Shown: in pieces, positions 1 through 64,000 of the stretch | How the letters are laid out: each line of letters opens with the position of its first letter | Position numbering within the stretch: position 1 is the stretch's first letter | NCBI GenBank assembly: GCA_951406725.2 | Contig: OX597831.1 | Coordinates: 46,996,001-47,060,000, forward strand | Direction: 5' to 3' | Length of the DNA stretch: 64,000 bases | Source: Octopus vulgaris | Lineage: Eukaryota | The notes under the pieces: generated by a model | Database searches by the model: none | What the model was told of the DNA's origin: nothing | What the model saw: only the letters and a program-made list of their open reading frames with translations | Position numbers and translations under genes: made by a program

Positions 1-1266
1 TTTCCCCCTCAGTGCATTTTGCAGAGAACGAAAAAGACAGAAATCAATTCACGCAAGTTTTGGTAAATATGGTGGATGGGGTAGAACAGACAAACCAAAA
101 TACAATATTTCATCCTGCGTCATTCTTGCTGAATGTAGTTTTCCGTCATCATGAAGACGCTAAACGTTTCTCCTATTGACGAGTGCAGGGCATTTTCTTA
201 AAAGATTTCCATGCAGACGTTGCAGCTGTTGAAAGTATAAGTCGGCATTAAGTGTTTGATTGTGGTTTAAAAACTCAAAATGAATAATATCGCGGTGATT
301 CCACCGTACACACAACATAACCTTTCCATGGAGCTCAGCTTTTGAGGTAGGTTGTGAAGATTTATCTTTGTCAATCCATTGCCTTTTGCGTTGAACGTTG
401 ACATAAAAGACCTATTTTTCATCACCTGTAATATTATTGAGAAACGGGTCATTTCTCTGCCTTGAGAAAAGACTTGTCTCTATGGACATGCGATCTTCCC
501 TATTCTTCGCACTAAGAGTACGGGGAACCTATACCCCCCAGCTTGCTGACTTTTCCTATCTTTTCCAAGGGGCGGCAGATGATGGATTGAGAAGTGTTGA
601 GGCCAATTGCTAATTCCTGTGTACTTTTACGAGGATTGAATTCCACTCATTATCTTAAAGCATCTTGAGCGAAGTCTGATGAAATTTCAGGTCTGAGTTG
701 ATCTCTCATTGATAAATCTCCGGAACAAAACTTTAAAAACCAATTTCTCACTTGCCGGTCAGTAATGACACCATGACCATAGTCACTACATATTTTCTTA
801 GCTGTTTCTGTGGCGTTTTTCCCATTCTTAACCCCCCACAACAACATATGTCGAATATATACTTTCAGTTCATCCATTTTAGGTGGGGTGAAATTTATGA
901 GGGGGTGCTGAAAAGTTCATTGCTTTAAGGGTATCGCGAAAGGCCTGGTTGAAGGCCCAACCTTCCAAGTTCTTTTACAGGGCTTAGAAAAACTGAAGGA
1001 CCACTACAATAAGTGAGTGAATCTGAGAGGGGAATATGTTGAATAAAACTGTAACTAACTGATCCTCCTGTATTTTCTTTTACCCAAAGCCAAGAACTTC
1101 TCAGCACGCCCTCGTAATATTAAACTATGATGTGCACGTTTTCACTTCTTAAATATGAATGACAAACGAAGCTCTTTTAAAAACGGTAGTTTCCATTTCA
1201 ATTTTAAACAAGTAAAATTCGAAATGCATCTTTACAATTTACTTCCAAAAAAAGCTCGACCTAATA
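1..1266 (-). mobile_element. Degenerate mariner (Tc1/mariner, SETMAR/Mos1-like) element with frameshifted transposase; runs off the window edge
   Basis: ORF 650-877 gives the mariner N-terminal HTH (IRHMLLW...NATETAKKIC...TDRQVRNWF.KF.SGD). Further frames read NDPFLNNIITGDEK, VMLCVWW and VLPHPPY. The putative outer TIR end is CGACCTAATA at about 1257-1266. Confidence 0.85.
896..1116 (+). mobile_element. Mariner-derived MITE (about 220 bp) nested upstream of the mariner ORF
   Basis: TIRs are TATGAGGGGGTGCTGAAAAGTTC and GAACTTCTCAGCACGCCCTCGTA, with TA at both ends. The interior retains a transposase C-terminus-like remnant (EKLKDHYNK.VNLRGEYVE*). Confidence 0.8.
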
Positions 1267-1564
1267 CAATAAAATCTACGTTTTGCTCAGAGCATTCCGA
1301 ATAAATATAAAACAGATGCAAAGTTTCTTTCGAAGGTCATTAATGCTATAAATGAACAAACCTGAAAATATCTCCCACTGGGAAATGAAACCATATCCCT
1401 GGTTGGTCTAGTTGGCAGTTTTGATAACTGACAGAAAGCCTCTAGCTACTTCGATTTACAAATATCGATTCATACGCTAGGAATGCTTCCAATTTTATCA
1501 ACAACCGTGTTATGTCATCTGTAACTGTGTTTATGTGAGCATATCTATCTATCCTATCTTGCTC

Positions 1565-1566
1565 TC

Positions 1567-1606
<40 letters not shown>

Positions 1607-1871
1607 CTCGCATATATGTATAAGTATATATGTGTGTATGTTGGTATGTGTGTTGGTGTGTGTGTTGGTGTGTGTGTGTGTACGCATATATGCACGCACG
1701 CATATATATGTATATATGTGTATACACACATGTGCATGTGTGTGTTTAGTTACAAATACAATTACACACGAATGTATGTATATATGTATGCATGTACGTA
1801 TGTATGTATTCATGTGTATGTATGTATTTATAGATGGATGGATGGATGGATGGACGAATAGATGGATGAGT

Positions 1872-1908
<37 letters not shown>

Positions 1909-2230
1909 TGTATGCTCGCATATATGTATAAGTATATATGTGTGTGTTGGTATGTGCGTTGGTGTCTGTGTTGGTGTGTGTGTGTGTACGCATATATGCA
2001 CGCACGCATATGTGTATATATGTGTATACACACATGTGCATGTGTGTGTTTAGTTACAAATACAATTACACACGAATGTATGTATGTATGTATATATGTA
2101 TGTATGCATGTACGTATGTATGTATGCATGTGTATGTATGTATTTATAGATGGATGGATGGATGGATGGATGGACGAATAGATGGATGAGTGTGTATTTG
2201 TGTGTGTGTGTGTGTATGTATTTGTATACG
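1565..2230. repeat. Compound microsatellite block tandemly duplicated with a period of about 310 bp
   Basis: Unique-looking spacers (GTATGCTCGCATATATGTATAAG; TTTAGTTACAAATACAATTACACACG; GGACGAATAGATGGATGAG) each occur twice about 310 bp apart among (TG)n/(GATG)n. Confidence 0.85.
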
Positions 2231-2804
2231 TACACACACATATACTTAAGTTTATACGCGTCTACTCTCATAATTCACTTACACACACACACACACACAT
2301 ACACACACATACACGCACTCTTATACTTACACATATACATATTCATGTGTATGTATATCTACACATATTCGTACATGTCTCTCTCTGTGTGTGCGCCCGT
2401 GAGCGCCTACTCACCGACATATACACCTATACACCTTTTACACAAAATCGCATCCAGACCAGCATCAGAAATAAAAGTGACAAGGCGGCTTCTCTAACTT
2501 TAATAACGAGATGAACTCCAATCCTATCTACGCTTTGCTTTTCTTCTTCATTACAGATATCTCCACAATCTTCTCACGCCGTTCCTGTAAACAGTGGATA
2601 ATGTCGGGAAAGTGGAGGAAATGCCGCTAGCATTATATGTTCTCTATTTGGACACAGACCAACCAAATATGGCATAGAATTATTTTCCGAATAGATTATT
2701 GAAAGAAGGAAACTGGACAGCAAGAAATAATATCTATTGACAATTTAGTTGTCTATCTATCGTGTGCTATATTTTGTTTCTATTTCTGTTTTTCTTTGTA
2801 ACTG

Positions 2805-2850
2805 TATATGTGTGTGTCCGTGTGTGTGAGTATGTCCGTGTGTCCGCGTG

Positions 2851-2891
<41 letters not shown>

Positions 2892-2892
2892 A

Positions 2893-2947
<55 letters not shown>

Positions 2948-3104
2948 GTGTGTGTGTGTGTATTATTTTGGCTTCCAGAAACCTAATTTCAGGTCTTGTA
3001 GGAATCCTAAACTCTCTAGACATAATGTGCGCACGCGTACATTTGTTCAAAGAAATACATATATCGGTACACCGTGCACACATTATAAACGTGCAAAGTT
3101 TAAA

Positions 3105-3192
<88 letters not shown>

Positions 3193-3247
3193 TTGCGTGT
3201 GTGTGTGTTTGCGTGTGTGTGTGTGTATGTGTGTGTGTGTGTGTGTT

Positions 3248-3287
<40 letters not shown>

Positions 3288-3295
3288 CCTGTGTA

Positions 3296-3326
<31 letters not shown>

Positions 3327-3541
3327 ACATGTGTATGTATGCATGTATGTCATTATTCAGTTTTATTTCAAGATTTCTTGCCAATACAAAAAGTGCTGGT
3401 TTCTAACCTAGATCCGATGTCCCTTCATTGGAATTTCAACAACATCAACAGACTATTTTTGTATGTATGTATGTATGTATGTATGTATGTATGTATGTAT
3501 GTATGTATGTATGCATGCTTGTATTTATGTATGTATGTATG

Positions 3542-3575
<34 letters not shown>

Positions 3576-3966
3576 TGTATGTATGTATGTATGTATGTAT
3601 GTATGTATGCTTGTATTTATGTATGTATGTATGTATGTATGTATGTATGTATGTATGTATGTATGTATGTATGTATGTATGTATGTATGCATGCAGGCTT
3701 GTATATTTTGTTTTATGCATTTATTCTCATACGTATAGTTGCATATCTAGACATGCTCCTGTGATAAACTTCTGAAACGTTTTACAGATTTTTACAGTTC
3801 CAGTGATGGATTGGAATCAGCTTTCTCCTTTCTGGTTTTGAGAAGCCAAATTTCTCAAGATTGGTATTTAGGCATTGTGTTACATATCCCAGAGTCCCAA
3901 TAATTACAGGTATAAACAGACAGATATAAATAGATAGATATAAATAGACTGATAGAAAGAAATAAA

Positions 3967-4030
<64 letters not shown>

Positions 4031-4087
4031 GTAGGTAGGTAGGTAGGTAGGTAGGTAGGTAGGTAGGTAGGTAGGTAGGTAGGTAGG

Positions 4088-4150
<63 letters not shown>

Positions 4151-4242
4151 GTAGGTAGGTAGGTAGGTAGGTAGGTAGGTAGGTCGGTATGTATGTAGGA
4201 GGTAGGTAGGTAGGTAGGTAGGTAGGTAGGTAGGTAGGTAGG

Positions 4243-4307
<65 letters not shown>

Positions 4308-4310
4308 GAC
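2805..4310. repeat. Long microsatellite field: (TG)n, (TATG)n, (AGAT)n/(AGGT)n
   Basis: Directly visible simple repeats at about 2805-2960, 3110-3330, 3460-3690 and 3980-4308. Confidence 0.97.
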
Positions 4311-4974
4311 CATCTGCATATTTTAGGTATTGATTGATTCACACCTCTTACTTGCATTTCAAAAAAAAAACTGTTTATACTATTTTGTGGCGTCCAGACA
4401 TGCTAAGCGAAAGGTGGAAAATGACCGACGGAAGGTGAGTAGAACAAAAGTGTTTCGATAGGAGAGCTTAGTCAAAGAGAAGAAAGCGGTCGAAAGATTT
4501 AGGCAGGTGCTAAGTGGCCATAGATTTGGCAGAGATCTTGCAGTTGAATGGCAAGTGAAAGAGAGAAGAGAATGAAAACATTTTCTCCATCCATCCAATT
4601 GTTGCAGATCATTGTTTCATGGTTTCAAATTCCGCTCATATCATATATATTTGTATATATGCTCTTTCTTATATGTAAAGATGTAAAAAGATGATCGGTA
4701 AGTAAAAAAGAAGTAAATTAAGTTGACATGGCCTATAAAGAAATTGATAATGTGGGTGTAGTTGATCCCTACCGGCAAAACAGAGATCAAATTGTCCTTT
4801 CCTTAACATGCACATCATCTCAAGAATTTATCCTTAATTTCTGGAAATTATCTTCTCTTTCACTTGAGAGATACTAACAAATGCCGTTAAACTTCGTTTC
4901 TTTATCGAACCTCAGCAGGAGATTTCAGTACATCAAGAACTTATTGAGTGCGACATTCAGTACAACTCACTTAG

Positions 4975-5222
4975 TTCTCGAGCAAGGCACTTTATTTCAC
5001 GTTGCTCCAGTTCACTCAGCTGTAGAAATGAGTTGCGACGTCACTGGTGCCAAGCTGTATCGACCTTTGTCTTCCCTTGGATAACACTGGTGTCGTGGGG
5101 AGGCTGGTATGCATGGGCGACTGCTGGCCTTCCATAAACAACCTTGCCCGGACTTGTGTCTAGGAGGGTAACTTTCTAGGTGCAATCCCATGGTCATTCA
5201 TGACCGAAGGGGGTCTTTACCC

Positions 5223-5228
<6 letters not shown>
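4975..5228 (+). mobile_element. 5'-truncated tRNA-SINE (family D)
   Basis: The same body (GAGCAAGGCACTTTATTTCACGTTGCTCCAG...GGTAACTTTCTAGGTGCAATCCCATGG) recurs at 26245-26580, 57380-57700 and partly at 53465-53565. Confidence 0.85.
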
Positions 5229-5265
<37 letters not shown>

Positions 5266-5985
5266 TCACTGATTCTGTCCCCTGCCTTCCACCCTCTTTG
5301 ATTCCCTCTCTCTCTGTCTCTCTTTCTCTCTCTCTCCTGCAACTTAACCATTCTGCTGCTTCTTAACCATTCTGTTGGCGATCGACCAACATGTGTCCCC
5401 TCTACCGAAACGGTAATTATTTCTACGCCAGCTGCTATGTTGTTGTTGTTTTTGTCTCATTTGGTCTAAAGTCGTAAGACAACCATCGTTATATTTTGTT
5501 TATCCATTACTGTTTTCAATTTCGTTTTCGTCTCTTGTATTTACATCCGTCTCGTGCGTTCACATTCCTGTCTTCTACCAAGAAATCTAATGCTTACAGC
5601 TTAGTTTTTTTCTTGGGGCTGGCCGAGTTGGAGCAAATATCAGAATTGAACAGCCGAAATTTGCTATGATGATTCGGTGTCTGACTGAAGATTGAAGGCT
5701 TCGAATGATTTGTCTGTGTTCCGTGTTCGTCCCTTCCTGTATTTCACGTTCTTTATATATAAAAACATTTATTCTTATATATATATATACACTGGCCAAA
5801 ATAAATTTAAGACCGATGATAAAAGTTCTATTTCTTACAAACTATTTTGTTACTAACTCCTTACAAATTATTTTTATCTTTTACACCTTATGCAGAATTT
5901 ATTTCTCTTTCGAATGATGCAGACAATAACTATTTTTATACAACTTAACCTTTTATCAGTCTTAAATATATTTTCGCCAGTGTGC

Positions 5986-6085
<100 letters not shown>

Positions 6086-6618
6086 TGTGGAGTTTAACGC
6101 AGGTGTAATTCAAATTCTTTTACTTCCGACACATGTTTCGAAGATATCACTGATATTATTCTAAAGGAATAAAATGGTGTAAAACAATGTAATCTTCTCT
6201 TCAGGGAAGTGAAGAAATGAAACTCGTCAATAAGACATTTTAACAGAAAAGAATGGATATGTATAGTGATTAACTGAACACTATTAATATTGTTTAAAAA
6301 AAACGTTATAGGATATAAATGTCAGAGGTAGCCTATAGAAAAAGGGGGAGGGGAAGTAAAGAAAAACTAAATAAATGAGAAGTATATGGCTATATGTATA
6401 TTAAATAAAACCTTATAGACTAGGAAAAATATATATTTAGTGAATGTGAAATATAAAAAGAAAATTAATGTTTAAATTATATATAACGGTTGTGCATCAG
6501 AATGGCCGCAGCTCTCAGCTGAAACTAGAGAGAGAGAAAAATGCTAGAGATCACTTATATGAACTAAAGGTGTGTTTTTGCCAATGTTTACATCGGTATG
6601 CACGCTCTATAACCGTGT

Positions 6619-7200
6619 TTACAAGGGGATTTTTAGAAAAACAAGAATGAAAAATAGTTCAGAATTACAGAGAAGACAGAATTCCTTGCCTTTGTCATAA
6701 GGTATCGAGATTGAGAGAATCAAACAATCTAAATTAAACTGTTTATTGTGGTCTTTTAGATCCCAAATTAATTTACTAAGCCTTGTACTGTTACCGTTAT
6801 TTCTATCCCTAAATGTCGAGTAATGATTAGAATTTCTTCTAGATAACTGTGAAGACGTGCTTCCAATATAAAAATATACTTGATTATGAGTAGTAATTTT
6901 ACACTGGTATATAGAATTTTTAATTTTAGAGTTACTTGACATAAATTTGATTCTGTTGGAATTGACTTCAGATACAAAAACCTTGTTATTAATAATTCTA
7001 GATGGATGGATGGTATTAGCTAAATCAATGTTAGTATTAGTAAATGTATTAATATTTAACAGGTTGGTATTATGTGAAGATATAATTTGTAAGAGATTTT
7101 TAGATTCGTGAAGCTATTATTAGGAATTTTCCAAAGAATTCTAGGTATTACTGTATTATCAACCCACATAAGGTTAGGATTGGTTTTTCCAACGCTAAAA
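6619..7200 (-). pseudogene. Penelope-like retroelement fragment with GIY-YIG endonuclease
   Basis: SIYQCKIT...YFYIGST....RR.SNHYSTFR...STRLSKLIWDLKD...CLLCNSELFFI matches the PLE GIY-YIG C-terminus. The upstream frame gives LQIISSHN, typical of the region following the PLE RT. Confidence 0.8.
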
Positions 7201-7416
7201 ATCTTGATATTTACATTTCACTGGATGGAGTGCATTCTTTGCTGATTCTACCAACATTGGATCTATAAACTATATGTGTGTGTGTACATGTATATATATG
7301 TATATAAGCATACATAAGTATGCGTCCATATGTGCGTGTGTGTGTGTATGCATGCATAGACGTAATGTGTGTGTAGATATACATGTATATGTGTGTGTGC
7401 TTGAGAGTATGTGTAA

Positions 7417-7870
7417 GAGTGGCTGTGTGGTTAAAAGCTTGCTTCCCGACCACATGGTTCGGGGTTCAGTCCCTCTGCGAGTCACCTTGGACAAGTGCTT
7501 TCTTTTATAACCTCGGGCTGACCAAAGCCTTGTGAGTAGATTTGGTGGACAGAAACTGAAAGAAGCCCGTCGTATACATGTGTATGTGTGTGTGTGTGCG
7601 CGCGTGTGTGTGCGCGCGTGTGTGTGCGCGCGTGTGTGTGTGCGCGCGTGTGTGCATGTGTGTGTCTTTGTGTCAGTGTTTGTCCCCATCCACCACCACC
7701 GCTTGACGACCGGTGTAGGTGTGTTTACATATCCTTAACATTGCGGTTCGGCTTAAGTAACCAATAAAACAATCACCAGTCTTTTTAAACAGACGACTAT
7801 TGCGGTTCGTACATTCTACTAAAAATTCCTCCGGGCGGTGCCCCAAGACGGCCGCAGTCTGTAACAAGCA
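7417..7870 (+). mobile_element. Composite tRNA-SINE (family A) with internal microsatellite
   Basis: Head GAGTGGCTGTGTGGT...GGTTCAGTCCC, body ...GAAACTGAAAGAAGCCCGTCG, internal (TG)n, then a conserved 3' half. Many copies occur in the window. Confidence 0.85.
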
Positions 7871-8304
7871 AAGCAAAAAAGATAAATGTGTGTGTGCGTG
7901 TGTGTATGTGTGTGTGTGTGTGTGTGTATGTGTGTGAGTGTGAGTGCGTATGTGTATGTAGGGGGGAGGGGTGTTTGTATATGTGCATATACGTAGGTGT
8001 TTATAAGTTTATGACCTAACGAGTATATATAAATCTATACAATCAGTCAATTCTAGTTTTTTTTTGTTTTGTTTTGTTCTTTTATTTCTTAATTTCTATT
8101 AGATTATCTGTCTTATCTTCACAAAAGCCAACGCAAAAAATCAAACATTTCTAAGGGTAATAAAGAGAGACTAGGGGTGATTACGTTTTATATATGTCTA
8201 TTAATGTGTCTGTCACCGTACACTTATCTGAGTCGACCTAGTTGTCCAGGTATCTATTTTTTTTTTATATCTGTACTCAGGTGTGCGTCTATAGATGAGT
8301 GTTG

Positions 8305-8380
<76 letters not shown>

Positions 8381-8632
8381 ATGTATGTATGCATGCATGT
8401 ATGTATATCACCTGTGCGTGTAATGCGTAGGTGTGTGTTTATTATGTGGGTGTGTGAATACATACGTACATGTACATCTGTATATCTAGGTATAGTTCCG
8501 CTTTTCAACCACATTGTCCCGGGTTCGGTTCCACTGCATGGCACCTTTGGCAAGTGTCTTCTTCTATAGCCCCTCGAGCAGACCAGAGCCTTGTGAGTGA
8601 ATTTGGTAGACGAAAACTAAAAGAAACCTGCC

Positions 8633-8679
<47 letters not shown>

Positions 8680-8683
<4 letters not shown>

Positions 8684-8982
8684 CGTGACCGACCAGGCAA
8701 TCAGATGTTGCTACAGATCTCTGGTCACAATGCGTTTCGCATTGTTTTAGCCTTCAAATGACGCCACCCCGCTGGCTAAACGAGGAGGCCAACAGAAGAA
8801 ATAGTGAGAGAAAGTTGTGGCGAAAGAGTACAGCAGGGATCACCACCACCCCCTGCCGGAGCCTCGTGGAGCTTTAGGTGTTTTCGCTCAATAAACACTC
8901 ACAAAGCCCGGTCTAGGAATCGAAACCACGATCCTACAACCGCGAGTCCGCTGCCCTAACCACTGGGCCATTGCGCCTCCAC
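8680..8982 (-). mobile_element. tRNA(Arg-like)-headed SINE (family B, tail type 2)
   Basis: On the minus strand: A box TGGCCCAGTGG, B-box-like GGTTTCGATTCC, and anticodon-like TCG. The same tail occurs in the copy at 42788-43088. Confidence 0.85.
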
Positions 8983-9001
8983 ATGTATGTATGTATGTAT
9001 G

Positions 9002-9051
<50 letters not shown>

Positions 9052-9640
9052 TACGTGTATGAGTGTGTGTGTGTGTATGTGCGCGTGCGCGTTTGTGTGT
9101 ATGTATGTGCCCCACCTCCACTTGACAGCCAGTGCTGATTTACGTCCCCGTAACTTAGGGGTTAGCCGGTAAAAAAACGGATAGACTAAGTACCGGGCTT
9201 ACAAGAATAAGTACTGAGGCGATTTGTTCGATTAAACCAAGGGTGGGGAACCAGTGGCCTTCCAGGCCCTTATATGTGGCCCTGGGATAAATCCAAATTT
9301 TGTAGAACAAATCTTTTATTGTTACTAATATGTTTTTGTTCGTCTTTTATTATTTTTATTTTATCCTTAAAATGAACGTATTTGAAAAATTCCGAAGAGT
9401 AAAGAAAAACCTCAACGAATTAATTCTCCCTGAGTAACCACCACAATTTAAAAATTGATAAGTCATAAGGGCTATTTGGACACCTGCTACCCTCATGGTT
9501 TATATATTAGCGACATAGTATTAATACGGAGAGGTAATATTTATCCCCATTTAAATGTGGTTGTTCTGTTATAACAAACTATACTGCGATAGTTAGCTAA
9601 TGACTGGAACTGAAGCCATTAAATTCTAGTTTGATAATTA

Positions 9641-9966
9641 AAAAAAAAACTATAAACGTCGCCCTTTTCAAGCCTAGCCAGGTTCATGGGCCCGGTTTCC
9701 CGGTTTCTGTGGCGTATGTGTCCGCCCACTAGCCGGACGGGACGCTAGTCCATCGCAGCGTTATTCAAGAAACAGGAAGAGAGAGTGAGAGAAAGTTGTG
9801 GCGAAAGAGTGCAACAGGGGTCGCCACCCCACCTCTGCCGAAGCCTTGTGGAGCTTTTTAGGTGTTTTCGCTCAATAAACACTCACAACGCCCGGTCTGG
9901 GAATCGAAACCGCGATCCTACAACCGCGAGTCCGCTGCCCTAACCACTGGGCCACTGCGCCTCCAC
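9641..9966 (-). mobile_element. Family B SINE (tail type 1) inserted in the hAT element
   Basis: tRNA-like head at 9965-9890 and a perfect 13-bp TSD AGTTTGATAATTA at 9628-9640 and 9967-9979. Confidence 0.9.
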
Positions 9967-10306
9967 AGTTTGATAATTATACATCTGAAATACTAAAACG
10001 CGTAGGAAAGAACTAAACGTAAAGTTTGTTCAAACAGAACATCCACATTTAAGTGAGGATAAACATTATCTCTCGGCATTAATACTGCTTCTATTGATAA
10101 TATACGATTTTTAACAAGCTCAGTGGCTAATCGTGACACCAGCGACTGTTCTGGCACTGCTTTTTTTTTTAATATCGCTGGCGGGGAGATGAGACACTAC
10201 TCTTTTTAGCGGTCGATCGTCCATCATTGACGAGACCAAGGAAGGTCGAAATTACGTGATCTGGTGATGTCGGCACTGGAAACGGCGGGGATATATCTCC
10301 CCGCTA

Positions 10307-10617
10307 GGAAGCACAATGGCCCAGTGGTTAGGGCAGCAGACTCGCGGTCGGAGGATCGCGGTCTTGATTCCCAGACCGGGCGTTGTGTGTGTTTATTGAG
10401 CGAAAACACATAAAAGCTCCACGAGGCTCCGGCAGGGGGTGGTGGCGACCCCTGTTGCACTCTTTCGCCACAACTTTCTCTCGCTCTCTCTTCCTGTTTC
10501 TTGAGTAACGCTGCGATGGACTGGCGTCCCGTCCAGCAGGGTGGAACACATATGCCACAGAAACCGGGAAACCGGGCCCATGAGCCTGGCTAGGCTTGAA
10601 AAGAGCGTAAAAAAAAA
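10307..10617 (+). mobile_element. Family B SINE (tail type 1) inserted in the hAT element
   Basis: Head CAATGGCCCAGTGGTTAGGGCAGC, A-rich end, and imperfect ATCTCC flanking duplication. It is the reverse complement of the copy at 9641-9966. Confidence 0.88.
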
Positions 10618-10999
10618 TCTCCTTGCAGCGATATAAGCTAGCGTGCATTTTGCACCAAAAGCCAATATGAGAGATTCTCTTATTGTAACTGCCGCAGTAT
10701 AGTTTGTTCTAATAGAACATTCATGTTGGGATGCATATTACAGCTCATGATTTAGTTGTAATGCGACTCTAGATTGCACGTTGATTTCTCCGCCTCACTG
10801 ATGCCACGACTGTCCGAGGCTGATTAGCGAGAGTCCATGACAAACCAGTACACCGGTGATTATCAGCTCGTGGCAACGGTGCACGTGGATTTCCATTTGA
10901 AGTGGAATATGAGGATAGTTATACAGCCTGGCCGTATGTGTATAATTGCTTTATTTTATTCTTTTTTATTTTGTCTTTTTAACAGTCCATCATATTACA

Positions 11000-12780
11000 G
11001 AAGACCAAGAGAACGCTGAAGGAAGAAAACAGTGGTTTTAATGAGGATTGGAAAATGCAATATTATTTTTTGTCTACTAGAGATAAGTTGATTTGCTTTG
11101 TTTGTGATACTACAATATCAACATTGAAGAAATTCAATGCTCATCAGCATTACGTCACATATAAGGACCACAAATATTTCTAATTAGAAGGAGGGGTGCA
11201 AAAGGCTCCATTGCAGAAATTAAAAGATTCAAAGCAAAAGCAAAGACGGCTATTTCAAGCAGTTGTAAGAAATAGTCAGAAATAAAGCCAGTGAAATAAT
11301 TTATAAAGTAGCTTATATACACTCACGGAAAAAAAAAGGGGGAGGAGCCAATCAGAGATGTGAAAATCATAAAAGAATAGCGTTATCGAAATTTTAGGAT
11401 GCATAGACCCCGATAAGGTTTTGAAGTACAAACAACTGCCTCTTTCAAAGAGAACCATAACTGATCGGCAGCATGAATTAACCCTCAACGTAACCGAACA
11501 ACACAATATTCCAAAAGGAAATTATATGTTATTATTCGATCGCTTTGGCTGAATCAATTGATACTGTTGACTCAGCATAGGTTTTTATACTTCATTCGGG
11601 CCATAACAGAAGATTTTGTTTGCTACGAAGAGTTACTGACTTAGGGCATTCTTACGGGTAGAACACGAGGAATAGATGTCTTCACAAACTTTCAAAATAA
11701 ATGTGAATTTGATCTGAATTTGGTTAATTTAGTGAGTGTATGTACAGACGGTGCACTTTCTATGAAAGGAAAAAATAAAGAGTTTATTGCGCGGATAAAA
11801 AAATGTATTATCAGATCCGGATGTTCTCATCTCTCTTCATTGTACCGTACATCAGCGAAATTACTGTGCTAAATCCACTATTCTAAGTGACTCTTTGCAA
11901 CAAGTTGTAAGTATTGTTAACTGTATTCGTGCAAATACAACACGGCATCGTCAGTTCCGATGAGGTATTCAGGGTGGATTTTCCGTATCATTCTAAATTA
12001 TGTTGGCTATCGTAGGGACAGGTGTTAGCAAAATGTTTATCTTTGCAAGAACAGATAATTAAATTTTATGAAGAACAGAATCAGCAATGTGAATTATTGA
12101 AGGAAGATTTCTATACAAATGCTACATTTTTGTTAAATCATCTCAAAGCATAAGAACTTGAATATTTCTTTGCAAGGTCTAAGTCTATGTATGATATGTG
12201 GCGAAAAATCCAAGTATTTCGGGAAAAAAAGCTATAATTTTTCAAAACTCTTGTTCTTCAAGAGGAAATTTCGGATGAACATTTTACCCAGTTAGCAAGG
12301 GTTAATAAGGATTCATGCAAATCATCTGAAGAATACGCAGCTGTTATAGACTTATTAATTGGGTAATACAATGATAGGTTCATTGACCCTGAGAATCATG
12401 ACATCACACTCAAATTAGCATTTCAACCTCATCTAGTTGATGTTTTCAGGGCTCCTAAAGAACTGCAGATGGAATTAATTGTGTTCTCAGAAGATGACAT
12501 TTTAAAGTCCCTATTTGACGTTAAGAAAGACCCAGCTGAAACATGGCAAAATGCAATAGAATATCTAATCCTTCGGCAACATGCACGATAAATGTTCTCC
12601 GGCTTGTCAATCACTTACTGCTGCGAATATACAATTTCCTACCTAACCAAAATCAAAACGCCCTTAAGGTTACAAATGGCGGATACTCATATAGAGGATC
12701 GGATGAAACTTCAGATCTCTACGCTGCAACCAAATATTCAAATGCTTTCCTACAAAAAGTAGTCCCAACTGTCATTAAAA
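11000..12780 (+). pseudogene. hAT transposase pseudogene
   Basis: Frame-broken motifs FNEDWKMQYYF...LICFVC, YSIALAESIDT (SLALDESTD), VSVCTDGALSMKG, SLHCTVHQ..CAK, YHSKLCWLS.GQVL and TYCCE. Confidence 0.88.
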
Positions 12781-13191
12781 GGTTAACTTTACAATTAACA
12801 AAAATGTTTTTTTCATTTTTTTAAAAGTTAATTAGTATATAGAAGTTAAATTTTTACAAAATAAAGTAGATTTTGAAGAATATCTAATTAAAATTTCTTA
12901 AATGCGGCCTTATTATACTACAACTAACTTAATGCAGCCATCCAACGTGAAACGGTTCCCCACCTCAGGACTGAATCACTTAAGGTGGTGTCTCAGCATG
13001 ACTAATGGCTGAAGCAAAATAATGTGTGTGTGTGTGTGTGTGTGTGTATCAATACCTGTATGCATGATTCTGTACACACATGTGTAGAGAAATAAGATAC
13101 GCATGTGTGTATATATGTGGGTGTCTGTTTTTATCTTTCTAAACGTGTATATATGTACACGTGCATGTGCTTGTTCTGGTTTTTCAATATA

Positions 13192-13513
13192 TATATAAGA
13201 ATTTTTTGCGTAGTAAGATAAAAAACCAAGGCTGTGTAGACATTAGAACATTTATTGATAGAAGGTCTTACAGGTGTTTCTAAGATATATATTAGTGTGA
13301 GAGGATAGTTAAGTCATAGTTGGTTTAGATGTGATACAAAATATAGAGTGCACATCTAAACTAACTATGACTTAACTATCCTCTCACACCGTCTCCGATG
13401 AAGGGATATAATTAATAAATATCCTAGAAACAGCTGAAAGACCTTCTATCTATAAATGCTCTAATATTTACACAGCCTTGGTTTTTTATCTTATTACGCA
13501 AAAATTCTTATAT
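13192..13513. repeat. About 320-bp nested fold-back element with a hammerhead motif (Penelope pLTR-like)
   Basis: Outer arms are about 13192-13292 and 13416-13513, inner arms 13295-13333 and 13351-13389. The motif GTCT-CCGATGA-A-GGGATAT...ATATCCT-A-GAAACAGCTG lies at 13391-13442. Confidence 0.8.
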
Positions 13514-13656
13514 ACACACGCTGACATAGAACCAACGTTGAACCCCTTATTCGCAAAATTACAGAATCTGGAACTTAACTATGGTCTGTCTATAGCACTT
13601 ATTCAGCATTACCTGACACCTTTGGGTCTCAATGACACCATTATCACTTATATATA

Positions 13657-14177
13657 TCGTGACGCATATTTCCCATTTGAATATGGCTAACCCCTAAGGG
13701 TGGATGCTACTGTAGTTTGTAGCCCCAGGAAGATACCTCCTCCAGCTGGCTATAGACACACTTTCTGTGCCCTATCGGTATTTGTGAAGGGAAGTCATCC
13801 TTCCCGTCTTCAACTTATGATACACACGGACTCGAGTTTCAAAGTATTTACCTATCATCGGCGTATGACAATCACAGTTGTCGACGAGAATTCAGTTTCC
13901 CTCACAAATACATATACTTTTTCCAGTGTCGATTGACACTGATATTGAAAAAGTGAAATCAAACAATGATAAATCTCAGAGCGAGTTATAAACAGTAGCG
14001 GTAACACATCGTGACGCATATTTGCCATTTGAATATGGCTAACCCCTAAGGGTGGATGCTACTGTAGTTTGTAGCCCCAGGAAGATACCTCCTCCAGCTG
14101 GCTATAGACACACTTTCTGTGCCCTATCGGTATTTGTGTATCATAAGTTGATGACTTCCCTTCACAAATACCGATAT
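13657..14177. repeat. Duplicated about 130-bp segment plus inverted piece, with a hammerhead motif on the minus strand
   Basis: 13657-13787 is repeated at 14008-14138, and the second copy is followed by an inversion of 13773-13825. The HHR-like motif is at 13867-13823. Confidence 0.75.
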
Positions 14178-15239
14178 ATTCATATATCATTGTTATTATG
14201 TTAAACTGTTGTATCCCAAAATTTGGCCAAATGCGTTTTTTCAATATTTAATTTTGCTTGCAATACCCGGTTCTTATGATCAAACTATCGTATCTGCAGC
14301 TGCTTCAGATGCCAAAGTATCAAAAATTGTCAAAGTGTAGTACAACGGTTCTGCTAAGGAATGGTTAAACTATTTTTTTCGTTTTCTGAAAAAGCAACGT
14401 TTTGGACTTACGTCACTTTTATATAATAGCAATCCCTATTTGGGGATTTTCACTCTTATATATCGCTCTGCATATAACCAGGTCGATGTATTTAAATACT
14501 TTCCTCAGTAAACGTACACTCTATTTAAAAGGCTCCGAGGAAGTTATACAGATGTTGTACGGACATATTCATAGCTTCCTCGGAGTTCTGAATGCGATAC
14601 TCCTTATAGTAGAAACATCCGTAAGCTTATGAATGATTACATGATGACATAACTCCTGCTTTTTTATCATTGGTTAATTGATATAATGCTCTGTACTCGC
14701 CTGCTGCTCCACTCTAAAACATAATTATATTGAATTGTAACAACTGGTTTATTAGTATTGCTGTGCCCAAGCGAAATATATATTTATATATATATATATA
14801 AGACTAAACGGGCTTATACTGTCTCTTCATACGCTTGTTTCCTTAAACGTTGAGAATAATTTTTCCATCGTCTTGACTTAACAGCCCTCATCGTTTGTTT
14901 TTACTGTTTTGTTCTCATTGTTCTGTCTTTTTCTGTTTTTACTGTCCTGTTCTTGTTACCACTTTTACCCTCCGCAAAAAATGCCAAATTTTATTTAATT
15001 TGCTTTGCGGGAAGGATAGTTTCAACGAAGTCGCGTCTTGTCCTTGCCTTCGTTATGTGGAGTAGCTGAAACAGGGACAACTGAAGAAGGGGAATATTCT
15101 TTATGTTGAATGTCTCGTTTCTCTGGGGGTTTTTTTTCGTTCTCCGAAAAAAAAGGTGGTTTCTGTTTTTCATCGTGTTCAATGTGAGTACACTTTAAAA
15201 CACACACACACGCACATTAATACTTGTTCTGATATTGTT

Positions 15240-16778
15240 ACTAGCCTAAGTACCCGGCGTTGCTCGGAAGTTTAAAGAATGCTAAAGGAATTATATTCAT
15301 TCTGATAAAAAAGATATTTTCTAAAAAATTCTATCAGATGACGTGAGTATAAACAAAGTTATTAAAACAAATCCTGAAAACAATCACAGTTTAATTTTGT
15401 AGAACTTCTAAATATACAATGTTTTCAGTGTGTCCTTTAATTGTTGTACAAAGAAAAAGAGTTTGGGGACTTCCAACTCGCGAACATCTTACATATAATT
15501 GTCAATGAGAGAAGCAAGGAGAAGCAAGGTTAAGTCCAACAACGAAGAGAGATTGTGCTTGAGATTTGTTCATGGACATGGGAACTGGAGCCGTCTAGAT
15601 TCATAGAAGTCAGATGGGATTAATGGGATCTGTGGAATGAAGACATCGTCACTTTTATATTTCCCAAGAAAAATAATTTTGGCGATAAGGACTAAACCTC
15701 GTTTCATTATCGCAATTAAAAAGCGTTTTTCTTTATTAAAAAAAAAAAGAGGTGCGGTCGTAGACGTTTGACGCAAAATTATTCAATATTGTATTTCCTT
15801 CTACCAGAATCGTTTACCTTCAAAGCGAAAAAACAAAACCGACGTATACGACAGGTATGTAAAACATATTTGTTTTTGAAAAAAAGTTTAAAATTTAGTG
15901 AACTCCCCGGACCCGAACCTTCGCCGAGTAATGAAAAACCTCCATTGATCCAGCGGTTTGGACGTGCAGAACATTAGGCCGTATGACTAGGGGGAAATTG
16001 TAGATTCGATTTCTGAGGTAGGACCAATATCCAAGTAGAAATAGTCACATCGGATTCAAATATGAAATATCGAAACTCTAGCTAATTTTATTAGGTCCAT
16101 TCCACGAATTATTTGAATAACTCGTGTTGATATCTCTACCTTATGTCACGGGAATATTGAACTCTAAATTTTATAAAGTTTATCGTATAAATTGAAAGAT
16201 ATCCTATAGTGTATAAGCGCGTGTCCGTATGAACACCTTTCGAGAAACCTTACTGTTTCTTTTTCTTTAAACCTCTTGTTTCATTATCACAATTAAAAAA
16301 GTGTTTCAGAATCGTTTACCTTCAAAGCGAAAAAACAAAACCGATGTAATTTCCAGACAGACAAATTTGGTACAGGTTGACCCAGCGGTTTGGTCGTGCA
16401 TAGAGGAAACACACACACAAACAATAAGAATAAAAGTGAAACAATAAAAGTGAAACCATAGCGTTATGAAAAGTGAAACTATTATACCGCTGAAAAAAAT
16501 CAGAAGGATCGTATGAACAAGGACCAAAATTTGACCCCACCCCCCACAACCTTCTCCGAGTAATGAAAAACCTTCATGCCAAATTTGGTATTATAACCTT
16601 GAAAAAGAAAAATTGGAAAGGTCGTAGGGGGGGGGGGGGACTACAGCCCTCTATATGGGCAAGGGCCAAAATTTGACAGCCCTAGAACCTTCCCTGAGTA
16701 ATGCCAAATTTGGTACAGGGTGATCCAGCGGTTGGGCCGTGCATAGAGGAAACACATACACAGGGTTTTATATAGAGA
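15240..16778 (+). mobile_element. Non-autonomous Helentron/HINE-like rolling-circle element with internal repeats
   Basis: The 5' end is ACTAGCCTAAGTACCCGGCGTTGCTCGG. There are three diverged copies of ...CCAGCGGTT(T/G)GG.CGTGCA(TAGAGGAAACAC), and the end is ...GGGTTTTATATAGAG. No coding capacity. Confidence 0.55.
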
Positions 16779-16919
16779 GTCAAGACTATTGAAAAGGTTG
16801 CCAGACGCAACGAAAATTTTAGGAAAATAAAAATGAGGAATAAGTGGAAATTTTACCGGTGAGTGTGTTAAATTATAAGGCACAAAAAGAAAATTATTCT
16901 CCCCAGACACAACAGAATA
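16778..16919 (+). repeat. Single copy of the repeat that forms the 25195-25589 fold-back; hammerhead-like head
   Basis: Near-identical to 25450-25589. The core TTGAAAA is at 16789-16795. Confidence 0.8.
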
Positions 16920-16959
16920 ATGAAAGCAATTTTACATTAATCTGATGGATTACTCTATA

Positions 16960-17148
16960 CTTTTGTACAATACAAATTTATTGTTCTTAAACAAGAATGT
17001 CGTTGACAGTAATTTCAAAGTTTCAGCTAGCTAAGCCGTTGTTGGACTGTCCGACGATGGGTGAGTTGGCCGAAACTTCGAAGTCACTGTTTAAGAATGT
17101 GTGAGTGTGTGTGTTAAAAAAATATAAATGATGAAGTGTTGTACAATA
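16960..17148. repeat. Diverged fold-back element with a hammerhead-like motif
   Basis: Imperfect palindrome centred at about 17048, containing CCGACGA...GGCC-GAAACTTCGAAGTC-ACTGT at 17051-17090. Confidence 0.65.
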
Positions 17149-17354
17149 TCAACTTCTGTTGAATTAAAATAAACTGATTAGTCTAGGGGACATGTGAATT
17201 CCTCCTCCTACTCCTTTTGTGCAAAATACAGTGAAGGGTGTTTGTAAGATGACATTCCATGAAGTGGGGTACAGAGTACCATAAAGTCGAGTACCACTCA
17301 TGTTGAGTAACACTTGAAAATGAGAAAGTGTGTTTGTGTACATTATGTTATATA

Positions 17355-17573
17355 TTTCTTTATTACCCACAAGGGGCTAAACACAGAGGAGACAAACAAG
17401 GACAGACAAACGGATTAAGTCGATTACATCGACCCCAGTGCGTAACTGGTACTTAATTTATCGACCCCGGAAGGATGAAAGGCAAAGTCGACCTCAGCGG
17501 AATTTGAACTCGGAACGTAACGGCAGACGAAGTACGGCAACGCATTTCGCCCGGCGTGCTAACGTTTCTGCCA
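17355..17573 (-). mobile_element. SINE family C carrying a Meta/MESC-like central domain
   Basis: The minus strand contains GCCTTTCATCCTTCCGGGGTCGATAAATTAAGTACCAG. Further copies lie at about 18120-18335, 18595-18782, 19120-19360, 21763-21995, 27055-27255, 28645-29055, 29105-29335, 31760-32208, 49447-49900, 52820-53025 and 58090-58215. Confidence 0.85.
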
Positions 17574-20395
17574 GATGTTATACAACAACAAGAAACTTAA
17601 CATTCAACAGATACAAAACAAACGTAGTTATTTTTTCATTAAAAAGACTTTTTTTTCAATTTCTTTATTTCCCATACAAGCATTTAAATAAACCTCACAC
17701 CTATCAGACTTCATGTTTCTCCATATATAATTACATACATTGTTTCATTTTACAATACTTTTACAAGACAATGTTTTTCATTTATTCATTTTTTTTAAAT
17801 TTTTTCTTTCTTTTTTTTTTTTTTGTCAGTTGGTAATAGTGGGTGCTTATCATTTATTTTCATTCTTTGCCAAAGAAATGTAAAAAAAATAACTGCTTCT
17901 ACCCTGAGATCTAACTAGAATTTTAAAACAGTTTTAGAGAAGAACTAATTGGTATTACTGTCAAAAATCAAACACACGTTAATGTAAAGGCCATTCTTCT
18001 ACCCCATGGGAAATAGGTAATCAGTCCAATGAGTTTGAAGACTTGAAGCGGTAAAATCCAGGAGTTGATAATGATAATGATGATGTTGATGATTCCTCAG
18101 GAACACTACAGTACTAATATTGGTTTTAAATTTTGGCACAAGGTCAGCAAGTTTCGAGGAGGGAGTAAGTAGATTACATTGACCCCAGTGCACAACTGGT
18201 ACCTATTTTATCAACCCCAAAAGGATAAAATACAAAGTCAACCTCAGTAGAATTTGAACTCAGAACATGCAGATAGAGAAAATGCCACTAAGCATTTGGC
18301 CCAGATTGCTAATGATTCTGCCAGCTTGCCACCTTACTACAAGCACTAATATTGATTTGTACTATGAGCTTCAGATTTCAGGAGTAGGGTCTAGTCAAGT
18401 GAGATCGGCTTCAGTACCTGTCTGATATATGGAAATATTTTATCAACCCCTGAATATGAATGCAAGAGCTAACCTTGGTAGGATTTGAAACTACAACATT
18501 AAGAAGCACAACAAAATACAGTATGGTCTTTTGTACAACTTTTTATCAACTCTGTTAAACTGCTGCCTAAATATTTATTTTTTTCATTGTCCTCAAGAGA
18601 CAACCAAGGACAGACAAAGGAATTAAGTTGATTACATCGACCCCAGTGCATAACTGGTACTTATTTAATCGGTCCTGAAAGGTTGAAAGGCAAAGTCAAC
18701 CTCGGCAGAATTTGAACTCAGAACGTAGCAGCAGACAAAATACCACTGAGCATTTCGCCCAGCATGCTAACGATTCAGCCAGAGTACCAGGACTTAAAAT
18801 TTTAGGAGTAAGGTACAGTTAATGAAGATCAACCCCAGATCTCGACTGGTCCTTATTTCATTGACCTAGGAACAATGAAAGTAAAGATGACTCTGGGAAG
18901 TATTAAAATTACCACCAAAGGGACATTTTGTACAGTGATGTACCAATTCTGTTAAAACCTCAACTTTAGGAAATAGGTATCATTGATGACATCAACCCCC
19001 AATTCTTGACTGATATTTCTTTTGAAGAATGAAAAGCAAAGTTTAAAACTGTGAAACTAAATATCACAAGGCTTTCAGCCTGTCATTTTAATAATTCTGC
19101 CAATCCACTGCCTCAATATTGTTCAAATTTTGGTACAAGGCCAGTAATTTTAGAGGAGTTGGGAAGGAGGGGCTAATCAATTACACTGACAGTCTCACTC
19201 CACCGTACTTGACTGGTCCTTTATTATATCAATCCTAATCCTGAAAGGATTCAGGCAAAGTTGATCTTGGCAAGATTTGAACTAGGGATGTAAAGAACCA
19301 GCAGAAATGCCATTAAGCATTTTGCATGATGTTCTAACAATTCTGCAAGCACACTGCCTCAATATTAGTAACAGTATAGGGATTTAATAGGACTTTGCTT
19401 CTTGGTAGGGCTTCTTTTTTTTTTCAACTTTCCAACTGAAATGAAACCACAATTGGATGGCATAGTAATACTATCAAACGGCTGGCAGATGCTTTACTCC
19501 TGACTGGCTCTGGGTAAGAACAATAAATCAGTGCAGATTTTGTTTTCCAAAGATAGCACAGACTTCCAACAATGACCTACGCTGTTCAAGAATTTGGACC
19601 TGGAGATCTCCATTTCCAGCGACTTCAAGGGCCACCTCCTAGTGGTGTTGGGCGTCAACAAAGAGCCCTTGACTACAACAAGACAACCAAAGTTTTTTTT
19701 TCCCAAGGTCTGGGGTCTTCCACCCCTAAGCCCTAGACCATCACCTAATCACCCTTACCCGTCTTGTTGCTTAACAACAACAACAATAATAATGACCTGC
19801 TGCAAACATGCTGTATCAAAGACTCAGTTCAGCTGGACACCCCAATATGTTTGAGGCCCTCATATATTACAAAAAGCTGAAATGCTGGACACCCTAATAT
19901 GTTTGAGCTCCTCATATATAAGAAGAAGCTGAAATGCTGACCACTTATTTTATTAATGCTGAGAGGATGACAGGTTAAACTAGCCCAGTTGAAATTAGAT
20001 CTGCAGGCCTGCAGACTTGATACTTGTAACCAGCAAGAATCATTCTTAGTGCTTTTATATTTGTGTCAATTTGCAATACAACAGAAAAATGTAAACTATT
20101 TCATAGACAACATAACTGTGAATTCTAACTCATCTCAATAACAAAGTTGAACCGATTCAGGATTGTAAAGAAGAATAGAGTAAGCAGATACAATTACATC
20201 AATCTGATCTTTGTGTACAGAATTGAAGAGAACAGTTCAGTACTATGCAATAACAACGAAGGAGAGAAAATTGTGAAAATTCTTTTAAATAAAAACTCCT
20301 GTTTTGGGGTGTTTTTCCTCAAGTCTTTAGAGAATTTAGAATTGAAATTTTACCAAAAGCTAGAGATTAAATTATTCATGGAATCATCATCTATT

Positions 20396-21414
20396 TTAAT
20401 GAAATGTAAAATCATCTAGTGATGGAGAGTCAATTTCAGATTGGCTCTGAGAGAGATACAGACTGTCGGAATCCAAACTCATTGGATCGTTTTTCAAAGA
20501 CAAACTATCTTCCAGAAGAACAAGAGAAGAGACAGGCTCTGAAGTAAGTCTTTCAGCATCATCAAAGTCAAATGTTAGATTGACATCAGAAGAACAACTT
20601 TCGTCTTGGGTAGATGTTAAAAATAAAGTCATTGAACTTTTGGAATCAATAAAGGGTGAAAAAACTAATGAATTGGAATCTTCAGTGTAATCACCACGAC
20701 CAACACAGACACCATTCATAACATCACAGCTGTCATCGATATTGTCATTGTAATCTTCACCAATGACAATATCAGCCCCATCATCTTCGCTATCATCATC
20801 ACAACCACAAGTAGTGACAGTGGTACCCACAGCATTTACAGTGACCTTGTGATCTTCAGGAAGCAGTGACAAGTATAAATCTGCATTGTCTGGTAGTTTG
20901 GTAATTTCTCGGGGCCTTCTTGGTAAAAGAGTACTTGTATTTTTGGTATGGCAATCCTTAAGTCCATATTTATTATTTTCCGAGTTTATTTGTTGAAGAA
21001 CTCTGCGGTTCTGACTGTGATCAGCAACTTTATTGATGGTATGGTCAACAGAATGGTCAGTGGCGTTACAATCTTGCACTTGATTCAAACTTCTTTCTTG
21101 TCCTTCTGATAAAACATTGATTCTTTCACGAAGCGGTGTAACATTTTGATGCAAATCAAGCCTTTCATAAGAACTGCGACGTGGTGATGCCAAAAGTGAT
21201 TGTTTTGTTGACTTGTACTGATCGTTTCTGGTAAAATTAGACTCTTTCTTTGGTACTAGAATGTGATCATAAAATGAGATACCTTTACAATCCACAGAAA
21301 GATCGGGTTTGAAGTGTTGGCTGTTATTTATTTCCATAACTGCAACAGGATCAGGTTTCAATTCCATCTCTATCTCAGACCCTCCTCTCACATGCGATGG
21401 CTTCACTATACCTC
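20396..21414 (-). CDS. Gene A terminal coding exon (acidic, Ser/Asp-rich, probably disordered); putative AUNIP-like protein
   Basis: About 1 kb of open, non-repetitive frame. The acceptor cattgcAG is at 21416-21415, and phase 1 matches the upstream exon. The stop is at 20396-20398. Confidence 0.85.
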
Positions 21415-22471
21415 CTGCAATGTAGACAACAAGGTTCTGTTAATAACTTGATAATCAAAGAAGGACCTGAAATATACAACTGTATTAAAAACAACAGTAC
21501 AGGCAAAAAGAGCAATTTTGTGGAGGCTGTAGCAGATGAAGCAGTACTACTGAAGTCTATGAATGGAGTGGTGGCTGTACAAGTAATCAGTTATTTACTG
21601 ACATTCCATCAGTTACGAAGGGCAAGAGTTCCAGCTGATCCGATCAATGAAACAGCCTGTGAAAGTGGCTGAGCACTCCACAGATTCATGTACCCTTAAT
21701 GTAATTCTCAAGGAGATTCAGCGTGACACCGAATGTGACAAGACTGGCTCTCTGAAATATGAAGGCAGCGAGATGGCAGAAACGTTAGCACACCGAGCGA
21801 ATTGCTTAGCAGTATTTCTTCTGTCACTATGTTCTGAGTTCAAATTCTGCTGAGGTCGACTTTGCCTTTCATCCTTTCAGGGTCGATTAAATAAGTACCA
21901 GTTACGCACTGGGGTCAATATAATTGACAGTCTATTTGTCTGTCCTTATTTGTCCCCTCTGTGTGTAGCCCCTTGTGGGCAGTAAAGAAATAAGAAATAA
22001 GACTGGCTCTTTGAAATATAGGTACAACTCACTTTTGCCAGCTGAGTGAACTGGAGCAATGTGAAATAAAGTGTCTTGCTCAAGGACACAACACACTGCC
22101 AGGAATTGAACCCATGACTTTATGATCATGAGATGAATGCCCTAACCACTGAGCCATGTGCCTTCAGTCAATTATGTTATTTAGAAGGTAGCTGAAAAGA
22201 GTGGTCCTAATTATTATAGTGATGTAGTAGCTATAATGATAAGGTGGAGCCACATAGGAGTGGTTATAGTAATGTAAAAGTCTGGTTCTTACAAGACTTT
22301 ATTCAGAAATAACAATGAAAAAAAAATTACAATACTTCAAATAAAGCACAAGGTTTTTCTCACAGCCCACGCATATAGTGGTAACTAGTACATGTTGTTT
22401 CTAGTAACAATATAGTAACAATATAGTAACAATATACATGACAACTAGTACTGCTCCTAATAATTGAGGAT

Positions 22472-22765
22472 TATCATCATCATTGTTTAACGTCCGCTTT
22501 CCATGCTAGCATCGGTTGGATGATTTGACTGAGGTCTGGCGAACTAGATGGCTGCACCAGGCTCCATTCTGATCTATCAGAGTTTCTACAGCTGGATGCC
22601 CTTCCTAACGCCAACCACTCCGAGAGTGTAGTGGGAGCGTTTACGTGCCACCGGCATGAGGGCCAGTCAGGCGGTACTGGCAACGGCCACATTCAAATGG
22701 TGTTGTTTGTATGCCAACTGCACAGGAGCCAGTCCAGCAGCACTGGCAACAACCTCACTCGAATG
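22472..22765 (-). mobile_element. RTE-LINE 3'-end fragment with (GAT)n tail
   Basis: CATCAT...TTTAACGTCCGCTTTCCATGCTAGCAT...GCTGGATGCCCTTCCTAACGCCAACCA is the same sequence as the 3' UTR of the RTE at 60750-61828. Other copies lie at about 23070-23260, 23475-23760, 32760-33130, 38438-38735, 39030-39190, 51610-52095, 52268-52372 and 59622-59779. Confidence 0.8.
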
Positions 22766-24029
22766 TTTTGGCCACAGAGAGCAACAGGAGACTGGGGACA
22801 GTACAAGGATAAAATGCAAAAATATTGCGGGTTCAAAATGGATAAAAAGGGTAAAAATCACAATAACATATATGAAAATGAAGGAAAATATTAAAGAAAA
22901 AATAATGATATTAATAACAACAGACAAAAACATGAGTGCATGGTTAAGAAATCATTTTTGAAGTCACACAATTTCAGGTTCAATCTCACAGCAAAGCAGC
23001 TAGGACTTTTACTATACGTAAATCTGATATAAATAAATTAAGCAGAACCTACCATATGCGTATATCAATATGCTGTGCTTGAGAAGACTTGTCCAGCCTA
23101 GTGAAAGTGTAGTCGTGGCCAATGCTGGTGTCACTAAAAAGCACCCATTACTCTTGGAATGGATGGCATTAGGAAGGACATCCAGCTTACCAGTTTCAGT
23201 CAAACCGTCTAACCCATGCCAGCATGGAAAGCAGACGCTAAATGATGATGATGATGATGTATATATTGTTTGTGCATATGTGCATGCACACGCATGTATT
23301 TATGTGTTTGCGTTAATCTCTCTTCCCAGCTTCTCTTAACGTGATATCACTTGACACCAATGATTGATTGTGTCCTCATAATTTAACATCTTGGAAAAAC
23401 AGAGAGCAACAAAATAAACACCAGTCATTAATAATAAACACTGTGTAACAAAATTGTGCTATTTTCTATTTGCTTCATCATCATCATTTAACGTCCGCTT
23501 TCCATGCTGGCATGGGTTGGACGGTTTGACTGAGGACTGGCGAGCCAGATGGCTGCAACAGGCTCCAATCTGATCTGGCAAAGTTTCAACAGCTTGATGC
23601 CCTTCCTAACGCCAACCACTCCGAGAGTGTAGTGGGTGCTTTTACGTGCCACCAGCACGAAGGCCAGTCAAGCGGTACTGGCGACGGACACGCTCAAATG
23701 GTGTTGTTTATGTGCCACCTGCACAGGAGCCAGTCCAGCGGCACTGGCAACAACCTCGAAGACAACAAATTTCCAGCAATTTGATTTTTAGTAATTAAAA
23801 GAGATCAGAAGCAATGTTCTACACAAAAAAGTTCAAAGCACACCTGAGAAGCAATTATACTGTGTACTCAAATCTTCAAGAACTATCTAGAAATCAAAGG
23901 AAATGATTACTCTTCTCTTCAAACTTTGTTTTTGTCACCCAGTCATCAATGCTTTGAAACTGACCGATTTTCGATTACATTCCAGAAAAATTCAGTACTG
24001 AGTTGCTGAAGCAGAAATATTGTTATAGC

Positions 24030-24680
24030 AAATATTCTGCACAATACCACAGTTTTGCTTGTCAGTTGCTTGACCATAACACTTGAACATGTCTCTTAGT
24101 GGCTGACAATATGTGCATCTCTGATCATGAGCAGAAGTAGTAGGGGAGCATCACAGCCATGTGTTGAGAGGGATTCTTTAGGGTTTGAATGTAACAAAAG
24201 CAAAGTTTGAAGGAAATACTGTTAACACAAGAAACATATTCAAGAATACCTTATACCATAATCTAGGTAACTGGTTTTATCTTTCAGCTCACAATAATAG
24301 TTTTACCCTTTGGTTACCAGCCCGGCTGAAACTGCCTCTGGCTCTGTAGTACAAATATCTTGTATTTAAAAGTTTTGAATTAAAATCTTCCACCAAACCT
24401 TAGTCACAATTTATGTTCCTAACCCTAGCTGAATGATAATTAAGTTATTTTACTAAATTCTTTGTTATATTCAAAGTAATTGAAAGAAACAGAACATCTC
24501 AAAATAAATACAGTAACGAAAGGATTCAACTCAAATCAAAAAATACCTTAGGAATGAGAACCCAGATTCGAAATTCCTCAAGACACCTGATGAAGGCTGG
24601 AGGGTGCATCAGCCGAAACGTTGTGTTAACAACAAAAAAAAAAAGGGACAAATGTCCGTCAAATGTAAATAATGTTCATA
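24030..24680 (+). mobile_element. Penelope pLTR-like repeat ending in a hammerhead, interrupted by a TTAA-type MITE (about 24302-24529)
   Basis: The HHR is at 24582-24627. The internal insertion has decayed ends TTTACCCTTTGGTTAC and GTAACGAAAGGATTCAA. Confidence 0.55.
24582..24627 (+). ncRNA. Minimal type I hammerhead ribozyme motif, canonical core
   Basis: GACAC-CTGATGA-A-GGCTG-(10 nt loop)-CAGCC-GAA-ACGT-T-GTGTT. Stem I is GACAC/GTGTT, stem II GGCTG/CAGCC, and stem III is the palindrome ACGT. Confidence 0.8.
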
Positions 24681-25194
24681 ATTGTTTAACACATTTTTAA
24701 AACATAAAATAGTCAAACCAAAATACTATTAACCTTTCTCACAACGATGCAGTTTTTCTTCTCAAAACTCCCAACTTTAGAATTTCCATTGCTTCGTGGA
24801 CCATAATATTTCACAAGATTTTACAATTGTTACTATCAACCTTTAATGCCCTCACATTGCTGTAGCTACAAACCTACAATTCAAATACTTTCTGCCACAC
24901 CTAATACACAGAAGCACTGCACTAAGAACTTAATATATCTTTTATTAACACCTATTCATAAGACATCAACTATAGATCACATTTTCACACCACCCTCCAT
25001 TATGTGAATTTTTCCTATAGTTAAAAAATAAATAATTTACAATTAAAAAAAAGAAATCAAACATTGAACGTTAAATTCATTTCATATTCCCTCTCTAAAC
25101 AGTGACTCACTTCCAATCTCTTCAACAGCAGAAAATGCAGATAAAATTCGAGTGGAAAGAATATAATAGACTAGTAAGGGAAGTAACTCTTTAA

Positions 25195-25589
25195 ATTCTG
25201 TTGTGTCTGGGAAGACTCATTTTCTTTTTGTGCCTTATAATGTAACACACTCACCGGTAAAATTTCCACTTATTTCTTATTTTTATTTTCCTAAAATTTT
25301 CTTTACGTCTTGCAACCTTTTCAATAGTCAAGACTATTGAAAAGATTGAAAAGGTTGCATGACGCAACGAAAATTTTAGGAAAATAAAAATAATATTTCT
25401 TATTTTTATTCTCCTAAAATTTTCTTTGCGTCTTGCAACCTTTTCAATAGTCTTGACTATTGAAAAGGTTGCAAGACGCAATGAAAATTTTAGGAAAATA
25501 AAAATAAGAAAAAAGTGGAAATTTTACCGGTGTGTGTGTTACATTATAAGGCACAAAAAGAAAATGACTCTCCCCAGACACAACAGAAT
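25195..25589. repeat. 395-bp compound palindrome of four alternating-orientation hammerhead-like units
   Basis: The outer arms are reverse-complementary, with symmetry centres near 25330, 25395 and 25453. The unit is CTA-TTGAAAA-G-GTTGC-AAGAC-GCAAC-GAAAATTT-TAG. Confidence 0.85.
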
Positions 25590-26026
25590 ATGCTTCAACA
25601 CACGATCTCATATACAGAAACTTGCAAACCAAATCCAAAAACGAAATAACTCTTTGAAACTAACGTAAAACTAGAGTTGGGTGGAGTAGTTTTATCCGAC
25701 ACAATGGTGCAATACTTTAATCTGAAACAGGGCAACACATTTCACATAGAAAGTTGAAAATGCATAGAAAACTATTTCGCCTTTGTTTCATTCGTAATTG
25801 TATATATCAAAATTATGAATGACGTTTTTTCAATCATTAGAATGAACTTTCTCAAGTCTTAAATTACAATTTTTTAAATCCCAGTGTACCAATATGGCAC
25901 AGCATACCGTTTAAGAACCATAATAAAGGTATGATAAAGGTAAAAAAAAAAAAGAAATCATAGCTTTTAAATAAACTTTTTTTGCTACCACCTTGCTGAC
26001 TGGGTAAATAACAGACAAGATGTAAT

Positions 26027-26598
26027 TTAATCCTTTGGTATTCTGATTACTCAGTCAAATGTAATCCTTATTTATTCACATTGTTTAGAATTAATCAGGC
26101 ATTATCTTGTAGCTTTGATATTTCATTGATCTGATTGCATATTTTTACAATGACATTGTAAGACAGGTGTGAGAGGCTGGATCTGGCTGGTTTAAACATG
26201 AAACAGTCTGAATATTTTGGATGGATATGGCTGGTTTAAATATGAAGGCGCATGGCTCAGTGGTTAGAGCGTCAAGCTTATGATCGTGAGGTTGTGAGCT
26301 CGAATCCAGGACCGGGCTGCGTGTTGTGTTCTTGAGCAAGACACTTTATTTCATGTTGCTCCAGTTCACTCATCTGTAGAAAGGAGTTGCGACGTTACAG
26401 GTGCCAAGCTGTATTGGCCTTTGCCTTTCCCTTGGATAACACTGGTGGCGTGGAGAGGAGAGGCCGGTATGCATGGGCGACTGCTGGGCTTCCTTAAACA
26501 ACCTTGCCCGGACTTGTGCCTGGGAGGGTAACTTTCTAGGTGCAATCCCATGGTCTGTGTCGTGACCGAAGGGAGTCTCAGAAATGCTAAAGGGTTAA
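26027..26598 (-). mobile_element. piggyBac-type MITE (TTAA ends) interrupted by a family D SINE at 26245-26580
   Basis: Ends are TTAATCCTTTGGTATT and AATGCTAAAGGGTTAA. The body matches copies at 58934-59162, 59414-59803 and 62636-62862. Confidence 0.8.
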
Positions 26599-27582
26599 GC
26601 ATGAAAGTTTTAAGAAAGCATTTTATTACGATGTTTTAATAAGTAGTAATTGTACATTCCACAATTAGTGTTCCCCTAAAGAATAGCTAATTGTATTACC
26701 TGGTCTAGGTGCAGTTGTATGTTCTGAATCAATGCACAAGGTGAGGTGGCATTTGGTTACATCCGTATATCTAAAACAAATTTACTGTTCCGGATTCCAA
26801 GTTCAGTTATCAACCCCACACAAAAACAATGATGTCAATATAATTAAGAGAAATCAGTATAACCATGGTTCAATTACAGTAACTGGTGGGGGAAAAAATA
26901 CTTTATATACAGGTGCAAACATGGCTAGGTGGCTAAAAAGCTTGCTTTGCAACCAAGTGGTTTCAGGTTCAGTCCCACTGCATGGAACCTAGGGCAAGTG
27001 TCTTCTATTATAACCCCAAGCCAACCAATGCCTTGCGAGTGCATTTGAAACCTATTTCTTTATTACCCACAAGGGGCTAAACACAGAGGGGACAAACAAG
27101 GACAGACATAGGTATTAAGTCGATTACATCAACCCCAGTGCGTAACTGGTACTTAATTTATCGACCCCGAAAGGATGAAAGGCAAAGTCGTCCTCGGCGG
27201 AATTTGAACTCACAACGTAACGCAGACGAAATACCGCTAAGCATTTCGCCCGGCGTTTGAAACCGTGTGCAAGCCTACTGTATATATGTATGTTTATGTT
27301 GCCCCCCACCACCACCACCACCACCACCATCGCTTGACAATTGCTATTGGTTTGTTTACACCTGCCTAAACTTGGCAGTTTGGTAAAAAGGGACCAACAG
27401 AAATAAGTACTGGAGTTGATTTGTTCAACTAAACCCTTCAAGGCAGGGCTCAAAGACAAGCCACAATCCAATGACTGAAACAAGTAAAAGAATAAAATAA
27501 TAGCACATGTGCATGTGTGAATAGAGAGAGAGAGAGAGAGAGAGAGAATGGGGGGAAGAAATTGATATTAAGGTAATGTTAC

Positions 27583-27754
27583 CTAGGTTTTTATCAAGAT
27601 ATGTTTGCCCTCCTTTCAACAAGTAACTGGTCATCATCGTTTGGTGAGTTGGAATGGATAACTGCCTGGGAGGTGGTGAGTTCTGTGTCAGCTTCCATGG
27701 ACCAGGCAACTTCCTAGCGCTTGAGATCTTCTTTGGCATACTTCGCATAGAAGC
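27583..27754 (-). CDS. Gene A internal exon (ASMRSMPKK...KLTQNSPPPRQLSIPTHQTMMTSYL...NLG)
   Basis: ttgtttcAG acceptor and G|GTAACA donor; 172 nt, phase 0 in and phase 1 out, consistent with both neighbouring exons. Confidence 0.8.
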
Positions 27755-29416
27755 CTGAAACAAGGAACACAGTAAAAGTTTAGTCAGCAAAATTCAGTAT
27801 TTGTGTGTGGTTAGGGAGCTTGCTTCCTAGCTACATGGTTTCGGGTTCAGTCCCACTGCGTGGCACTTTGGGTAGGTGTCTTCTACTATAGCCCCGAGCC
27901 GACCGGAGCTTTGTGATTGAATTCGGTAGGTGGAAGTTACTGCCGTGTGTGTATGTGTGCGTATAGCTGCTCAGTGCCTCTCCGAAAGAGAGAGAGGGAT
28001 ATCTTTTACTTTTATTTTTGTACTTGTTTTAGTCATTAGACTACAGCCATGGTGGGGCACTGCCGTGAGGAATTTCTTTTAGTCAAATAAATCAACCCCA
28101 GTCCTTTCTGCTTTTTTTTTTAAAGTCTGGTACTTATTCTATCAATCTCTTTGCCGAGCTGTTATGTTAGAGGCACAAAATCACAGACACGGACACACGT
28201 GTGTGTGTGTATAAAGTCATAAATGACAAATAGCTTGGTGAAATTTTAATTAACAATAAGAAAACTCTAATATCGTGACAAATTGTTTCATGACTTAAAA
28301 ACATGTAGATAATTTATTATTAAAAGTAATAATATAAATTATTTACATGTTTTAAGTTACAAAACAATTTGTCGTGTTATTAGAATTTTCTTGTTGTTAA
28401 ATAAAATTTTAACAGAAAAATCTTATGTGGACCTCCATGCCACCCAAGACTATGTGGACCTCAGTTGAAAACCACTGCTTTAGGGGTTGATAAATAAAGT
28501 ACCAGTCTTGTACAGGGGTTGATTCTTTCTGCCCATTTGTCTCACTTTCTGGAAGCGATCAACTCTAAGTGAGGGAAAGGCCTGCTAGGCCAGAAAACGT
28601 TCAACTCATACCATATGTTATGACAATATTTCAATGGGCCAAGTTGGTGAGCTGGCAGAATCGTTAGCATGCTGGGCAAACTGTCTAGCAGCATTTTGCC
28701 CACCCTATATTCTGAGTTCAAATTCCACTGAGGTCGACATTATTTTTCAGCCTTTCAGGATCAATAAAGTAAGTATCAGTTAAATACTGGGATCAATGTA
28801 ATCAACTTATCCTCTGCTCTGATTTTGCTGGCCTTGTGCCAAAATTTGAAACCAATATTCAAATGGGCCAAACAAAATGTTTGGTGGCATTTTGTCAATC
28901 TTTATATTCTGAGTTCAAGTTCTGCCGAGGATAACTTTGCTTTTTATTCTTTTGGAGTTGAAAAAATAAGTACCAGTTGAGCATTGAGGGTCAATGTAAT
29001 TGACTTACCTCCTCACATGAAATTGCTCACCTTGTACCAAAATTAGAAACTGATATTTCAAAGGCCCAGTTAACAATTAGATGGCCTGTAAAGGTGCACA
29101 CATAAGGCGGCGGCTGGCAGAAACGTTAGCACGCCGGGCAAAACGCTTCACAGTATTTCGTCTGCTGCTACTTTCTGAGTTCACATTCCACCAAGGTCGA
29201 CTTTGCCTTTCATCCTTTTGGGGTCGATAAATTAAGTACCAGTTACGCACCGGGGCCGATGTAATCGACTTAATCCGTTTGTCTGTCCTTGTTTGTCCCC
29301 TCTGTGTTTAGCCCCTTGTGGGCAATAAAGAAATATATACAAATACACATGTGTGTGTGTGTGTGTATGAATGTAATGTGTGTGTGCATGTGTGTCTCTC
29401 TCTCTGTTGCAAATGA

Positions 29417-29772
29417 GGAGTGGCTGTGTTGTAAGTAGGTTGCTTACCAACCACATGGTTCCAGGTTCAGTCCCACTGTGTGGCACCTTGGGCAAGTGTC
29501 TTCTACTATAGCCTCAGGCCGACCAAAGCCTTGTGAGTAGACAGAAACTGAAAGAAGCCCATTGCATGTGTGTGTGTGTGTGTACATGTTTGTCCCCCAC
29601 CATCGCTTGACAACCAATGTTGCTGTGTTTACACCACTGTAACTTAGCAGTTCGACAAAAAGAATCCGATAGAATAAGCACCAGGCTTACAAAGTATATG
29701 TCCTGGATTCGATTTGTTCGACTAAAGGCGGTGCTCCAGCATGGCCACAGTCAAATGACTAAAACAGATAAA
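29417..29772 (+). mobile_element. Family A SINE
   Basis: Full head, body, (TG)n and tail layout. Confidence 0.88.
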
Positions 29773-30124
29773 AAAAACAAAAACAATATACAGGAGATTC
29801 ATTCATTTGCTTGTACTGCTGGCGATTCTACTCAAGTTACTCACAAAAAGGAAGCTAGCTCAGGAGATTTTCATTCAAACGCATTATATATCGACAATGT
29901 TCAAGTGCAATCTTTCCTTCTTTTTTCTTATAGGCATATTTTTGATATTTCCTTATTAGTCCTTTATATTTAGTTTGAAACAAGATATCTCAAAATATTG
30001 CTGGACTAATAAATAAGGAACACTACATATCCTTGTCATTCAAGCATACTTAGAAAGTAATGTGTTCTCATTTTATTATAATATTTGATATTCCCTAAAA
30101 GTAAATTACTCATTCTCTCTCTCT

Positions 30125-30176
<52 letters not shown>

Positions 30177-30191
30177 CATGCATGCATATAT

Positions 30192-30357
30192 AGGCGTAGG
30201 AGTGGCTGTGTGGTAAGTAGCTTGCTTACCGACCACATGGTTCAGGGTTCATTCCCACTACGTGGCACCTTGGGCAAGTGTCTTCTTCTATAGCCTCGGG
30301 CTGACCAAAGCCTTATGAATGGATTTGGTAGACGGAAACTGAAAGAAGCCCATCGTA

Positions 30358-30397
<40 letters not shown>

Positions 30398-30616
30398 CGT
30401 TTGTGTGTCTGTGTTTGTCCTCCCAACATCGCTTGACAACCAATGCTGGTGTGTTTACGTCCCCGTCACTTAGCAGTTCGGCAAAAGAGACCGATAGAAT
30501 AAGTACTAGCCTTACAAAGAATAAGTCCTGGGGTTGATTTGCTCAACTAAAGGTGGTTCTCCAGCATGGCAACAGTCAAATGACTGAAACAAGTAAAAGG
30601 GTAAAGAGTAAAAGAG
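30192..30616 (+). mobile_element. Family A SINE, near consensus
   Basis: Full layout with internal (TA)n and an AGTAAAAG-type tail. Further copies lie at 32322-32722(-), 38355-38921(-), 54345-54730(-) and 61829-62190(+). Confidence 0.9.
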
Positions 30617-31140
30617 TATATATATATATATATAGCTACTATATACACATAGACATACACACACACACATATATATATATATTTATACACACATATATAT
30701 GCATACATATACACATAACTACATATACGCATAACTACATACATGCATAAGTACATACACGCATAAGTACATATACGCATAAGTACATATACACATAAGT
30801 ACATATACATATATGTGTATATTACATATACACATATATATATATCATCATGTACTTTTTGAACAAATGATATGATCAAGCTTTTGTTCTGAAAGTGAAA
30901 TAAATTATATCATGGAAGTTATAATAGCCATTTAAAATAACATATAATGTGGAATTCACTTTCATTTTGGTTTTTATTACATTAAATTCCATAGAGTATT
31001 TATTCTTTTCTTTCCTTCTCTCTTATGTGTCATGTCAGTCGCATACTGTGAGAATAAATATTATGAACAAAAATATGGACTCAGTAACATTGCTAGAGGT
31101 TTATATTAAAAGACAGTTTTATATTGCATATATATGTATT

Positions 31141-31180
<40 letters not shown>

Positions 31181-31181
<1 letters not shown>

Positions 31182-31444
31182 CAATTGCAGTGTGGAAGGT
31201 GTTTGTAAGCCATTTAAGAAACACACAAAAGCCGTTCGATTCACTTCAACGTTTAAATTTAATTTGTCAAAATATTTTCGTCGCTATAAGACCGCAACCT
31301 GTTCGCGGATTTTTGTCAGTGAACAGGTTGCGGTCTTATAGCGATGAAAATATTTTGACAAATTAAGATTAAATGTTGAAGTGAATTGAATGGCTTTTGT
31401 GTGTTTCTTAAATGGCTTACAAACACCTTCCACACTGCAACTGT
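31181..31444. repeat. Fold-back element (about 124-bp arms) with a G3-C8 hammerhead-like motif
   Basis: Arms 31181-31304 and 31321-31444 are near-perfect reverse complements, and the element sits in a (TA)n tract. The motif is at 31312-31362. Confidence 0.88.
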
Positions 31445-32519
31445 TTTCGTTCCAGCACACGATCTCAGATCAAATCACTTGCTATGCAAGTACATCTCCT
31501 ATATATATATATATAAAGTTAATCCAAACATGAAAACACAAAGAGAAAACACAACAACGCGAGGACGTGGAACAAATATAGTAATAGAAAATTATACAAA
31601 CAGCAGTGTGCAATGTTTTACCAAAAAGGAAAACTATAACTGCCACCAAATATGAGTAGTGTGTTAGAAACACCAACATTGCTAGAAATAAGAGCAAAAA
31701 TGCGCCAGTGCATAATCATATACCTATATACTGACAGGGACTATAATTACCCAAAAATGTGGTGGTGAGCTGGCAGAATCATTAGCACGCTGGGTGAAAT
31801 GCTTAGCAGTATTTCATCTGCCGTTACGTTCAGAGTTCAAATTCTGCCAAGGTCAACTTTGCCTTTCATCCTTTCGGGGTCGATTAAATAAGTACCAGTT
31901 ACACACTGGGATCGATGTAATCAACTTAATCCCTTTGTCTGTCCTGGTTTGTTCCCTCTATGTTTAGCTCCTTATGGGCAATAAAGAAATAAGAAACGTT
32001 AGCACACCGGGTGAAATGCTTAGCAGTATTTCGTCTGCCATTACGTTCTGAGTTCAAATTCTGCCGAGGTCGACTTTGGCTTTCATCCTTTCGGTGTTGA
32101 TTAAATAAGTACCAGTTACGCACTGGGGTCGATGTAATCGACTTAATCCCTTTGTCTGTCCTGGTTTGTTCCCTCTGTGTTTAGCTCCCTGTGGGCAATA
32201 AAGAAATATATAATCACCCAAAAACCTTGATCGAGAATTCCCTATACTGACCAGTCAGTTTTGTCAATTTCTGCTGCGCCATCAGTAAGGACTGCCATAC
32301 ATACATATATATATATATATTCTTGTATTTGTTTCAGTCATTTGACTGTGGCCATGCTGGAGTACTGCCATTTTTAGCAGAACAAATCGACCCCAGGACT
32401 TATTCCATGTAAGCCTAGTTCTTATTACATCGGTCTCTTTTGCCGAACCGCCAAGTTATGGAGATGTAAACACACCAGCATTGGTCGTCAAGCAATGAGG
32501 TGGGGACAAACACAAACAT

Positions 32520-32561
<42 letters not shown>

Positions 32562-33261
32562 CGAGCTTCTGTCGGTTTCTGTCTACCAAATTCACTCACA
32601 AGGCTTTGGTTGGCCTGAGGGTATAGTAGAAGACACTTGCCCAAGGTTCCACACAGTGGGACTAAACCCAGAACTATGTGGTTGGTAAGCAAGCTACTTA
32701 CCACACAGCCACTCCTGCGCATATATATATAAATATATATACAAAATCATCATCTTTATTATTTAACATACATCTTCTATGCTGTCATGCATTGGACAGT
32801 TTGACAGGAGCTGGCAAGGCAGAGGGTGTCACGAAGCTTTACTGTTTGTTTTGACATGTTTTTTTTTTATGGCTGGATGCCCTTCCTAATGCCAACCACC
32901 TTCAGTGGAATGGATGCTTTTTATGTGGCACTAGCACTGGCGAGGTCTGATTTGGCCTTGTTTTTTTATGGCTAGATGCCCTTCCTAATGGCCTGATTGC
33001 TTTTTACATGGAACCAGCCCCACCATGGTCTGTTTTGGCATGGTTTTTACAGTTTGATGCCCTTCCAAATGCCAACCACTTTATAGTGTGCACTGGATGC
33101 TTTTTATGTGGCACCTGCACCGGCAGGCTCAACAAGCAGCTCACAAGAGGGTAGGGGTATCGGAGGAGGTAGCCCTGTGCCAGGTGATGAGAGATTAGAG
33201 AATGACAAAGGGACCGAAAAAGGTATTTCGTTGAAGGGATGCATGGTTGCCCCAGTCAGAG

Positions 33262-33296
<35 letters not shown>

Positions 33297-33584
33297 AAGA
33301 GAGAGACAGTGTGATGTGCCAGGGCATACTCTCAAGGTACGGGGATGAGAATATAAATGGGAAGGTAGAGCATTGCCAAGGGTGCATAAATAGAAAAGTA
33401 GGGAGTTCATATGAATGCAATGGGGCATGGAATGCAGTGACTGGTGAAACTTTGGGTAATTGTTCAGCTCAGTGATATAAAAAAAAGTAAATAAAAATTA
33501 AGAGGGAGATAAGTAGTAAAAGAAACAAAGGGACATAACTCAGTCAAAGATGTTTGGTCATTCTTTACTTTGCAATTAGAGTCT

Positions 33585-33890
33585 CAAGAAAGTGTTTTTG
33601 GTCAAAGTACCTGACTGCACAGAAGAAACTTTAAATGAGCAGATACAAAGGTGGGTTTTGCCTGGGTCTCACATAGTCAGTGATGAATGGCAAGCATATT
33701 ATAATATCATTATCCTCAATGGTGATGCCTACACACAGGTAATTATACACCAACATTTTGCTGATCATGATCAAGACATCCACACACAAAATGTGGAAAA
33801 TATGTGGATGCAGGTGAAATGGAAGTTGAGACAACAGTTTGGGACACATCAGACGAATTGTTTGTTTCATAGAGTTTCTCTAGCATAATT
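33585..33890 (+). pseudogene. Merlin / IS1595(ISXO2)-like DDE transposase fragment
   Basis: FLVKVPD.TEETL...IQRWVLPGSHIVSDEWQAY...H..HF.D....IHTQNVENMW..VK is the typical Merlin catalytic signature. No TIRs were found. Confidence 0.8.
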
Positions 33891-34002
33891 CCACTGAGAA
33901 AATTAAGACATTTGCTCACTTTCTGGCAATGATCATCAGTCTTTATGCTGTATAAAAGTAAGTGCTTTTACCATTATTTTGTCCAACCCCTATACATACA
34001 TA

Positions 34003-34087
34003 TAACGAACATCATTGAAACCTTAACGAACATCATTGAAACATTAACGAACATCATTGAAACATTAACGAACATCATTGAAACCTT
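34003..34087. repeat. 21-bp minisatellite x4
   Basis: TAACGAACATCATTGAAAC(A/C)T is repeated four times, next to a solo Tc1 TIR remnant at about 33962-33993. Confidence 0.9.
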
Positions 34088-34399
34088 ACGAGATAATATA
34101 TACTTGATTTTTTTTTGCTTTCTTTAGATCACTAAACTGAACAATTACCGAAACCACAGTATACAGAGGGATGGTGGGACAATGTGATAGCAATGATATA
34201 GAGGGCAGAGCAGTGACAACAGGATTGGGCTGCAGGAGTTGGGTGGGAAAGATAAGCATAATGCATGAAACAGAGGAAATAAGAGGAAGAGAAAAGATGT
34301 AGTTTGGTTTATTGAGGTAGGGTGTGTGAAAACTTTGGTTAAATGCAGGTGGAGCATGCAGCACTTCCAGAACTCGGTTTCACTGAAGTGGGTGGGTCT

Positions 34400-35610
34400 T
34401 CTCAAGAACCTCATATCACCAGATATCTTGGGCCATTTTCATCTCCTACGTGAGGCCCCACTTCCTGAGATTGGTCCTCATTACTTCATTCCATGTCTTC
34501 CCGGGCCTCCCTCTTCCACAGGTACCATCCACATTAAACAATAGATACGTCTTTATACAGCTGTCTCCAGTCATAAGCATCACATGTCCAAACCTACATA
34601 GTCGTCTCTCTTGTATGCTGCATCTGATTCCTCTTAAGCTCAACTTTTCTCAGCAAATTTGCGCTTTGTTATACATGCAAACTGATGCTGCATATCCATC
34701 AGAGCAAACTAGCTTCATTCCTCTCTAGTCAACGCATGTCTCCTGCATTCAGAGCCCATGTCTCACTCCCATGGAGTATAGCCATTCATACACAAGCATC
34801 ATACAAACTACCTTTAACATGTATCATTAGTCCTTATTGTTCCAGTGCATCTGCCACATATGAAACTGTCTTTCTCTGTTAATCTACCTGTGATTCCACT
34901 GCATCACATGTGTCCATAGCTTGCTCTGGGAACAACAAACGGAATTACTTCCAACTCTTTTCCGACATATTGAGAAGGGCCTTTTATCTGACAGAAAAAG
35001 AGTCTTACCCACTTTCTTGCTAACATCAACTTTGGTCTTAACTTGATAAACTTGAAGGCCCTTTGATTCCAGGTTTTACTTCCATACCTGGAATTTCTTC
35101 TCCAACTTAGCTACTGATTCTGCAATAAGAGCAAGATCATCAGCGTATAGTAGTTCACAGAGGCAGTCAGTTCTAAATTCCTCAGTTATGGTCTGAATGA
35201 CTATGACGAATAAGAGTGGACTGCGAACTGAACCCAAGTGAACCCCTACTGATACACTAAATTCATCACTGTATTCATGACTGACTCTCAGCTGACGGAC
35301 AGGACTGCTGTACATGGCTTATACAGCTCCATCAAGCCTCTCATCTACTCCAGGTTTCCTTAGAGACCACCAGATAACAGAGCAAGGGACTCTCTATCAA
35401 AAGCTTTCTCAAGGGCAGCGAAAGCCGAATACAGTATTTTATTTCTGGCCCAACATTTCTCCTGCAGCTGTCTCACTAGGTGGATGCTCTCAGTGGTACT
35501 CCGTCCAAACACTAAACCAAACTGCATCTTATCTACTTTAATTCTATTCCTAATCAACTCTGGAACTTTCACGACCTGGTCCAGTAGTTTTGTAAGTTCA
35601 ACCTGGTCCA
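34400..35610 (-). pseudogene. RTE-clade LINE reverse transcriptase remnant
   Basis: QFGLVFGRSTT, F.ALEKAFDR, GVHLGSVRSPLLF, ELLYADDLALIAES, RRL..FGHV and GRGRPGKTW across frameshifts. Confidence 0.9.
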
Positions 35611-35975
35611 TGCATGCATGTGTTTGTAACATAAATAGGCATTTTAAACTTAGTATCATTCCTATTTATTTCCATTTACTTTTCTTAAAAAAATAGATCT
35701 CCCTTTATTTCTTTGTGCTTGGCACATTTAATTTCATTGAATTCAATTTTCAATTGTCACTGTCTCATTTCATTATTCTAGGCATTTCCCTCTAAGTATT
35801 ACTTGTCTAATTTCATATATCTATTTGTGTCTGTTTCACATTAAAATCTTCCTTGCTGTAGTTGTTTTATCGACTATGTAGATATACATATATAGACATA
35901 GTAAACAAAAAAAAAAAATCAACAAGAGATTTTATGCATACATATATGCTAGCATGGAAGGCGGACATTAAAAGA

Positions 35976-36014
<39 letters not shown>

Positions 36015-36095
36015 CACACACACACATATATATATACATACATACACACACACATATATATATACATACACACACACACACATATATATATACAT

Positions 36096-36128
<33 letters not shown>

Positions 36129-36239
36129 CATATACACACACACACACATATATATATATACATATATACACACACACACACATATATATATACATATACA
36201 CACACACACACATATATATACATATACACACACACACAC

Positions 36240-36273
<34 letters not shown>

Positions 36274-36816
36274 ATATATATACACACACACACACACATA
36301 TATATATACACACACACATATATATATACACACACACACATATATATATATACACACACACATATATATATATACACACACATATATATATATACACACA
36401 CACACATATATATATATACATATACAAACACACAAACATATATATATACATATGCACACACAAACGTATATATACACATATATATCATCATCAATTGGTC
36501 ATTAAATTATGATGATGATATATATATATATATATATATATATCATAGATAAAAAAAGAAACAAATATAAATTAAAGCAGACACAAATATATGAAGTTAG
36601 ACAAACCTAAAGGAAAATGTATAGAAAAGTGAAATGAAAGAGTAACAAAAAAAAATTTGAATACAATGAAACCAAATATGCCAAATGTAAAGAAATGAAA
36701 GCGGATCTATTTTTAGAAAAAAAGTAAATGGATTAAAGAGAAATAAGAATAATACTAAATTTTAAATGCCTATTTATGTTGCAAACATACACACACATAA
36801 TATATATATGTATGTA

Positions 36817-38077
36817 TAGGGGTTGGACAAAATAATGGTAACACCTAGCATCATAATTTTGAAATATCTATAAAACCGTCAAAAGCTTGTTTATTTTTTT
36901 GTTTTTTGGTTTATTATTAGTGTTGCTTAATATGTTTTGCTAAAATTGCTGGGTTTTTTTTTTTTCAGATATCATCAGAAAAAGGTAATTAAAATTCATT
37001 AAAATGACAGATCTGTTGGACTTTCAAAAAGGTCAAAATGTTGGTGCTCATATGGCAGGCACTAGTGTAACAAAAACAGCCAAAATGTTTGGTGTATCAA
37101 AAAGTACTTTCTCGTAAGTAATGACAGCCTTTGAGAAAGAAGGAAAAAACCTCCTCGTCAAAACAAAACTCCAGAAGAAAACTAAAACTTTCAGATAGGG
37201 ATCATCGGACTCTAAGCAAATTGTTAGAAAGGATCACAAAAATACAGCTCTCAAAATTGCTGCAGAGCTTAATGACCCCCTCGAGAACCCAGTTTCCACA
37301 AAAACTGTTCGCCGGGAAATTCACAAGGCTGGATTTCACAGGAGGGCTGCAATCAGAAAACCACTACTTTCAAAAACAAATGCTGCAAAGCATTTAGAGT
37401 GGAGTAAAAACCTACAGAATTGGTCCCTAGAGCAGTGGAAGAGTGTTATTTTCTTGGATGAAGCATCCTTTACCTTATTTCCAACCACCAGCCGGGTATA
37501 TGTGGAGACAGCCAAAAGAAGCATTTGACCCAGACTGCCTTCTTCCAACTGTTGAACACGGAGGAAGACCTGGGAGGTTATATCTTGGAAATCCGCCAAC
37601 CCAATGATTTCCCTTCATGGCAGAATTAATAGTCAAGATTATTTAAGCATTTTATCTGATCGAATTCATCCTTTGGTTGCAGAACTGTTTCCGGAGGGAA
37701 ATGCAATCTTTCAGGATGATAATGCACCAATTCACTCAGCTCAAGCTGTTACTGAATGGCACAAGGAGCATTCTAGTTAAGTTGAGCATCTTATCTGGCC
37801 ACCACAGTCCCCAGATCTCAATATTGAACATTTATGGTGCATTTTAGGAAAAACAAGTAAGGAGTTGATATCCTCCACCATCATCACAAGAACTGGAGAC
37901 TGTTTTAGCTGAAGAATGAACAAAAATTCCTTTGGAAACAATTCAAACTTTGTACAAGTCCATACATCATGCATCATAGAATTCAAGCTGTAATTACTGC
38001 CAAAGGCAGTCCTACCCCATATTAAAATTAATTTGTTTAAAATTTTAAGGTGTTTCCAGTATTTTGTCCAACCCCTC
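36817..38077 (+). mobile_element. Full-length, decayed Tc1-like DNA transposon (about 1.26 kb)
   Basis: TIRs AGGGGTTGGACAAAATAATGG.AACACCT and AGGTGTTTCCAGTATTTTGTCCAACCCCT, with TA flanks. The transposase starts at ATG 37004 (MTDLLDFQKGQ.VGA), includes W..VIFLDEASF, FQDDNAPIH and WPPQSPDLN.IEHLW, and is broken by stops and frameshifts. Confidence 0.92.
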
Positions 38078-38206
38078 TATATATGTATGTATGTATGTAT
38101 ATGTATGTATGTATATATATATATATATATATATATAAACAAAAACAGATTTTATGCATACTCATATGCCAGTATGGAAGGCAGACATTCAACAATGATG
38201 ATGATG

Positions 38207-38250
<44 letters not shown>

Positions 38251-38405
38251 AAATAAACAGAACAAATTGACAAGCAAGATTTTTATACATACATATATAT
38301 CATCATCAATTGGTCATTAAATGATATATATATATATATATTAAACAAAAAAATCAAGGAAGATCATCAGTTGTCAAGCAATGGAGTGGGGACCAACACA
38401 GACAT

Positions 38406-38437
<32 letters not shown>

Positions 38438-41034
38438 TATCATCATCATCATCATTTAGCGTCCGCTTTCCATGCTAGCATGGGTTGGACGGTTCAACTG
38501 GGGTCTGTGAAGCTGGAAGGCTTCGTCAGGCCCAGTCAGATCTGGCAGTGTTTCTACGGCTGGATGCCCTTCCTAACGCCAACCACTCCGTGAGTGTAGT
38601 GGGTGCTTTTTACGTGCCACCTGCACAGGTGCCAGACAGAGCTGGCAAGCGGCCACGAACAGATGGTGCTTTTACGTGTCACCGGCACGGGGCCAGGCGA
38701 TGCTGGCAACAGACACGAACGGATGGTGCTTTTATATCATATATATATATATATGATAGGCTGCTTTCAGTTTTCGTCTACCAAATCCACTCACAAGGCT
38801 TTGGTCGGCCCGAAGTTATAGCAGAAGACACTTGCTGCCCAAGGTACCACACAGTGGGACTGAACCTGGAATCATGTGGTTTGGAAGCAAGCTTCTTATA
38901 ATACAACAACTCCTGCGCCTATATGTTGATGAGTTTGTTTATTTACATCCTTCCTGATGAGATTGATACATTGCTGACCATAATTTATCTTGTCAGACAT
39001 TACCCATTTGCAGCTGAGTGGACTGGTGCAACATCATCATCATCGCAGTTTAACATCTGCCTTCCATGCAGGCATGAGTGGGATGGTTTGACAGGAGCCA
39101 GCCAGACAAAAACCTGCAAAAAACTTCTGTGTCTGTTTTGGCAGGATTTTTACAGCTGGATGCCCTTCGTAACACCAACCACCCAGCAGCATGAAATATT
39201 AAGTGTTGCTTGTGGAAGTGAACCCACAACACTGCACTCCTGAATGCAACACCCTAACAACCACTAGGCTATATTCACACAGACAAAGATGCAATAATTG
39301 AATGGACAAAGTACAGCAGCATGATAACAGTCAAGTACAGTAGTAAAATGAGTGCAGGTACAATAACTAGCTGGGGACAGGTGCTGTCGTTGCATGGTGC
39401 AATGGTTGAACAAAAACAGGTAAACATGCAATTCCTGAAATAAGACAGGTATAGTAGTTCAATAAGAAGAGGAGCAGGTCTTATTTCAAAGGACACAAGT
39501 TCAAGATTTGCCATGGCATCTTAGATAAAACACATTGAATTAAGGTAAAATTTAGAAAATAATAAACTAGTGGACTATTATTTTTTTGTTGTTTAACCCC
39601 AGATCAACTTAATTGAGTAAACCTTTGATTTTCCTATCTTCTTAGGACGATATAGGAATACATTATCTAACAGGTCCGTCCTTGCTTAAGATGTTGACAT
39701 GATTTGAGGAAAATTTGGCTATTTCTAGCAGGCCCAGTAACTACATAGAGTTCAATCATTAGCACAATTTCACAAACTCACAAAATAGAACTATTTTTTA
39801 CTTAACATTCTGATGTTCTGAAAATAAATCATTCCTCCTTATCTCACTAGTCATTCAATCTTAGTAGGATTACAATGAGAGATAAAAATATAAAATAAAT
39901 TATTGATAAAAACTCAAATGATATTTAGAAATTAAGATAGATGGAAGTAGAAATTTGAACAAAATAACTGACAGGGGGAATAACTCTTAAACACATTCAA
40001 AGGCAACGTAATAGATTTTACATACTCCAGTTCATCAGATACATTGATCTGGCATTGTTTCTCATGACAGAGAAATGTAATAACTAGAAGTAAATTTTAT
40101 TTCTCATCCTCATACTAGCAAGTCTCAAAAACAGAAAAGTAACACTGGATTCTGTAGTTTTAGATATACTAGTGATTAAAAAAAAATAAAAGGATGGGCA
40201 TTGATAGAATGGCTTTTGATCGTTAGATTCCTTGGTCAGGGTTGACTTGGAATTAAACAACAGCATGCAATATGAAATGTAAAATGCCACCCGATTACAC
40301 CCTCTTCCCATGACGCTCAGTGCTTTGTACAAAGTTTCAAGGGATTGAGGGATATATTTTCTCATAATTAGGAAATTGATTTATCACAGGTGACATTTCC
40401 CATCATACAGTGAACAAGTAATGCAGAATTTAAATGTATAATTCAAATACATAACAAAACACCTGTTGTGGGATTAAATTCAATATCAGCACGATGTCAG
40501 TCCAATACTATATCTACTCGAGATTTTCCCTTAATTCAGTGTGGATCAAATAAAGAACAAGAAGATCACAATTTCTTTTATCACGACTCAACTACTGAAA
40601 CTGTTCCCCATCCCACAACTGTAATTCTTTTCACACACCTACTTCATCTGTTCCCACTCAATACAATTGTTGGGAGCAAGATCTTTGTTCAACGAAAAGA
40701 CTCCACCCAATCTTTTACACAGCCAGAACAATAGTTAGCCTAATATTAACTAAAATGTTAACAAATGAAAACAAAAACGTAAAGTTTTTTTCTTTTGTGC
40801 CCAGTATTTAAGTGCATTTTTGTAATTCTATTATAATCACCAATATCTCAAAGAAATTTGTATTGCTATGAACATGTTAGTGAACGTGCTTCTATTGTAT
40901 TTCATTTTTAATAACTAACTTCTTTTTTACAGATAAGCAATAACTCAACCAACGTGTCATATTGAATGTAGCTTAACCTTGTGTTACACTATAACTTGTA
41001 AAAATACCAACATTTAGAAAATAATGTAAAAAAT

Positions 41035-41597
41035 TATTGGGTTGTCCGGAAAGTTCGTGCTGATTTTTAAAGGAAAGAAAAAGGTCAATAAATACTTGCC
41101 ATTACATTTTTAATCAACCAAATATGAACCATTTTGTTGCACAATGCATCTCCATCTAACTTGAAAATACCCTTCTCCCAGAATTGAGGTGGTTTCATGG
41201 CAAAAAATTCATCAAGGTATCTTTTTACGTCATCCAAGGAATTGAAATTTTTACCATTAAGACTATTCTGCAGAGACATGAATAAGTGGAAATCCAAAGG
41301 AGCAATATCTGGTGAATATGGAGGGTGGGGTAACACATCCCAGTGAAACTGCAGCACTTTTTGTCTGGTTCCCAAAGCATCAAGTGCCGAAAATGAACTT
41401 TCTTATCTTCCATTTTAAAGGGATACAGAATTAACACAGGTTATAGGAACATAAACCTTCTTCCACGAAAAGATAGCTTAAAATGTGCTCTAAATAGAGG
41501 TTTAGTCAAATCTTATTTTATGGACCCAACCATGTTCTAAAATAAGTCGAAAGTTAAGCTACTATAAATCGGCACAAACTTTCTGGACAACCCAATA
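41035..41597 (-). mobile_element. Internally deleted mariner element
   Basis: About 30-bp TIRs TATTGGGTTGTCCGGAAAGTT and AACTTTCTGGACAACCCAATA. The N-terminus MEDKKVHFRHLMLW is joined directly to the C-terminal WDVLPHPPYSPDIAP.DFHLF. Confidence 0.9.
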
Positions 41598-42093
41598 AAA
41601 TTCATTTTGTTTAATAATCATTGATACAAAACTGGTTAACTTTCAGTAAGTTGCTTTAATACAGATTGGCTCTGATGAAGCAGACCTATGAGCAGAGCTT
41701 TCCAACTATCACCATCCTGTATTTTCAGATAAAGTATCTAGCACTACATTCATCCAATAAAGCCCTGGCCCTTAAGCTGGTATGGTATTTCATCTGACTA
41801 TGTAGACTTAGCCCCTCATAGGTTCAAACAGAGCTAATTTTTTCAGGGTTGAATTACTGAATATGAGAGAACCTTTAGGAAGTTGCTCAAACTGCTAGAA
41901 ATAGGAAACAGAATTTCTCTCTCAAGTCACACTACTTGCATTAAAAAGAAAAAAAACAAGACATAGTGCATAAAATGGTCTAAGATGAACTATGTTTGAT
42001 AACATGAGGTTTTATCATATTGGTTAGCAAGAACACAACTGACTATATCATAAATGTATATATATATATATCATGATGATGATGTTAACTCAC

Positions 42094-42174
42094 CTTCTTT
42101 CGGTTTCTAGTGGACAACCATTCATCACAGTTTTCTTTCACGTTCTCAGCTTTCTCATTTCTGTGCTTCTTCAT
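42094..42174 (-). CDS. Gene A first coding exon (MKKHRNEKAENVKENCDEWLSTRNRKK)
   Basis: Strong donor AAG|GTGAGT in phase 0. The acceptor is at 42199-42198, and an in-frame TGA upstream of the ATG supports it as the start codon. Confidence 0.7.
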
Positions 42175-42787
42175 TCTAATCAATTCAACCTCTCAAACTA
42201 TACCAAAATAAATTTTAAAAAATAAAATGCATCAGCTTAAAAACCATCTCTTTCATTAACACATGAAATGGGGGAAATTTGCAGAAAATAATTTTAGACT
42301 ACCTTCAGATTTCAACACTGTTTAACCTTATATTCAACAGTTTAACCCATATAGTACAGTTTTGCTGACCTATTCCCTGACCATCTTCAGGTACTTTTAT
42401 CAATCACCCATATACACACATATATCATATATAAACACATAAATCACACATATGTATATAACACCCAAGTACCTCAATTTCATCTACTAATTACTTCAGT
42501 CTACTGGAGGAATAAAGGTAGAATGAGGTATTTTTTTGCCTCTTGGCTGAAACAGCTATAAGATATTTTCCCAATTTCTATTCCTGTATGTTATATATTT
42601 TAATAATTACTGATATCTTTATATATTATATATGTAAAGCATAATATGTTATACATGTATGTATATTGTTATAATTGTCATTTTAGTAAATAAATAAACA
42701 AACTGACATAATATAAGTTGATGAATACCACCTATTGATCCCCTCCATTCTCTTATTGTTCTATATATATATATATACATACATATG

Positions 42788-43088
42788 GGAGACGCAATGG
42801 CCCAGTGGTTAGGGCAGCGGACGCGCGGTCGTAGGATTAAGGTTTTGATTCCCAGACCAGGCGTTGTGAGTGTTTATTGAGCAAATACACTTAAAGCTCC
42901 ACAAGGCTCCGGCAGGGGGGAGGGCGATCCCTGCTGTACTCTTTCGCCACAACTTTCTCTCACTCTTTCTTCTGTTGGCCTGCTCGCTTAGCCAGTGGGG
43001 TGGCGTCATTTGAAGGCTAAAACAATGCGAAGTGCATTGTGACCAGCGATGTATAGCAACATCTGATAGCCTGGTTGGTCACAGTGAT
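42788..43088 (+). mobile_element. Family B SINE (tail type 2)
   Basis: tRNA-like head plus the tail ending ...CCTGGTTGGTCACAGTGATA, embedded in (TA)n. Confidence 0.88.
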
Positions 43089-44090
43089 ATATATATATAT
43101 ATATAGACGTCACTAACGTGACAGAGGATGCAAAATGGTACTGGCATTGCTAGTAATGCCAGGATCACTTTGTACCTTCTGTCACTTTAGTGACATCTAT
43201 AAATTTGCCTTAAGTTGTTAAATTGCTAGTAAGCCATCCATACTTAGCATAAGCACATGATGTAGTAGGAATCAAAATAATGCTTACAATTGTTTTTAAC
43301 ATATTCTAGCAGACTAAAGTGTGAAAGGCATTCACTAGAAGATTTTGTTTTAGAGGAAAAAGTTTCTCTCTATAGAGTTTGTATGTGAAATCACATCAAG
43401 CCAAGCTCTAAGAGACAACAGCCTAATCATTCCTCAAGGAAAAGTAGGCAGGAGAGAAATTAACCATTTACATATGAACCCACCTGAGACCACCCCAGGT
43501 TCTTTGACATAAACTTACTGCTTCTTCAACTTGCTTTGATGTTGCCAGGTCATATTTCATCCTCCCCCCCCCCCCCCAGTCTCAAGAGATTGCTAGGGTA
43601 CCTGGCAGCTGGCATCATCTTCACACCAGCCTTGACAAAAGCAATAGTTTTCTTCAATGGGCAGAGGTGCCTGCAACGGCTGATCCCACTATGGATGATG
43701 TCTGCTATTGCCTCAGGACCTGATCATGCCACCAGCAGTAGCAGCCCTCACCCAAAGCTTCTGGACAGCTACAGGGTATGTACTTCATGGTCCTCTTCAA
43801 ACACAAAGGACAAGCTGATAACTTCACCTTTCCCAGTAGAAAAGTTGGATGGGTTCAGTGGACATTACAAACTGTGTGAATCAGGAATTTCATCTAGTGC
43901 AAATATGCTCTCCAAAGCTCAGGCTATGAGACTTTACATGCCACAGTTAGCTCCTACCTTAACCAGCTCCCTGGTTCCACTTCCCAACAGCCTAGCTGGT
44001 TTTCTACTCAATCAACACTAGCACCTTATTCCAGGTCGGTAACTTTTCTGTCTTTGAGGAAACTTTCCAGTGATGTACTGTCACTCAACA

Positions 44091-44866
44091 TAGGTTTGGG
44101 GGCTTGCAACACCTGAAAGTTTTGATCCCAACTCCTCCTGCATCTCACCAGAGTTGGTGTCTGTGCACTGTGACACTTGCGCCATCTCTAGGTTTGGGGC
44201 TTGCAACACCTGGAAGTTCTGACCCCGACTCCTCCTGCATCTAACCAGAGTTGGTGTCTGTGCACTGTGACACTTGCGCCATCTCTAGGTTTGGGGCTTG
44301 CAACACCTGGAAGTTCTGACCCCGACTCCTCCTGCATCTCACCAGAGTTGGTGTCTGTGCACTGTGACACTTGCGCCATCTCTAGGTTTGGGGCTTGCAA
44401 CACCTGGAAGTTCTGACCCCGACTCCTCCTGCATCTCACCAGAGTTGGTGTCTGTGCACTGTGACACTTGCGCCATCTCTTGGTTTGGGGCTTGCAACAC
44501 CTGGAAGTTCTGACCCCGACTCCTCCTGCATCTCACCAGAGTTGGTGTCTGTGCACTGTGACACTTGCGCCATCTCTAGGTTTGGGGCTTGCAACACCTG
44601 GAAGTTCTGACCCCCAACTCCTCCTGCATCTCACCAGAGTTGGTGTCTGTGCACTGTGACACTTGCGCCATCTCTAGGTTTGGGGCTTGCAACACCTGGA
44701 AGTTCTGACCCCCAACTCCTCCTGCATCTCACCAGAGTTGGTGTCTGTGCACTGTGACACTTGCGCCATCTCTAGGTTTGGGGCTTGCAACACCTGGAAG
44801 TTCTGACCCCAACTCCTCCTGCATCTCACCAGAGTTGGTGTCGGTGCACTGTGACACTTGCGCCAT
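44091..44866. repeat. 97-bp tandem array, 8 near-identical units
   Basis: The unit is CTAGGTTTGGGGCTTGCAACACCTGGAAGTTCTGACCCCGACTCCTCCTGCATCTCACCAGAGTTGGTGTCTGTGCACTGTGACACTTGCGCCATCT, with no variable spacers. Confidence 0.95.
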
Positions 44867-47859
44867 TTCTACATACTTCATCTTGATCAGCTGGATCTTC
44901 AGGCCATGCAGATTCTTACAAACTTCCAACAAACCCATTCTGTGTCCATTGATGACTTTCTATTGAGCAAACCTATGACTGAAAATAACCCACCAATGAC
45001 CATCCCACCATTTTTTCGAGATTACCTAATATGTCCCATTTTTTAATATGATAGGGGTGTAATTTGAGGAATATTCAGTTGCTATTTGTAGTAGGCTAAC
45101 AGCTGTCTCATTGGCTCAGATCTTTGTGGTAGCCTAGGGTTAAGTGCATTTAGCTCTTACTGGTTTTGTGGTATGATGACAAATTGGAAGAAATTTAAGG
45201 GTTTTAGGCACTTTACATCTTGCATTGTAATCCCCATCATCAACTATTGCTTTCCCATCCTTTCAAAGGTTGATAAAATACCAGTCCAAAACTGTGGATT
45301 GGTGGAAACATTGGTATTGGACAAAATGCTTTGTGGTATTTGTTCCAGATCTTTGCATTCTAATTTCTAAAGAAGGTGTGGTGTGACAGACTTGTCTGTA
45401 CCTGGCCAGTGTAATAAAGTGATCAGAGACCACCTTTGTATTTTCCCACAAAAGTTCTCAGGAATAAACACATATCATGTCTAAAGGAAGACAGCAGGGG
45501 TCGTTCATGACCCAACATAGAAAGGCCGGCTATTCAGACTATGCACTACTGTGTTGATAGTATTAACTCTGATTTGACCATCCTGTCTCAAAATGATAGT
45601 TGTGTGGTTAAAAAGTTTACTTCTTAAACATGTAGTTTCAAGTTTAATCCCATTCCATAGAACTTTTCCTTCTACTACAGCTTTGAACCATCAACTACCT
45701 TGTGAAGGAATTTGGTAAGTGGAAACTGTAGTAAGCAACATGTGTGCATATATATGAATGAAAAGGTCAATGTTCTATGCTTGTCACCAGATGAGTGAAT
45801 CAACCTGACCAATTTCAATCTGACACTTGAAATGAAAAGGCAAGTTCTAACTGCCAACCATAGCAACTCATAAATTACCAGCTTCTTCAACATGACTGGG
45901 TCCTTCATGTTCAGGGTCAGGAAAGAATAGGAAACGTACAGTGGGAACATGCCATGAATAGCCAAGAGAAAGAAATTTTCTCAGTAGTGAGAGGTCTCCA
46001 GGACAGTCAAATTCAGCCAGCAGGTCTAGGATGTGGAGTGAGCAATTAGTGTCCAGCAGGAGCCAGAACCTTGCAATCATGTGAACTTGAAGCATCCTGA
46101 TTTTAATGATCTAGATAGGTATGTTCGTGACATCATAGGTGGGGAGCATTGAACGGAAGGGATGCCTTAGGTGTTGTAGGCAGAATGGGAAGAAGCCACC
46201 TGATTCTAGTATGCATCAGGACTGTCATTGAGGCTCAAGGCAATTTTGTTGAGTTTCTTTGATATATCTAGCGAAACTCATATACCCTGTACATATCTCC
46301 TATTTAGGTTCACTAACCTAAGAATTAAACTCATGCCAACCAGCTAAACTACAACACAACACACTCAAACTCTGACAAAAAGTGTAATTAATATGATGGT
46401 TAGTATTTCTCCTCTATCAACTATATATCCCCCTACTACCACAAAAACTTATTTACTTTGTTCAAATTCAAGAGAAATTATGAGCGTCAGATATAGTTCA
46501 TGATAACTAAAATAAGAAAAACAATAATACAAACACCTATAAACGCACATACAAACATATATAAATATATAAACATACACAAAAGTACAGGGGCACACAA
46601 ATACAGAGATTCCGAAAAGGTAAAAAGAAAACATACATACATACTTAACAATACGTAGAAGACGACTCTTTTTCATAAGTCTATCTACGAAAGGACAAAA
46701 AGAAGCACAGTGCAGAATTATTATTTTCTAACGAAGTAGGGACAGCTTAATGAAAATTACCCGCTTTAACTAAAACTATGGAATTGTGGGAATATAGCAA
46801 ACGTTGAGTTTTACCTCCAAAGTCCACAAAGTGGCACTGGAATAAATGTTTAAATTGGTTACATGTGACACAACTCTATTATATGTATTAAGAAGTTGAA
46901 ATACAAAGCGTGTCAAAATATATTGCAAGGGTTTCGTTTTGTTGTGAAGCCCCCAAGTCATATAAGACACACAAGCCATATATCTATTCAGTTTGGGGGT
47001 ATTTTTTTGGTATTGTTGTTTATTTTCTTAATTCAGTAACAGTGTATTATGCCGAATAACGTCCAAAGAGTCATTTTCTGAACACAATTGGATGTGTGAT
47101 GAGAAGAGATTTAGATGCTATTTCCAGAAGGTCGAGCATTCAGTCTTTAGCTCGTGTTTTTATTGTTGAGAGAAACGGTTATCTTTGTACGAAAAGGATA
47201 TTAGTTGACTAATTCCATCAGTGGAATGTTAAAGAATTATCAAATGCGAGGTGAACCTTGGAATGATATATATTCATATATTGGTAAGATAGCATCAATC
47301 GAAGTAAAATGCAAGTTCACTCTGGTATTCTGCTAGCCATGTTCGTCACCTTGATAATAACTGGCGGGATTTGAACTCATAACAGAAAAAGTGGCACAGG
47401 AAGTTTGCCTGGCGCTCTATGGATGCTAACACTAACAATAATATTTCTAATAATAGGCAGAAATCCACAAGTTTTGGGGGAATTTATAAAATTATTAAAA
47501 TAGACCTCGGAAATGTGAAAGACAAAGTCAATCTCGATGGGATTTGAGCGCAGGGCGTTAAAGAACAACTAAATACCACAAAGCGTTTTATCCATCTCCT
47601 TACTCTGAAACTCCAACACACCCCTAACAATAATAATTATTTTTCTAACATGGCACAAGATTAGAAATTTAGGGGAAATATTATTCAATTAACTTGATTC
47701 CAGTTTTTCACTGGGATTTTATCAACCCGGAAGAATAAAAGACAAATTCTATCACGGAAAAATTTGAGGCCAAAATACAAACACTGATAATTTCCTTCGA
47801 CTAAACACGAGGGAATTTTTGAAAAAGGGTGGGAAATGTATAGGTGACTAAGTAACCCT

Positions 47860-48800
47860 GAAGTATCCGGCTCATCCCGCCTTACCTACTTAAAAAATGG
47901 GAATTATACAAACTAGTGGGAGAGCTTCTGCCAAACAAATAGATAATTAAATGTATAGCATTTAAATTTCCCTCAACACTATTGTCTATAAAGTGGTGGA
48001 GAGAGACAACCAAGAAACTTCATACACGGTCAGCACAGAGTAACACTCAACCCCCTACGAACTTTAAAATAAAGACCAACCGTTTTAAATGCTATATAGT
48101 AGGACAATGATATACAATAAAGCTATAAAATTAACAAAACAATTACGTAATAGCTACACCTGTTCTATAGTCCTCCAAAAGTAAATCTGAGCAGATGGCA
48201 ACCGATCAACAACGAATAGGGGGTCTATATTTAAAGATTATGCGCGCTGATTTCGCAACCAAAGTTTGATTAACGCATGAAAGACTTTTCACTACAGTCG
48301 CGTCTCAAATTTCTATTCTCATCCGATCGATCTGACCAGAGTAATAAATGTATATTATGCATATTCTTATAATATACTTACAAACAACTTTGTAAAGCCC
48401 GGCGATAATATTTCGGTAGAAATTTAGTTTGTTTCTTTCACACTCCCTTTTATAACTCCCGCCTTCGGAACAATTATTGATAGCCGTAGTTTCGTATTCT
48501 GATCTTGCGTAAGATATTTACTTTGGTGATCTCTGCCTAAACACTAACGTTCACCGTAATATTATATAATCGCTGCACATGGTAAATTCGATTATCTGAA
48601 GTTTTAAAAATACTAATCGATGAGCGAGTTTCAAAATTTTCTCTTTTCTACATAACACCGGTAACGTACGTTACATGTTCCTAATATAATTTCATTCATT
48701 CAGAATAGTCTTTGAGTGTTTCAACTTACTTCTCCTCTTATCCAGACTTTCGTCGTAAAATCGAAAGTACTGTCGAGCAAAATAATTATTATGCTAAAAT
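47860..48800 (-). promoter_or_regulatory. Candidate promoter and non-coding first exon of gene A
   Basis: Repeat-free and locally CpG-retaining. A minus-strand donor TAG|GTAAGG lies at 47885-47884, upstream of the first coding exon, which has an acceptor. Confidence 0.4.
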
Positions 48801-50063
48801 TAGGAAACCTGTACATGTCCACGTTTTATGCTAAAAATAACAGCCAAATCATCTCCTTAGCAAAATATTCTGTAAGGCACCGCCGAAAAAGTAAAAAGCA
48901 TAAATTCACTGTTCGATTTAAGCAATTCTTCGTACCCGTTAATTTTTACTATTGTTCTTCATTTAACACCTATGATCATTTATTAAGTCTGCACAAAATG
49001 GTAAAAGGTTATATTGAAACTATATACTGTTCTGAGAGAAGTTGCATTGTACCAAATGTGCAAATATTGTAATACATGTCTGCTCTACACTTTTATAAAG
49101 AATTGATTTCTGTTGTAGGAACTGGAAAATTTAGTCTTGTATTAGAGGAATCCGAAAATAACACTGCTAACAATCTCCTGAGAATGTCATAATATACTTC
49201 AATAACAATTACAAACAAGTTATGCATATATATTTTGATTTGGTGCTTAGAGAAGTGTAATGCTTATTGTTCTACAGATGTTTTATAGTTACAAAAAAAA
49301 AAGACAAAAAGCTAGTGATAAAGAAATTAAGCGTGAAAAATTGTGGGCTGTAGATGTTGTTGATTCGTTTTCCAACTTATTCACATCTTTCGTTATCATT
49401 TAAGGCCACAACATATTGTTTTATTTGATTATATTTGTTTTTTCTTGAAGGCGGTGAGCTGATAGCACAATGGGCGAATTGCTTGGCGTATTTCGTCTGT
49501 CTTTACGTTCTGAGTTCAAATTCCACCGAGGTCGACTTTGCCTTTCATCCTTTCGGGGTCGATAAATTAAGTACCAGTTACGCACTGGGGTCGATGTAGT
49601 CGACTTAATCCCTTTGTCTGTCCTTGTTTGTCCCCTCTGTGTTTAGCCCCTGGTGGGCACTAAAGAAATATATATTTGGTTTTTCTTGAAGGCGGTAAGC
49701 TGATAGGATCGTTAGCACACAGGGCGAAATGCTTAGCGTATTTCGTCTGTCTTTACGTTCTGAGTTCAAATTCCACCGAGGTCGACTTTGCCTTTCATCC
49801 TTTCACGATCGATAAATTAAGTACCAGTTGCGTACCGGGATCGATCTAATTGACTGGCCCCCTCCCACAAAATTTCGGGCCTTATACCTAGAGTAGAAAA
49901 GTATATTTGGTTTTTCTTCGATTAAGTCTTTTCATGTTTATTTTTTATAACTTAAGAATATTTCCAGTTTTACTTTTATTTCTATTGTTATTTAGGGATT
50001 GGTTTATTTTTCTGGTAATCTTTTGTGTTAATATTGTCTATGACACAACCAATTCATAACTTC

Positions 50064-51305
50064 TTAACCCTTTTAAAACAGTTGACATAAATTTACACAC
50101 ACTAAGTACATGCTTTAAGTCGGCCGACATAATTATAAGCCGCCTGATTTAGTACCTGGTGCCTGAGTTAGTACTGGTCCACCAGTACTAATGACAGGCC
50201 GGTTAGAGGTTTCATCTAAATATTTACAACCCGATAGGCAGGTCCTGCCACTCTGGCTCTATCAACTTTAGTCATTGCATCCAGTTTCATCCAATTTATG
50301 GTCGTCATGTCCTACCACTCCAGCTCCATCAACTTCATTGTTGCATCTTGTTTCATCGAATTTACGATTGTCACACCAAGCTCCACCGCCTCGCTAGTTA
50401 TTTCTTCCAATTCTGAAGATGACTCAGAGAGTAAGTACTTTCCTAGTTCGGAATCAGATGATGATATTCTGGTGAATCAAAATACTGCTTGCCCTTCTGA
50501 TACTGATGGGCATCATGAAGAAATCAACCTTGACATCATATTGGAATCAAGATCCAGCCACATTGACACCTTTCTTTCTGGAAACGATGCCACTTGATGG
50601 ACTTTTGGTGCTTCTTCGAAATCTACATTTCAACTCAGGCAAGAACCAGGATGACAGGCTGCACAAAATATGCCCTATTGTAGTGGCTGAAAATTTCAGA
50701 ACGATGTATGTCCCCACACAACACATTTGTACAAATGAGAGTTTGTGGAAATTCAAGGGAAGGATCCGATTCGAACCATACAACCTGACCAAGTGTGCCC
50801 AGTTTGGAATCGAGGTTTATAATGTATGCCAGACAACTGGCAGAGCTTGTGGGTACATTTGGACTTACAAAATCTACACTGGTCAGGACAGATTGGTTCT
50901 TTCAGTGTCTATTCGAGCATCAACTGATGTCATGTTGTTGCTGAATGAAAACTTGTTTGACAAAGGCTACAATTTTTATATGGACAACTGGTTTTCCAGT
51001 CCAGACCTCTTCCTGCAGATGAGGAGGACTAATTCCTGTGGGACTGTGAAGATGCACAGGAAAAACATGCCACCAGATCTTCAGAAGATAAAACTTCTAA
51101 GTGGGAAGCAGTATACCAATGCACTGATATTGGCATTCTTGTTCTAGTGTAGCATTCTGCAAGCATGAAGGACACTAGGAAACAAGATGCAGACGGTGAT
51201 GCTATAATGAAACCAGGTGTAGTTGTTTCATACAACGAAGGGATAGGCAGGGTCGATTGCTCAGATCAGCAGGTGATAACACACAAATCAGTGAGAAATC
51301 ACAAT
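50064..51305 (+). mobile_element. Decayed piggyBac (PGBD4-like) transposon, 3'-truncated
   Basis: The left end is TTAA-CCCTTT. ORF 50506-51147 has LHFN...DRLHKI.P, HICTNESLWKFKGR, FGI.VY, KIYTG, GYNFYMDNWFSSPDLF and CGTV...RKNMP, followed by KP.VV..YN.G.G.VD.SDQ. Confidence 0.9.
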
Positions 51306-52506
51306 ATGCTGTGCTTGAGAAGGTAAAAATGGGCTTCTATCAAACCTTCTCCAAAAACTCATCTTCTAACACCAATTCTCCCATCAATCTTCTGCAGTAT
51401 CCTATTTCTTTCCTTCACTTCCCCTCCACTGAACTGCCGTTCTCTGTGTACAATTCATTCTCTGTCTCTCATCATTTGTCATGCTATACCAATACTAATA
51501 GTACCATTTTTAATAAATTACAAGAGTCGATGAAAGAATCTCCATGTTGTTGCTCCATCCCTTAGAAATAACAGCTAAATTACATTAAATCACATTGTAT
51601 CATAGCCATTGTCTTTTAATGTCTGTTCTCCATGCTGGCAAGGGTTGGACGGTTTGACAAGCTGGTTAGCTAGAGAGCTGCCCAGACTCTGTTGGTCTGT
51701 TTCGGCTGGGTTTCTACATCTGAATGCCTTTCCTAATGCCAATCACTTTACAGAGTATGCTGCATACTTTTTATGTGGTACTGGTACAGATGCTTTTACG
51801 TTGCACCATCACAAGCACTTTTATGTAGCACTTTATGGGCACTTTTACATGGCAGAGGCATGGCTGCTCTAATGTGGCACTGGCACAAGTGCTTTTACAT
51901 GGCACCAGTAGCCACAAGCCCACAAGACAAGAATCTCCTGGCTGAGAGAGGGATGTAGAGGACATGCTCGTATGCATGAACAGCCACAATTTTACTTAGC
52001 TTGGTGTGTCATCTCAAGCACAGCAAACTGACAGAAGTCTTGGTCACTTGTCATCTCCTCTGTGAGGTCCAATATCTGAAGATCTTTTCTCACCACTTCA
52101 TTTTCAAAAAAGCAAAAACAAAAAACACAAAATACAATGTAGATATGACCAAAAACATCCCTATTGTTGACCATATTGTTTTTTTATATAAGTCTGTTCA
52201 CTTAGGGCTGACCTGAAGTTAAAGAAGTCTGATAGGTAATAACATCAAAATATAACAGAACATAAGACTGGAGCCTGGTGCAGCCTTCTGGCTTCCCAGA
52301 TCCCCGGTCGAACCGTCCAACCCATGCTATCATGGAGAACGGACGTTAAACGATGATGATGATGATGATGATAAAATACAAATTAAGGAGACAACAGAGA
52401 AAAAACACAACACAATGCATTTAAAAAAAAAATAAATACACAGTTTTTAATATATCACAGGTAATGGCAAATCAACATGATTAGTGTTCACTTTAGGTAA
52501 TGTCCC

Positions 52507-52766
52507 TCATAAACGATCTTCTTCATTAACTCGTTCTATGAGGCTCTTGTATTCCAGTTCAAAGCAATAAATACGAATATGAGGGTAGTCCTTCTGTAAT
52601 TGAAATAGGAAAGTTGACTCCACTTTTTCACATGAAAACAGACCAAGAAAGTAAAGTTGGGTACAGTTTTCAGACACAAAGTTTACTCCTTTATTGGTAA
52701 TGTTGCTACAGAAACTGACATCAAGTTGTTCCAGTTTACTGCTATGCTTGGCAATAGCTATGAGGG
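52507..52766 (-). CDS. FBXL17: Gene B (FBXL17-like F-box/LRR protein) terminal exon
   Basis: (A)LIAIAKHSSKLEQLDVSFCSNITNKG...LYFLGLFSCEKV....QLQKDYPHI resembles the FBXL17 C-terminal LRRs. The pyrimidine-rich acceptor is at 52768-52767, phase 1. Confidence 0.8.
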
Positions 52767-54091
52767 CTGGAAGAAAAGAAAAGAGAAAGGTCAAACCAAA
52801 CAGACTATCAGTAATATTAGTTTGAAGTTTTGGCACAAGGACAGCAATTTTAGGGGAGCGGTTAAGTCAATTACATCGACCCCAGTCGATGTAATTGACT
52901 GTCAACTCTGAAAAGGTGAAAGGTAGAGGGGACATTGGTAGAATTTGAACTCAGAATGTACAGATGGATGAAATGCTGCTAAAGATTTTGCCTGGCATGC
53001 TAACAAACCTCCCAGCTCAATGCCTTACAAGAATATCAATATTGGATGTTGTAAATATGAGATTAAAAGAGAGTGGGAAAAAAAAACCACAGACAGGACT
53101 TCAACCATATCTATCATTTGCAGAGTGTCTTATAATCACTAATAGAGTTGCCTGGCAGAAGACAAGAGACATTGATTGATACATATCAGTCAGTCTTTCA
53201 CTTTAATACTTATCAGTGATATGAAATTTTAGCTGTTAATACAACGGAATACCATTTTTACTTCTTTTCCTGAAGTGACCACCTGGGTGCTATTTCTCCA
53301 TATCTTGTACTATCAACAGACTTTACTGAAGCAATGACATTTTATTCTTAGTTGCCTGCCTGTCCAATGACCATAGAAAAATAATGGTTCGTTTTCAGAG
53401 AGTTCTTTGGGATCCATTGTAGACCTGTTAGTAAAATACTGTTCAAGTGGATAGCTCTGTGACATGGGCCACTGCTAGTCTTCGATAAACAACCTTGCCC
53501 GGACTTGTGCCTCAGAAGGTAACTTTCTAGGTGAAATCCCATCATCATTCATGACTGAAGAGAGTCTTCCTATACAGTTGCAAACAGATGTGGACACCTG
53601 CTTGACTCTCAACCCTTTAACTCAACAGCACATCAAGGATATGACAGATAGGAAGGAGAAAAGGTTGCACCAGCACTCAGCAGACTGGAGTAATGTGAAA
53701 TGAAGTGCCTTGCTCAGGACACATTGTACTGTTCAGTCAAGGAATTATGACCATAAGCTAAAGACCCAAAACAACTAGGTTACATGCCTTCACACACATC
53801 CTACATTAATTCTGGTATCTGTGTGTGTGTGTGTGTGTGTGCATGATTGTTTAAACATTTCTGAAAAGTGCTGAGCTACAGGTGTCAAATGATATTATTT
53901 TCCATGTCAACAAATTGCTTGAAGATTTTTGTGCATTCAGAGGCATGTGAAATAAAAGATCCCTTACTTGTAAAAAAAAACAAACAAACAAAAGGTTAGC
54001 TTTACTGCAGGCTATTAACTTCAGAAATTACTAGAGTAAATGATAAAAACTTCAACTGACTCAATCAAAAATTATGGAAACAAACACTTAC

Positions 54092-54296
54092 CTTTGTCAG
54101 TAATGTTGCAACGTATACACTTTAGAATCCTGAGATTGCGAGCATTCTGCACCACAGCTGTTATGCAGTCGTCATCAACACAATCATTAAAACAAAGGGA
54201 CAGTGTTTGTAGTTTCAAACAATGTTTGGCAACTTCTTTGGCTGTGGTTGATGACATGTTGACAGAATTTAAATAAACATGCTTCAAATTGGGTAA
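54092..54296 (-). CDS. FBXL17: Gene B LRR exon
   Basis: LPNLKHVYL...KHCLKLQTLSLCFNDCVDDDCI...RNLRILKCIRCNITDK; ttgcAG acceptor, G|GTAAGT donor, 205 nt. Confidence 0.85.
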
Positions 54297-55896
54297 CTGC
54301 AAAAGATATATAATAAGCATCATCATTATCATCATCTTTTATCTTTCACTTGTTTCAGTCATTTGACTGCAGCCATGCTGGGGCATTACCTTGAAGGATT
54401 TTAGATGAATATATGAACCCAAGGACTGATTGTTTTAAGCCCAGTAATTATTCCATTGGTTCCTTTTACCAAACAGCTAAATTATGGGGACATAAACACC
54501 GGTTGTCAAGTGATGGTGGGGAACAAACACAGATACAAAGACATGCACAGATCATCATATATATGTATATATGACGGGCTTCTTTCAGTTTCTGTCTACC
54601 AAATCCATTCACAAGGCTCTGGTCGAGCCAAGGTTATAGTAGATGACACTTGCACAAGGTGCCATGCACTGAGACCAAACCCGGAAGCATGTGGTTGGGT
54701 AGCAAGAGCTTCTTAGCACACCAGCACCTACATTTGTTTTTACATTTTGGCACACAATGAATCAATGCGACTCAAAGTGTGTATTACCACCAGTTACTTA
54801 TCATTCATCATTTCAGCTGCAAAGCCTAATATCCTGAGATCTAACCTCCACCACTTCTAGATTTTTATCTATCATAGATACCCTCTACTATCAATACAAT
54901 AGCACTCGATATCCATTCTAAAAAAAACATTAATACCAGCACCACAACCACATCCTTGCATACATCAACGGATGTTTTTAATGCCCAGTAAGTCACCTGG
55001 CTTACTTGTGCTCTGAAACAAGTGAATAACAATATCAGATTCAGTGTGAAAAATTACATCAAGATACCAAATTTTAAAAATTTTCACTTAATTAAAAAAT
55101 TTCCTGGTTTTCTCACCAAAAGACACAAACACACACACATATACCATTGTTTTACCATCCAGCTTTCCATGCTCGCATGGGTTGAACAGAATTTGTTGAG
55201 GTAAACTTATGGTCAACCCTCACCTATTTCCAAATACGGTAATATTTCTCAACATGCTGCATGACAGGAAAATCAATTCATGACCATTAAGCAATATCAA
55301 AACAAGAAGGCATCAACTTGCAAACAACACACAAATATACACACTCACACACACAGATATGTGTATGTATATATGTGTATATTGTATACATATATGTATG
55401 TATGTATGTGTACATATATGTATTTGCATGCACATATAAATATATATATATATATATAGTATAAAAGATCGTGGGTAAGGCCAAAACAATGCAAAGTAAA
55501 TGCAAGGTAAAGCACAAGAAAACAAATATGTGAAATTCGTCTATTTTTTTGAAAATGGGGTCATAACCCCCGAAATATTGAATACAAGGTAAGTCTACAT
55601 TAATTAACACATTTGTTTTCTTGTGATTTACTCTGCATTGTTTTGGCCTTGCCCCCAATCCTTTATACAATATATTCTACACAATGCTTCATAGTAATTA
55701 TTCCTATATATATGTGTGTGTGTACACAGGTGAGCACATAAGTGAAAAACAAGGTGAAAAAATAGTACTCGAATACCAAAGGTAAAGTAATATACTTTTA
55801 ACTGAAGCTGCAAAATTATCACAGGACTGTTACTCAGAGTTTCATGTTCCCATTCACTGAACAATTGTGATGTATGTGTATACATACATGTGTGTG

Positions 55897-55930
<34 letters not shown>

Positions 55931-56297
55931 AGTATGATGAACTTACAGTTTCCATCAACTAAATCTACTCACAAGCTTTGATTGGCCTGAGGTTATAGTA
56001 GACATTTGCCCATGGTGCCATGAAATGGACTGAACCTGGAACCCATTGATTGAAAAACAAGCTTTTTAACCATACAGTCATATGTGATAGGCTTCCACAG
56101 AATTTGCGTTAATCAAATTCCATTTATAAGACATTGGCCAACCTGAAGGTTTGGTAGAAGACATATGGCTAATGTGTCACATTAGGATCAAATCTAGCCA
56201 CACCTACACATTGCTGTTAACTTATTCCTGTACTCGTGGTTATTTATCTAAATTGTGATTCTCCGTCAACCTACCTGATTGTCTATTCTTATTTATG

Positions 56298-56590
56298 TGT
56301 CCTTTTCAAGCCTAGCCAGGCTCATGAGCCCGGTTTCCATGAGGTATGTGTTCCCCCCAGCTGGATGGGACGCCAGTCCATCACAGCATTACTCAAGAAA
56401 CAGGAAGAAAGAGTGAGAAAAAGTTGGGGTGAAAGAGTACAACAGGGGTCGCCACCACCCCCTGCCGGAACCTCGTGGAGCTTTAGGTGTTTTCGCTCAA
56501 TAAACACACACAACGCCCAGTCTGGGAATTGAAACCGCTATCCTCTGACCACGAGTCCGCTGCCCTAACCACTGGGCCATTGCACCTCCA
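56298..56590 (-). mobile_element. Family B SINE (tail type 1)
   Basis: Matches 9641-9966, with several CpG-to-TpG/CpA changes. Confidence 0.88.
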
Positions 56591-56950
56591 TACCAGATTG
56601 TCTATGGAAGCTCTTATATACCAAATTGCTAATATTGAGATTCTACTTTCTCCTTCTCTATTATATCAAGCAAAAACACTTCCCAGATGGTACCATGATA
56701 TTGTAAAATTTATTACTTCAATTTTTGCTACCTGAGCCTTCCTTCACCTATAGCTCTTCACAGAATACTATGAGATGGCTGTTATTAGGATATTAAATTA
56801 ACAAGGGAATTCAGTCCTTATGAACAGTAGTAGGCTGGAGATAGAGCACTGGTGAATGCCTACCTGTACACTAAATTCATTAGTGGTCGTTGTCATTCCT
56901 AACCTTGTTTTACTTTCACACAAACAAAAGAAAAAAGGACTGGAACTTAC

Positions 56951-57052
56951 ATGACACAAGTTGACTAGATGGCTGTCTGTGAGAGGGCAGTCAGAAAGAT
57001 TGACATTTTCAAGTTGTTTACAATTCTGTAACATCCTAGCAAGGGAGTCAAC
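56951..57052 (-). CDS. FBXL17: Gene B LRR exon
   Basis: VDSLARMLQNCKQLENVNLSDCPLTDSHLVNLCH; ttttAG acceptor, GTAAGT donor, phase 0/0. Confidence 0.85.
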
Positions 57053-57841
57053 CTAAAACAAAGAATGGATATATCACAATACGTAGAATATACATGGAGA
57101 TTTAAATAACCTTGCCATCTGCTATGTCATCATCATTGCTTTAATGTCCAATTTTTTCACACTTGCGTAAGTCAGATGGAAGTTATCAGGCAGATTTTCT
57201 ACAGCCAGATGCTCTTTCTGTTGCCAACTTTTACCAATTTCCAAGCAATGGAATCTCCCCATTCATGCTTAGACCATGCTTTTATAGAATATTGGAAATG
57301 AATGATGTTCATTAACAACAATCACGTTTCATAGAAACAAGGAGGTTCAAATATACACACACTCGTACATACATACTGTGAAGACACATGGCTCAATGGT
57401 TAGAGCGTTGAACTTAGAACTGTGAGGTTGTGAATTCAAATCCTGGACTGGGCTGCGTGTTGTGTTCTTGAGCAAGACACTTTATTTCACGTTGCTACAG
57501 TCCACTCAGCTGTAGAAATGAGTTGCAACGTCACGAGTGCCAAGCTGTATCAGCCCCTTTGCCTTTCCCTTGGATAACATCAGTGGTGTAGAGAGGGGAG
57601 GCTGGTATGCATGGGTGACTGCTGGCCTTCCATAAACAACTTTGCCCGGACTTGTGCCTCACAGAGTAACTTTCTAGGTGCAATCCCATGGTCATTCATT
57701 ACAAGTTTTTACCTTTTGCCTAAGTTTAAAATACTAAATTGTACTTGCAAGTAAACTACAGAGCATCATAAACTACAAGTGAAAAAAATTTTTTAATAGA
57801 AATCCCATCATACAGATAAATGAGGAACAATATAGACTTAC

Positions 57842-57967
57842 AGCATCACAATGAGATAAGTTAATTAATTTCAGACGTGTACAGTAGTTGGCCATAGTGT
57901 CGACAGTTTCAGCATTTAAATGCCAACCAAAGCTGAGATGTGTGATACGCGGACAGTTATGAAATAT
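57842..57967 (-). CDS. FBXL17: Gene B LRR exon
   Basis: IFHNCPRITHLSFGWHLNAETVDTMANYCTRLKLINLSHCDA; ttttAG acceptor, GTAAGT donor, phase 0/0. Confidence 0.85.
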
Positions 57968-58933
57968 CTAAAAATAAAAAGAATTTTTTTTTTAAGTTTA
58001 TTTTGCAGAACCAAGATAAAAATGAGGAAACCATAAAGAGCTTAAGCATCAGTTAAACTTTGTAAACGGCTAAAAGGTTTAACAAACAAGGACCAAAATT
58101 TTTGGTGAGGGAACCAGGCAATTAGATCAACCCCAGTATGTAACTGGTACTTAATTTATCAACCCCGAAAAGATGAAAGACAAAGTCAACTTCGGCGGAA
58201 TTTGAACTCAGAATATAAAGTTATGAAACAAATAAAAAAAAAAATTTTTTTTAATAAATGCACTTATGATGGGAGGATTTTTTTTTGTTCTGGTTAGATG
58301 ACCAAAGATAAAAATTCTTGTTCTATTCCTCATAAGGATATTTAGTAGCTCTAACACAATACCACAAAACTATTAAAGATACAAAATTATATGTCACCAT
58401 TTACATTTCTTTAGTTTTATATTATTTAATAAAATATTACATTATTAATATAAAATATAAATATACAATTGAATTATATTAATATATTTCACTTATTTAA
58501 ATGGATTCAATGGTTGCTTCATTGACTGTTCATTTTAGATTCAATAAATACATAATGCTTAGGTTAGCAGAGAACCTGTAAAGGGGTCATATGACCTGCT
58601 AGAAAGAGCAGCCAAGTCACCATCAAGATACACTCTACTACCTTGAAAATACAGGGTCACAAAGGATAATGTAGTCCAAGATATGCAATGAAAGAAAGGA
58701 GAGATTGGGCATAAATGGGACACCTTTGATCAAAGGTCTACTTGGTCAGGACAGACAAGGTTCACATTACAAGAAAAACATACTTCCTTGATTTATGTAA
58801 TGAAAATAATAGAGTTTAAATAAAATGTTTCAGGTCTAAAAGCTACAACTGGATTGATAGGGAATCAGCTTATCAGATTCATAGTTATCCCATATCATTG
58901 GAGTTAAATTCTTATCTTGATAATCACCCAACT

Positions 58934-59162
58934 TTAATCCTTTAGCATTTAAACCGACCAAATCCAGTCAAAATATTCTACCAGTTTTATGTTCAAACCA
59001 GCTGGATCTGGCCTCTCATACCTACCCTAGATTGTCATTCTAAAAATCAACAATCACATCACTGAAATCTCAACGCCATAAAATAATGCACGATTAATTA
59101 AAAACAATATGAATAAATAAGTACAACATTTGACAAGAGTAATCTGAATGTGAAAGGGTTAA
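58934..59162 (+). mobile_element. piggyBac-type MITE
   Basis: TTAATCCTTTAGCATTT...AATGTGAAAGGGTTAA. Confidence 0.85.
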
Positions 59163-59413
59163 ACAGTAGTAAATAGCTACTAGGAAAAAATACAGCTTTA
59201 GCACAAAGCCAGAATTTAAGGGAAATATACATACTTGACAAGTACTTAATCTATTGACCGTGTAAGAATGAAAGGCTAAATATAACTCTGCGATTTCCAG
59301 TTTTACACACACACACAACATTTTAAGCAAGCAGAGGCATATTTTATGCAGTGTTTTATTAATTCCACATTTTCTTATGTCATCCTGCTCAACATGTACC
59401 TCTTTTGAAATAT

Positions 59414-59803
59414 TTAACCCTTTAGCATTTAAACTGGCCATATCCAGCCCCAATACCCTATCTGCTTTTTGTTTAAACTGGTCAGGTCCAGCTTATCACA
59501 CCTACCCTACATTGTCATTCTAATACTAAGAAATCATATCATTGGAATCTCAAAACTGAGATAATTCATGATTAATTCAAAGTAATGTGAACAAATAAGC
59601 ATTACTTTTGATAGAGTAATCATCATCATTTAACGTCCGCTTTCCATGCTAGCATGGGTTGGACGATTTGACTGAGGTCTGGTGAACCAGACTCCAATGT
59701 GATCTGGCAGAGTTTCTACAGCTGGATGCCCTTCCTAACGCCAACCACTCCGAGAGTGTAGTGGGTGCTTTTACGTGCCAGTAATCTGAAGTTAAAGAGT
59801 TAA
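59414..59803 (+). mobile_element. piggyBac-type MITE carrying a 5'-truncated RTE insertion (59622-59779)
   Basis: TTAACCCTTTAGC...GTTAAAGAGTTAA. The insert is flanked by the TSD AGTAATC at 59615-59621 and 59780-59786. Confidence 0.85.
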
Positions 59804-59843
59804 ATGTAAAACTTTTATTGAATTACTGAAGGCATGAACTTAC

Positions 59844-59899
59844 ATCGTTAGTCCTGTTTCTGCTGAATGACAACACGATGCCCCACTCATATTTTAATC
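59844..59899 (-). CDS. Candidate short gene B exon (reading frame ambiguous)
   Basis: ttttatcAG acceptor and GTAAGT donor bracket 56 nt. The phase-compatible frame reads LKYEWGIVLSFSRNRTND. Confidence 0.4.
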
Positions 59900-60749
59900 C
59901 TGATAAAAATTAATTAATGTGTTTAAAATATGTATTATACTTGATCTAAATAGTTATTTCTACAGAAATCCACATGTCCAAACACTCAGCACTTCTTAGC
60001 ACCTCCTCGATACTTACTTCTCCTTTTGTGAGCTTACAACTACAAAGGGGCACCATTATCCAGACTAAGAACTATTTGACTAACCCAACAGGATTTGCAA
60101 CTGGACGTTTGACCAATTACTAATATTTCTATTAGATATAACCTGTGGTAAGCTAATGTGCCATCTAGCAGAGAAAAAATACCTTTAAACCATTCAGCAC
60201 TTTGAAAACAACAATAACAGTGGACAAACTTCATTACATGGACATAAAAATTATTGTTACTTGATTTTTTTTTTTTACATTAATAACTTCACTACTGCTA
60301 TTGGAATTTGTATATTTGTTTGCTCAATGTCTGTTTTTTCATGTTAGCATGGGCTGGACAAGGACATCTTAGAGCAAGGTTTTACACCCAGATGTTGTTT
60401 TTAAGTAAAGAATTTCTTATTCCAAATGCCTTTGAAAGTGCAGAGCGACTGGTCATAATGTTAGCAAGGAATGTAAGCATATCACTGTTTTGTTCAAGCA
60501 AAGGCATGGGATACTAACATACATACATACATACACACACACTTGTAGAATGAGCTACCAACAGTTTCTGTCTACCACATTCACTTACAAGGGATTGGTT
60601 AGCCAAGGGCTGCAGTAGAAACCACTTGCCCAAGTACCTCAGTAGGGTTGAACTGGAAAGCACATGGTTGCAAAGCAAACCTCTAAACCACAGAGCAAAG
60701 TGTGCACCTTTGTTGCTACACAAATCTATACACATTTAAACAAGCCATC

Positions 60750-61828
60750 ACATCATCATCGTTTAACGTCCGTTCTCCATGCTAGCATGGGTTGGACGGT
60801 TCAACCGGGGATCTGGGAAGCCAGAAGGCTGCACCAGGCTCCAGTCTGATCTGGCAGTGTTTCTACAGCTGGATGCCCTTCCTAACGCCAACCATTCCGT
60901 AAGTGTAGTGGGTGCATTTTACGTGCCACCGGCACAGGTGCCAGGTGAGGCTGGCAACGGCCACGATCAGATTGGTGCTTTTTATGTGCCACCAGCACGG
61001 AAGCCAGTCAAGGCGGTAATGGCATCGGCCACATTCGGATGGTGCTTTTTACGTGCAACCAGCATGGAAGCCAGTCAAGGCAGTGCTGGCATCGGCCACA
61101 TTCGGATGGTGCTTTTTACATGCAACCGATACAGGGATCACAACTGCAGTTTCCATTGATTTTTGATGTTGGTGTACTTGACTCAATGGATCTTCTCAGG
61201 CACAGGGTCGAAACAGTGTTTCTTTACTTGGCACCTGCACAGGAGTCAGTCCAGCGACACTGGCAACTGCCGGGTGCCAGTCATAGGATTGGTTCAATTT
61301 CGATTCTGATTTCACTTGCCCCAACAGGTCTTCACAAGCAGAGTTTAGTGTCCAATGAGGGAGGTTGGCATGGGTGCCAGTCGTCGGATGAGGTTCAATT
61401 TCGAATTCGACTTTGCTTGCCTCAACAGGTCTTTGTGTGTCCAAGGAAGGAAATGCATGCATAAGTGGGCTGGCTACATCCCTGGCAAGGGACACGGGAT
61501 GGACTCACTTGTCCTGCCGGGTCTTCTCACACACAGCATATTTCCAAAGGTCTTGGTCACTAGTCATTGCCTCGGTGAGGCCTAATGTTCGAAGGTCGTG
61601 CTTCACCTCCTCGTCCCAGGTTTTCCTAGGTCTACCTCTTCCATGGGTTCCCTCAACCGCTAGGGATTGGCACTTTTTCACACACCTATCTTCATCCATT
61701 CTCGCCACATGACCATACCAGCGCAATCGTCTCTCTTGCACACCACAGCTGATGCTTCTTAGGTCCAGCTTTGTTCTCAAGGTACTTACACTCTGTCGAG
61801 TATGTACACTGACATTGCATATCCATCT
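60750..61828 (-). mobile_element. 5'-truncated RTE LINE: ORF C-terminus, about 750-nt 3' UTR and (GAT)n tail
   Basis: LRWICNVS...ERRLRWYGHVARMDEDRCVKK...GRGRPRKTWDEEVKHDL..LGL, with the stop at 61505. Confidence 0.9.
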
Positions 61829-62635
61829 CAACCACATGGCTCTTGGTTCAATCCCACTGCATGGTACCTTAGGCAAGTGTCTGCTACTATTGCCTTGGCC
61901 CGACAAAAGCCTTGTGAGTGGATTTGGTAGTCAGAAACTAAAAGAAGCCTGCCATATACATATACACACATAAGTGTGTGTGTTGTAGTGTCTGTCCCCC
62001 ATCAGTGCTTGACAACCAGTGTTGGTGTGTTTACAACCCTACGATTTAGTAGTTCAGCAAAAGAGACTGAAAGAATAAGTACCAGCAGGCTTAAAAAAAA
62101 AAAGTACTGGAGTCAATTCATTCGACTGAAAATTCTTCAAGGCGTTGCTCCAGCATGGCTACAGTCAAATGTCTGAAACAAGCATAAAAAAAACAAAAAA
62201 AAAACTCAAGAATGTATAATGTACATAGAAGTGAAAACAAGAGATATCAACAGACCTTTACGATAGTGGGATTGGTTACACAGAAACAATCATCAAGGTA
62301 TAATTGCTCAAGATCATGTTGATTTTCTGCTATCAGTTGAATGGTTGAATCAGGAAGAGAACAGCATCTAGAGAACAGGGCATCAATAACGACAAATCAA
62401 AAATCCACCTTGTCACCAAATGTAACCAATCACAAACATTCCAATCAAATCATTATGAATAAAAGCTGATAATTACTGATTATCCAGTTGTAATTACCAA
62501 CATAAACATATCATTTAATGGCAATCACATGAATATACTGATTACTATATTTTCCCCTTTTATTTAAATAACTCAAAGTGCAGACATGATTGTATGATTA
62601 AGAAGCTCTGTGGTTAATCCCATTGTACAGCACCT

Positions 62636-62862
62636 TAACCCTTTAGCATTTAATCTGATCATATCCAGCCTAACTATTCTCTCTGATTTATGTTGAAACC
62701 AACCAGATCCAACCTCTCGTGCCTACCCGAAAATGTTGTTCTTAAAATAAACAATTACATCTTTGAAATCTCAAAGCTACAAGATAAAGCAGGAGTAATT
62801 CAGAACAATGTGAATAAGTAAGCATTATATTTGACAGAGTAATCTGAATTGTAGAGGGGTGA
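62636..62862 (+). mobile_element. piggyBac-type MITE (decayed right end)
   Basis: TTAACCCTTTAGCATTTAA start, with the same body as 58934-59162. Confidence 0.8.
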
Positions 62863-64000
62863 GCGAATGTCTTCTGTAGCTTTGGACAAACAGTGCAGAG
62901 GTATCTAGAACTGTACCTATATTTTGGTGACAGACTTAATCCATTGCTCAGTTTAACATTACAGTTTGATTCTTGATTTGCATTTAGTAGAGTCCACTCA
63001 GTCTGAGGATGACTCTTGAGTCATGGTTTCTAATCTCAGATGCCTTGCAAAAAGGCCATAGGTACTGCCCTTCTCCCTCTGACCAAGACATAAAAATATT
63101 AAAACATCAAAAACATTCGAACCATTCAACCCTACGACTGTCTATATGTAAATTCATTTAATGTCAGATAATTCCATCTTGACATTACAACCCACCAAAA
63201 ATACTTGTGAGTGTGGGGACCACTAGCAGTGGAGAACACAAGTGGACCTGGTCGGCTCTACGCATGGCGACATCTCTGCGACCACTAACCAGGGATGACC
63301 CCCAGCCTAATCAAGCAAGTGCACAAAGTACTAAGTGAAGCGATTGTCCTTCTCTTAACTGCTCTTCAGCCAAGTAAATGGGAGAGGAGAAATCAAGTAC
63401 TTTATGCAAGACAAAGTAATGCTGGAATATGAGCTAATAGCTCTCCTACAAAGAGAACAATAGCTTATCCAATCAGCCACTAGTGTATGCAATCTCAATC
63501 TCACTTGATTCACTCACTTTTGAACCCCTATGAAACTGCATTCTTAACATATCTTTACTTTTGGGGGCTTGGAAAAGCCATGGGTACTGCTTCGTCTTCC
63601 TCAGACAATCAAATAAAAACAAAAAGTTATTTTTGATAGACACTTTTCTATACTTACACTGAAACCCCAAAACCAAAAGATTACTAATATAAAGTTTACA
63701 ATATCTATTATTATAATAATTTCTTTCAAATTTTGGAATGAGGCCAGCAATTCTGAGAGGTGGACATCAATTTATGAAAATATGTGGCCTAGTGGTTCGG
63801 GGTGTTACTCATGATTGCAAGACAGTGGTTTTGATTCCTAGACTGGGCAGTACATTGTATTCTTGAGTAAATCACTTCATTTCACATTACTCCTATCCAC
63901 TAAACTTTAAATGAGTAGCCCTGCAGTGTACTGGCATCCCTTTCATGGGGAGTGTTGTTATCTTGGTCACTTATATACCATGGAAACGAGTTAACAGGCT

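What the first reader, a model, noticed from the sequence alone, without database searches (positions are those of the whole stretch)
16786..31362. Three minimal-hammerhead repeat families that covary at the catalytic 3-8 base pair (C-G, U-A, G-C)
Seen: three distinct repeats share one layout of stem I, 7-nt core, extra purine, 5-bp stem II, GAA, palindromic stem III, U and stem I'. The cores are CUGAUGA (24587-24593), UUGAAAA (16789-16795, 25460-25466 and three more units) and GUGAACA (31319-31325). U4, G5, A6 and A9 are constant, while positions 3 and 8 change together. Established: C3-G8 is a tertiary Watson-Crick pair of the hammerhead core, and minimal HHRs with palindromic stem III occur in Penelope-like elements and cleave as dimers. 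Inference: these are natural core-variant ribozymes kept by selection in active non-autonomous retroelement lineages, and a CUGANGA pattern search would miss them.
Basis: partly seen in the sequence, partly recalled or inferred. Interest (0 to 1): 0.8.

Follow-up and report, generated by a model that had tools for sequence, protein, structure and literature searches.

The report
Swapped-core hammerheads in Penelope retrotransposons
Three repeats here carry small hammerhead-shaped RNA motifs, and related jumping-gene families swapped one paired couple of core letters independently (C-G, U-A, G-C), which likely means the self-cutting fold is kept by selection; the U-A form is published, I found no paper with a natural G-C form, and cutting is untested.

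Summary
Observation confirmed: 4 descriptor hits in the window, 0 in 100 shuffles. All three are minimal type I hammerheads of Penelope-like elements (PLEs). 'Non-autonomous' is wrong for two of them. B (U3-A8) and C (G3-C8) are 3' ends of coding RT + GIY-YIG families (motif downstream of the endonuclease in 23 of 30 and 27 of 30 loci). A (C3-G8) looks like a tRNA-headed SINE, unrelated to them. A third sister family, H, keeps C3-G8 in a homologous repeat. B groups with H, not C (p-AU 0.0009), so the two swaps were independent. An older B subfamily carries a U3.G8 wobble, the likely intermediate. Against strict selection: no compensation among copies within a family, a small G3.G8 excess, and A9C in the longest-ORF H copies. 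No cleavage evidence was obtainable. Natural U3-A8 and U3.G8 PLE cores are published. Natural G3-C8 was not found in 5 searches, but Lunse 2017 was not readable. This scan noted the G3-C8 family before on other DNA of this genome. Verdict: new variant of a known kind.

The parts
24582..24627 (+). Family A minimal hammerhead, canonical C3-G8; predicted cut after 24622
24535..24682 (+). Family A element, 5'-truncated; longer copies elsewhere carry a Pol III B-box upstream (SINE-like head)
   Evidence: B box in 18 of 30 loci
16786..16822 (+). Family B hammerhead, U3-A8, stem I 3 bp, intact G10.1-C11.1; predicted cut after 16819
16778..16919 (+). Family B solo repeat without tail
   Evidence: self-BLAST
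25195..25589 (.). Family B inverted-repeat insertion holding four hammerhead units (25346+, 25460+, 25447-, 25324-)
25457..25493 (+). Family B hammerhead unit, U3-A8, G10.1.U11.1 in this copy
25564..25646 (+). Inferred ORF start (ATG at 25564) and one-sided tail of family B, homologous to the start of the H ORF
   Evidence: B frame read by eye
31312..31362 (+). Family C hammerhead, G3-C8, stem I 7 bp; two G.U pairs in stem II in this copy; predicted cut after 31355
31180..31445 (.). Family C inverted-repeat insertion; minus arm core broken at the inversion point
31412..31499 (+). Inferred ORF start (ATG at 31412) and one-sided ~55-nt tail of family C

Best explanation
The motifs have the layout of the minimal type I hammerheads of Penelope-like retrotransposon terminal repeats; B and C are 5'-truncated, often folded-back ends of two coding sister families, and their swapped 3-8 pairs likely persist because a cleavage-competent core is selected in each family's source copies. 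Shown: layout, linkage to RT + GIY-YIG ORFs, homology of the B, C and H repeats, and B grouping with H rather than C. Inferred: C3-G8 is ancestral; B went C-G to U.G to U-A; C reached G-C separately. In a partial-tandem transcript the hammerhead lies about 100 nt before the ORF start and would cut weakly, as a dimer through palindromic stem III and/or helped by the element's protein. Inserted short copies, the window's among them, likely decay neutrally and are likely inert.
For: Linkage from the ORF side: B motif ~200-750 nt after the GIY-YIG match in 23 of 30 loci; G3-C8 motif 839-1240 nt after it in 27 of 30 loci, 27 of 27 G-C. Open frames of 665 aa (B, L366) and 1025 aa (C, L492). GIY-YIG over the Pfam cut-off for B and C pieces. 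H has a repeat-ORF-repeat copy whose tail runs into a 1312-aa frame (L298). B, C, H repeats align, with matching tail peptides. Tree (C,(H,B)), SH-aLRT 97/100; B+C rejected, p-AU 0.0009. In metagenome relatives a motif lies 100-170 nt after the ORF in 13 of 18 loci with downstream sequence: 9 C-G, 2 U-A, 2 U.G, 0 non-pairing; 5 of the 13 read by eye. Older B0 subfamily: 78 matches = 36 U-A, 33 U.G, 6 C-G, 2 C.A, 1 U.U (counted by eye); 23 of 30 G8 loci are B0; diversity 0.20 against 0.11, with U-A copies nested in the B0 grade at SH-aLRT 90-93. C subfamilies differ at 5 loop-II columns and at no core or stem column. Engineered C3G/G8C partly restores cleavage of a PLE hammerhead, which needs the element's protein (PMC11167929).
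Against: No cleavage data for any copy. Within families there is no compensation: of the first 100 of 365 C3/A3 matches only 2 are Watson-Crick. Among C2-type copies lacking C8, the first 100 of 233 are 43 G, 42 U, 15 A: a transversion as common as the transition suggests a G3.G8 source was copied, though it has no firmly linked diagnostic site. H copies next to the longest ORFs carry A9C (18 of 29 collected H motifs) and a non-palindromic stem III. The U3.G8 lineage amplified. B has a 3-bp stem I and an AAUU self-duplex of +2.2 kcal/mol; C -0.2. Hammerhead mutants did not reduce insertion in vitro, and no RNA-seq ends were seen at the cut site of a PLE (PMC11167929). 5 of 18 metagenome loci showed no motif (two had only 77 and 250 nt downstream). 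Both trees are quick searches without bootstrap.
Confidence: 0.68

Rival explanations
1. The hammerheads are passengers. Cleavage is not needed for mobility, and the pair swaps were fixed by drift through successive source copies under at most weak selection.
For: Amplified U3.G8 lineage, G3.G8 excess, A9C in H copies with long ORFs. Insertion was unaffected by hammerhead mutants in vitro (PMC11167929). Craig et al. raise that hammerheads may simply parasitize PLEs (PMC8557442).
Against: Five inferred departures from C-G in this clade end in four Watson-Crick pairs and one wobble, none mispaired. G3-C8 needs two transversions, and the other core letters and all stems are kept while the repeats diverge by about half.
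Confidence: 0.2
2. Selection acts on the fold, as a protein-binding or RT-positioning structure near the ORF start, and not on cleavage itself.
For: The PAc hammerhead cleaves only with protein, and uncut RNA is the main template. The dimer helices of B and C are weak.
Against: The 3-8 pair is a contact of the active conformation (established knowledge; PMC3088659), and G12, A13, A14 and H17 are kept.
Confidence: 0.1
3. B and C are palindromic DNA-type miniature repeats that resemble hammerheads by chance.
For: Many copies are short inverted repeats. No Rfam hammerhead match.
Against: Fixed position behind RT + GIY-YIG ORFs, homology to the canonical-core H repeat, one-sided tail typical of PLEs, 0 control matches.
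Confidence: 0.02

Closest known systems
Minimal hammerheads of metazoan PLE terminal repeats, including the U3-A8 variant of Schistosoma mansoni Cercyon (Cervera and De la Pena 2014, PMC4209133)
   Same: Extra nucleotide after A9, short helix I, palindromic helix III, location in the terminal repeat, inverted pairs. Their Fig. S3 lists the same UUGAAAA core (S. mansoni 4) and a U3.G8 core (Saccoglossus 1), both marked as PLE-associated.
   Different: No G3 core in the Fig. S3 rows I saw (supplement part 2 of 3 plus passages; file 1 not searchable). No homologous three-state series or intermediate subfamily is reported in the text I read.
Natural U3-A8 hammerheads (Perreault et al. 2011, PMC3088659, section 8)
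   Same: Natural covariation of the 3-8 pair to U-A.
   Different: G3-C8 is not named as natural in that section.
Engineered C3G/G8C double mutant (PMC11167929 for the anole Poseidon hammerhead; PMC8495972 passage)
   Same: Same G3-C8 core; partial rescue of cleavage.
   Different: Laboratory mutant; here it is the majority state of a natural family with thousands of copies.
C-terminal EN+ PLEs with a Zn-finger-like linker (Neptune and Nematis clades; Craig et al. 2021, PMC8557442)
   Same: RT, CxxC linker, C-terminal GIY-YIG, inverted 5'-truncated copies, one-sided tail, many insertions beside (TA)n.
   Different: Tail ~55 nt against the 30-40 described; clade not tested against reference sequences.
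Small PLE-associated hammerhead variants that cleave as dimers (Lunse et al. 2017; title seen in a reference list only)
   Same: By title, the same class.
   Different: Not readable; it may already include G3-C8.

Membership tests
Minimal type I hammerhead (PLE type) | Core U4 G5 A6 A9, G12 A13 A14, A15.1-U16.1, H17 | tested here: met
Minimal type I hammerhead (PLE type) | Watson-Crick 3-8 pair as family majority | tested here: met
   97 of first 100; 27 of 27; exceptions B0 U.G and C2 G.G
Minimal type I hammerhead (PLE type) | Helices I and II form; palindromic helix III | tested here: met
   B helix I only 3 bp
Minimal type I hammerhead (PLE type) | G10.1-C11.1 pair | tested here: met
   family majorities; G.U in the window copies at 25460 and 31319
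Minimal type I hammerhead (PLE type) | Self-cleavage after H17 | not testable with these tools
   only assembled contigs were available
EN+ Penelope-like element (B, C) | RT plus C-terminal GIY-YIG upstream of the repeat | tested here: met
   GIY-YIG over cut-off; RVT_1 not hit for the C piece, RT read from the YVDD motif and 27-29% tblastn to RVT_1-bearing families
EN+ Penelope-like element (B, C) | Inverted 5'-truncated copy and one-sided tail | tested here: met
EN+ Penelope-like element (B, C) | Partial tandem with the repeat on both sides of the ORF | tested here: inconclusive
   seen for sister family H (L298); not seen in the B or C loci fetched
Neptune or Nematis clade | Phylogenetic placement with reference elements | not tested
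   no named references held; CxxC linker seen by eye only
Non-autonomous element or retrozyme (B, C) | No coding parent; tandem monomers | tested here: not met
   coding parents found; one local 166-nt tandem array, L046
tRNA-derived SINE (A) | Pol III A and B boxes at the head | tested here: inconclusive
   B box upstream in 18 of 30 loci (box motifs recalled and read off); no Rfam tRNA match in 5 loci; coding partner not sought

The most novel reading that the evidence does not exclude
Family C is the first natural, active G3-C8 hammerhead, fixed in a young coding PLE family, and the B lineage preserves the compensatory route C-G to U.G to U-A as dated subfamilies: genomic evidence that PLEs need a cleavage-competent core in vivo, and a ready natural allelic series to test it.
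Probability: 0.35. Interest if true: 0.65.

Novelty: new variant of a known kind. Interest (0 to 1): 0.45.

Why it matters
What the hammerhead does for Penelope-like elements is open: it is called unclear, possibly parasitic (PMC8557442), and was dispensable for insertion in vitro (PMC11167929). Independent compensated swaps of a catalytic-core pair in sister families are a comparative sign of selection on the active fold, and they supply natural C-G, U.G, U-A and G-C alleles for assay. In practice, CUGANGA descriptors miss about 9,800 exact B/C motif matches in this genome (9440 + 365), so reports that an element lacks a hammerhead should be rechecked with positions 3 and 8 left free.

Tried and rejected
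Rfam over the window: no hammerhead among 111 matches. Sequencing runs: no RNA holder listed; four guessed-RNA runs laid on a C copy were contigs only and cannot show ends, so no verdict on expression or cleavage. Pfam GIY-YIG search as a route to the parents of A, B, C: it returned other families, and the L089 overlap was coincidental. A same-strand B pair 3 kb apart (L215) was a local duplication without a PLE ORF. An open frame across the C hammerhead was dropped: the frame homologous to H starts about 90 nt after the core. Per-position deviation rates are biased by how loci were collected and are not used as a selection test. G3.G8 as the ancestral intermediate of C: no firmly linked site in 9 against 39 copies, not shown. 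The stem II difference between B and C (U-A against C-G) is not counted as covariation, since two CpG-type changes give it. Literature searches for a natural G3-C8 core found engineered cases only. Lunse 2017 and Arkhipova 2017 were not held. Findings (split-core hammerheads) do not bear on this.
Full report
Observation. A descriptor with positions 3 and 8 free finds 4 motifs in the window and none in 100 shuffles. Helices I and II are the predicted pairs in the five cut-outs folded. B's helix I is 3 bp. The window copies at 25460 and 31319 have G.U at 10.1-11.1, and both sit in long inverted repeats predicted to fold as single hairpins, so they are likely inert. Rfam reports no hammerhead here.

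Abundance. The window lies in a 2.8-Gb animal genome. A relative that its source names Octopus vulgaris (P0007) is nearly the H protein described below (compared by eye), so the host is probably an octopus. A shared B/C pattern has 9440 exact matches with U or G at position 3 and 365 with C or A; the controls have 0. Of the first 100 listed U/G matches, 97 are U-A or G-C. Of the first 100 C/A matches only 2 are Watson-Crick; the rest look like single changes. Copies therefore decay without compensation after insertion, as expected.

What B and C are. Most top-scoring copies are ~140-220 nt, often with an inverted arm that lacks a ~55-nt tail. Craig et al. describe this as typical of PLEs (PMC8557442, passages). 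Longer copies lead upstream to RT + GIY-YIG ORFs. Starting from the endonuclease, the B motif follows in 23 of 30 loci and the G3-C8 motif in 27 of 30, all 27 G-C; open frames reach 665 and 1025 aa. B and C are thus truncated ends of coding families. A differs: 18 of 30 loci have a Pol III B box upstream, suggesting a SINE-like element, though Rfam finds no tRNA in 5 loci. Its coding partner was not sought.

The real covariation test. A third family, H, has a repeat-ORF-repeat copy (L298) and a C3-G8 core. The B, C and H repeats align; the hammerhead lies about 100 nt before an ATG, and the tail encodes matching N-terminal peptides. Protein trees give (C,(H,B)), and a B+C clade is rejected at p-AU 0.0009 (quick trees). 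Among 34 metagenome relatives, 18 had sequence after the ORF; 13 show a motif 100-170 nt downstream: 9 C-G, 2 U-A, 2 U.G (5 read by eye; three pairs of loci are near-duplicates). No G-C was seen there. With C-G ancestral (inference by parsimony), U-A arose at least three times in this clade and G-C once. An unrelated young PLE family in the genome also carries U3-A8 (18 of 18 collected).

An intermediate. A loop-marked subset of B has 36 U-A, 33 U.G, 6 C-G, 2 C.A and 1 U.U among 78 matches. Of 30 fetched G8 loci, 23 belong to a distinct subfamily, B0. B0 is more diverse (0.20 against 0.11; both inflated by flank noise), and the U-A copies nest within it at SH-aLRT 90-93; one U-A copy lies in the B0 grade. 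The route C-G, U.G, U-A is the simplest reading. For C, an excess of G3.G8 exists (43 G, 42 U, 15 A in the first 100 of 233) but is not shown to be ancestral.

Mechanism. In a partial-tandem transcript the hammerhead would cut upstream of the ORF start, as a dimer through helix III and/or with protein help. Basis: PMC4209133 (main text parts 1-2 of 4) found low cleavage of dimers only; PMC11167929 (section 3 part 2) found protein-assisted cleavage, lost in C3G and G8C and partly restored in the double mutant. Nothing here shows cleavage. Against strict need: B0 amplified with a wobble, a G.G source may have been copied, H copies with the longest ORFs carry A9C, B's dimer helix is unstable alone, and insertion in vitro did not need cleavage.

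Comparison with print. Natural U3-A8 is in PMC3088659 (passages and section 8) and in PLEs in PMC4209133, whose Fig. S3 has the same UUGAAAA core and a U3.G8 core (supplement file 2, part 2 of 3 and passages; file 1 could not be searched). G3-C8 appears only as an engineered mutant in what I saw. Searches found no natural case. Lunse 2017, the likeliest place, and Arkhipova 2017 were not held. Also seen: bioRxiv 10.64898/2026.07.22.740005 part 1 of 5 and passages of PMC6765202, PMC7229834, PMC6155905. Earlier notes of this scan record the G3-C8 family elsewhere in this genome; they are not independent support.

Verdict. Real hammerhead-layout motifs of a known kind. U-A is known; the natural G-C family, its coding parent and the wobble intermediate are the addition. 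New variant of a known kind, interest 0.45.

Noticed in passing
L298 minus strand; L268-L301: Family H: abundant PLE with a 1312-aa frame; copies with the longest ORFs have core CUGAUGC (A9C) and non-palindromic stem III, others keep A9. A9C also occurs in metagenome locus L302.
   Followed up: partly
L128 about 500 nt after the ORF; L129: Another PLE family has a hammerhead-like motif with a C at position 4 (core CCGAAGA), the same in both loci.
   Followed up: no
L122:5883 and 13 of loci L061-L090: Young 781-aa RT + GIY-YIG family with a U3-A8 hammerhead (UUGAUAA); many intact frames in the genome.
   Followed up: partly
upstream of family C, e.g. L255:9140-9165: A branch-point, pyrimidine-tract and AG motif ends 23 nt before the core (536 exact copies). 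Many copies are truncated there, and 101 have AGAG in its place: possibly templates from spliced RNA.
   Followed up: partly
L046:736-1700: Local tandem array of ~166-nt family C units, retrozyme-like; several units have damaged stem II or G12.
   Followed up: no
L079:27, L267:7863-, L252:5271/6697, L263:5109: Further hammerhead motifs: two more U3-A8 types and two canonical ones.
   Followed up: no
L089:1095-1300: A repeat that shares the 3' half of family C but has a different 5' part without the hammerhead.
   Followed up: no
window 20396-21439 minus: 347-aa open frame with no Pfam match; perhaps a host exon.
   Followed up: partly
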